Origin: Octopus vulgaris
Lineage: Eukaryota
DNA length: 64,000 bases
Assembly (NCBI GenBank): GCA_951406725.2
Contig: OX597816.1
Location: 31,062,001 to 31,126,000, forward strand
Direction: 5' to 3'
Shown: one piece after another, positions 1-64,000 of the stretch
Position numbering within the stretch: position 1 is the stretch's first letter
Layout: every line of letters begins with the position of its first letter
Position numbers and translations under genes: made by a program
Notes under the pieces: model-generated
Seen by the model: only the letters and a program-made list of their open reading frames with translations
Database searches by the model: none
Told to the model about the DNA's origin: nothing

Positions 1-1639
1 GAAACTGATTCTAGCGATAACTCACCGTCTATATATTTGAACGAATGTATAATATAATAGTAAATAAACTGTTGTTATGGACTTTTTTGCTTTTGCTTTC
101 GTAACCGAGAGAAGAAAAAATAACAATCACATTAACCGCGAAGGAATCATCTCACTTCCATTATTGACAATATAGCATTGACCCATCACATATTCTTCAT
201 CCCAAGTTTTATCTGAGATTAACGGAAAGTTTGTAAACACAATGGTGTTGCATTTGAAAACTTGACTTGTTTTGTTCTCATTCCTTCTATCATTCTTTCT
301 TTCTCTCTCACTCTGAACATCCTCTCCCTCTCTCCTTCTCTCTCTGCATACATACATATATATGAATGACATTCTTATGTGTTGTTATACATAGGTGCAA
401 ACATACAGAAATATTCGTATTTAATTCCTAAAGTACCTTGAAGAAATGTTTTTCTTGTCAAAATCATTCTTTGAAAGCAGATGTATATCTGTTGGGATCG
501 TGACTTGAAAGCTTTCATTCAGAACATATAAAGAGGCTGACTTGTTTGTAAACATCCATGTTGTCAGCAAGTTACCAACGTTTGACTTTCCTCCTTCTTA
601 CATCTCAGTTAAAAGGAAACAGATAAATAAATAAAACCAGACTTCTATACGAAAAATGTTCTTTCAGTTTTCTTCTAGAATATTCTTTTCTAAAATTGTT
701 TATAACCAGATTTGAATTGTCAAACATCCTTATTTCTTTACAGAAGAGAAGCTGTCATATTTTTGAATAGATTATATCAATTATGTTTTTTTTTTCTGTA
801 TGTTTCTTACCTTTGATTATTGTTATATCTGTTATTTTGAAAAAATAAAGAAGAAAAAATTGAAGAAATACAAATCATAAAAAGTTCATATTTTTGTCAT
901 TTATTTGGCAAGGTTTCTAAAACCAGTAAACCACAGAGAATTTCATAAGTATGTTAGTTGAGATGATGAATCAAAAAAATATTTCGGCGAGCATATTTTT
1001 CATGTTTTTTAACGTAATAAAAGCAATGGCAATAATTTGAATTATAATATATGAATTCTACCGACTTAGTATAGCTGATCGAAATATGTTGATGGGAATG
1101 AGATTAAGCAACATTTATATTTATTCGAGAGTATTGGTAAGTGACGTGTAAAACAAGGGTATCGATTGATTTTTCTTTTTGGGAGAAATGCTGCTGATCA
1201 GAAAAATCGAATATCTAAATATTGTTCTAGAGGACAGAAAACCTTAATAAAAGTGTTGGAATCGAGTGATCTGCGCCCAATACGGTACTGTTGTTTTTGC
1301 AGTCAATGAGGGAGCATGACAATTTCAATCGGTGTGATGCAAATATAATGAAAGTTTCCTTCAAATTACGCCATGGTGTTTTAAGAAAGGAAACATATGG
1401 CATTATGTAGTATTAGAAATGAGTATGGCCTAAATTTTAGATGTAATGCTTTTATTTTGCAATTTGTACCTTATATTCCATTATTCCAAAATTACTAATT
1501 GAAGCCGGTATGTCCTATATGCTCCTCACCTTTCCTGTAGATGTAATGTAAGGACACCCTTAAAGGCTTCATATGAGAAAAGATGAGTTCATCCTTAGAA
1601 GTCCCTGTAGCTTAGGTTTCACCTAAATGCAGGGAATAT

Positions 1640-2603
1640 AGATCTTTTCTTGTTCATGGGCAGCTCGATTAATTAATTTTCTTTAAATAAATACTTTGAA
1701 ACTCCATATACTGTTAGAATGTATCATGTAGAACATCTTTCAATCTTAGCGTTGTTGAGAAAAGTTTCTATTTACGAACTTGATTCGTATTAAAGTTGTC
1801 GTATTTTGGTAATTTCAACCAATCAATGACGTGTATTCAGCTGAAAAACAGTACTACTGTTGATTGTCAACAACGACTATCGGCGGCGTATATTTCGTTT
1901 GTCACTCTTAGTTATGACATCGTTCGTACGTTTGTAGTGGGTTAGTTTAGGGTTAAGGGTTATGGTTTTAAGGTTAGGTTTGCGATTTTAGGGTTAGGGT
2001 TACGGGAAAAAGGGAAAGATGAAGAAATTGGAGGGGGAGGGGTTACAGGTGTACAAAATATCTCAAAATTCCGATTTTTGGCAATTTTCCGGAATCTCCG
2101 TATCCGAAATATGTGGGTTTTTGGTCTAAACAATTTAAAAAAACAACAATAATTTGCGAGAGAATGGGGTCCTGTGACGGTAGGAAATCTTTCCGAAAAT
2201 AGTTTCTGAAAACAAGAAATAAATCCTAAAGACAGTAGAAATGCACGAACGATTATAGTGGTGTCGTGAAGTAAACGTGTTTTAGATACACTCATTCATA
2301 CGAACGTAATTGAGATTAAATATGTCATAAATAAGAGTGACAGACGAAATATACACCGCCGGAAGTTGTTGTTGACAAACAACGACAGTAATTCTATTCA
2401 GCTGAATACACGTCACTGATTTGTTGAAGTTAACGAAATACGACAACTTTAACACGAAATAACTTCGAAAATAGAAAATTTTTGTCAAAAACGTTAAGAT
2501 TAAAAGATGTTCTCTATGACACATTCTACCAGTATACGAAGTTTTAATGTGCTTAGTTAAAGAAAATTAATTAACCGAGTTCTCCATGAAAAGGTTAAGA
2601 TCC
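1640..2603. mobile_element. Non-autonomous DNA transposon (MITE) with ~280-bp TIRs and 8-bp TSD; Merlin-like
   Basis: 1640-1920 is the diverged reverse complement of 2322-2603. Termini are AGATCTT...AAGATCC. GGGAATAT flanks both sides (1632-1639 and 2604-2611). Degenerate TTAGGG-like repeats lie at ~1940-2005. Confidence 0.85.
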
Positions 2604-3150
2604 GGGAATATTATTGCAGTCCCAGCAAGATACATGCAAATTAAAACGTAATTTAGTACTTAAATGAGAAAAAAAAAAACAGAAAACAAAAACAGAACTC
2701 ATGTAAGTAAATTTCATACTCATCATATAATACATATTACATTTGATTAGTACTCTATTGTACGTATAGTAGATTTGTAACCACGTTGGTAACTTGTCTC
2801 CTGTCTAACATGTGGTGATATAATATATGGATGCTGGTCCTTTGATCATTATGTAGAATATAATGTACGAAAAAGTAGAAGAAAAATATTATAACTGAAT
2901 TCATTTTTAAAAAGTATTCTTTTACGTTTCCCACTTGTGGATATAAGTGACTTCCAAACTGTATCCAGCTGCACAAGTATTACGAAATATACGAACCATG
3001 ATTTATGAAATTGCAATATCGCATTGCATACATATTTTCCAGAAAAATGAAACAAAACCCAAAGTATAGCTCGTAAACCTACTAAATATTATCACAATTT
3101 CAGCTGCAATATAAAAAGTGTATGCTTTTATCCCAAAGATAATGATAATT

Positions 3151-3448
3151 GGATGTACATAGCCTAGTGGTTAGAGCAGCGGACTCGCGGTCAAGGGATC
3201 GCGTGTTCGAAGCTCAGACCGGACGATATGTGTGTTTATGAGCGAAACATCTAAGCTCCAGGCGGTAATGGCGAAACTTCTGCTGACTCTTTCGCCACAA
3301 CTTTCTCTCACTCTTTCCTCCTGCATCTTGCAGCTCACCTGCGACGGACCTGCGTCCCGTCCAGGTGGGGAAGCTATACGCCAACAAACCGGGAAACCGG
3401 CCCTTATGAGCCAGGCATGGCTCGAGAAGGAACACATAACAACAACAA
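3151..3448 (+). mobile_element. tRNA-derived SINE with V-domain-like core and (AAC)n tail
   Basis: A box TAGCCTAGTGG and B box GTTCGAAGC. Core CCTGCGACGGACCTGCGTCCCGTCCAGG...AAACCGGGAAACCGG resembles the V-SINE domain. Probable TSD CAAAGATAATGA at 3134-3145 and 3446-3457. Confidence 0.8.
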
Positions 3449-3759
3449 AGATAATGAAGTGATAAATAATAATAGAAAGAAATGACACCGCTAGAAAAAC
3501 TGCCGTTTAAATCGAAAAGATCCCAAAATCTTCGTACCTCTTCGGATCACTTTCCGTATGAATTTCATTATTTTCTACAGATCCTTATCAAAATCTACCT
3601 TTGTTGCCACAGTTTTATGAAACGTAATGAATAATCTACGGTTTATGTGCGTGTGTGTCTGTGTGTATGTGTGAACGTGTGTATTCACGAGTATATCGGT
3701 ATTTTGTGCGTGTGTGTGTGTGTATAAATGTACCGAATAATTAACCTGTAACTATAATT

Positions 3760-3910
3760 CACATCTTTACGTTCTGAGTTCAAATTCCACCGAGGTTGAT
3801 TTAGCTTTTCATCCTCTCAGAATCGATAGAAAAAAACCATCAGGGTACCAAGATCGATATGAAAGTCTTAGCGTTATATTTAGAAATTGCTGGCATAGTG
3901 CCGAAAGTTT
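3760..3910 (+). mobile_element. SINE type B fragment
   Basis: TACGTTCTGAGTTCAAATTCCACCGAGGTTGATTTAGCTTTTCATCC matches the fuller copy at 48057-48287. Confidence 0.7.
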
Positions 3911-4481
3911 ATACTATAATATAATTGGTTTGGATAACTCTCTGAATATACTCATATCAACCACATCATAGAAAAACATTATGGATTGAAGAAACGTCAG
4001 ATAAAAGAACCTTAATCATGTACGTTTGGAAATAAATGTAAAGGCAAATATTCTTTGACGGATTCAGAAGTTTGTTATTACGGATGGCATGGATAAGGAC
4101 AGAGGATACTAAGAATGAAAACAGATATAAAAATCTGTAAATAGATCGACATATCTGCAGATCCGTCGGCCGTATGAAATGTGGTTCGAAAATGGTTTAA
4201 ATGTTTATTACAAGTCATTATTTAGTACGTAGTTTCACAAGTACTGTTATGTATAGATTGTCAATTCTGAAGAAATATTTATGTTGACAGATACATTGTT
4301 GTATCCCTGGTGTACACCTGACAAGTTTATAAAATATTTAGGGTTTTTCTCCACAATAAAGATAAATTTCATATAATAGAATGCTCGATAATTCTATAAG
4401 ACATATAAATATAAAAGTATATATTAATACATACATGTGTGTTCATACATACAAGCACATAGAAATATACATATATAAATG

Positions 4482-4487
<6 letters not shown>

Positions 4488-4545
<58 letters not shown>

Positions 4546-4740
4546 TATATGCGTACATGCGTAGTTGTATACATGTATGGATGTATATGTATACATGTAT
4601 ACATGTATACATGTATATGTATAGATGTATATGTATAGATGTATATGTATATATGTATATGTATAGATGTATACATGTATAGATGTATATGTATACATGT
4701 GTAGATGTATATGTATAGATGGCTATATAGATAGATATAA
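4488..4740. repeat. (TA)n plus (ATGTAT)-type compound microsatellite
   Basis: Directly visible; explains the overlapping YIYI/IHVY pseudo-ORFs. Confidence 0.95.
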
Positions 4741-5280
4741 ATGTTGTATGTGTGTGTGAAAGAAAGAGAGTGAGAAAGGGATAGACAGACATAGAGAGAG
4801 AAATAGAGAAGCTTCACGTAGTATTTTTTATGTCGAGTACGCACAGTTCAGCATACCGATATAATGGGCAATAATTACATTCCATTGTTAGATATGCGTT
4901 TAGATATTCATATGATAGAACCGCCCAATCTTAACATTATGCAAAGTATGAAAAATAATCGTATTACTTAATTCAACATATTGCACATTCGTAACAATAT
5001 ATCTGAATTTCATCACACAGAAGGCATTTCAATAACACAAAGGAATCAAAAAATGAAAATAAGTCATTCTCCAAAATAAACAAAATGTTTCATTAAAGGT
5101 TTATAGGAGTGAATAATGAGGCTAACATCTCATGAAATGTTATCCATAAGTGTCGCTATCACTCCGCTCGTCTGTATATGCACACATATATGCATGTATA
5201 TTTACATAGTCACATGCCTACGTTCACGCATGCATATATCCATAGATACATGCATACATACATAGTACATACGCATATAT

Positions 5281-5343
<63 letters not shown>

Positions 5344-5383
5344 ACGTATATCTGTAAATATATATATATATATATATATATCA

Positions 5384-5458
<75 letters not shown>

Positions 5459-5459
5459 T

Positions 5460-6100
5460 GACAACAAAGGAATGACTGAGACCTCGATATTATGTAAATA
5501 GAGGAATTTAGCTATAAATATAATATGTGACAAATTAGTCAGTTATCATAATAAAACTCAGAGTTTCGGGGTTTCGGGTGTCGGGTTGAGACAAACAATA
5601 ATGTTATGAACATGACCTTTGAATAAATGGAAATTACTATGAAAATGGCCTTTATTAAGACAAACAAAGGACCTATGAGATTGACCGTTAAATATAGGGA
5701 AATTTCCCGAATAAAGAGAAAGTAATATCACTCGATGAGGGTAAAATACCGCTCATAGAATCCGGTTAAAAAGGCAATGAAGCTGAACAACCCACAACTA
5801 AGGACACCAAAAGGAAGAATTTAATGAACATGGGATTTGACTATACAAGTGTAAAGGAAGATACATTTCCACAGGACTTTGAACACTCTTTACTTTCAAA
5901 CTTTACAGTAATTACCGCGCCCTCATCTCTTTCCCGTCCTACTTCTTGAAAGGTCATCTAGCCCTTGTGAGAACATATATGAGCCGAAATTGCGATGACT
6001 ATCTGGTGCATAACTGAAGAAAGAAATCTTCGAAAGATCCGTCCTTATTTTCCGTGTATCGTCTATCTGGATGTTTTGTTGTCCCTTTTTGTATTTTATA
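5460..6100. mobile_element. Penelope-like terminal fragments between microsatellites, with hammerhead-like motifs
   Basis: 5478-5520 is homologous (reverse complement) to 49630-49670. A minus-strand half motif GAAACTCTGAGTTTTAT lies at ~5552-5568. A plus-strand ATAA-CTGAAGA-AAGAAATCTTC-GAAA-GATCC-GTC-CTTAT lies at 6010-6048. Confidence 0.5.
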
Positions 6101-6102
6101 TA

Positions 6103-6205
<103 letters not shown>

Positions 6206-7115
6206 GTATATATATATGTATATTTACAGATATACCTATAGGTATTACGGCGAAAAGCGAAAGAAGAGAAAGTGAAAAAAGAAGAAAAATATATTTCTAA
6301 TGGAATTTCAATGGGTTAAAAGAAAACTTTCTCTCACCCTCTGCATTCATCTACCCTTCTCTTCCTCGTTCTTGATTGTCCTGAAACCTCTCTTCTTGTC
6401 TTTGTTTTTATCCTATTTGATTTGCTTTTTCTCTATTCTCCTATCCCCACCCAAATATTTTTCCTCTTCTTCTCAACGAAGCAAAAATATAAATGAACAA
6501 GGAAACGCTCTGTATTTACCATGTTCATGTTGTTTTGAATTCCATAAAGAAACAAAAGCGCTAATAAAGAATTATCCAATATTTTGACTGCCTCCGTTTC
6601 TCAATATACAATATCTGTACACAACTTCAAACACTGTATACACACATACACCCCCATACCACATCTATATCAGCATGAGTGCGTGTATGTGTAGTTATAT
6701 TACTTGTGTTCATGCATGATAATATATATCATATTTTACGTAGCTTAGCGTTTATCCTTGTGAGGGAGTTTAGAAAACTCTTTCGTCCCGTAGGGAAACA
6801 ATATTTTCCCTATCAATTATTTAAAATATACTAAACATGCGGAGCATTTCCTTACGTACATCCAGCGACGAAAGTTTAGCTTCGCGGATGACGCCTGGTA
6901 GCCGTTTGTGGTGAAAGTGGTCTCAGCGCACACTGCTGGGTACGTACACAAAACAAGTTTTGAATGCAACTCTTTAAAGTCTCCTATCTAAACATCTAAT
7001 TTTAAACATAACCTAAATATATTTATATACATAAACACATATATATGCACACATGCACACATAAACCCGCACACACATAGCACACCCGCATATATATATA
7101 CACATATTCATGGAG

Positions 7116-7151
<36 letters not shown>

Positions 7152-7152
7152 T

Positions 7153-7380
7153 ATGTTTCTTTATTAGCCACACAGGGCTGCACACAGACAGAACAAATTA
7201 CAAGGTAGAGCTTTTCTTTTGGGGGTAAAAAAAGGGGGTTGGTTTTCGATCAAAAGGGATCGTTAAAAGAAAGAAAGAGGACAAAAAAGGGGAGGATTTA
7301 AAAAAAGGGGGGAGAGGAAAAAAAGGAAAGGGGAGAGGAAAAAAGTTGATCAATAGAGATCGTAATCACAGAAATGTCAA
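7153..7380 (-). mobile_element. Probable L1/Tx1-like LINE 3' UTR fragment
   Basis: The minus strand is pyrimidine-rich and ends GCCCTGTGTGGCTAATAAAGAAACA, similar to the 3' end of the Tx1-like element at ~31290-31325. It lies between (TA)n and (GATA)n. Confidence 0.4.
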
Positions 7381-7384
7381 TATA

Positions 7385-7393
7385 GACAGATAA

Positions 7394-7470
<77 letters not shown>
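7385..7470. repeat. (GATA)n microsatellite
   Basis: Directly visible. Confidence 0.95.
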
Positions 7471-7968
7471 CACAAACACACACACATGTATGTTTGGAAA
7501 CATTTCTGTTTTTATCAGGATATTATGAAAACAAAAACATTTAGAGAATATGCAAGACATATAAATGTAAATAGTAATGTAAAAAATTATAAGATTTTAG
7601 CATATAAAAAAAATATAATATGAAATATAAATATAAGACAAAGAGAATCAAAACGAAATAACAGCATGAAAATATTATAATATAGAAACATGTGTATCAT
7701 ATATCTCGAAAAGAAATTAGAAAGGATAATAAAAATATCAATATAAATAAAAGACACGCACACAAAGGCAAACACACACAGACAAAAGGACACAGAAGCA
7801 GATACACACGCACACAATGATATGCAAAAACACACATGCACATATACAATTATAAATGTGAGAGGAAGCAAAAGTATATAAATATAAGATAACAAGTCAA
7901 TAAAATAAAGAGAAAATTATACAAAAGCATAACTGTGGGTGAATTAAATTCTGCCTTTGTGGGGGAGT

Positions 7969-8033
<65 letters not shown>

Positions 8034-8325
8034 TACACATGTGCACATATATATATGGCTATGGGAATTTTATCTATCAGTATTTGAGATATAGATATGT
8101 GTGTGTACAAGTTGGCGTACGGATAGATACCTATGGGTATATGACTGTGTATATGAGTGTGTATATATATGTGTGTGTTTGTATGTGTGTATATGAGGTT
8201 GCATGAGTGTGTGTGTGTGTGTGTGTGTGAGTTTGCTTTTTTTATATGGATAGATTTTGTGTGAGTATACATAGCTATCGTTGTTTCTCTGTAGATAAGT
8301 ATGTTTGGTATGTATATATAAGTTC

Positions 8326-8362
<37 letters not shown>

Positions 8363-8409
8363 TATATATGTGTATATGTTTATATATATATATGTGTATA
8401 TATAAATAT

Positions 8410-8451
<42 letters not shown>

Positions 8452-8482
8452 CTATAAATATAGATAACTATATATATATATA

Positions 8483-8859
8483 GGCGTAGAAGTGGTGGGT
8501 GTGGTAAGTAGCTTGCTTACCAACCACATAGTTTCGGGTTCAGTCCCACTCCGTGGCACCTTCGACAAATGTCTTCTACTATAGCCTCGTGACTGAATTT
8601 GCTAGACAGAAACTGAAAGAAGCCCGTGATATATGTGTATATATATATATGTGTGTGTGTCTGTGTGTTTGTTCCCCCCCCAACGTCGTTTTTCAACCGA
8701 TGGTGGCGTGTTTACGTCCCAGTAACTTAGTGGTTCGGCAAAATAGACCGATAGAATAAGTACTAGGCATACAAAGAATAAGTCCTGCTGTCGATTTTGT
8801 CGATTAAAGGCAGTACTCCAGCATGACCACAGTCAAATTACTGAAAGAAGTAAAAGAGT
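8483..8859 (+). mobile_element. SINE type A (octopus-type tRNA-derived SINE with internal (TA)n(TG)n)
   Basis: A-box-like GTGG...TGTGGT and B box GGGTTCAGTCCC, internal microsatellite, 3' end CAGTCAAAT..CTGAAA..AGTAAAAGAGT. Homologous to the copies at 29077, 49722 and 52651. Confidence 0.9.
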
Positions 8860-8889
8860 GAAAAAGATGTATGTATCGATCTATATCTA

Positions 8890-8942
<53 letters not shown>

Positions 8943-8943
8943 C

Positions 8944-8978
<35 letters not shown>

Positions 8979-9149
8979 CTCTCTATATATATATATATAT
9001 ATTTAAGGCCTGCTCGCTTAGCCAGCGGGGTGGCGTCATTCGAATGCTAAAACAATGCGAACGCATTGTGACCAGCGATTTGTAACAACATCTGATGGTC
9101 TGGTCGGTCACGTGATCAAGTGATATATATATATATATATATACATATA

Positions 9150-9393
9150 TCATCAACATAAGCAACAGGATATCAAGTAGTTATGCAGTACGACCGTTTC
9201 AAGCCGTTCTATTTAATTGAACAATGCAACCATTACATTAGATTAAATTGAAACGATCGTACTGCATTACGACTTGATATCCTGTTGATTATTTTTGGTT
9301 TTATTTGCCCTTATACAAGTTGTGTCGATAATACCAGACTGTCCTGGTGCTTCAACTTAAGTACCTAATTCAACAGAATCTTTATTATTTCTT
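9150..9393 (+). mobile_element. (TA)n-flanked inverted-repeat cassette with the 3' half of a hammerhead
   Basis: 9163-9202 is the reverse complement of 9248-9287. It contains GAAAC-GATC-GTA-CTGCA, the same family as 24104 and 43604. Confidence 0.65.
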
Positions 9394-9394
9394 G

Positions 9395-9430
<36 letters not shown>

Positions 9431-9437
9431 TATCAAC

Positions 9438-9626
9438 TTTTGAAACAGAGATCTCTAATGGATGCAAATTGATTTCTTAAATTAATTGACATACTCACCT
9501 ACAATTCTTTCATTTCACAAACAAAATTATGCAACAAAACATTTTGTTTGTGAAATGCAACAATTGTAGGTGGATATGTTAATTAATTAATAAATCGATT
9601 TGTATCCATTTGATCACTGTTTTCAA
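9438..9626. repeat. Imperfect ~190-bp hairpin next to (TA)n
   Basis: Arms ~9438-9527 and ~9541-9626, e.g. CATTTCACAAACAAAAT / ATTTTGTTTGTGAAATG and AATGGATGCAAATTGATTT / AAATCGATTTGTATCCATT. Confidence 0.8.
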
Positions 9627-9779
9627 ATTTAATAATAATATTTGATATTTTACGATATTTTAAATACTATATTCATTAAAAAAAATATTTCTTCCAAATA
9701 CAATATTTTAAACCAATGTATCTCTGATAAATATTTCCCTGTAAGATCTCTAAATGTCGTCGTTGTGACTTCGTCATGA

Positions 9780-9960
9780 TAAATCGCTACCCACTACACA
9801 TTCTTTATTTTCTCTCCGTTTCCTTCTGTGTTCCTTTCTGTAAAAGAGCGTAGACTCGAAACGTTAAAGACTTTTTCTCTTCTTGAGTGTTAAACTAATG
9901 CATCTCTATGTTGTCTACACCACCTGTCTTAGTCTTTTGTTTTTTTTTGTGAATTCTCCC

Positions 9961-9962
<2 letters not shown>
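9780..9962 (+). mobile_element. Penelope-like 3' end with degenerate hammerhead
   Basis: CTTTCTG-TAAAAGA-GCGTAGACTC-GAAAC-GTTA-AAGA at 9834-9870, running into (TA)n. Confidence 0.45.
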
Positions 9963-10015
<53 letters not shown>

Positions 10016-10093
10016 GCACGCGCACACTCTCACAAATACACACACACACATATACATATATACATCAGTACGTTTACTCGTGCTTGTGTGCAT

Positions 10094-10127
<34 letters not shown>

Positions 10128-10169
10128 TGTAAGGACATGTCTGTATATTCATTACTATATGCGTGAGTT

Positions 10170-10460
10170 TCCGGATACGGTATATACAGAGATATGTGTA
10201 TTTCGACTCTTACTTAGTACTTTAAAATACTCTGATTGAAATGAATCCGGCAATAACAGACAGAGTTAAAATCCACTGACAAAGTTGCAAAAGCAAGGAA
10301 AAGTTTTGAAAGTAAAAATAGAAATAAATATATTAGTGGAAACCGAACTGGTGAGTGTGTTATATAATCAGACATGAAGACACAATGACTCTCTCCAGGT
10401 ACAGCATAATTTGCTTTAACACACGAGTTCACATAAAGAATCTTGCAAAGCAGATACAAA
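10170..10460. mobile_element. Penelope-like terminal fragment related to the 16.4-17.0 kb element
   Basis: 10380-10455 is a reverse-complement homologue of 16411-16480. A decayed motif CCA-CTGACAA-AGTTGC-AAAA-GCAAG-GAAA lies at 10273-10301. Confidence 0.45.
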
Positions 10461-10917
10461 ACGAAGTTTATATACACATGCGCAAGCGTGTGTGTGCGTG
10501 CGTGTATGTGTGTGTAGAATATGGAAACTTGCATATCCTCAACATTCATTTCCTTTTCTTTTACAAAAATATGCTGTATGAAAGTGTAAAATATGAGGAA
10601 CTACATTTTCAGGAAGAGCAAGTCACGATATTCCATATCGTTATAATTATTGCTTATAAACACTCCAGATAACTTTAGCATCCAGGGAAGGAAACACAGA
10701 ATTTCCCATTGAAGAATATTAGAGAGTGATGGACAACTCGTAATAGTCATAGACATTAAGCACTACTCGATGCAGTTAGCCATAATGTTGTCATAAACTG
10801 ACATCCACCACGGTATATCCGTCTAAATTCTCTCTCTCTCTCTCACACACACATACACACAAACCCACGCATGCACGTACCCGGGCCCGCACGCATACAC
10901 ACACACGAATATATAAT

Positions 10918-10952
<35 letters not shown>

Positions 10953-11055
10953 TTATATATACATGTTAATATATATATATATATATATATTGTTATATTT
11001 CGGAATGGTCATTTTGCCAGTTTAGCCAATAACCTTGCACAACAAATATATAAAC

Positions 11056-11143
<88 letters not shown>

Positions 11144-11149
11144 TTCCGT

Positions 11150-11310
11150 GTACTGAAATGTTCCTAAGCTGAACAAGATACTCTCAAAGGATCTGACCAA
11201 ATTAGGTTTATTTTCAATATACTCTCCTTTACGGACTACACACATCATCCATCGTTGTTGCAGTGCTTGGATGACATTGATGACGAGGATCTTCGTCATA
11301 TAGGTAAAAA
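11150..11310 (-). mobile_element. Tc1/mariner transposase C-terminal remnant
   Basis: IQALQQRWMMCVVRKGEYIE matches the mariner C-terminal pattern I..L..RW..C....G.Y.E. Confidence 0.7.
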
Positions 11311-12497
11311 AAAAATTATCATGTGACACCTAAATATGTATGGCACCCCTAAATTATACGCAAGGTTAAATGTCATACATGCTTGAATAAATTCTCAACA
11401 ATTATATGTCCCCACAATAAATCAAAAAACATTCTCCATAGTATCAGGACTTTACAGCCTAACGTGCAGTTAATTATCATTCTCTATATCAGAAAATTTT
11501 AACTCAAAAGAGACTACATAATGGCAAGATGAACTCAAATGCTTTCCAGTCCAATCATGGGTTAACTGGCCGAAACTTCGGAATTACACTCAATAATATT
11601 TTCAAAGTATGTAATTGTAAGATCCAAGGATCTAGGTGTCGGGAGATAGTCATCTTCAAGGAGTCCGTGAGAGATATAAAAACAACATTCAGGAACAATA
11701 ATAGTTCATTAGCGTGGGAGGTTGTCGGATTCTTCTATATCGAAGTTCGATAAACTGAAAAAAAAAGACAACTTTCATAGTTCACGGTTAGCATCTAGAG
11801 TTGCTACGAATGAGAATAAAAGTCCAAATTAAATGAATAGAGCAGGTAAAATTCAGGATCCGTGTTTCCTAGCAAGCAGATCCTCGGAAGTAATAATTAC
11901 TCAACGAGGGGTAGTGTATTGGCTACTCATCAGGCCAAGGATACTATAGTTAAATGATAGTTACATTGTCGTTAAAGAATCGCGAAGATATAATTTTAAA
12001 TGAGTGGTGAAGCCGGGAGAACCGAGTGAAAAGAACTAGAAAAACACGCGTATGAAGTAATAAAATGGTCGGTAATAGAAAAGAAGGAAGAGGTCGGAAA
12101 TATTGGATTCGAAAATACTCTAAAATAGTTACAGAAAAATAAGAGGAAGCGGGGATGCAGAACGGGAATTTAGGTTATATTGATGCTGACTAAGGGAAGA
12201 GTTATTGTGAATATTAGGCTGGGATCATTTTACTGCGTCAATGGTAAATAAATATATTGTCGCACCGATGCATATATATTTATAAGAAATCAAAAACAAA
12301 GAAGTTTTAGAAGTAAAATGGTTAAGAACGAGAGGAAATGGAAGAGAAGAGGCCAAATATTTAGGAGTGGTAGAATGTTGATTTGAAGAAAAGACGAAGA
12401 GGACGAAATTGAGGAAGAAAGAAAATAAAGTTACTAGACATTAGAGGGACGTATCACTCTGAGTTAAATTGGTGAAAGAAACTCGCCTAAAATGAAA

Positions 12498-12790
12498 GAA
12501 ACTCGCCTAAAGAAATTTTTCATGAGAAGTGAATTCGTTGCACACCTTAAAACATCTTATACTCAATCATTAACACTTCCACAATGAGTGTTTTCATACA
12601 ACATAGGATTTCAGTATTGCTTATACTGCGACATGCTCTAAATAAATGAAGTATGCCCTTCATAGCTGTTTTAACATACCAACATATGTACATATGCAAA
12701 GGTGATTGTACTGTTGATAATATGAAGCAGAGAGGAAATAACATGCAAGAGCTGAGAGTATACAGTAAGAGTATACATTCGCATATCTGT
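12498..12790. repeat. Direct repeat copy 1 (~290 bp; copy 2 at 15846-16135)
   Basis: Collinear diverged match, e.g. GAATTCGTTGCA.ACCTTAAAAC..C.TATACTCAATCATTAACACTT...GATAATATGAAGCAGAGAG.AAATAACATGCAAGAGCTGAGA. Confidence 0.9.
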
Positions 12791-12971
12791 GCGGGCGTAC
12801 GTAAGTTCTCTGTGTAACTATAGCATCCCATAGGAGTGCCCGCGCGTGTACGCGCCTGAATAATCTTATGTTGAGAGACGAAGATGTAGGGTGGGTTAAG
12901 AAAATATCAATGAAGCTAAAGTATTTTAGTGTTATAAATATATAGATGATCTCCAAGTGTGGAAGGATTTA

Positions 12972-13836
12972 CTAGATGATATCAAAAGTTTCCATTACTA
13001 ATTATGTTTAATAAATAATGATTTATTTACCGAAGTTTTAACATCGGTGATCCTTTCCCATTTTGGAATTCAGCCTGGAGTTTGTTTTCCGTTAGGGAGT
13101 CGAGGACCTTCTACGATTTACCATGGGTCTCGACGACGGTGTTTAAACTGTGACCTTTGAGCTGCATTATCATGTTGGGAATTAGATGCAAATCAGCGGG
13201 TGGTAAATCTGCGGAATAAGGCGACAGAGGAAGCGATACCATGCTTTTGGCGTGAAACTCACGTGTGAAGACAGCTTGGTGAAAAGGTGAAATCCAATTC
13301 TTCGCACTCTACAGATCAGCTCACTTTCACCGAATGACCTCCCTCAAACGCCTCAGAACGTCGCAGTAGAACTCTCGATTGACGTTGTGGCCTGGGGTAC
13401 GAATTCTCTAGGTACAGTACCACATTTATGGGGGTAACACCCATGGCAGGACTTCCAGGTCACTCATCGGATTCCAGGGACGTTTTTCCGCGTTTGAGGC
13501 ACCCGTGTAACACGAAACATTATGTACAACCTATTTCCTCGTCGCCGTAATCTTGCCGAAGCTTGCTCCATGTCTCTGTAGCAGACTCCACAAGTTTAAC
13601 ACAACATTTCACGTTGGTCCTTTGTTTCACATTCCTGTCGATGACAAAATCGCAGACTACAGGATACACGTCATCAGAAAAACACTATTTTCACAACTTG
13701 CGAAATAAACACAGTGATGTCACTCGGTACACTGCCTCATGAAGGTCACTGTTAGATCTCACTGAGCACTCAACTATGTGCTGCCCTCTGTTGGCGTGCT
13801 ACAAAAATCGTCCGGAAAGGTTTCGATTCCACCTCT
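12972..13836 (-). mobile_element. Internally deleted mariner element
   Basis: The minus strand at ~13140-13240 encodes LPLSPYSADLPPADLHLIPNMIMQLKGHSLNTVVE, a degenerate YSPDLAP motif. Diverged TIRs lie at ~12972-13005 and ~13800-13836, flanked by TA. Confidence 0.8.
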
Positions 13837-14414
13837 TAGTTAGATAATAACTGGGGAGGGTACTACATTTTGTACCTGAAGAATGTGTTATGTAACTTGT
13901 GTTTGCGATTAAGAATTAAGCCGCTACATTCGTTAAGACAATCACTATATTGCATAATGGATTATTCTTCTGAAATGCAGCGATCGCATCTGTTGTTACA
14001 AGCGTTATACCGTTTGGCATTGTAATGATGGAACCTTTCAAATTGAACAGAACTGAGTTTTGTTTTAGGCTATGAATGAGCGTAGATAAAGAAGCCCTGT
14101 AAGTTTTCGCTTGAGAAGTAAATCCAGAATAATGGATATGCGCGTTAATATGTAAATGTAGATTCTTAAAATCGAGTTGTAAGCCACCTATACAACTCTG
14201 ACTGCTATGCTCTGGTAATTGCTAGAAACTTTACTTCCCATTTTCACGCAATTTCTTTTCCCCACCTCTCTTCTCTCCTAGCAAGTCCACCTTACTCCCA
14301 CCCATATATAAATTGATCTCTTCTTTGCTTATTCTGCTTATACTCGATTGTTTGAATTTTCATAACTTGTTGTTGATTCTTTATATCCACGTCAGTTAGA
14401 GTTACAGGAAACTG

Positions 14415-14510
14415 GACCGATAGTATAGGGGCAAGACTTCAAAAAAATAAATACTAGGATTTAAGTTACTGCCCCAGCATGACCGTAGTCTAATGACTGA
14501 AACATGAAAC
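14415..14510 (+). mobile_element. SINE type A 3' fragment
   Basis: GACCGATAG...CCCCAGCATGACCGTAGTCTAATGACTGAAAC matches the type A 3' end. Confidence 0.65.
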
Positions 14511-15845
14511 CAGCGTCGACGATAGAGGTACAATGAATGGTATGCAAATTAAATACTTGATGTATTAAATTTATCTCTACTTCTTGAGGAGGTCTCATAA
14601 TCATTAAATGGAAATAAGAACAAATGCTCTGCAGGAGCATTGGCGAAGTCAAGATATAGGATTTCTTACTGTCGGAAGATGAGAGGAAGTTTATAGCCTT
14701 CAAAATACAAAATTGAATAATATTCATTTCATTTCAAGGGGAAGATTCTTCCTGAAGAAAATCACAATACTGGAAATGTATTCAATAGATATCTAGTTCA
14801 TATACAATATCCAGATTCCAAATGGGCCTTTGCAGAACCATCGATGTAATAGTTATCCAACGGCAATTTCAAGTTCCAGTAGAGGCTAAAACGCATGCAT
14901 TTTCAGGTGTTTATATAGATAAGACAGAACCAAATAGATATACGGGGAAATGCACCCAAGTAGATATTAAGGGAAATTTACACAAAGCCAGCATCCCAGA
15001 GATGAAGTATTTTATTATCTCGTTTAGGGATAGTAATATGGCCACTGTAATTTTCATTTTCAATATTCTTATTTTTTGCCATATTTTAAATGCAACTAAA
15101 ATGTGTTCTAGAATGAATATTATTTGCACGATTCTTATTCTCCGATGCGTAAGCATGCATTTATATGATGACGTTGGGAAGAAAATGAAGCACAAAGCCT
15201 GTAACTAGAAGGGAATTGATACGTTGCATGCATATTGCATATGACCATTCGCTCGGTATCAATTTTTATATGGATGTGGAAGTATTGTGATATAACATTC
15301 CAATATATTCAACATTTTCGACCACCACACTAAAGTCAAATTATCACATATAGTCGGGCCTGAAATGCATTACGGACAATTTCTTGGGAAGAACGTCATG
15401 AGAACCCACTCTAGGTTCTATTTTGCACTTTTGGGAACTTCACATGCTAGTATTTATTGTACCACTCAACGCCTTTATGGAAATTTGTCATAGTACTTCT
15501 GGAAACATCATGTTATCTAATGAAATCTGTTTTTGAGCTGCAGTTATCAACTTATTAATTGTGTGGGCATGAAATATGCACATTATACAGGAATACATTC
15601 AATTCAAAGCATTCAGATATTTGTGTTTAATACGTAATATTTCATGAGGTTACCCGATATAAACAGCAATAAGCTTGAAGCACAAGCGGCATTGAAAACA
15701 TTCAAATTCCAGGCAGATATGCACTGTATGAGGTAGCATTTCACTAATGTCAGTGATAATAGAATCCAACTTATTATTGTTTATACTAAATACTCCATTT
15801 CCTTCTTATTTAATAAAACACGAATGATACTGTAAAAAAAGTAAG

Positions 15846-16135
15846 AAACTCGCCCAAAGAAATATTTGATGAGAATTGAATTCGTTGCATACCTTAAAAC
15901 GTCGTATACTCAATCATTAACACTTGAACAATGAGTGTTTTCATACAACATAAGAGTTTCAATATTGCTAATAGTACGACATGCTCTAAATAAATGAAAT
16001 ATCCCCTCCATAGCTGTTTTAACATATCAACATATCAATATATGCAAAGGCGATTTTACTGTTGATAATATGAAGCAGAGAGAAAATAACATGCAAGAGC
16101 TGAGATAAAAACCGTGTAATTTACATTCGTATCTA
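15846..16135. repeat. Direct repeat copy 2 (copy 1 at 12498-12790)
   Basis: Collinear diverged match to 12498-12790. Confidence 0.9.
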
Positions 16136-16575
16136 CACAAGTTTTTCTTACTACATAAGAGGACAAGATCCTCTCCATAATTTAAATATGTTTGCATTTA
16201 TTCTACTATTTTATTTAACTTCTGCAATATGTATCATATTTAACAACCCTGACATTAATACTTATACAAGTGTTCATATAATCATATATAAATTAAAGAT
16301 GCAACTTTTACATAAATGCATACACGAATTCATGCATACATACGTATGTATGTGTGCGTGCGTGCGTGTGTCTGTGTGTCTGTATATATAAATATATTAC
16401 ATTAATATATTTGTTTTGCAAGATTCTTGATGTGAAATCGTGTGTTGAAACAGATATTGTTGTATTTAGGAATTGTCATGTTGCCAGTTTAGCCAATAAA
16501 AACACACGCACTATATTTTTGGTGTTAATTTGCTTCAGCTTTATTTATTTTTTACATTAATCTTAATTTTATTTC

Positions 16576-16620
16576 GGCAAGAGTTCTTTCGTCACACTTC
16601 TGTGACCTCATCAGTGGTCC
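16576..16620 (-). ncRNA. Minimal hammerhead ribozyme motif
   Basis: GGACCA-CTGATGA-G-GTCACA-GAAG-TGTGAC-GAAA-GAACTC-TTGCC; perfect 6-bp stem II. Confidence 0.65.
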
Positions 16621-16896
16621 TTTGCTTTCTTCTTTCTTATTTGTGTGTTTCTCCTTACTAACGATCACCCATTTTGTATTTTATATTCTTATTGTAAAAA
16701 AGCAAATTACACGAATGTGTATAAACAGGAGATACATATATTACAGGCACACCCCACATATACACACTAACAAAAAATAAAAACACATAGAAGCATATGC
16801 ATGTGCAAGTAAAGACACATACAATAAGAATATAAAATACAAAATGACTGATTGTTAGTAAGTAGAGACACACAAAAAAAGAAAGAAGAAAGCAAA

Positions 16897-16941
16897 GGAC
16901 CACTGATGAGGTGACAGACGTGTGATGAAAGAGCTCTGGCC
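16897..16941 (+). ncRNA. Minimal hammerhead ribozyme motif
   Basis: GGACCA-CTGATGA-G-GTGACA-GACG-TGTGAT-GAAA-GAGCTC-TGGCC. Stem I is CCA/TGG, the stem III region AGAGCTCT is palindromic, and the cleavage triplet is CUC. Confidence 0.7.
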
Positions 16942-17052
16942 GAAATAAGATTAAGATTAATATAAAAAATAAATAAATTGAAGCAAATTAGCACCAAATA
17001 TATAGTGCGTGTGGTTAAATTGGCAACATGACCATTCCTTAATACAACATTA

Positions 17053-17099
<47 letters not shown>

Positions 17100-18849
17100 T
17101 GAGAAAGAGATAGAGTGAGAGTGTGTGTGTGTGTGGTGGGGAGAGAAACAAACAGGCCAACATACAGATAGGTAATAGATAGATAGACAGATAGACATAT
17201 GAGAGTGGTAAGTGTGTTCGCATGTATGAGCATTTTGAAGCGCAAACTATCTTAGAACACAGTACATCTGAGACAAGCAAAACCAGGAGAATTAATACGT
17301 AAAGAAAATATCAATACAAATATACCCGGAAGGTGTACACCATTTTAAAGAACTCTGTTTCACAAAATAAAGGAAAAAAACAAATCGATGATAGATGTTG
17401 ATTTGTGAATGAATTTTTTAAGGAACGAAATAAGTAAAATATCCCAGAATGAATAACTTGCATAAAACTCAGCATAGCATCAGTGATTTTTATACAAAAT
17501 ACATTGTGTTTGTACAATTTTTTCAATACTTTTCGCGAAATATACAACGGTACTTCTAATTGTTATGACGTTAAAAGTCATGTGGTGGACACGTTTGAAA
17601 ACGGAGAGAAGAGGCCAGCTTTTATTTCTCCCAAATAACTCCCAAATTTTATTTCTCCCCAATATCTTCCTTAAGTACGAAGAGAAGTAGGAGGTAACTG
17701 CAAATTCTACACGTTCATTAAACTTAAAGAACATGAAAACACACAACCGTTTTTGGCATGTTGGGTGCTTCTATCGGTTTAGAATCTAGATTGACAAACT
17801 TCTCTTTGATGTGCAACAGAAAATTCTGAACTGCCATCTTTTATTATGGCCTCAGGAACTGCGTCTTTAGAGGAACGAAAATATTTGTTATATTATTTTC
17901 TTTAAAGTGTACGGGAAAATATTAAATACCTACTGTTTATCATACACCATTGTAATGTCTGACATCTGTTGTCTTTATGCCAAACACGAAAACAGTTTTG
18001 TTCATATTTGTGTAATAATAATATTGATGATGACGATGACGACGACGACAACGTCGAAGACGTAATCGACGATAATGACGACGACGTTGATAACAATGAC
18101 GATGATGATGATAAGGATTATTATGATTATGATGGTATTTGGAGATAGAATTAACATCACGAGGGAAAAGTTTATCAGATATACAAGTCTGATATGTTAT
18201 CTTCTTCCCATCATGTTTGTAGTCTCTCTATCTCACTTTGGCGATGATACGAAACAAATCTAATGAAAGATTATCATAAAATATGAGAAAGAGAGAAACA
18301 CCTCTTGATTAGGGGGGTTTTAAAGGTTTGTGATAATGCGATGAACAAAATGGCTTCCTAGATGTGATGAGTAAGAATAGTTATTAGTGACATTGAGATG
18401 ACTTTCAGAAACGAGAACATGCGATGATAAAGATGAAGAGGTGAAATCTAGATCTTTACGATGCGGACAATAAGAAATCATTAAAAGTAATAGATGCCTA
18501 AATACTTGGGATATTAATTATTATTAAGAGTTCTATGAACGAATGCGTTAGCGTGATTTTATAGTCCAAATGCCCACTTCTCTCGAACGGATTTGTGCAG
18601 TGTCTGCAACAGAATTTCCATATGTGGGATATTTTTACAATTAAATGATTACTTTTAAAATTTTCATTGAGTATTTTGGAAGGTGGTGAGCTCAAAACAG
18701 AGGACGTCTCCTTAAGGTAAAATGGTGCTTTGTGTTGAATATTACTAGGTATGTCTTTCTCAAAAAGTATTAGATAACTTGAATGAATTGAAAGACACAG
18801 GTCAATCTTATATTGGCGGTCTAATTTTAACCTGTCAAATGATACCCAA

Positions 18850-19580
18850 ATATATGTGTAAAAAGTGTATAAATAAGATATGTGTATATTTTCCAACATG
18901 TGTAAAAATGCTATTAGTCAAACGGTGCTGGTAATCATTATTGTATTCTGATAGTTTAGAATATTTAAATTTTGTGGACAGTATCCTATCAAATTTTTAC
19001 TCCATGTGGGTGCCACACAGGCAATAAACTTTTCCATTAGGATGCAGTATACAGGTATGATTATGTGAAGCTAAATTTTCTATTCCCACATTGAAAGACT
19101 ACAGAGACCATGTAATCAAGTTATATCGTTATCAATTGAATCAACCGTCTGCGAACAGTAGGAGATATAAAAAGATCTATCATTATAGAATGGATAGAGT
19201 TTATCAAAAGTATTGATAGATAAAACAACAGAAGATACAGAAAGTTTCCTTGAATATCATTACACATAACCGATTTCAGATAGTGTTTTAGTAACATATA
19301 GCACAATAAGGAGAAGCAATATAATCGAGACGATAGACTTGAACCTAGTGACATATTCTGCTCCGACTCATGGCAATTGGGTTGAAGATCTTGTAAAAGT
19401 GGATTCAGGTAAAGCAGCTAAGTACCGTCATTAAAATTTTTGAGGGAGATGGATGGCGTTATCGGTGAGATTTCAAGCCATAAATTTTGCATAAATTCAT
19501 AGCAGCAGGTTAGAACCATTCTACGTTCTATGAAATAGTAAGTGGTGGAACTGCCGAGGAAGGACAAGAGCAATGGTGAC
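18850..19580 (+). mobile_element. Degenerate Merlin/IS1595(ISXO2)-like transposase remnant
   Basis: Motifs occur in the expected order across frameshifts: CKKC (~18866), KEKQYNRDDR (19308), GNWVEDLVKVDSGK (19372), GDGWRY (19445), NHSTFYEIVSGGTAEEGQEQW (19514). Compare KRKYNRGR / G.WVFG..ER.SGK / SD.W.AY / NHS..FVDP.TG.HTQ.IE..W. Confidence 0.4.
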
Positions 19581-20099
19581 ATCATCGATCATTTCACATT
19601 CATAACACTGCACAATACAGAGTAATAGACTTTGGTAAAGATGTTTCTAATGATGTAGGTGTTTATGAAATGAAAATGAAAAGCAGAAGAAAAAGAAGAA
19701 ATAGTAGAAGAATGAGAAATGAAAAAGGAGAAATCTGCTATAATGAAGATAAATTACAAGATTTATAATATTCTGATATATCAAATGACGAATATAAGTG
19801 GATTAAGAACACTGAAATGAAGAAAGAAATGTTGATAGAAATATCACTAATATTAAGACAACTTGAAAACGATAGATTATTTCTGCAATTTTAAAAGATA
19901 ATGATATACTGAAAAATATACAAGATTGTGATATTGTTGAAAACAATAATTTGAATTATTGTGCAGCTACACTTGTCACAGAAATTCAGTAATGATAAAT
20001 GAATATGTATTAAATACTAATTTCTTCTCATTTTCATAGATGAAATAAATTAAATAAACAAGAGAAGCACAGGGAAATTATTAGATAAAGACAGTATAT

Positions 20100-21300
20100 A
20101 AAATATGTAAGCACAAATCTTTGCACCACTCATATCCAGGTAGGACATTTTCTATACTACTGTTAGTTTTTTCTCAACGCTTTAATACTGTCGGCAAAGG
20201 CTGCATCAAGCTACCGAGGTAGAAACTGAATGCCAGGTTCGTCGCATATTTTCAGATGCATACTTACAGCGTTGTTAAAAAAAAATGGGAAAAATGAGTA
20301 TCTTCACTACTGGAGTGCACTGGCCATAATTTTGTTCAGTCAAATTCTCAAGAAACGAAGTCTTTCTGACTCGCTGTGCTGCGCCTTCATGACAACAATT
20401 GAAGAAGCGTGGCTTTTCACTTATAAAGTCAGCCTAATATCTGACATTAGTAATCCGGAAAGAAAAGTAATAATGCTTTAATAATGAGTTAACGAAAGTT
20501 AGGGCTTTTGAAAGAAATGTACTAAAATGTGGCGCACCCTAACTTCCAGGTATAAACTTTTGACTTTCCTGATTCAATTTCTTATGGCCGAAGACTAGCA
20601 TCACGCTTGAAACTCAGAGTGCCAAGGAGTTTCAATGATACCGTTTTATCCACACATACACGCACCCGCACACACATATACACGCAAACACTCACACACA
20701 CACATATAGTTTGAAAGGAAGCTGTTTCTCTGACGAGGGAAGGCTGTTCCTTCGCCATCGTTCTCTTGCTGAGCAATTGCCAACTCCAAATTGCATTAAG
20801 ATATGGGACAAAGGAAGGACCCATCTTTTGACCCTTGGACTACATATTCACTGGATGACAAGTTCACTTCGAGAAATCCGATACATGTCGAGGCATGATA
20901 AGTTCTTAGCAGAATTCGTCTAGTGGACTGATATGAAAAACGTGAAGATTAAGAAACACTAGCTACAAAGTTAGCTGATTCCTAAACGAATGCAGTAAGG
21001 TTTCGAAGATGATAGGACTGGCAGAGGACACATTTTCGATTTTGTTTTCACCCTCATACTGGGCGATGCAAGTGAACGTGAAGAGTAGACTTATCTTCTC
21101 AGAGGAGATAGCTTTAAAACCAGCCAGACATTCATTTTCCTGCTCTTTAGGAAAATCAAATATAATAATCTTGGACGAATTCGTAGTTCCCTGGGAGAAA
21201 AGATTCAATATTTTCTACCTTCTAAAGAAAACCAATAATTAGGACTTGATCGATTAGACCCATATCTTAATAGATGTTAATTGATTTCACTCCACATTTA
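20100..21300 (-). mobile_element. Highly decayed Gypsy-like LTR retrotransposon pol remnant
   Basis: ORF 20963-21208 weakly resembles the RT-RNase H junction (EQE...F..I...LL....AS...A.LH). VLKR*EK near 20170-20190 resembles the post-integrase GP.(K)VL.R.EK motif. Confidence 0.3.
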
Positions 21301-21446
21301 AGTAATCGTCGTGGATTTCCAGTTAGATCAGTGCACTATTTTCTAAAGAAGGCAGGGCTGGTATCTAAAGAAACTATCAATGCGAGAGGTACTGAATCTT
21401 AAACGAGCTCAAGGCTACTATGGTAGATAAGAGACGTTTAGTGGAG

Positions 21447-21815
21447 GTATATGAATAGATTTGACCAGGCCTGATCTGAACTGGAATACTACCTCAGTTT
21501 TCGCTTCCCCATTCAGGTAACGCGTATTGACTAATCTGCTGACAATGCGGATGAGTTTACAAAATTGCGATGGATATTGAAGAGCTTGAAAACACTCTTG
21601 CATAGCTCTTGGTTAAACGTATTTCGAAATATATCTTTATGCCCGGTAGAATGTTCAATAATTGACACATGTCAAATACTCATCGATTATGAAGGGCAAC
21701 AACGTTATTTCGAATGGTGAAGGAGTTTTTATAATAAGAGAGAGAGAGAAAATCATATGTTCTATTTTTGTTTATACTGAGTTCAGATCAGGTCTGGTCA
21801 AATCTATTCATATAC
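21447..21815. repeat. 36-bp inverted repeat bounding ~300 bp (MITE-like)
   Basis: GTATATGAATAGATTTGACCAGGCCTGATCTGAACT (21447-21482) pairs with 21780-21815 with one mismatch. No clear TSD. Confidence 0.75.
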
Positions 21816-23690
21816 GATGATTGTACTAATTATTCATGGATAGAATGAGATGCATATCATCATTCAATATGTTCTCTATTTTTATAAGTGATAAGAGATT
21901 TGATGCTATTTCCAACAATTTTTGCAATCACATTGACTGTATTTCACTTCACCATGCACATCATCTATTCTCTTTCATATCGTATGGTCTTATATAAGTC
22001 ATAGAACAAGCGGAGATTCACTTAGGTTCATAGGTATTTTTGTGGCAAAAACTGCCTCTCGAGATTTCTTAACCTGTATAAAGTAATCAAGGGATATGAC
22101 TGGATGAATGTGTATCATGTGGGAGGTTTTGCAAACAGAGTTGATGCAGGTAGAACGCTATCTTTCATTCATATCGAACCGGAGCCATCTGGAACCAATC
22201 GGAGTCGAATGACGAGATTGGATATAGGAATATATAATACAATGTTGCCACAATTATCGTATATCAATACAATGAATAAGGTAAGATCTCACGTAGGATC
22301 AATTTTCATAGTAAATAAAAATAAAACTAAAAGGTTTCATGTACGCGCGTCTTTGATCAAATGTGATTCAACCTGTAGACTAGATAAATGTTTTCATAGG
22401 GATGACGGATGCCATAATGTGATGTTAGGGTTGACATTTAATAAGAATACGATTCAGAAGAATAATGCTGGCCCTATTCTCGAGATATTTTTGCCTTTGA
22501 TTAGGAACTAAATCAAACATTGAATTACAAACTACGTTAAGATAGAACTATGCATAGTGTCAAATGTTTTTCTTATTTCATACTGTAATAAATGGAAGAG
22601 TTTCGGAGCCCAGTTCATTCATTTTGAATGCAAGGAGGGATGAAATATGACATGGAAGTGACATATGTATATATGTTAACAGATGCTTTCAGAAAAATAT
22701 ATATTGGTTTAACTCTACTGTATTTTACATTACATGAACATAGTTAACTGTTAATGGGCTTGTAAAAACATATACCTAAGATTGTTTACAACGATAAATT
22801 ATCCCAAATGTATTATAAGTTCACTGCACGAGGTGAATCAAAAGTGATATAAAATGATTCTCTTGAAACTCAAAAAGATTGTTAAAAGCAGCGAATTTGG
22901 AAATTAACCTTAAGAAACAACAGGTATATTGTCTGCAATCGTCATCTATACTTTTTAACTATTCTCAGAAACAAGTTTTAGCATCATACACCTGAGATGC
23001 ATAAAGCGGTCTCAAAGTTCTGAAAATTAAATTATATAAGTACCTGTCAAATGAAATGTATGCCCTTGATAAATGCCAATGGACCTAATGAAATGCTTTA
23101 TATAGGCTAATTACAAAATAATCTGTCAGCGACGTTTCTTCGATCTTCTTCTATAACAAATGGAATTATTACATTTTATTGTCTACTGTGTACAGTACGT
23201 GCCCAAAATGTATCCCATACTTAGTTGCTAAAAACGTATTCTTTATAGTACTGTAGAATACTAGTAATTCAGTTACTCGAATTTCATTATAACAATAAAA
23301 CTTACATTAGTTCATTCATTGAACACACATCAGTATTCTCTTTTCTCAGACAAGATCGAATCTTTCAAGTTGTCTGAATTCCTAATATGTATATCACATC
23401 GAGACGGCAGCACAACATATTAGCAGATAACAACGGGATAAGATGTCCTTCACATTTTTCAACGTAAATTAAACTTGATAAAATGGTAATCAGTTAATTA
23501 CTTTTATATTAGGTAATTACCTATCTCTGATATCAAATATTGCAAATTCTAAATACTGAATGGCTGTTGGATTACAAAAATTTGAATAGTTAGTTAAGGT
23601 ATCGGTAATCAATAAGCAATCAGTGATAACTCGCTTAATTATCCCCAATTAATCAATCAATCAATCTATCTATCTCTGTATATATAAATA

Positions 23691-23744
<54 letters not shown>

Positions 23745-24103
23745 AGTATGTATATATGTCTGTCTGTATGTATGTATGCATGTATGTATGTATGTAAGTA
23801 TGTATGTATGTTCCTAGAGAACCCATGAAGAGTGAAGAACTGACAATATTGGATGTGTCCATAAAATGCCTATAAATGTAAGAATATTTACGTTATATAT
23901 ATATAAAAATCCTCCCCACTGATAGAGCTAAATAACAGTGGGAACTTAGTGATAAAATCTACAGACGGAGAATGAATATACGGCCATCATGTTCTTAATG
24001 ACGAAATTAAACTCTCTGTCTATATATTTACCCTCTTTGTAATGTTGGCAAATGAAATGAGTATAAGAATATGCATTGTCCGCATAATTGAAAAATTCTA
24101 TAT

Positions 24104-24189
24104 GTGGCTAAAGGTTGCTCGACATTTTAAAACTGATGTAATACTTACAGGGTTTAATAAAATGAAGTAGCATGAAACAATTGTACTAC
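24104..24189 (+). ncRNA. Decayed hammerhead motif (family of 43604), upstream of (TA)n
   Basis: GTGG-CTAAAGG-TTGC...GCAT-GAAAC-AATT-GTA-CTAC; collinear with the reverse complement of 43580-43695. Confidence 0.5.
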
Positions 24190-24227
24190 TCTACCTTGGA
24201 TATCCTTATTTTTATTTTTATTATATA

Positions 24228-24299
<72 letters not shown>

Positions 24300-25687
24300 T
24301 TGATTATATATGGTAGGCCATGTACTATAAGCAGATAACTTACATCCAGGTTATGTTTCGCTGGTTATGAGATGTCGCATTCGATCTGTACACGGTACAG
24401 GATCGGACTGGAACTAGAAAAATGTATTACTAAAATAATGTCAGAGGCATTCTTATTAACTCTACAACGGACACATGCACATATCATTGGTATGTGAACA
24501 AGCGAAAGCAACTGGACATTTTCTCCATATCCACGAATAAAACACATGGTGCTAAGGTGTGAAATTTATCGAAACGTATATATGTCTATATATTAAGATT
24601 TTGATCATCTCTTAAAATGATCATAATGTGAATAAAAAATATAATTGTTTTCTTACTAATGAATCTGAGATCTTTTGAAATGCAATACTTTGGTCAGTGC
24701 AGAAAGGCACGGATATTGGCAATATGGCAGTAGGAAGGTAGGAAATTATCCACACCCGGAGAACTGCTTCCAATGTTTGCAACTGTGTTAGTTCTACTGA
24801 AAACGTACTAAGGTGTTACTGGTCAACGGATTAAGTTTATCAACCATGAACGGTGATGCTTTCTATGATATGTTTTGCACCATTTCTGCCAGTGTTATTC
24901 TATTTTTCTCAAATCAAACTATGCTAGAACACACCTGTCTAATTTTTCCCGCAGTGAAATCGAATCACATAGCAGTGAAATTTAGTAAGTATTCATGTGA
25001 CTATTGATATTTAATAAATATATCTTCTTTCGGAAGATAATCCGATGAATAAAGATGCGTCTTCATATGAACTCCGACATAATCTTAACTTGTAAGCACT
25101 CAGATATTTTAATTAGATTAATGCTTACACGTAAATCTATTTTAGTTGCGTTATACTTGAAATTAAATTTCACTGCATATAATGTATATTTTATTTAACC
25201 TTAGGTTTGAAAAAATTGATTTATTTATAGAACTGCATTCGAAGAGATATATGCTTAAAAAACGTATTCATGCAAGACGTATGGTTATGTCAATTTGATT
25301 AATTCCCAGCGTGAAATATTATTAAGCCGTATCGTTGCATAAAATAAAATTTGAGAAATCGAGAACTGTAAAGAAAATAAGGTTTATTCAATTAAGACGT
25401 TATCAGCTCAAACACAAAATTATTTGTCCACAGGAATGTACGGAAGATGACGATTGCACAATGTGGAAGCGAATGAGTTCGATATTAAGACGAAGTGCTT
25501 GAATATTTATATTTTTATGCATTTTAAATATCGTTTTCTTCGTACGTCCAATTTGAATACCAATTTTGGTAATTCTCGAGAGAAACTCTTCCCTTTTTAA
25601 CTACAAAAATATCATCGCAATTGCTGAGAATTTTTGTAAATAGAAAATTAATTATACCACCCACAAAAATTGCTTAGTTATTTAAAA

Positions 25688-26035
25688 CTAGCAGTATCGC
25701 CCGGCGTTGCTCGGGTTTGTAAGGGAAATAACTATAAAGCATTTTTAGAGAGTTATAGCCAAAAAATAGCAAAAAAATGGAAAAAAATTATGGTAAATTT
25801 TTTGAGAGTTAAAAAGGACGAGTTGCGTCCCCTAGACAGTCTGTGGTTTGTGTTTCTGATTCTCGACCCCATGTCGAATTTATCGATGTTTTTCAGAACT
25901 GGGGCAACTTTTCAAAATTTCCGCTGCGTTAGTTTTGAATTATGACACGGTTGAAAGCCGTGGTCAGGGTGAGGGTACAACCTAACAGACACACAGACAC
26001 GCATACAGACAAACTGCCGTTTATATAGAGAGAGA
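25688..26035 (-). mobile_element. Short non-autonomous Helitron
   Basis: The minus strand starts 5'-TCTCTCTCTATATAAA, ends with the GC-rich hairpin CCCGAGCAACGCCGGG followed by CTAG-3', and is inserted between A and T with no TSD. Confidence 0.9.
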
Positions 26036-29000
26036 TTACGATGAGTAATGCCAAAAGCCAGCGGAAATTGTTCAAATATATTCTTTATGTCTAACAACCA
26101 GTTTCATCTTTGCACATGATAACATTAAGTGCTCGTACGTCTAACAACCATGTCGACGTTCATTCTAGTAACACTACTTATTTCCAATTATTAATCCTCG
26201 CTGACAGTATCTATTTCAGTCAGAAATTGGCTGTAAAATTTCACCATTCTGGTTGTAATTGATTCACCATCCTGAGACGTCCCTGAACCTACATTTGATC
26301 AAAGGCTTTCAAGTTTGATCATGTCACTTTTTTTATTACTTTCAATAATGATATATCTACGAATATGTGCTACGTTTCCTATTTGAAAGGTTTGCTTGAT
26401 GGGAAATTCGGCTCCTCTATTTGACATATCGAACGATCAAGTAGATGTTTCTGCGTTGACTTTATAGACTTCTGTTTGTTTCACGATTTGTTTCGAATAT
26501 GTCATTAAATATATACAATAAAACTGGTTGACTATCATCATTTGGTAGTGTAAGTCATATTAAGATATGTTTCTTTTTTTGTTGCAGTAAAGTGTCGTTT
26601 AACGATGTTTAAGGTCTATCGGTTATTGTGCAACTTATCCTGGAACGTTTTAAATCTGTTCAAATAATTAAAGAAAATATTTTGACTTTTGCAGATGTTG
26701 CAAAATTCTGCAGCGGAGTTTTTTTTATTTACTTTGAATTAAATGCATGCTCTTATAGCATTTAATAGGTACTTTTTAGCTAGTGTATGAGAGACGGCTT
26801 AATGAACTCCGTCTTTGCTTTTCGAACCATCTATATTATATAGATAATGCAAAATTAGCGGTTTTAGTGTAAGCTGTGTGTTTCAATGGCTGTAGATAAT
26901 TTTATGAAATATACTGTTGTCGTTGCATCTCACGTTAACGATGCAAAATATTAGCACGTAAGAAAATATTAGCAACTCTTTAGCTAAAGCAACTGCGGCG
27001 GTATTTTAGGAGAATGAAGGTACACGATGTAACAAGATATATGAACAAATTGTACAGAAACGAGTTAGTATGACAGATTATAAGACTCATGTTCTGAAAA
27101 TAATATTTGAAATAATGAGAAATAATGGCGGCCAGTTTGTAGCAAATTTTTTCGAAATGTTTTTACAGAGCAACAACACAGTTGTTGAATTAAACAGAAT
27201 ATGCAGAATATTATTGTCATTTGCTCTTGGGTCAACCTTATCTGAGTAAACCCATGTCCAAAGACATCAAACAATCGTCTTTTTCCTACTTATACATTCA
27301 GTATCTTCTCCTGAGCACATTGCTCACTATGATCTTTTATAATTTTCTTTGAAAAGTATGTGACTACTCATTCTTGTAGGTAGACCTTGAAGGATCTCTG
27401 TTTGGCATGGGTTTAACGAAAAAAATTATCTCTTGGTGATGAAGAAGGTGGGACTATGTAAACGAAGTCAATAGTCATTATACTCTATATTAGGAATGAA
27501 GGTAAAATAAATTGAAGTTTATTTCTAGCTACATTCAGTGAGTGACTTACGATGATTAGGAAATAGATTTTCCAAAAGTGCAGACTCTAACCTTTAAAAA
27601 GAAAAAAAAAACCCTTTAACAAGGAGAAGAGAGTGGGATTAGTGTCGCAAAACGAAATGGCTGGCTAATGAAAATGGCATCAAGTGAGCAAATGTTTAAG
27701 ATGCCAACACTTTGTATACGCAAACACTTCGAAGAAATAAACGAAAGTCATTAAATAAAATGGATTACTTCAGGCATTTAATTAAATTCAGAGATATATC
27801 ACGATAATCAGTGATTTGAATTAAAACGTCGTAAACGAATCATTTTAATACCACAACATTTTTACCTGTATCTACTTCTGTATATATACATGAACAAATG
27901 CATCCATGTATGTATGTGTGCTTAGTTGCTTCTGTTTATGTTTGTGCAATGCGCATGACTGTTTGGAGTGTTATGTTACCGTGTATACTATAAATGTCTC
28001 ATTTATTTCAAATTAATTTCATTTCACTTAATTTTTCTCTTCTCTCATTACAAAAAATTATATCAAAAGTGCCAAGCTCTGTCACTTTCCAATTAAAATT
28101 TTCGCTATTTTCTTACCTTTAAGACATTTTCTCGTAACTCTGTCATATAATGAAGTTGTTCCATTTTAAATATGCCGGCATGAAGTAGTATTATATCTTG
28201 CTTTGTAACACGCACACTGATTTAATTTCAATACTTCTAAATATATTATCGCTTACACCTAAACGTTCTTTCGAATTGAATATCACAATATTTTCACTAA
28301 TTCACACCATTACCTTGACGTGGGAGCAGTTTGCTGAAAGTGTGACGATCCAAATTCACTTATTGCAAGTATGTCAAGTAAATACCATCATTCCTTAAGA
28401 TATAAAAAGTCATACTCTGAGACAACCTCTATGTAATTACTGAAAACGCTGGAATTAACTGACGAATGTACCATGAACCTGAGACTTAACATATTAAAAT
28501 ATGGGTCACAGTGGATGATACATTCTTTAATATTTTATAACAAAGAGGAAATTATAATTGTTCAAACGAGATATATCAAGGAATTACTGGATCAAAGGCT
28601 GACCGGGAAGAAGCAATAAAAACAACAGTTACAAAGGTAAAAATAGCAGGGACTTCTTTAGAACCAGTCAACTTGCTAGAAATTACGGCTCTCATGATCG
28701 CACGAGTGGTCATCTGCATGATTGCCTTAACAGCTCTATTTTACAAAATAAAAACAATAGATATTGCAGTCTGAGATAAACTATACCTTAACATAAGGCT
28801 ATTAAATGCTGTTCATAATTCTTCTCCAAAATGATCCACGAAGGGAAACTTCCAAGCGTGATATAGGTTAATCGATAGAATTTAAATATTGAAAATAACA
28901 TACGAGAGTTTAAGGAAGAAAAATGTAAATAATTAAAGTTTAATTAAACAAAACTGGAGTCAACCTAATGCTCGTAATTGCAACATGATCAGCTGATTAA

Positions 29001-29076
29001 TTACATTTGCTTTATGTTAGACCCGTATCTTTATGTTAGGCCGTAGATTAAAAGTAGTTTGAGGTAGTATAAAATA

Positions 29077-29575
<499 letters not shown>

Positions 29576-30274
29576 AGCAAATAGTAGTATTGAGCCAACA
29601 TACCGCACATCACGCTAACCCCAAAATCAAACTAGCATTTTTCTTGCTGAGCAAATTAAAGTACCCAAAGCCAAAATTATGATGTGCAAATTAGAATGCA
29701 TCCATTCAACAATGACAGAATAATGGCTAATCTAATCGAAACCATTAAAGAAAATTACTAGTCTTTTTTTAAGGGGTGAATATTCATTTTGATGTAAACG
29801 GTGTTTTATCAGTTTACATTTTAGAATAGACATTTCTCATTATAAGCCGTCAAAGACTGAAACGTTACCTTTTTAAGAAACATTACATATCTTTTTACGT
29901 GAAACGCTTTTTAAAATTAGTGTAAATGTATAGCTCTACTTTAAATAGAAACTGTCATCGAAAATTAATATTTAGCAATAATTCTCTGCATCTAGAGATT
30001 TCGGAAATTATGAATTCTTTAAAACACAATAGATAGTGTAACCTAAGCTGGGTGATATAACATTACGCGTGAGTACGTGTATGAGTGTCTTATAGAATAT
30101 AACTGTCAGATTTGAATAGTATAATACCCAAATATTTCAGAGTTAAAGACAAAATTAAAATTGAAATATTGAGATAAAATCTGTGTCGTTATTCAATGCA
30201 ACTTGAAAATCTGTATCAACTTTTAAAATAACTTTAATGATGAATTTAAATATAAAATATTGTATGGTTCAAGT

Positions 30275-30370
30275 GCTGTGAGCTGACAGACTCGTTAGCA
30301 CGACGGGAAAAATGGTTAGCGGCCTTTCATCCGTCTGAGTTCAATTTCCATCGAGCTTAACTTTGATAAT
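30275..30370 (+). mobile_element. SINE type B 5' fragment
   Basis: GAGCTGACAGACTCGTTAGCACG...TTAGCGG...CTGAGTTCAA matches the 48057 copy. Confidence 0.65.
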
Positions 30371-30834
30371 CAGCACGGAATTAAACGAAGTGAATTGATG
30401 GGAAGTCACCTAGTTAGGATGCTCTACCATTGATTTTATTGCTGTTATTTTGACATTGGCTATATAGACACTTTGTGAGACACAGTTGGATATATATCAA
30501 AGCTTTGTTTCCTGAGGGGTAAGAGCGGATATAGACGCTTTTTGTATTATCCTATTCTACTCTTTTGCTGGTAAATAGTTTAGCCGTGCTAAAAAAATTA
30601 ATCTAAAAAGTATGATGCAATATTTTCGAGGCAGACTGTAGGAAAAAGTAAATAGTCAATTCCATGTTCAACACGTGAAGACGAGTGGTTTTCTAAGTAG
30701 CTATACTCATTTCGAAAAGCAAACGTAACAATTTTAAATGGTACCTGAGTCGGAAAATTAGTGTAAAACCTCTGTAGGATATATCCAGCATGAAAATCAT
30801 TTTTGATCCCTCTTTAATAATGATGATGATAGTC

Positions 30835-30864
30835 ATACTACTAATACTACTACTGCTGCTGCTG

Positions 30865-30902
<38 letters not shown>

Positions 30903-30914
30903 GCTACTACTACC

Positions 30915-30954
<40 letters not shown>

Positions 30955-31049
30955 GTAGTATTACTGCTGCTGCTACTACTACTGTAATTATTGAAGTAGT
31001 AGTAGTAATGGCGGCAGCAGCAGCAGTAGTAGTAGTGGTAGTGGTAGTG

Positions 31050-31109
<60 letters not shown>

Positions 31110-31110
31110 A
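30835..31110. repeat. Compound trinucleotide microsatellite: (CTA/CTG/CCA)n followed by its complement (GTA/GCA/GTG)n
   Basis: Directly visible. Confidence 0.95.
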
Positions 31111-31114
31111 TAAC

Positions 31115-31245
31115 CTTTTCTACTACAGGCACAGGTCTAAAATTTGGGGGAGGTGGTAGTCGATTACGTCGACCCAGTGTTCAAATGTTACTTAATTTAT
31201 CAACCCCGAAAAGATGAAAGGCAAAGTCGTCCTCGATGGAAGTCA
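31115..31245 (-). mobile_element. SINE type B 3' fragment
   Basis: ACTTAATTTATCAACCCCGAAAAGATGAAAGGCAAAGTCG is the reverse complement of the type B core. Confidence 0.7.
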
Positions 31246-31294
31246 GAAACTAGCGAATAATAATAATAATGATGATGATGATGATGATGATTAT

Positions 31295-32225
31295 GTTGAG
31301 GATTTCATTTATGTACCACATGGGCGAATGATGTGGGTGAAAATACAAAGATAGACATAAAGTATCGAGTTTTACCTATAATGAAATATTACAAAGAAAA
31401 TCAGTATATACGGTATACCCTGAACAAAGAAGGGATACATGCATAGCATACAAAGTTTTAAAAAAAAGTGGTAAGGAGGGTGATAGAGATGTGGCCCTCC
31501 TGATACAGGAAGGCCTCTGGGGGATAATCGAGGAATCCCACTGTCCGAGATTTCCATGAAAATCCAGGAGCAAGTACACTCTCTTGAATTCCTTCTCTCC
31601 GACTTACACTTCTACACTTACAGAGGTACCATACACTCTTGTTATTCTCGCCACTTTCAATAATCTAACTGGATTATTTCAATAAACTAACCTTTCAATA
31701 AACTAACTGGAGGACAGCACTTTCTTCTCTACTCTCAATTGCGTTTTCGAAAGGAAACATGAAGAAGTCATTGTGAGGTCTACCAAAGAGGAATCTTTCA
31801 GCCTTGTCCACCAAACAACCGTTTTCACCACAGCCTCCAGTTAAAGGAAAATTGTCATACCTTCCTGAATGAAGGAGGGTGGTGGTGCGATCACCGCTAC
31901 AGTTTCGGTCGACAGACGGAAACTTCCTACACATGACAGCAGCTATTCGACGTAACCGCACAAGTCAGCATTGCTCGGATAGTGAACGAAGACGTGCAGC
32001 ACGGTTTCGTCACACTGCGCGTACCTCGGACAAGCCCGTCTGACTGCGAACCACTGTAGCACAGCCAGGCCAAGGACATCTAGCAATTAGCCATGATTGT
32101 TCCCGGGCAGAAAGTCCTCGGGGACAGACTAGCCAGTTCGTTCTCAACGGCGCCCAGAGTCTCCACGAATGTAGATTCCGCGACACATTTGACGATACAA
32201 TAGACCATCTCTTCACGGGTATATA
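31295..32225 (-). mobile_element. L1/Tx1-like LINE 3' fragment
   Basis: Minus-strand translation CPRYAQCDETVLHVFVH (degenerate CCHC knuckle) followed by ...KTVVWWTRLK..., the L1/Tx1 ORF2 C-terminal pattern. The 3' end abuts (ATC)n. Confidence 0.65.
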
Positions 32226-32249
32226 CATCGCAAAGATAGAGTAGGACAT

Positions 32250-32870
32250 TATTTACATAGAAAAACATATATGCACTACAAAATCCGCAATCCTGCCTAT
32301 TGGTATGAACATCATCCTGATTCAATCATTGAAGGTTAAAATATCACTATCCTCTGGTATTTTCCAGTTAATACTGACAGAACGATCTAGGTTAATCTAC
32401 CAGACACGAGTATTAAAGACACGGAAGAAAATTCTTCTACACTAAGTAATGTAAGTTTTCCCACTGATAAAAATTATCTGTCAAAGAATTTGTCTAATTA
32501 AATATAAATATCTGGAAATTAAGATACGAAAGTTGTGGCATCTCAAAACGAGAAGGTTTCTTGTTATTGTAGGTGTCCTAGGAATGGTGGAAGAGGGTTG
32601 ACAGAAACATCTAGACAAGGTCCCAGGAGAACCATATTTCAGAGAAATCCAAAAGAATGTGCTGATATATACTGACCATATCCTTCGAAAATCCCTATCC
32701 CTTTACATTCCTGTCTAGTATTTCATGAAGATATTTCACTACCTCCCCTCTCCAAGCTTTCAATCATACAGTAACATATCTTATCGTTCAATCACCCGAG
32801 GTTGCTGGGTGTGTCTCGGCGACTGGCTGTATGAAAGAAGCATAATAGAATGTAAGAAATATGCATAAAA
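32250..32870 (+). mobile_element. Degenerate RLE (Dong/R4-like) LINE 3' end
   Basis: Decayed TILW.F.V.TD...N.PD..IKD, KY..LEI...W and VIVG.LGM...HILRK.LS motifs. Homologous to 54925-55230. Confidence 0.75.
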
Positions 32871-32889
32871 GTAATGATAATGATAATAA

Positions 32890-33092
32890 TCCACTCTACA
32901 AAACATTCTGAAATGTTGGTGGAGGTGGATAATCAATTCCATCGGTCTCAGCGTTTCATTGGTATTTCATTTATCGACCCCAAAAGGATGTACTTCAAAT
33001 TCGACCTCGGCGGAATCTGATCTCAGAACGTAGCAGCAGACGAAATAACGCTAAGCATTTCGCCCAGAGGTTTAACAACTCTGCCAGCTTGC
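32890..33092 (-). mobile_element. SINE type B
   Basis: TTTATCGACCCC..AAGGATG...TCGACCTCGGCGGAAT...CGCTAAGCATTTCGCCC...CTGCCAGCT is the reverse complement of the type B head and core. Confidence 0.8.
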
Positions 33093-33098
33093 CCACTT

Positions 33099-33317
<219 letters not shown>

Positions 33318-33319
33318 AT

Positions 33320-33890
33320 GATGCCCTGAAGATGTACCAGGCGGAATCGGTCATGACAAGTGTCCTGATGCAGTACGTGGTAGGGCCGCTCATAGCTCCT
33401 GATCGTAACTGATTTTAAGTGTCACTATGTACATTGTTTTGTCTGGTATAAGAAATGGGCTACAGCAAATATTCTGCTCAGTACCACAGATTTGCTTGTC
33501 AGTTGTTTGGCTGTAAGCGTTTCAGCATTACCCTTAGTGGCTGACAATGCGTGCCCCGCTTGTCACGAGCAGAGTAGTGTGGAGCATCATAGCCATGTGC
33601 TGAGGGGAATTCTGTGTGGTTTGAATAATTCACATCTGGAAACATGGGTGTTTCGTTTCTCATCCTTAAAATAAATCTTATTCAAGGATCATGTGAGGAA
33701 TGGGCTATGTGACCTGAATGAAATTCTACCTGTGCCCCACTTACAAGGTCATTTCCTGTTAATCTTGATATGAGATCACTATCTCACACACACAATGTTT
33801 TGGATGCATGTGTTTGGTGTAACTTTATCACACGGGTTGTATATTTTACCCCAGTGACAGTTCGATGGCATGCAATGCTCTGTCACTCAA
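33320..33890. mobile_element. Unclassified non-coding repeat embedded in (TAA)n arrays (second copy 36840-37130)
   Basis: CTACAGCAAATATTCTGC...ACCACAGATTTGCTTGTCAGTTG...GAGCATCATAGCCATGTG...TTTGAATAATTCAC...GAAACATGGGTGTTTCGTT is shared by both copies. Confidence 0.75.
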
Positions 33891-34014
33891 TGATAATACT
33901 AAAAACTACTACTACTACTACTAATAATAATAATAATAACAATAATAATATTATTACAACTACTACTACTCTACTTATGATAATAATAATAATATTGATA
34001 ATAATAATAATATT

Positions 34015-34090
<76 letters not shown>

Positions 34091-34092
<2 letters not shown>

Positions 34093-34569
34093 GAAAACGA
34101 GAAAGTAACCATACTCTGGGATATGCCGATAGACACAGATAGAGAAATTAAGGCCAACAGACCAGATATAGTTGTCAGAGATCATGAAGAAAAAAATGCT
34201 TTCTAATTGATGTATCAATACCGGCAGATGACAACGTGTCTCTAAAAGAAATGGAGAAACTCTCAAAATACAAAGACCTGGAAATAGAGGTAACTAGAAT
34301 GTGGAACCTGAAAACAGAAACAATTCCTATCATAGTAGGTGCATTAGGCATGATAAAAAAATATTCAGACAAATACATAACAAAAACACCAGGACTTACA
34401 AACACATATAACATACAGAAAATTGCACTACTAGGCACTGCACACATCCTACGCAGAACACTTTCCATACAATAACCATCAGAGCATCACAACAAATCAC
34501 AGCACATACCCAAGGCACACAGAGCTGCGCTCGGTAGTGAAGTGAAAGCACGCTATAAAAATAAAACTA

Positions 34570-34572
<3 letters not shown>
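34091..34572 (+). mobile_element. 5'-truncated RLE LINE (Dong/R4-like) inserted in (TAA)n
   Basis: ILWDMPIDTDREIKANRPDIVV...LIDVSIP...KEMEKLSKYKDLEIE...W...PIIVGALG is a PD..D/E.K restriction-like endonuclease. (TAA)n lies on both sides. Confidence 0.9.
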
Positions 34573-34613
<41 letters not shown>

Positions 34614-34614
<1 letters not shown>

Positions 34615-35800
34615 TGGCCTAGACACCTACCTGAAAATCTCTGAGGACTGGATGTTAAAACATGTCTCAAAACATGAAAACCAGAAAGCATCATACTCAG
34701 TAACAAAACAGGCAAAGGAATATCTAAGTGAATTCCGAATACAACAAATTTCGGAATTAGAGATAGACATACAAGAAACAGGCACAGAAAAAGCTAAGCG
34801 CATGAAAACCCGTGCTAAATCTGCGGCCTTAGATATTCTGAATGATAAATGGCAAGAAAAACCTCTCTATGGCAAATACCCAAAGAGAGCGAATAATGCA
34901 GATGTTGACAAAGCCCTGACCCATCAATGGCTAAAGGCCTCTGGCTTAAAATCTGAAATAGAGGGGTTTATCATAGCAGCTCAAGATCAATGCCTACCGA
35001 CAAGAAACTGCCAGGCCAAAATATTAAAGATCAGCAGCAGTCCAACATGTCGTGTATGCCGACAACAAAATGAAACCATAGAACATATGGTCTCCAAGTG
35101 CAGTCTTCTAGCGCATACAGAGTATCTCAACAGGCACGATAGAGCTGCACAATATATTCAATGGGTAATCTGCAAAAAGCTGGATTTGCCCCATGAAAAA
35201 AACTAGTGGGAACACAAACCACCCCCAGTGCTTGAAAATGACCATATCTCACTCTTCTGGAACTTCACCATTCAAACTGACAGAAATATAGATGCAAGTA
35301 GGCCAGACATCATATTGAAAGACTTCAAACAAAGAACATGCCTCCTCATTGATATGACTGTCCCAATCGATATAAACGTATCTGTCAAGACCTACCAAAA
35401 ACTAAGCAAATATAAAGATCTTGAAATAGAAATCAGCAAAATGTGGAACCTGATGACTAAAACAATACCTGTTGTCATAGGTGCTCTGGAAATGATAGCA
35501 AAAGGAGCTAACTACGTAACTCAGATACCAGGAAACCCCAAAATGGCAGAAATTCAAAAGATAGTGCTCATATCCTACGCAAAATACTTTCTATGTAATC
35601 TCAAGGTTTAAAACAAACATTTTATTTTATTTTATTTTATTTTATTTTTTTAGACATCCACCAGTAGAACACAAAAAAAACAACCAAATATATGGCACAC
35701 TAGGCATAACAACAACGTGAACTTCCAACCTGTTGTCTCTTGAGGTCTCCGGGTGAGACTTTTAGCCAACTTGTACAAATATAAAGCAAAAGTCAAACAT
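34614..35800 (+). mobile_element. 5'-truncated RLE LINE (Dong/R4-like) with CCHC knuckle and endonuclease
   Basis: ORFs 34652-35206 and 35228-35611: IIAAQDQCL, CRVCRQQNETIEHMVSKC, RHDRAA, RPDIILKD, LIDMTVP, KLSKYKDLEIE. One in-frame stop. Flanked by (TAA)n. Confidence 0.92.
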
Positions 35801-35830
35801 ATAATAATAATAATAATAAATAAAAAAAAA

Positions 35831-36825
<995 letters not shown>

Positions 36826-36839
36826 ATAATAATTATAAT

Positions 36840-37130
36840 AAGTCACCATGTACATATTGGTATAAAACATGGACTACAGCAAATATTCTGCAGAATACCA
36901 CAGATTTGCTTGTCAGTTGTAGTTGTTTGACCTTAACCAGTTGAGCATGCCCCTTACTGGCTGACGATATGTGCATCTCTGATCACGAGCAGAAGTAGTG
37001 GGGGAGCATCATAGCCATGTGTTGAGAGGGATTATGTGGGGTTTGAATAATTCACCTCTAGAAACATGGGTGTTTCGTTCAACAACCTTAAACAACCCTT
37101 ATTCGGGGACCTTTTGAATGGGATGGGCCC
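36840..37130. mobile_element. Second copy of the 33320-33890 repeat
   Basis: Collinear homology; directly follows a (TAA)n/(TTA)n tract. Confidence 0.75.
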
Positions 37131-38477
37131 CACGATGTTAGAAGACAGTGTTTAAAAAATGCCTCATTTTATTGCAAATACATTTTATGCATCAGGCTGA
37201 CACATCACAAAATATTGTGCAATCGATTGTTTGAAATTTCTCATGAAGATGATAGTTTCCCCTTTTGAAACACGTTTCCCTTTTCGAAAAGCTGTCCTGT
37301 CAGTGCGTATTGTCTCCAATTGAATTATAAGTACCTATTAGAAAACAAAAAGACACTGTTCCTATGAATATCGTACCTTGTTATCAACATCTGTTACTTG
37401 ATATTTTCTAAATATTTGCAGTTGAATATCCGAAGAGTGTGAAGTTTGTACAGAGGAACACAACTGTAGATTATAGGCTGTTTCAGTTAGTAGCCAAAAA
37501 CATTAAAATTGCGCCTCCTATCATCAAAAGAAAGAGAACAACGCCAAATGGAAACCAAAATATTCTAAATGATGGATAGTCCAAACCCGGTCTTCTTTGA
37601 TCATATATATTTACTCGATAGGGTTTGATTAAGTTCTAATTCAATGATAATGAGTGGAAAATAACGTTCAGTATTTATGTAAAGATGTTTCTATATGTAT
37701 CCAAATAAATTGTGATAAACTTTCTGTTATTATTTGCTGTTTGCTGTATCGGAAGTTGTTTGTAGCTATGTGTGATTTTAATTCAAGCTCTTGTATGTAT
37801 AACACAGATTTGCATTCCATTTATTTAACTAATAGCATTTAGAATTATCCACTGTGAAATTCGATAGAAGAATTAATTTAATCGTAAGAGAAAAGATTTG
37901 TATATCAGTTTAATGTAATTTGAAAGAGAAGTGAACGATAACTTCAGTGACTTACTTTCACAATAAATCTTTTCATCGGTTTCTAATAATTCCCAATAGG
38001 ACCACAGCAGAAATGCAGATAAATTTACTTAGCGTTTCAGAAATGCATTGATTTACGGATTAAGCTGCAGAAGCACGGATTTAAGATATGTTACAGGCAT
38101 TATATCAGTCCAGGAAACAAATTATATAACTTTGCTCTAGTTTAATGGAAAAAAAGATACGGAACTTGAATGCATGTAAGTTTAAATTAAAAAGAATCAA
38201 TGTATAAGGAATAGAAGATCCGCATGAATATATGGAAAGATCAAAGAAACAACAGATTGCATTATTCTTATCTAAAATGCAGAAGCTATTTCTTAATGGG
38301 GATTAAACAAGTAGGTGTGAGATACGTGTAAAAGACTGAGAGTGTATTTATCGGATGTTGTGTTATGTGTTTATTCTATTAGCTTCGGAAGCATTACCAT
38401 ATTACATAATACCTCATCCTTCACATGCCTTGCATAAAAAGTAATTCTGTGTACATCCATCACTCCATCCCTCCATG

Positions 38478-38492
38478 CATCTATCTATATAT

Positions 38493-38568
<76 letters not shown>

Positions 38569-38631
38569 TTATCTCTATTTATCTATATATCTGTCTATCT
38601 ATCTATCTATCTCTATTTATCTATCTATCTG

Positions 38632-38680
<49 letters not shown>

Positions 38681-38681
38681 G

Positions 38682-38722
<41 letters not shown>

Positions 38723-38727
38723 GTATG

Positions 38728-38770
<43 letters not shown>

Positions 38771-38773
38771 CTC

Positions 38774-38807
<34 letters not shown>

Positions 38808-38835
38808 ATCTATCTATCTATATATATATATATAT
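38478..38835. repeat. (CTAT)n microsatellite
   Basis: Directly visible; source of the LSIY pseudo-ORFs. Confidence 0.95.
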
Positions 38836-39033
38836 CTGTTTGTCTATGCATTGTACGTATGTGTGTATGTGTATATATACTCATTTCATGACGCCTTGGA
38901 CACATTTGTGCATATATATATATGCGTATAGCGGTATGTACATATACGTATAAATATATGCACATATATACATATGTTGTTTATATTATTATATGAATGA
39001 AAGCCACGTATCCACGTAATAAAAAAAAAATAT

Positions 39034-39069
<36 letters not shown>

Positions 39070-40126
39070 GTGTGTGTCTCTGAGGGTGTTTTCATATAGG
39101 TTCCATTAAAAAAATTTGAAAAGTGTTGAATGAGACCGGCGTGAAGCACATCCCACGCAAAATACGATGAAATCTACTTTAGTTCTAAAAGTCAACAGAT
39201 CTGAATGAAAACTTCTCTCACTTATCTTCTTTCTAAAGTGAGCCAGTTGTTACACGTCATTATTGTTCTTAATTAGTATGATATTCAAAAACATATATTT
39301 CGAAGGGTAATAAATCTGTATGAATTGTTATGTGTTGTTCAGTTATCTGACGAATACATAACCATTCATTAAGTCCAATAGAGATCCATAGCTTCCCCAC
39401 ATACACACACTACACATTTATTGCCGCTTACAAAAATCCGCAGAATTATATGGGGAGCGATGAGATGCCTGTGTGTGTACATGCATTTCCCAACAGCATT
39501 AGTCGTGTAAATGAAATGAAATGGCTTCCAGCGACAGGTGGTTATAATGTATACATGAATATTTTAAATGCACTAATATCTACGCGTAGCATATATTGAC
39601 ATTGTGTATATACAGTAAAATGAAAATTGAATAAATTTTCACGAATAGATTATTTGTTTCTTTTAATGCATAATTCGGAAATGGAATGAAATAAAACTGC
39701 CTGGAAATTAATTTGAAAGTCTAATTAGATATTTTCTTTCGATCACAAAGAAAATGTAAAATAAATACCTCCAGACCCCACACTAAAAATCTTAAAAAAT
39801 CTATTTCCATATTTTGTTCTTACATAATTCTCAGAATTATACTGAAAAAATTTGAAAATCTATTAAGCCATCGTTTCACAATGCTTTTCACTGATCTCCA
39901 GAATAACTAATGTGTCACATCAGACAATTATAACGTAGTAAAAAATAAATTGAAATCTTGTAAAATAAAAAAAGCAAAAAAATATGTGTAATGCGTTTCC
40001 AACTTTTTCAAATTTGCTTTTTTTCCTATCTAAATTTGTTGTTCTTTGTGTTGTCACTACATGTTATATAAAAGCGTCCATTAACCATTCTTGACTGGAA
40101 TCTAATGGTTATTCTCTCTCTCTTTT

Positions 40127-40163
<37 letters not shown>

Positions 40164-40430
40164 TTCTCTTTCTCATATACTCATTTTCTCCCTTTCTCAC
40201 TTGTTTTTTTTATGGAATCCCATTTTATTTCCCATGATACTACTTCTTTTCAATCTTTTACTGCATTTTTCTGACGTTGCATGTTCCATAAAAAAAGCGT
40301 TGTATAATGACTCGGTTTCCGAACTCCTTTTTATTTACGAATAAAACTGAAATGCACCCACCGATATCTATACGTTTAGATTAAAAAACACAACAACTTG
40401 GGATGGTTCATTTTCTATTAATTATATGTA

Positions 40431-40478
<48 letters not shown>

Positions 40479-40708
40479 CGTATGTGCTTGTGTGCCTGTA
40501 ATTGAGATAACCACCACACAAACGTGTGTGTAAATATATTTCAATGATTTGTTTTCTTCACTTATAAAGAAGGAGATTTCCATATGATCAATTCAGAAAA
40601 AAAAGATTTGTTGAATCAATTAATTGCTGCGAACGGCCGAGGTATAGAGTGTATAATGTATAAATAAAAGGCAAGCATTAACGATATGTGGCAGAATAGA
40701 GAAATTAT

Positions 40709-40855
40709 ACGTGAGTGAACGATATATAAATGCCTATGCCAACACTACATTCTACCTACTCTCCGCCTTCACAAACAGAACTCTGCCAGGAGTTCCTGTC
40801 CCGAAGGTGGAGAAAATAGTGTTGGCATAGGTATTCATTTATCCTTCACTTACGT
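40709..40855. repeat. Long imperfect hairpin
   Basis: ATGCCTATGCCAACACTA / TAGTGTTGGCATAGGTAT, TCTCCGCCTTC / GAAGGTGGAGA, and inner ACAGAACTC / GAGTTCCTGT. Confidence 0.8.
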
Positions 40856-43424
40856 GAACTTATTTATTCTTCAATTTGTTCTCCAGCTGCATAATTCTGA
40901 TGGTCGATCATTAGTGAGCAGTGATATAGCCCATTAGAAATAACAGTGAATTTTACTTGTATTGTGATCAAAAATCCTTTGTAAACAAAGGGAGCATTAA
41001 ATAACGTGGGTTCAAATCTGAATAATAACAACAAAACACAATATGCATTAAGTTCCAGGCAAAATTTAAATACATATCAAACCTATAGGACCCACTGCTA
41101 TCGAAAATCGGTTTTCATGGCAATGTCATCCAAATTGCAGTATTTTAACTTAAACTTAACTAGCATTTACCTACAGTATATTTCATGCAAAAAGCACGTG
41201 ATTCCCGTATAAAGGACACTAATGAAAATCAGAAGAATATTCTCACTGGCAGACTCAGTAAAATTATGATTAAAAATGGGATAATGCATTTCATGATATA
41301 CTGACTCAAAATAAATAGGTTCATCTCGGTTGAACTTCATCTTGGTTAAAAAACAACCATTGAATTGAGTTCTTATGCAAAATCTTATAAACTTCATCTG
41401 AACATAGTAATCAAGTACACAACCTGAATTAAAAAAAAAACTTATAATCTAGATAGTTCACGTTTCCTCTGATAACTGTAGTAATCAAACCAAACCATAG
41501 CTAACAAAATTATTATGCATTTACTTCAAAATATATTTCTTTGTAATAACTATTCCAAAGTAACAAATATATATTTCAGTAACATTCTCTACACAGTGTT
41601 AGAAATGTACTGAAAATCATAAGTATTGAAACAATTCAATCTCTGATTTGTCACTTCATCTGCTAAAATGGCACCAGATTCACCTTGGAATCTCACACTA
41701 CTAATCTTCAAAATAAAATGGAATGTTTTGATATTACACACCACTGCTGGAAATAATTTGATAATATTTTAGGAGATAAAATATAGATGATCATACGAAA
41801 GTGTGAATATTAATATTTTTCACCGTATTTCGCAACAGTTTGAATGCATGAATGTATAATTTATGGAGTGTCTACTTTCCTCAATTATCCCCAGCTTTGA
41901 TACCACAATATTTCTCTTAAATATTTTTAGTGGAGGAGTCTCATGTGCAGTATTCAAGCCTGGCCTTCGGTTTAAATATAATTTAGTTTCTTCCTCCTAT
42001 AAGCTGAAGAAAGCCTAGAAAGAGCATTGCTCGCTTCGCTCATTCCTTTCCATTGGCCTTTTGAAAATGGATGAGGCGCAGAAATGTATAGAGACTGGTT
42101 TACTGATTCAAGTTATTGCAAGCTGCCTTTCAACATCTCGAAAAATTGTGCTCGTGCATTAGCAACACTATTTTAGGTTTCAAATAGTAAACAAATTTTG
42201 ACAAATACTTGAAATGTTTATATAATATCCTTTAAACATGCCATCTCCGATAAATATTTTGAAGTCACATTTCTTAGATATTGGTGAAAGGAACGGTAAA
42301 ATGTGAATTAATGTTATTGCTTGACAGCTTTCTTAACTCCATATGCATTAATCGTTTCGTAATAATGGAATTTGACCAGAGACATAGATTAAATTTCAAA
42401 TCTTTGATTTCATGTTATGCTTAAAATCTTATAACAAGAGGTATGGAAATTTGCGGATACAATTCATTATATTCTAACTATTCAGCTAACATACATAATT
42501 CGTTGATGCCTTCTCACGAGAATTTTAACTTCATGTAAATACTTTGTCTACGTTCAGGATTTATATATAATATTAAATCGATTATTAAATATCAAGGGAC
42601 GAATTAAATTCAATGCAATGCAGTGCTAGAGATTTCAAATTACATTGATTCAAAAACATAATCAAGAGACAATATCCCACTCGAGAATATTCACACTTGA
42701 AGTTGAGTCTATTGTTAGAGAATTGCCAGAATGAAAATGCAATATTTCAATAAATATATTTCTTGTAATCATTGTAACCGGAATATATTTCACTTTGCTT
42801 ACGTAGTAGTATATAGGGACATGATTAACAATTTAATTATCTGGTTCTGGTGAAATCATATACTACATATTGTTAGAAATTTAAAGCAATCAATCATGCA
42901 TTCCTTCAATTAAAATTCCATATATACAACGATATGAAATATTACATTACCTGCAAAAACTGGAGGTAAATTTCATTCAAAGTAAGACTCCTAATTTAGA
43001 TCATATGGGAGACGGAGTCTAAGGTACTAACAGATCTAGTGGTTTAAAATGAGGGTTGCGGCCATGGGAGCACTTCCTAGGTCTGCTCCATAACTAAGAA
43101 CAATAACAATATTTGAATTTTGTGATTCGAAATTTCTCAGTCTTCAAAAGACTATATCAAAATTAAAAAGATATTAGATTATTAAATGCCATTACACCAT
43201 TTTCAGTACAAATGAAAAGATATTCATTTTAATTAGGAAGCAAGCATGTACTGTGGTTTCCTACTAGACTGAATGATTTATATATTGTATATTCTCTTTC
43301 AAGTCATATTTCTCCTTCCATCTCAGCAACATGGTTCCTTGGCAAATATCTTCTTCAAAAGCAGTAGAGCAATAACATTATGAGAATAATTTACTAGGTG
43401 CGTTTTTGGCAATCTCTGTCGTAT

Positions 43425-43465
<41 letters not shown>

Positions 43466-43510
43466 CTATATGCGTGTGTGCATGTGGCTACAGGCTTATT
43501 CACAAACGTG

Positions 43511-43547
<37 letters not shown>

Positions 43548-43603
43548 TATATATATATATATATATATATAATCGAAATAAGCAACAAGGGTATCCAGAG
43601 GTA

Positions 43604-43691
43604 ATAGAGTACGATCGTTTCATGCAACTCCATTTAATTCAACACGCCAATCATTGCATTATTTTAAAATGCAGAGCAATCTTCAGCTGCA
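43604..43691 (-). ncRNA. Hammerhead motif with long stem II, next to (TA)n
   Basis: TGCAG-CTGAAGA-TTGC...GCAT-GAAAC-GATC-GTA-CTC; intact core and palindromic ACGATCGT. Confidence 0.65.
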
Positions 43692-43856
43692 CAAAGATAT
43701 AGAATTTAATTAAACTAGAACAGATGAACACATTAGTATAATTATAGGTAAAAAGTTAAGAAGAAGGAAAAATAACATGGTGTCTCACTCCAGCTCACCC
43801 AAAGTATATATATATACATATATATATACATACACAAACACACACACATACACACA

Positions 43857-43928
<72 letters not shown>

Positions 43929-44289
43929 TACACAGAAACACACACACTGACATTTACATATAAGAATGTATTCCTGTTTTTTTACTTTTACGCATAAAAT
44001 TCTAACTATCAGACAACAAAAGATTTTTGTATTCAGGTATCTTTTAGTCAGACAGATCCATACTCAAGTTTTCCTTTTCTTTACAACCGGTTGACATCTG
44101 CTTTTCAAAATTACACTCGTAGTCTATCATTTTTATTTTCATACTTTCTTCTTGATGTTACAGAATCTTCAGTCAGAGAGTGTGAACTTTTATCGATATT
44201 CTCTTTCATTCTTTTGTGATGTATCTGGTCAACGTCGATTTCGTTTAAGCGCTTTGATTCTTGGTGTCATTCAATTTATTCTTTGTTCA

Positions 44290-44560
44290 TTTGGTTTGGT
44301 TTCTACAATTTATAAACTTATTTCTTTGATGCAGTATACATTTTTGTATAGCTGATTACAAAATTTTATGGAAATGTCTGCACTGAACATTTGTCTGTTT
44401 CGAAACTCGCCTGGTTGTGTAATTGTGCTTGTGTATTTATCTTCACGTCATTCATATCCTGCATGTAGTTCTTATGAGTTTCCTTTGAACACCTGCGGAA
44501 AAATTTATATTGTGTTACTTCGTATATGTGTCAACTCTTAAATACAAAATTGCCTACATT
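44290..44560 (-). mobile_element. Possible decayed Penelope-like GIY-YIG C-terminus
   Basis: Fragmentary minus-strand C..CSKE, DKCSVQTFP and IKE..FI...KP motifs. Confidence 0.3.
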
Positions 44561-44804
44561 ATAATAAAGCTGTTGAATTCAAAGAAACGCGTAATGTTAC
44601 TATACTACCAGAAAATTAGCGCCTGTAATATATTTTGATGGCTGCAACAATAAAACGTAAATGATATGAAATATACGTGTATTTTTGTGGCAAAAGATAA
44701 CGAAGTTCAAACTTTAGCTGCGCAATGAACAAGGGGGAAATTGTCATGTGTCTCAGAGGGGTAGGGGCGCGTAAATACAGCAGATATTAAAGAAACATTT
44801 TCAT

Positions 44805-45030
44805 ATTCTTTTATTCTTTTATTTGTTCAAGTCATTTGACTGCAGCCATGCTGGAGCACCGCCTTTAGTCGAATAAATCGACCCGAGGTCTCATTCTTTA
44901 AAAAGCCTAGTACTAATTTTATCGAATTATTTTGCCGAACTGCTATGTTACGGGGACGTAAATACAACAGCTTAGGTTGCCATGCGACGGTTGGGGTTCA
45001 AACACAGACACTAAAATACATACAGACACA
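44805..45030 (-). mobile_element. SINE type A 3' half
   Basis: GTCATTTGACTGCAGCCATGCTGGAGCACCGCCTTTAGTCGA...TTTGCCGAAC...ACGGGGACGTAAA. Confidence 0.85.
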
Positions 45031-45642
45031 GTGATTATATATATATATATATATATATATACATACATGCCTACACACGAACGCACACACAGAGAGACAC
45101 ACACACACATATATACATATATATTATTAACTAGAACTCTATTTTATGAAATTCCAAAGGATCCCAAAGTCGGTCAGGGTGATATGGTACTTCTGGATTT
45201 TAGCCTTAACAAGAAGAACAAAATACAAGAACAACAATAATAATAATAATTTCTTGTAATTTTGGCTCAAGGACTGTAATTTGAAGTGGAGAGATTGTGC
45301 AATGTATTTACATTGACTTCAGTACTTGACTGGTAATTATTTTATTGACCCCAAATCTATGGTAAACAATGTCAACCTCTTCAGAATTAGTACTCTTAAA
45401 CTTAAGGGTCAGAATGAATAGCGCTATAAATTCAGTAGTGTTTATTTCTGGGTGTACTTTCAGTTCAGATCTGACATCCGACTCTGGCACTGATTATTTT
45501 ATAACATAGCATTGGAAGTAATCCAAATATTGTGGTAGGAGTACTTAGTTATGTATATCTGTTAGGCCTGCAGCATTGGTTATGTATATAAGTTCATTTT
45601 GAATGAAATTCTTCTAGTGGTCATTATGACAAATATTTATTG

Positions 45643-45820
45643 GGCAAAACGGTTAGCGGCATTTTGTCCATCTTTACTTTCTGAGCTCAAATTCTGTCGA
45701 CTTTGCTTTTCATCCTTTGGGACTGATACATTAAGTACCAGTTGAACATAGAGGGTCGATGTTATCGCCTCGCCTCATTCTTACCGTCCCCAAGGTCCCC
45801 ATGTGTCAAAACTTTGAAAT
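45643..45820 (+). mobile_element. SINE type B (diverged)
   Basis: TTAGCGGCATTT...TTCTGAG.TCAAATTC..TCGACTTTGCTTTTCATCCTTT...TTAAGTACCAGTT. Confidence 0.7.
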
Positions 45821-45835
45821 AATTATTAATGTATT

Positions 45836-45950
<115 letters not shown>

Positions 45951-46850
45951 TAAGGTATATATATATACATCGCTGTGTAACTGAAATCATGACCGTTCTT
46001 GATAGCAATATTTGGTTGAATTACGTGATTCTCTTTTCAAGTTAAATTTTTCACAAGATAATATAAAATCATTTTGTCATTTTCCATAAATTTCATTTTC
46101 TGTGGGAGCACAACTTGTGTTCCTTATGCAGAAATCATACCCTAGACTAATCCAACTTTCTCACTCAGTATACGTTTTCTTATCAAATACTGGGCATTCA
46201 CAACCTGATATATGCATGTTATTGTAGTGATTGCTTTTCTTCTATTGTAAGTGTCTGTATTCTGCCATCTTATATTTCCAATCTCCGTTTTCTTCCTGTA
46301 GTGTCATTTATTCTTGATGCACTTACTCTTTGCCTATTGTCGTCAAGCAAATATTGGTAACACATGTGATTACTTGCTGTCGTCTTGATATATTTTCATT
46401 ACTTTCAGCTATATATATTTTTCAAATAAATTCTGTTGCCACTTCATGGCATCTTGGGCAAGCATTTTCTATAAAAAGCCTTGGGTCGATTATTGATTTG
46501 AGAGCGAATTTTGGAAGAGAAAAACCTATTCTGTTGCAAACAAACACTCACGTACACGCAGACAATTATAAATATGTGTCTGCGCGTACTGAATAAGAAT
46601 TTCTGTACGTCTATGTGTATATGTGTGCATATGATAGCGTGCCTCAAATTGTTTGCATCTCACTGCTTGGCATTCTTTTTTTGCTTAATGTTCCGTACTG
46701 TACAGGTTAGGTGAAAATAAGACGGTATAAGCATCAGACATCGAACATGTATTGGAGCCCTTAGAGCTCTTCCAAAGCATGGCACCATAGACAGAATGAG
46801 ATAACACATCTAAGGGTTTCACGAGTTTTCAGGATATTTATAATGAAATA

Positions 46851-46898
46851 GTCTTACAGCTGTTTCTGGGATATTATGGATATCCCTTCATCAGAGAC
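46851..46898 (-). ncRNA. Minimal hammerhead ribozyme (best-preserved copy)
   Basis: GTCT-CTGATGA-A-GGGATAT-CCATA-ATATCCC-A-GAAA-C-AGCT-G-TA-AGAC: 4-bp stem I, 7-bp stem II, palindromic ACAGCTGT and a GUA cleavage triplet. Confidence 0.8.
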
Positions 46899-47796
46899 GG
46901 TGTGAGAAATTATTTGTATTCGTATTATTGTCCAAAAAATAGGGAATATAGAGGGAAATAAGAGAATGAAAGTAGAAATAGGATATATAAATTTATTGTA
47001 GTTGCATTTCTATCTTTCGAGGAATATGGTGTATATAAGTGGTAAAAAAGTTTCCTGTACATGGTGAGTAATTTCTGATAACAGTTCATATTTAGCCATT
47101 TCAAAGCTTGGAGCCGTGGATTCAGTGTCGCTCGTTTGAAAGATCTTTGTGGTGTGAATGAAAATTTGAGAATGTGTTGGTAGTATTTACGGATAGATGG
47201 AGAGAGGAGGGTTGTCTATGATTAAAAAGTGGAGGTAGGTCAAATGTGAAACAGGAAGAGAAAATGAGAGGAAGAAAGGGAGAAAAAAGAAAAAAAAGAA
47301 AAAGGAAAGACACAATCAAAGAGTGAAATAAAACAAAAAAATCAAGAAATGGTGAAGGATGGGAGAGAGGGAGTGTTAGTCAAGATAATGTGACGAGAAG
47401 ATGGGAGAGGTGTCGGGGAGGGAGAGGAAAAGAAGTTAAGGAGTACAAGAATGTGAGATATTCGAGTAGAGGTGATATGACAAAGCTGCACGTAGGGATG
47501 GGCAGAGAAAAGTTAAGGGTGGAGTGATACCGAAATCAGTAGTAGTTTTGGTAGTAAAATCTAAGGGGAACAGAAGAATACAAGGATATGAAATTACTAT
47601 AAATAAACGTATGTGATAGGTTAGTGATACGTAGCAATAGGAGAAAAATGTATATTTGCGAATATGTATATATATACATACGCACACACATACACACTCA
47701 TATAGACATATACATACACACGCATATATACACATGCATGGTCACGTGCACCCATAGATGTATTCGCACAAGCATATGTTTATACGCGTAATCACA

Positions 47797-48440
47797 GGGA
47801 TGCGGGTTCGAGCCTCATGGCTGGCCGGTAACGAATTTTTCTGCAATATATGGATAGTTTATCCTGTTCATGCTATTGTATTAGCATTATCATGCGCTTG
47901 AGAATAATCTCTATATCTTTCAACATATTTTAACAACTCTAAAGCAAACATTGTTTACTCTCATCGTAAGCTGAAATTAGTGTTAGCGACTTATAAAGCT
48001 AGATATATAAATCCTAAAATTAAAGAACAATTCGTCACTGGGCAGTTTATCTAAAGGGCGGCGAACTGGCACAATCGTTAGCAGGCCGGGCGAAATGCCT
48101 AGCGGTATTTCGTCTGCGTTACGTTGTGAGTTCAAATTCCGCCGAGGTCGACTTTGCCTTTCATCATTTCGGGGTCGATAAATTAAGTACCAGTTACGCA
48201 CTGGGTCGATGTCATCAACTTAATACCTATGTATCTCCTTGTTTATCCCCTTTGTGTTTAGCCCCTTGTGGGTAATAAAGAAATAGGTAAAACACTTGAC
48301 GTATAAGCACTGGGATGTGAATTCGAGTTTTGTCTGGGAGGTAACGGATTTTTCTGCAATATATAGATAGTTTTTCCTGTCCACGATATTGTATTAGCAT
48401 TATCATGCGTTTGAGAATAATTTATCTCTTTATCTTACAA
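47797..48440 (+). repeat. Two ~130-bp direct repeats (47797-47930, 48312-48440) bracketing a SINE
   Basis: Shared GGGATG...TTCGAG...GGTAACG.ATTTTTCTGCAATATAT.GATAGTTT.TCCTGT...TATTGTATTAGCATTATCATGCG.TTGAGAATAAT, with a B-box-like GGTTCGAGCC. Confidence 0.8.
48057..48287 (+). mobile_element. SINE type B, full length (tRNA head, Meta-domain-like core)
   Basis: A box TGGCACAATCG, B box GAGTTCAAATTCC, core GGTCGACTTTGCCTTTCATC.TTTCGGGGTCGATAAATTAAGTACCAG, tail CCCCTTGTGGGTAATAAAGAAAT. Confidence 0.85.
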
Positions 48441-48604
48441 ACATAAATTTTTACCTAAACTTTTGTTTCTTCATATACCAAGTTATATAATGTCAAACGT
48501 CTCGGGTTCGACCTGAGCAATTCCAAGCTATAAATTAAAAAGCTTTTTCGAAAGAAAACAAACAATATATACATACATACATACATATATATATATATAT
48601 AATT

Positions 48605-48886
48605 TTCTTTTCCTCAACAGGCCCTGCCCTATTTAAATTCGTCCCAAGGGAGATCAAAGAGGAAAAGGATCCCATCAACTTTAAACGGAGTCTGGATAGA
48701 TTCCTTCAAAGTATTCCAGATAAGTGACACATAATTGGATACAACTCACCCAACAAGAACTCACTACTTGAATGGACCATAAAAAAACTTGACTTAAACA
48801 GGATTTGAATATTCCTACCAGGTGGTGCTATTAAGTTAGACATGGCCTGGACCAATCTTTGGTCGAAACATATCTAAGTTTATCTG

Positions 48887-48892
<6 letters not shown>
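48605..48892 (+). mobile_element. CR1-group LINE 3' end between (TA)n tracts
   Basis: GPALFKFVPREIKEEKDPINFKRSLDRFLQSIPDK*...GY...NSLLEW is the typical CR1-group ORF2 C-terminus. Short tandem tail TATCTAAGTT/TATCTGAGTT. Confidence 0.75.
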
Positions 48893-48956
<64 letters not shown>

Positions 48957-49105
48957 AATGAGGTAATCAGATCGGATGGTTCATATTTATAGATATTTAT
49001 TTATATATTACATTTTTTACATATATATATCTATCATATCATTCAGATCATATCATTCGGATTATTAGCGCTTTCTCCCAATCAAGTGGGGTTTTCAAAT
49101 CAAAT

Positions 49106-49167
<62 letters not shown>

Positions 49168-49422
49168 TGTGTGTGTGTTTGTGTGTGCGTGTGTGTATGT
49201 GTGTATTAGGGATTTTCTTTAAACGTGTCCGCCCCCTATCAACATGTATTTTATATTTATTTAGTTTTTTGACTTTTCTTGGTAAATTGATTGGTCACTG
49301 TTAGCCTCACTTAATAATATTTCGGTTGCGTAGTCTTAATGTAGATGTTGAATAATGATTTTCCAGTTGAAGACGACAATATTGACTAGTGTATTTCTTT
49401 GCAGGGAATCATATTTTCTTCC

Positions 49423-49471
<49 letters not shown>

Positions 49472-49477
<6 letters not shown>

Positions 49478-49700
49478 TTACTGCAAGATAAACTCTGAGA
49501 GATGCAAGTGATCCATCTCTTCGGTTATCTGGCTATTTCCAGATAACCAGATAACCGAAGAGATGGTGTTGTGGATTTCACTTCGGCATCTGAAACTCAG
49601 AGTTTTATCTTGATAATGTAACATATTGTATATAAATTTCCTCTGTTTACATAATATTGAGGTCTCTTTCTTTCTTTTGTTATCTTACCGTTTTATCAAT
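49472..49700 (+). mobile_element. (TA)n-flanked inverted cassette with hammerhead variant
   Basis: 49484-49532 is a deleted reverse complement of 49547-49612. AGATAA-CCGAAGA-GATG...CATCT-GAAAC-TCAGA-GTT-TTATCT at 49549-49610 has a 6-bp stem I and CCGA instead of CUGA. Confidence 0.6.
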
Positions 49701-49721
49701 ATATATATATATATATATATA

Positions 49722-49929
49722 TTTTACTCTCTTTTACTTGTTTCAGTCATTTGACTGCGGCCATGCTGGAGCACCGCCTTTAGTCGAGCAAATAGACCCC
49801 GGGACTTATTCTTTGTAAGCCCAGTACTTATTATATCGGTCTCTTTTGCCGAACCGCTAAGTGACGGGGACGTAAACACACCAGCATCGGTTGTCAAGCA
49901 ATGCTAGGGGGACAAACACAGACACACAA

Positions 49930-49972
<43 letters not shown>

Positions 49973-50136
49973 TACGACGGGCTTCTTTCAGTTTCCGTCT
50001 ACCAAATCCATTCACAAGGCATTGGTCGGCCCGGGTTATAGTAGAAGACACTTGCCCAAGGTGCCACGCAGTGGGACTGAAACCAGAACCATGGGGTTCG
50101 TAAGCAAGCTTCTTACCACACAGCCACTCCTACGCC
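49722..50136 (-). mobile_element. SINE type A, full length and apparently least diverged
   Basis: Minus strand GGCGTAGGAGTGGCTGTGTGGTAAG...GGTTTCAGTCCCACTGCGTGGCAC...GTCAAATGACTGAAACAAGTAAAAGAG. Confidence 0.92.
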
Positions 50137-51358
50137 ATATATACTGTGTATTTTTCTTTCTCTCTTGTCATACATGCACTCCCTCGTTACTCTAGCAACC
50201 AGGAATGGAAAATTCCGGGGGCCACATTTGTAATCAATAAAATCATTTGTCACTAAATATAATATATAAACTTAAAATTAATCAATAATAAACTCATTAA
50301 ATTATTGTATAAAATATATAAGTTCAAAATTGCCAATAGTAGAAACGATATTAAATAGAATTTTTAGCATGTTTGACACACACAAGGGGCAATCGTTGGA
50401 ATGTGATCCTAGGTACTTTATGGATCCGCCATCACAATGTTAGATATTCAATGAGAACGAAACCCAATGAGAGCAGCGTCGGAGATCTCTAGATGAATGC
50501 AGTTTGTGATTAAATGGGTATGTGGTGCAATGATATTTTCTTGATATGAGTTGCTTTGCTGTAGCAATGATGATATTATTATATTGACAAATATGCATTC
50601 CAAAATACTGCCTTTCGAAGCTGCGGCAGTGCACTATGAGTGCAATATTCCCTTTTATGTGATTTGCAAATTCGTTATAACTTTGAACATAATAGCGAAA
50701 TATGCTTAGCTATAAATGCTAAGATATTTGAACTTGAAAGCTCGATTTCTAGAAATGATTTTTAAGCCAAAATTTCTCTTCCTTCCAAATATTAATTCAA
50801 ATTATCTTTTAAGCACTTCAGACATTTGCGAGATAAAATATTTTTTGTTCATTGTATTTATTATTGAAATCTGCGTTTGATGTCTTATGACAGTTATTAT
50901 GGAAGAAAGCTTTTTAAATTTAATTTCTATGCCCAGCAATCAAATTGCATTTTCATGAGTATTCGAAATCCTATAGCTCGAGCAGATTTATTTTTGCTTT
51001 CATTTACTTATATTTTACATAGCGTTTTCCGTATGCCCAATATATTCATAATTCACTTTCAACATCAATAGAGAGAAAATGCCTTTGATAAGCATCTAGT
51101 GACACACATACAAAATATAAGGTTTTAATTGCATTTCAATTAAAAAAAAAAAGATTTTATAATGGTATATATTTGCGTTTTTATTTCAATAAGATATAAT
51201 ATATCTCACAAAATATATAACAGAATAAAGAGAAAACTATTATCATTTGCAGAAATCGATGAAAGGAAAGTTCTGTAAATAGCTGATGGTGCAGTATAAC
51301 TCTAAAAATAATGTCATACTCTCGGTTAGATAAACATTTCTCAATGTTATCCGCGTTC

Positions 51359-51564
51359 GATTCCCCTATTCGCTTAAAATTAATACGGTTTCAAGAAATA
51401 AGTTGGATAAATTTTCTAGAGAGGAAAATAATAAGATGCAGAAAGTAAATAGGATAAAATGGATTCCCCTATTCGCTTAAAATTAATACGGTTTCAAGAA
51501 ATAAGTTGGATAAATTTTCTAGAGAGGAAAATAATAAGATGCAGAAAGTAAATAGGATAAAATG
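51359..51564. repeat. Exact 103-bp tandem duplication
   Basis: GATTCCCCTATTCGC...GGATAAAATG occurs twice (51359-51461 and 51462-51564). Confidence 0.95.
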
Positions 51565-52650
51565 TAATGCTTCAATAGGTACTATATTGTGTCCCAACTT
51601 CTATCACTCCTTCTGCATAACCACATGGTTTAGATATTTAGTACCAACCTAATACTGTTAATTATATCCATTAAGAAGAACGGCATTCGATGCAGACCGA
51701 TAGACACGAAAACAAAATCCACGTATCAAACACTTTACCCGTTATAATTCCATCAAACGTGTACCAACTTTAGCTTATGTTATGAATTACGTAAATGGGT
51801 AAAACTATAGTCCGTTGGTTTAAAATTTCATTTCAAAAGTAGACATTTAACTTGAGCAATTGCTGGAAAAAACAAAGAAAACAACGATCTAAAGTTCCCC
51901 TAGTTTATTGCACATTTTAATGTGTCTGTTATAGTCGATGAGGATTTAAGCATTGGGTTTTGGACAATATTGTAGATACTGGCGACTGTCGTTTCACATA
52001 TATCTTTTGACTTCGAGAAAGGTATGCGTTGTTTTCTGCATAATCAAAGATTGATAAGCTATTGTCACTGGACTAGTGCACCGAGGAGTATTGTTCGACA
52101 TAGCGCAGATCGAATGGCTATTATAAAACCCTGATCATCGTCGTTTTACGCGTTTTGTTTACTTTCATTAAATCTTGTAACTTAATGCAATCCTTCAACA
52201 TGTTGAAAATGAATATTGTTAAATTGTTTGATAGTCAACGACATTATCAATATTGTCACTACATTGAATATTCGTACTTATACCTATGAAGCTAAAGTCA
52301 CATTGAATCGTTGAAATATAATTATTCGTAATATTGTCAGGTACAAATTTTACTGCTGTTCAAGTACATCAAAGAGACAAACTTTCAATGAATTTAAATA
52401 CTAAAACACAAATTGGTCTGCAATGTTGTTTGAGTTTAGTACCTAAGATTAGTACTGTCGCAATGGTTCGAGGTAACTAGACAAAATTATTTAATAGTCC
52501 TTTTTTTATTTTGGCCTGCAAATTTCAGGTCAGCGCTTAAATGTTACCTAATTTATCGAACCGAATTGTTGAAACGTAAAGGCTATATGAGAGGCATTTG
52601 GATGCAAAGCTTAAGGCCTGGAGATATACCTCTGAGCATCCTGTTCGGCG

Positions 52651-52869
52651 TACTCTTTTACTCTTTTACTTGTTTCAGTCATTTGACTGTGGCTATGCTG
52701 GAGCACTCCTTTTAGCCGAGCAAATCGACCTCAGAACTTATTCTTTGTAAGTACTTATTCTATCGGTCTCTTATGCCAAACACCAGCATCGGTTGTCAAA
52801 CGATGATGTGTGTGTGGGGGAGATATACACAGACACACAAACACACACAGCACACACACACACAGACAT

Positions 52870-52954
<85 letters not shown>

Positions 52955-53124
52955 TATATATACGACGGGCTTCTTTCAGTTTCTGTCTACTAATTCCACT
53001 CACAGAGTTCTGGTCGTCCCGACGCCATAGTAGAAGACTCTTGCCGAAGTTGCCACACTGTGGGACTGAACCCGGAAACATGTCGTTCGTAAGCAAAGTA
53101 CTTACCACACAGCCACTCGTTGCC
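52651..53124 (-). mobile_element. SINE type A
   Basis: Homologous to 49722-50136, with internal (CA)n(TA)n. Confidence 0.9.
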
Positions 53125-53699
53125 GCCGTAGATATAATACTGCTGAAATTCTGACTGTTGTCACTTCTAATTAAATATGCTGCATAACATTTTGTTAGTA
53201 AGTTAGTATCATATTTGCTACCACTCACAACGGCTGCCTGTTAGTGGATAAGACTAAATAACTAGTTTGGCAAATCATTCAATTTTAACAAAAATATCGC
53301 TAAATTTATTAATTTCTGAGTGTCAGTTCCTCGAAACATTGTTTCTCACATACACAAGTTATGATATAACCTATATCTCGAACTAAGCTTTTACTTATGC
53401 AAACAATCGTGGACGAAGAGAGAAAATATGCACTCAAGGTGTCTATGCTATATTTTAATAAAAAGTCCCTGATCAGTAAATTACTCTAATGTTATTTATG
53501 TAAAACAGATACAGTTCTTCCCTGTCCACACTGGCACATTCGGGAAATGTAGTCCGTACCTGTCAGGCAGAAGTAAAAATCTGAGTACAGTTGTGAGGCT
53601 TTTCCCTATCCTCAACAATCCCAACTTTTGAGGATAAAACGGATTTGTACTGACATAGGGGATTACTAGAAACATGCAAATGCTTTCGTATGTCATCAT

Positions 53700-54810
53700 C
53701 TCAAATGCGGTTGCCGTGAATCACGTTTAAAAAAACTAGCAATTGAAATAGCTAAGATTAGCAAAGATAGTCAAACCTCTACGCATAATTTTAGCAAACA
53801 ATACAATAGGTGACAGAACACCTTTAGTGATTAACTGACACCGACATTCCACTGGCATTTCAAAGGTGTTGCATGAAAGTTACCAGCATGTGGCGAAAAA
53901 TATCCTCTTTTCAAACAGATATTTTCTCAGCCGCTTATTGTAGCCGTCAGACGGAATAAGAATATAAGAGAATTATTGACCTCTATAGCTGACTCCAAGA
54001 AAACGAACATTGGAGTATCTACACGCTGTACCTTAAAGAACAGCCGCAAGAGAGGTAAGCCCTGTTCATTGTGCAACAACATGAGTGAAGTGAATTCCAT
54101 CAGAAATCATAACAAAAAAGTTATGATTTATACAGAAGGTGGAATATGTAAAAATTCCCATTCGATGTACGCTGCAGAATGCACGAAACACAAATTAATT
54201 TATGTTGGTTGCACAACAGAACAAGTAAACAAAACATCTAATGAGCACAGATTCGACGTCAGGCACAATAACAGTAGTTCGACAGATCTTGCTGAACATT
54301 TAGTTTCAAGCGGCTGCAATTTTGAAGAAGACTTGAAAGTGCATATTCTCAGAAAATATTCTGAATCTGCTTCACTTTCACTTCTCAGAATGTATGAGGA
54401 GAAATATGTTTGCGGTTTATCAACATCACACCCTGGAAGAATGAATAAGAGGACAGGACAATATCATCAAATTTATAAAAAAACTGTTTGATTAATTATT
54501 CTTCTTTCTCTTTTTTTCTTTCCTTTTTTCTGCCATCTCCTTTTTTTTCTGTTTTTTACTGTCTTTTTTTTTCGCCTGTTATAAAATTCTAACTTAAAAA
54601 CTGATGATGTCATTCCACCAACGTGTGGACGCTGGTTGTCTCGTTCATACTTTACGTTTAAATTTCTGAAATTTTGATTTTTTATCGCTTCCTATTTTTA
54701 ACTTGACAAAAACAGATGTACTGTTGAAATATCGTTCAACTAATAAAATATCTTACATTCGAATCACGCTCTCCGTTTTGACTGTTTATCTTAGTAAAGA
54801 ATTACGTCAA
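53700..54810 (+). mobile_element. Penelope-like element 3' portion (GIY-YIG endonuclease, Neptune-type Cys linker)
   Basis: ORF 53976-54491: RGKPCSLC...GGICKNSHSMYAAECTKHKLIYVGCT...HRFD...LAEH...E.KY. Upstream RTPLVIN*HR...ISKVLHESY resembles the PLE thumb/linker. Hammerhead-like motifs lie downstream. Confidence 0.85.
54702..54737 (+). ncRNA. Variant hammerhead-like motif 3' of the PLE ORF
   Basis: CTTGACAA-A-AACAG-ATGTA-CTGTT-GAAA-TATC-GTT has a perfect 5-bp stem II. A second CTGATGA at 54601 lacks GAAA. Confidence 0.4.
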
Positions 54811-54864
54811 TCCTTTTTAAAAAATATAATAATAACAATAACAATAATAATAATAATAAAAATG

Positions 54865-54923
<59 letters not shown>

Positions 54924-54924
54924 T

Positions 54925-55230
54925 GTTATTGTTACTCTTCCTGTCATTGTAGGTGCTATAGGTTTGATAAAATGGGTTGAAAAAATTATCTAGAGAAGAT
55001 CCCAGTAGAACCATGTCTCAGAGAAATCCGAAACATTGTACTGACTAGTACTGCCCACATCCTTAGAAGAACCCTATCCATTTAAATGTCTGTGTTGTAT
55101 TACATGAAGATATTTCGTTACTTCCTCTCTTCAAGATTTCAGTTATACTGTAACATCTCTTAATCTTCACTCGCCCCAGGACACTCTGTGTGTCTCGGCA
55201 AGTGACTGTAAGAAAGATGCAGATGGAAGT
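54925..55230 (+). mobile_element. RLE LINE 3' fragment in (TAA)n
   Basis: PVIVGAIGLIK...IP...EIRNIVLTSTAHILRRTLSI*. Homologous to 32560-32860, with (TAA)n upstream. Confidence 0.8.
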
Positions 55231-55295
55231 AATAATAAAAATAGTAATAATACTACTACTGATAATAGTAAAAATAGTAATGAAAATAACAATAT

Positions 55296-55388
55296 GAAGA
55301 AGAAGAAGAAAAAGAAGAAGAAAAAGAGGAAGAAGAAGAAAGGAAGAGGAAGAAGAAGAAGAAGAAGAAGAAGAAGAAGAAGAAGAAG

Positions 55389-55422
<34 letters not shown>

Positions 55423-55425
55423 GCA
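55296..55425. repeat. (GAA)n(CAA)n microsatellite
   Basis: Directly visible. Confidence 0.95.
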
Positions 55426-56259
55426 GTAACAATGTGACTGCTGCATAGATTCGATGGAAATTGACTAGTACCACGAAAGAGATTCAAGAAGTCTTTGAGA
55501 ATCCATATGAATATTGTTGACTGTGAGAAATATAAATATCAAATGATACCTTGCTATATTATGTACAGAACTTTTCTTTTATCACTGCTACTCCATTGCT
55601 TAGAAGAAATATGAACAAAGTCATCGATTTGCATGTTGGTAACCTCGGTGTAAAAATAAGAGGATGCAATATTGTGATGAAAAAATAAAGAAATAGCAAT
55701 ATTGTGATGAAATATCGGAAATTTATGAGTGAAGTGTAATTTATAGAGCAATGCTATTTTCTGAAAAGGCATAAACGAGCAAGCAATGCAATCTATGTGC
55801 TGTTACTAGCTGTAACTGTCAGAATGTAAGTGGTAGAAATTCCCCATATCGGGCACTACCGTTTTAAAACCAATTGAACACTTTGATGTTACTGCTGCAA
55901 ACACATTTTATACGATGAGTTTGTCACAATCAGCTTTACTCTTTGTCCATCATGATCATTCACGACACGAGGCTAAATAGCATCATTAAAAATATGATAG
56001 AATATCTGTTAAAATATCTTAAAATCACTACATATCTTTAACATACATATTTGAAATGCTACAACTGTAGTGCAATATGTACAAAAATGTCTTATAGATA
56101 ATAATTAGTGGTATGAAATTATATTTATAGATATCTAGAAGTGTGTTTTGTGATGCAATATCTTAAAAATTGCGCATTATATACAGTAACATATCAAAAT
56201 GATTTTTGCTTCATTATCCAATTAAAAAGTAATTTTTATTTCTTCATTTTGCCATTGTA

Positions 56260-56380
56260 TACTCTTTTACTCTTTTACTCTTTTACTTGCTTCAATCATT
56301 TGACTGCGGCCATGCTGGAGCACCGCCTTTAGTCGAGCAAATCGACCCCAGTACTTATTCTATCGGTCTCTTTTGCCGAA
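56260..56380 (-). mobile_element. SINE type A 3' fragment with (TACTCTTT)n tail
   Basis: TCATTTGACTGCGGCCATGCTGGAGCACCGCCTTTAGTCGAGCAAATCGACCCC. Confidence 0.85.
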
Positions 56381-57845
56381 ATGATTAATTATTTTGAATG
56401 ATCAGTATATATTGTGTTGTATGAAATTGTCACATAAGGAAAGAAGAACAAATGATTCATTTCTATATTGCTATTTGGTAATGATAATTAATTCAAATCA
56501 TTAAATTTGAAAATTTCACTATAACATGCACACACATTAACTTCAATATCCTGATTTAAATTCGATGCAAATTCGCGTGATTTTTTTTTTCTTTTACAAA
56601 CTGAAATATTTGCTTTCTTTATTTAATATCACACTGAGTCTTAGAATTTGGAGTTTCAATTATGAAGATAAGCTGGGATTATGCGGTACCAAATGCTTCG
56701 TTCATGATGGTTAGCCCCAGGTCTGCTCCAGCTTTTTAAGGCCGTGTTTTTTCTTAAATATATGTTTCAGGTTTAAAACATATTTCAAGGACGAAACATC
56801 TTGTAGAGAGATAGTTTCTGCGTGAAACAGATTTGAAACACAGAATTTCAAACGAATTTTATTATCGAAAGAACAAGCAAAATGTATATTTACAAACGAC
56901 AGATGTTTCTTTGAATAGATGCAAATCTGATAGAAGAACTGCAGTTAAAATTATATTTTTTAGATTTTTTTAATCGAAATATTTACTTTTAATCTTTTTT
57001 CATAATTAACTTTCTTGTCACTTCTTTCCATCTAACCATATTATCGTGATTTCAATCAGCACAAGTCGCACATGCTATCTAAGTAAAAATAACCTTCCAT
57101 GAAATATAATTAACCTCCTAAATTCGATTCATTGCCGGTTTTAAAATTAGGTGAAAGGTGTTGCGTAGTTGCTAGTCCAAGCAACATAAACTGGGCAAAT
57201 TCTAATTACTTGTCAGTAAACAATTTGAAGAAATGTAGAGTATTTGTTAAACTTTTCACTTTAAATGACATTTATTCAAAGGACAAATGTATATAAACTT
57301 TGCTATATCTAGTTAATATTTTTTCTGTCTCTTCATTATGTTACTTCTAAACATATATGTAAGCATACAAAAAATATCAATGTAATTCAAATAATTCGAC
57401 CGGGTGGCAAAATATCTACGCTGCAGAAGAGCAGCAAAATATATCAAAATGACACCGGGTAAACAAAAAAACCATTACCAAAATAAGTAACAACTGTAAA
57501 ACTATTTGAACTGTGCATTGAAGGAAACATGGAGGAGAATCTAAAATTTTAGACTGTGAGCGATCCACGGCATTAACAATTTATAGCACAGCAGAAAATA
57601 AAATTTACGTGAAAGCACCATAGATCAGACGATAAGAAATAAGGTGACCGACAAACGGAAATGAATAAAGTGCAGTTGTGCGGAAAGTTATGTTACAGCT
57701 AAAAAATTAAGGAGAGGGGAAAATATTACAAGAAGTAATTGTGAGTTGGGTGATCATGCCTTTCTCTCTCTCTCTATTTCACACTCTCTGAATTACTATG
57801 ACTATATGTTGGTCTTTTTCTGTATAGATATGTAACTATGTGCAG

Positions 57846-57930
<85 letters not shown>

Positions 57931-57932
<2 letters not shown>

Positions 57933-58110
57933 TGAGAAAGTTGGTGTGAGAAAGCACGTGGTTGAATATATAGAAAATAGTAAAAAGTGAAAAAACTACA
58001 GAAGGCTTGTTTTAAAAGGTTAAAAAATATATATTTGAGCCATTATATCAGAAGAATATATATTCTTTAACCTTTTAAAACAAGCCTTCTGTAGTTTTTT
58101 CACTTTTTAC

Positions 58111-58120
<10 letters not shown>
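57931..58120. repeat. (TA)n-flanked near-perfect inverted repeat
   Basis: AAAATAGTAAAAAGTGAAAAAACTACAGAAGGCTTGTTTTAAAAGGTTAAA pairs with its reverse complement at ~58066-58116. Confidence 0.9.
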
Positions 58121-58169
<49 letters not shown>

Positions 58170-59077
58170 TAGCAGTGAGAATGAGTGTTCAGTTGGATTA
58201 ACATTATTAATTTGTGGGTCAACAACACTACCGATCATTATGAAAAAAATTATTTTCAATTATTTGCAAGCGTGGTACGCATCCATTTTGGTTGACAATA
58301 CGTGGAGTTATACCAGCCTATATGAGATATATAAATATCTAAATAGTAATGGTGATGGTGGGAAGTAACATATAAGAAACTCCTAATTGTTGCATCCCTT
58401 GAATTATACATTTGGCATGGGTTGGCTAACTATCTAACATCAGAACGTTGTAAATACACATACGTTCACACGCACATCAATACAAACTGCATTCACACAC
58501 ATACACTCACGCATATCGATATCAAACTATTCATATCCTGTAAATTCGCAATTTCTGCGACTGTCACTACATAAACCTAATTATTGTAACGTATGAAACG
58601 GAATCATTACTGAAAGTACTGGTGTATTTCAATATTGCAAAATTGTAAACCTTGCAAAAGATAAAACGGGAAAATTATGCTGGGGTAGAATTTCATTGAT
58701 TATAAAGTTTAAAGGGAACATGAAAAGCAAACCTTTCGGCATTACTTGAAAAGGGCATATAATTTGAATACAAACTATAGAGTCTCTTACGGCTGTTTGT
58801 AGAATAGGTAAATTCATGGATCATCATATTAAATAGGGATTCCATAGGCTGAGCATCAGAGAGGGAGTTATCAGAGAAATGTAAAAGAGAGAGAAAATCT
58901 GCAGTCGATGATATCAGTGTATTTCAGTTTGTCAAGAATGGGGGAAGAATGAGAGTAAAATAGGAATGCATTAGATAGATTCATGATCAAATGATAAATA
59001 GTTACAGGTAATTACCATTAGCGGTTTCAAATGAAAATTTTCAATGATAATCCCTAGCAAGGAATAATGGAAGGTTG

Positions 59078-59711
<634 letters not shown>

Positions 59712-60199
59712 ATATATATCGCGGTGAATTTTGTTAAGCAGCGCCGATTTAACTCTTCTGTAAGTAATAATAAGAGTATTATTATAAGGTGAAATCTTCT
59801 AAACGATCACCGCGCAATAGCCAAATATAATAGTCTAATAATGGGTCATATAAGTCCTTGACAGAAAAAAAGGTAGGTTTTTCCCGCATACGCACACACA
59901 CACATACACACTTACTCGTACACACACACACATGGGTTTCTACTCTTTCCTGATGAGGAGTATAAAATTCGTACTGACCTGTCATGACCTCTTAAATGGA
60001 AGAGTTATTTACTGGCGAATTATTGTTTGTCGGGGAAAGGCAGCAAAACAAAGACAATCCCAAATGATACTCGCAATTTCTATAGAGGAAGACAAGAGAG
60101 ATAGTTCGAATTGTAGAGAAATCTCGTTGTAAAGTCTACCTGGTAGAATCTACGTTAAGTACCTGGAAAAGAAATATGGGGAAAACACCGAACCCTAGC

Positions 60200-61250
60200 T
60201 TGCTGAGGGTGAACCTGTCTCCTATCCTCATTGCAATACAACCGACAATATATTAATTATACAATAGTCCATCAGTTAATCGCAGCAATATTGCCAGGAA
60301 TTGTGCTTTTCCTTTGTCGATCTGGAACATGTAAACGACCGCGTGTCTTCAGATGCCATCATATACCTTTAAACGCGGGTGTTGGACTTCGGAATATGTA
60401 CGTATTGTCACCTCTACTTTTAATACTTGCTATGAAGGGGATCGAATGGCGCCGCTGTAGTGGAAATGATATCAAAATGTATGGGTATAGGATTGGTTGG
60501 CTACCATTTGCATATTATATGATGCAACTTGGTTCATAATAATGTGACCTCCGACATGTAGTGAATGGGTTAACTACCGAGTGCTGCTAGAGAGGGATGA
60601 GAATTATTTTTGCTCTTGCTGAGACATCAGTTCTCTCAAGTCTTCACTGAGAATTTTGCTTGTTAGTATAAAAATGAAATAAGGGTATATTTTTAAGTAA
60701 CTCGCGGTCATATTCACCTATGATGGGAAGCAGGAGTCTGAGTTGGATGCTTGGGTTGCAGGTACTAGCACATTATTCGAGCGTCCGATGAGAGGTGGTT
60801 AATAAAACACAAGTTACCTTCAATTCAGATTTCGGATCTATCCACTCTTATCGTCATGCATATAACTAACGAGTGAAAGTTTACTGTCATAAATTCAAGA
60901 GGGATTAAACGGGATTCCTCCAAATCACCACTGTAATAACATTTTTCGACCGGGTACTTAAACAGAAGCACAAAGCATCTCTGCAGGCCGGTTTACTACT
61001 TCTCCGTATTTAGAGGTCACATCCTTAGTTTACGGATTTATTATTAGAATGTGGCTGGAAAATATCGCAAAACGGAATTTTCAAGTCGATCAACCCATCA
61101 TAAGAAAAATGTGTAAATCAAATGCGGAATATTGTGATATCATCTCTGGTCTCAGTTGGACATGGTTGAGAATCCAGCTGTAATGACAATTGTTTCTGAA
61201 AAGATAGTATGAAAGAACTGCTTAACCATGAGACTTCCAGTAATGTTGTG
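60200..61250 (+). mobile_element. Decayed RTE-like LINE reverse transcriptase
   Basis: GVGLRNMYVLSPLLLILAM (cf. GVRQGCVLSPLLF), IGWLPFAYYMM (cf. L.FADD) and FK*LAVIFT (cf. FKYLG). Confidence 0.7.
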
Positions 61251-61413
61251 TGGAGAAACAATTGTTGGATATGTTTATTTCAATAGGTCAACTCACCCAT
61301 TCACATACATATATTGATGTATATAAGCATATGTGCATTTATTACACGTGTGTGTGCATATATGTAACTGTTTATGTATGCATCTTTATCTATATTTATA
61401 GCTATCTATCTCG

Positions 61414-61445
<32 letters not shown>

Positions 61446-61450
<5 letters not shown>

Positions 61451-61775
61451 GCATCCTTTTTGTCTCGGGAGACAATGGAGTTGCGCATAAAGTAGTCTAG
61501 TCCGGCTTTTACATTTCATGTCCTGATACATTTCCTGCTGTGGCTGTGTAGTCCTATCCTGGACAAACACTCCCTCTGGCAGGTACCGCGAATGTAGCGA
61601 ATACTGTTCCTGGCTGGTTGTAATGCCATAGTTTCTTGTTGACGTATTTTCTTGTCTTTCTATTTCTCCTCTCTCTCTCTGTCACTCCTTTGTATTCCCT
61701 CTCCTACGGTACGTCGCCAGTCTCCACGGTGCGGGCAACTGCCTCCCAACCACTAATATTGATGTTGCAGGCCTT
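61446..61775 (-). mobile_element. RTE (BovB-like) LINE 3' end between (TA)n tracts
   Basis: The minus strand ends CCATTGTCTCCCGAGACAAAAAGGATGCCAACA, an RTE-type terminal hairpin, preceded by a remnant C..C...RIGL.SH motif. Confidence 0.6.
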
Positions 61776-61781
61776 ACCACC

Positions 61782-61856
<75 letters not shown>

Positions 61857-61879
61857 CACATACACAAGTATGTTTATAT

Positions 61880-61990
61880 GCGACAGGTTTCTTTTAGTTT
61901 TCGTCTACGAAATCCACTGATATGACAAGGCTTTCGTGGGACCGGGGCTATAGTAACAGACACTTGACTAATGATGAATACAGGGGACTT
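61880..61990 (-). mobile_element. SINE type A 5'-half fragment
   Basis: GACAGGTTTCTTTTAGTTTTCGTCTAC.AAATCCACT...CAAGGCTT...GGCTATAGTA..AGACACTTG. Confidence 0.7.
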
Positions 61991-63279
61991 GTGTGACATA
62001 CGTTTCACATTCTGCATCTTTTTCACATGACTTATCATAAATTATCACTAAATCATACCTCAAGACAAACTATGTCATTTCAAATGAGAACTTGAGAAGA
62101 TATTTGATAATATACTATTGAAATAATTGTTCGAAAAATGGCGTGAGTGGTCATCGCTGAAGTATTCTTATGTTATGAAAATGTTGCATTAACCAAAACA
62201 AAAAAAATATAGGATAGCGGTAAGAATAGCAATGATTTATTGGCACTATTCTAATTAGCCAGAGCGTATTTCACAAGTGATTGTCAGCTCAAAGCTTGAT
62301 AGCCATCAATCCAGTTAATTGCTGAATACCTGACAATTGATACGTTCTACTATTTAGGCTTCTCGTTTCTAAAACAAATAGTCTATTACGAATGATTTGC
62401 CTTCTGACAGGAAGGGAAACATGTCAACACACAGCTCTGAAAGCACAGATCTTTCACGCCCGTTTCGTCTTTTCCTCTACACACTCTCCAATGCTCTCAA
62501 TATCTCTCTATCCTTCTCTCTCTCACTCTCTCTCTCTCTCTCTCTCTCTTGTTCTTTATCTCTCTATCTCTCTCGTTCTTTCATTCTCTTTCTCGCTCAG
62601 CCATACACACACAAGCACAAAAAGAAGCACACAAACACGTGCACCCCAATACACATACAAACGCACACGCAAACATATTCGTACGTAGATACTATCTCAC
62701 AGACATTTATGTGTGAATACTTATATGCATGAATGCATATCTAATGAATATATTATATATGCATATATGCTTATGTAATATATACACATACATATGTACA
62801 TCATCTACATATAAAAGAGTATGGGATCGACTGTTTAAAAACAATATCACATCGTTTGACGTTTTGCATTATATGGCTTTGTTCCCGACACTCGTTACCA
62901 TGTCAAAAATTATAATTAACAGAGTATCATGAGTCCTCTACTTTACAAACACTCAATTGAAATTTAAATGTTTCCTTATATGAAATACTGAATATTCAAT
63001 ATAAATTTAAAATACAAAATATTAAATATTAAAGTTAATTCTAAGTATATATTTTGTGGATTTTTAACGTTTATTTCAAAATTTCAAAATATACAATGTT
63101 ATTAATAATATTTAGGGTGTAAAAGATATGTGTATGCTATTATATGTATATGTACACAAACACACACGCACACACACACACATACATACACACACACACA
63201 TATAAGTAAGGATAACATCGATATTTTAATACAGGTCTTAGATGGCCAGCATGGAAATAAAAACTATATATATATATAT

Positions 63280-63325
63280 ATATGAAACAAATCTTTTTTC
63301 TTAAACTTTCGTAACACATACACAA

Positions 63326-63382
<57 letters not shown>

Positions 63383-63434
63383 TACATATTTGTGTATGTG
63401 TTACGATAGTTTAAGAAAAATATTTGTTTCATAT
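63280..63434. repeat. Palindrome centred on (TA)n
   Basis: ATATGAAACAAAT...CTTAAACT.TCGTAACACATACACAAATATGTA-(TA)n-TACATATTTGTGTATGTGTTACGA.AGTTTAAG...ATTTGTTTCATAT. Confidence 0.9.
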
Positions 63435-63469
63435 CTAGCGTGAACTACACATCTCTTCAGTTTCTCTAA

Positions 63470-64000
63470 GCATTAACCGTTCTCTGCAAAGAATGTTTGC
63501 TTCAAAACACGAGAACGCCGGTGATAGTTCAAGAAATAATCCTCTTTAAATGTATGGCGAGGCGAGTTGTCTTCCTTCACTTGATAGCTAGGTTTTCCAA
63601 TTTTGAAGTAAACATTTCCGAAAATGTGGACAACTCTCCACGGCTTCCATCCTGGAGTTATGGTAGCTTCCTGACTCATGTGAGTTCATGAGAATTATAA
63701 ATCTTTATGGTAAACACAATTTACACAGTCTTGATCCATTACGACAGGGTCCACAAATTTCCAATAACTTCCGCCTGATGTTAAAGGGCGTATGATCGTC
63801 CTTTAGTCGCTATACGTATGCTGCAATGGTTGTTGTGTTCTATTTTACCGGGTCCCTAAAAGATCTGTGATTGCTCAGGCAAATTAAAAATCTGTATTCA
63901 CAAGATCTGACACAAATTTTACTTTGTGTCCCTGTGATGGCATTGGTGTTATTGATATTTGTGCTGCTTCTGTTTGAGGCTATCTTTGCTTGGTACACTG
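63470..64000 (-). mobile_element. Decayed RTE-like LINE RT fragment (runs off the window)
   Basis: QEATI...YFKIGKPSYQ...SP resembles the RTE motif QEATVR...WFKIGKGVRQGCILSP. Confidence 0.5.

What the first reader, a model, noticed from the sequence alone, without database searches (positions are those of the whole stretch)
46851..46898. Intact-looking hammerhead on the minus strand
The RNA GUCU-CUGAUGA-A-GGGAUAU-CCAUA-AUAUCCC-A-GAAA-C-AGCU-G-UA-AGAC has every core nucleotide, a perfect stem I and stem II, a self-complementary ACAGCUGU and a GUA triplet. Predicted cleavage is between + coordinates 46855 and 46854. The A.A opposition next to the core is non-canonical. It is the best candidate here for present-day activity.
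Basis: partly seen in the sequence, partly recalled or inferred. Interest (0 to 1): 0.7.

Follow-up and report, generated by a model that had tools for sequence, protein, structure and literature searches.

The report
Penelope-type hammerhead in an octopus repeat
The 48 bases are a real hammerhead-ribozyme motif at the end of an old copy of a very abundant repeat, likely a Penelope-like jumping gene of an octopus; this kind is already published, its odd A·A pair fits the published pattern, and this lone copy is predicted to cut itself little or not at all.

Summary
The motif is there as described, and no shuffle matches it (0 of 300). It ends a dispersed repeat (about 46800 to at least 47640). 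Over the hammerhead, contig depth in one sequencing run is 2,200-2,600 times that of the unique flank. The longest listed pieces of other copies differ by 10-18%, so the copy is old. The anatomy is the published Penelope-like-element (PLE) hammerhead: short stem I, long stem II, palindromic stem III. The 'A·A opposition' is an extra base on each side of a normal G10.1-C11.1 pair. The 2014 descriptor allows both extras, and 16 of 31 tabulated PLE hammerheads have a mismatch there, none A·A. Present-day activity is unlikely: the monomer fold is predicted at 0.03-0.16%, the favoured fold is a dimer, and no partner lies in the window. No PLE reading frame was found in this copy, so the PLE link is inferred. 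Cleavage was not tested. A new member of a known kind, of low interest.

The parts
46851..46898 (-). Type I hammerhead motif of the PLE kind (whole)
46895..46898 (-). Stem I, 5' strand (4 bp with 46851-46854)
46888..46894 (-). Core C3-U4-G5-A6-U7-G8-A9
46887..46887 (-). Extra A between A9 and G10.1 (N10), the usual state in PLE hammerheads
   Evidence: PMC4209133
46868..46886 (-). Stem II, 7 bp opening with G10.1-C11.1, 5-nt loop at 46875-46879
   Evidence: predicted pairing 0.87-0.91
46867..46867 (-). Extra A between C11.1 and G12 (N11); with 46887 it makes the A.A opposition
   Evidence: no gap row at this place among 12 of 73 shown
46863..46866 (-). Core G12-A13-A14-A15.1
46856..46863 (-). 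Palindromic stem/loop III: 2 bp plus tetraloop as a monomer, predicted 8-bp helix in a dimer
46854..46855 (-). Predicted cleavage site, 3' of A17 of the GUA triplet (not tested)
   Evidence: hammerhead numbering
46800..47640 (-). Host repeat copy: dispersed, pyrimidine-rich (68% on the minus strand), likely 5'-truncated PLE end. 3' edge lies in the 46788-46836 bin; 5' edge is at or beyond 47640
46849..46907 (-). Block with the highest contig depth; best-supported loose ends cluster at 46848-46851 and 46907-46909
   Evidence: tables 2 and 7
47650..47790 (.). TA/CA-rich microsatellite-like stretch abutting the repeat's 5' side

Best explanation
This is a type I hammerhead motif at the 3' end of an old copy of a high-copy dispersed repeat, likely a 5'-truncated Penelope-like element of an octopus, and it is predicted to cut only as a dimer, so this solo copy is likely close to inert. 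Shown: the motif, the high-depth repeat around it, 10-18% divergence from the longest listed pieces of other copies, and no second copy in the window. Predicted: stem III (2 bp + tetraloop) barely forms alone, while two molecules pair their ACAGCUGU palindromes into an 8-bp helix and swap stem I strands. Inferred from published PLE work: in the parent element's tandem transcript two such motifs, perhaps helped by the element's protein, would cut after A17 by the standard 2'-OH transesterification and trim the RNA. Inferred: the extra A before G12 is likely a family trait (about 70%) rather than damage in this copy.
For: Not chance: 0 of 300 shuffles. Repeat: hammerhead bins 90,857 and 96,755 against flank 40.6 in X9 (about 2,200-2,600x) and 19,332 and 11,766 against 4.46 in X11; the rest of the element is 5-580x in the X9 bins computed. 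The tool warns that summed depth is not a copy number. Age: 28 non-orthologous pieces listed differ 9.8-18.3%, median 14.5%. The insertion is shared with run X11, which has another organism label (47257-47640, 2 differences in 384). Anatomy matches PMC4209133: long helix II, short helix I, base between 9 and 10.1, G10.1-C11.1, palindromic 15.2-16.2, mostly single truncated copies. Fig. S7 descriptor allows extra N10 and extra N11. Near-identical ACAG/CUGU stem III plus A17 occurs in Hydra-clade PLE hammerheads. An opposite-strand joint 46860->47120 in X9 and X11 fits the inverted arrangement typical of PLEs. Folding: monomer hammerhead fraction 3e-4 to 1.6e-3; the double hammerhead is the minimum-energy dimer of the 48-mer (-30.7 kcal/mol), Kd about 0.4 uM. 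Published: S. mansoni PLE monomer did not cleave and dimers cleaved weakly; anole Poseidon hammerhead did not cleave without protein. Host: the window's 63412-63460 motif matches Hydra-1_oBim at 32 of 33 letters.
Against: No RT or GIY-YIG frame was found in or beside this copy. 0 Pfam hits in the element's frames (145 of 597 stop-to-stop frames scanned; only hit zf-RVT at 34574-35203). Three homologue searches were blank. No similarity to the window's own Hydra-type endonuclease end (299 of 500 shuffles as good). The family is not in the Craig et al. supplement by motif search. The 20 nt upstream are only 30% U, against the 'U-rich' consensus. With flanks added, the lowest-energy dimers keep the 8-bp helix but not the swapped stem I. 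Covariation across copies could not be counted. A similar monomer with a weak stem III cleaved 22% in 1 h.
Confidence: 0.75

Rival explanations
1. The motif belongs to a non-autonomous hammerhead-bearing repeat (SINE-like or retrozyme-like) that PLE proteins mobilise, not to the end of an autonomous PLE.
For: No coding remnant was found. The hammerhead block is far deeper than the adjoining sequence (104,024 at 46873 vs 6,002 at 46910 in X9). A 2026 preprint links animal retrozymes to PLE pLTRs (part 1 of 5).
Against: No tandem units at this locus. None of the 15 joints shown (of 30) is a well-supported head-to-tail joint; the highest joint depth is 68. The element exceeds 800 nt, against 150-450 bp for retrozyme units. 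Retrozyme hammerheads have 6-bp stem I and 4-bp stem II.
Confidence: 0.14
2. One reading: this copy is transcribed and self-cleaves today, as a monomer or by pairing in trans with transcripts of sister copies.
For: All core bases and all three stems are intact. Family sequence is present in two runs guessed to be RNA (X1, X4), and X1 holds an exact 229-nt piece of this locus (47218-47446). Predicted dimer Kd is 0.04-0.4 uM. An axolotl monomer precedent exists.
Against: The monomer fold is under 0.2% and no partner lies in cis. A.A is expected to be worse than U.U, the best tolerated mismatch there. The exact X1 piece does not cover the hammerhead; contigs show no strand or ends, and the RNA label is a guess. 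Intactness needs no selection (expected 1.8 private changes in 48 nt, P(0) about 0.16; a rough figure from 28 of 40 shown rows).
Confidence: 0.08
3. The extra A at 46867 is a private mutation (for example of a U that paired with A 46887), and this copy is a damaged ribozyme.
For: Only 40 of 316 substitution rows are shown, so a majority substitution at 46867 is not excluded. The copy carries many private changes elsewhere (28 of 40 shown rows at >=80% in X9).
Against: No gap row at 46867 among 12 of 73 shown, which go down to a 4.9% share. No substitution row inside 46851-46898 among the 40 shown. No loose-end cluster at 46867 among 24 of 542 shown. G-C at the base of stem II plus extra N10 is the PLE norm.
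Confidence: 0.25
4. Chance match to the hammerhead pattern.
For: Rfam finds nothing; MFE z is only -1.6.
Against: 0 of 300 shuffles. The motif is the deepest block of a repeat family and has the published features that my descriptor did not ask for.
Confidence: 0.01

Closest known systems
PLE hammerheads with a small palindromic helix III (Cervera and De la Pena 2014, PMC4209133; e.g. Drosophila willistoni, Saccoglossus kowalevskii rows of Fig. S3)
   Same: Type I, 4-bp stem I, 7-bp stem II, base between A9 and G10.1, G10.1-C11.1, palindromic helix III (AGCU loop and A17 in the D. willistoni row), thousands of dispersed single copies, dimer-dependent.
   Different: Has the extra base before G12 as well. 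The descriptor allows it, but only 1 of 56 cells in Fig. S3 reads AGAAA (row order not kept, the Cotesia row if it is). No cephalopod is among the 56. No ORF link shown here.
Hydra-clade PLE hammerheads (Craig et al. 2021, PMC8557442, File S2), including Hydra-1_oBim of Octopus bimaculoides
   Same: ACAG...CUGU stem III with A17 in Penelope-1_NV, Hydra-1_aMil and Penelope-1_SK. A mismatch at the base of stem II in 16 of the 31 elements tabulated (14 U.U, 1 U.C, 1 C.A; my count). (TA)n neighbourhood.
   Different: None of the 31 has A.A. This family's sequence differs from Hydra-1_oBim, and no similarity to the window's own Hydra-type copy was found. Clade not determined.
Poseidon element PAc of Anolis carolinensis (PMC11167929)
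   Same: Hammerhead in the pLTR, with genomic copies ending shortly downstream of it.
   Different: PAc is a full element with a purified active protein, and its hammerhead cut only with protein present. Nothing comparable was tested here.
Metazoan non-LTR retrozymes (PMC7229834)
   Same: Type I hammerhead, weak stem III, better cleavage as dimers; Amex2 has a mismatch at the base of stem II.
   Different: Retrozymes are 150-450-bp tandem repeats with canonical loop contacts. This copy is solo and over 800 nt.

Membership tests
Type I hammerhead ribozyme | Core C3 U4 G5 A6 N7 G8 A9 / G12 A13 A14 / A15.1-U16.1 / H17 | tested here: met
   core definition from PMC3088659
Type I hammerhead ribozyme | Stems I, II and III can form, with open ends in stem I | tested here: met
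   4, 7 and 2 bp (8 bp in a dimer)
Type I hammerhead ribozyme (strict, Perreault 2011 filter) | No mispair directly next to the core at N10.1-N11.1 | tested here: not met
   A 46887 opposes A 46867; that filter rejects such hits unless activity is measured
Type I hammerhead ribozyme | Site-specific self-cleavage after H17 | not testable with these tools
   Only contigs were laid; they show no RNA ends
Rfam hammerhead families | Score at the gathering threshold | tested here: not met
PLE hammerhead (Cervera and De la Pena 2014) | Long helix II, short helix I, base between 9 and 10.1, G10.1-C11.1, optional extra N11 | tested here: met
PLE hammerhead (Cervera and De la Pena 2014) | Palindromic 15.2-16.2 and loop 3, giving a dimer fold | tested here: met
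   (sequence shown, dimer predicted)
PLE hammerhead (Cervera and De la Pena 2014) | Many dispersed, mostly single copies per genome | tested here: met
   depth ratios; solo in the window
PLE hammerhead (Cervera and De la Pena 2014) | Compensatory changes across family copies | tested here: inconclusive
   Only a loop II variant is visible in the rows shown (46873/46878); no copies could be aligned
PLE hammerhead (Cervera and De la Pena 2014) | U-rich 5' flank and AU-rich 3' flank | tested here: inconclusive
   5' 20 nt are 30% U; 3' 20 nt are 85% AU
Penelope-like element | Motif lies in the pLTR of an element encoding a PLE RT and (EN+) a GIY-YIG endonuclease | tested here: inconclusive
   No ORF in this truncated copy; no genome is held for finding full-length copies
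Penelope-like element | 5'-truncated, partial-tandem or inverted arrangements | tested here: inconclusive
   One opposite-strand joint in X9 and X11, one contig each; truncation inferred from the depth profile
Non-LTR retrozyme | Head-to-tail tandem units of 150-450 bp, each with a hammerhead | tested here: not met
   no strong head-to-tail joint among 15 of 30 shown

The most novel reading that the evidence does not exclude
An octopus repeat family with thousands of copies has fixed a hammerhead with A on both sides of G10.1-C11.1 (an A.A internal loop), a state absent from the 31 PLE hammerheads tabulated by Craig et al. It still cleaves, and because the family is present in putative RNA runs, dispersed solo copies such as this one could pair in trans through the palindromic stem III and cut host transcripts that read through them.
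Probability: 0.06. Interest if true: 0.5.

Novelty: new member of a known kind. Interest (0 to 1): 0.13.

Why it matters
Modestly. It adds a cephalopod family to the well-known link between Penelope-like elements and dimer-type hammerheads. If the A.A state is family-wide and active, it adds one natural entry to what the base of stem II tolerates. Only trans-dimer cleavage of host RNA by dispersed copies would interest a wider audience, and nothing here shows it. The role of PLE hammerheads is still open in the papers read, but an intact full-length element is a better test object than this old solo copy.

Tried and rejected
No genome is held for the window, so copies could not be aligned. Rfam was blank. 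Pattern scans: viral contigs 0 and 0; prokaryote genomes 0; metagenomes gave 108 loci in 20 distinct contexts, none with stem I >=3 and stem II >=4, so all were rejected as chance. I tried to read the family's base at 46867 through spurious frames across the motif: blank, and the one phmmer hit (P0003) is a repetitive Ig-domain protein with no passing stretch, rejected. The upstream frame 47013-47186 gave no homologue, no Pfam and no Atlas hit. A by-eye likeness of that frame's end to Hydra-clade endonuclease ends was not supported. Sequencing-run search: no RNA holder listed on record. The sigma-70 promoter/terminator scan was blank and does not apply to an animal. Lunse et al. 2017 on PLE hammerhead dimers is not held; I saw only its title and a review's summary, and its alignments may already include this family. 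Paper searches (octopus + hammerhead ribozyme; hammerhead + C11.1 + G12 + insertion) listed no paper on this family or on a tested A.A variant; the library lacks most subscription papers, and Repbase and Dfam were not available. Earlier scan findings by place and by sequence were empty.

Full report
Observation. The minus strand of 46851-46898 carries a type I hammerhead motif exactly as written. It has a 4-bp stem I, C3-A9 at 46894-46888, an A at 46887, a perfect 7-bp stem II with a 5-nt loop, an A at 46867, G12-A15.1, C-AGCU-G, U16.1 and A17 at 46855. The predicted cut is between 46855 and 46854. My descriptor found it as the only complete motif in the window. In 300 block-wise dinucleotide shuffles, 4 gave any loose hit and none a hit this good. 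Folding energy alone is unremarkable (z -1.6) and Rfam misses it.

Host. The window is AT-rich and full of microsatellites. Of 145 frames scanned (the longest non-low-complexity ones of 597 stop-to-stop frames of 45 aa or more), one hit Pfam: zf-RVT at 34574-35203. A second hammerhead-like motif at 63412-63460 matches the Hydra-1_oBim element of Octopus bimaculoides at 32 of 33 letters, compared by eye. It lies just downstream of a decayed endonuclease-like end (by eye). The host is therefore very likely an octopus. No genome is held.

Surroundings. I laid Logan contigs of 4 of the 24 listed runs on 46200-47640 at 80% likeness. In X9 the unique flank has depth 40.6 and the two hammerhead bins 90,857 and 96,755, with 104,024 at 46873: about 2,200-2,600 times the flank. 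In X11 the figures are 4.46 against 19,332 and 11,766. The rest of the element, from the 46788-46836 bin to at least 47640, stands at 5 to 580 times the flank in the X9 bins computed; one bin over a low-complexity stretch was skipped by the tool. The tool warns that summed depth is not a copy number, so I read this only as 'thousands of copies, likely'. The 28 listed pieces from other copies differ from this one by 9.8-18.3%; I left out the four near-identical pieces (records 6, 7, 14, 23), and the 80% cut-off censors the upper end. The locus itself is shared with X11, which has another organism label (2 differences in 384 at 47257-47640). One contig each in X9 and X11 joins 46860 to 47120 on opposite strands, an arrangement described for PLEs. 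No second copy of this family lies in the window, and no tandem unit.

The A.A opposition. Cervera and De la Pena (PMC4209133; I read parts 1-2 of 4 and the whole supplement text) list a base between A9 and 10.1 and a conserved G10.1-C11.1 pair as standard in PLE hammerheads. Their descriptor allows 'a possible extra N10' and 'a possible extra N11'. The motif is thus G10.1-C11.1 with both extras. One of 56 cells in their Fig. S3 reads AGAAA (row order not kept). In File S2 of Craig et al. (PMC8557442; passages, supplement searches and part 2 of 59), 16 of 31 elements have a mismatch at this place: 14 U.U, 1 U.C, 1 C.A, none A.A (my count). Perreault et al. (PMC3088659, passages) note U.U is the best tolerated mismatch, and their strict filter would reject this hit. 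Whether the A at 46867 is family-wide is only partly settled. No gap there appears among 12 of 73 gap rows (shown down to a 4.9% share), and no substitution inside the motif among 40 of 316 rows, but the hidden rows could hold one. I put family-wide at about 70%.

Mechanism. ViennaRNA gives the complete monomer hammerhead fold a share of 3e-4 to 1.6e-3, depending on flanks, with stem III paired 0.5-1.7% of the time. For two 48-mers the minimum-energy structure is the double hammerhead, with an 8-bp intermolecular stem III and swapped stem I strands (-30.7 kcal/mol), Kd about 0.4 uM. With flanks the 8-bp helix stays but the swapped stem I does not. These are predictions. In print, a S. mansoni PLE monomer did not cleave and dimers cleaved weakly. 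The anole Poseidon hammerhead cut only with protein present, core mutants did not affect insertion in vitro, and no RNA-seq ends were found at the site (PMC11167929, passages). On the other side, the axolotl Amex2 monomer with a 2-bp tetraloop stem III and a U.U mismatch cleaved 22% in an hour (PMC7229834, passages). The likely history (inferred) is that the motif served in the parent element's tandem transcript and was copied here with a truncated 3' end. O. vulgaris PLEs cover 6.83% of the genome in 190 families and expanded at a Jukes-Cantor distance of 0.2 (PMC13282606, passages and a supplement search), in keeping with an old copy.

Present-day activity. Family sequence occurs in two runs guessed to be RNA, and X1 holds an exact 229-nt piece of this locus that does not include the hammerhead. 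Contigs give no strand, ends or level, and no holder is on record as RNA. The copy's intact motif needs no selection: 28 of the 40 shown rows are changes at >=80% share in X9, about 3.8 per 100 nt, which gives 1.8 expected in 48 nt and P(0) about 0.16 (rough, because the rows shown are a selection).

What is not shown. No RT or GIY-YIG frame was found for this family, so 'Penelope-like' rests on the hammerhead's anatomy, the dispersed truncated pattern, the inverted joint and the neighbouring PLE copies. Lunse et al. 2017 (not held; seen only through PMC6765202) and repeat databases may already list the family. I also saw part 1 of 5 of the 2026 retrozyme preprint and passages of PMC6155905.

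Verdict. Observation confirmed, interpretation partly supported. It works like, and by the tested features belongs with, the PLE dimer-type hammerheads; membership of its host repeat in the PLEs is likely but untested at the ORF level. A new member of a known kind, interest 0.13.

Noticed in passing
window 63400-64000 (- strand): Decayed 3' end of a Hydra-clade PLE: an endonuclease-like C-terminus with stops, a hammerhead at 63412-63460 matching Hydra-1_oBim at 32 of 33 letters (stem III side decayed), then a (TA)n run.
   Followed up: partly
window 16454-16696 and 16820-17053: Inverted pair (87% identical over 244 nt), each arm with a degenerate hammerhead core (C3 at 16614 - and 16903 +) of a family unrelated to the finding's; typical inverted PLE-like arrangement.
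   Followed up: partly
window 34574-36717: Non-LTR retrotransposon remnant with Pfam zf-RVT (E 3e-6) at 34574-35203 and a tandem duplicate, 35000-35818 vs 35916-36717 at 77%. Clade not determined.
   Followed up: no
window 45642-45766, 48060-48220, 32960-33093, 31158-31241, 3767-3828: Several copies of a short dispersed repeat, 74-85% alike; it resembles octopus tRNA-derived SINEs as I recall them (recalled, not tested).
   Followed up: no
window 47789-47927 and 48304-48445: Two copies of another short repeat, 82% alike, flanking the SINE-like copy at 48060-48220.
   Followed up: no
window 46445-46493: A short stretch with contig depth 22,217 in X9 against a flank of 40.6: a separate small high-copy repeat fragment.
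   Followed up: no
window 51359-51564: Perfect tandem duplication of 103 bp (100% identical), possibly recent or an assembly artefact.
   Followed up: no
window 1946-2004: Short degenerate TTAGGG-type array inside an inverted repeat with arms 1641-1920 and 2322-2602.
   Followed up: no
window 46899-46909 (- strand): The 11 nt just 5' of the hammerhead lie in or at the edge of the conserved block and also occur twice in the 3' UTR text of a Hydra-clade coral element seen; post hoc and possibly chance.
   Followed up: no
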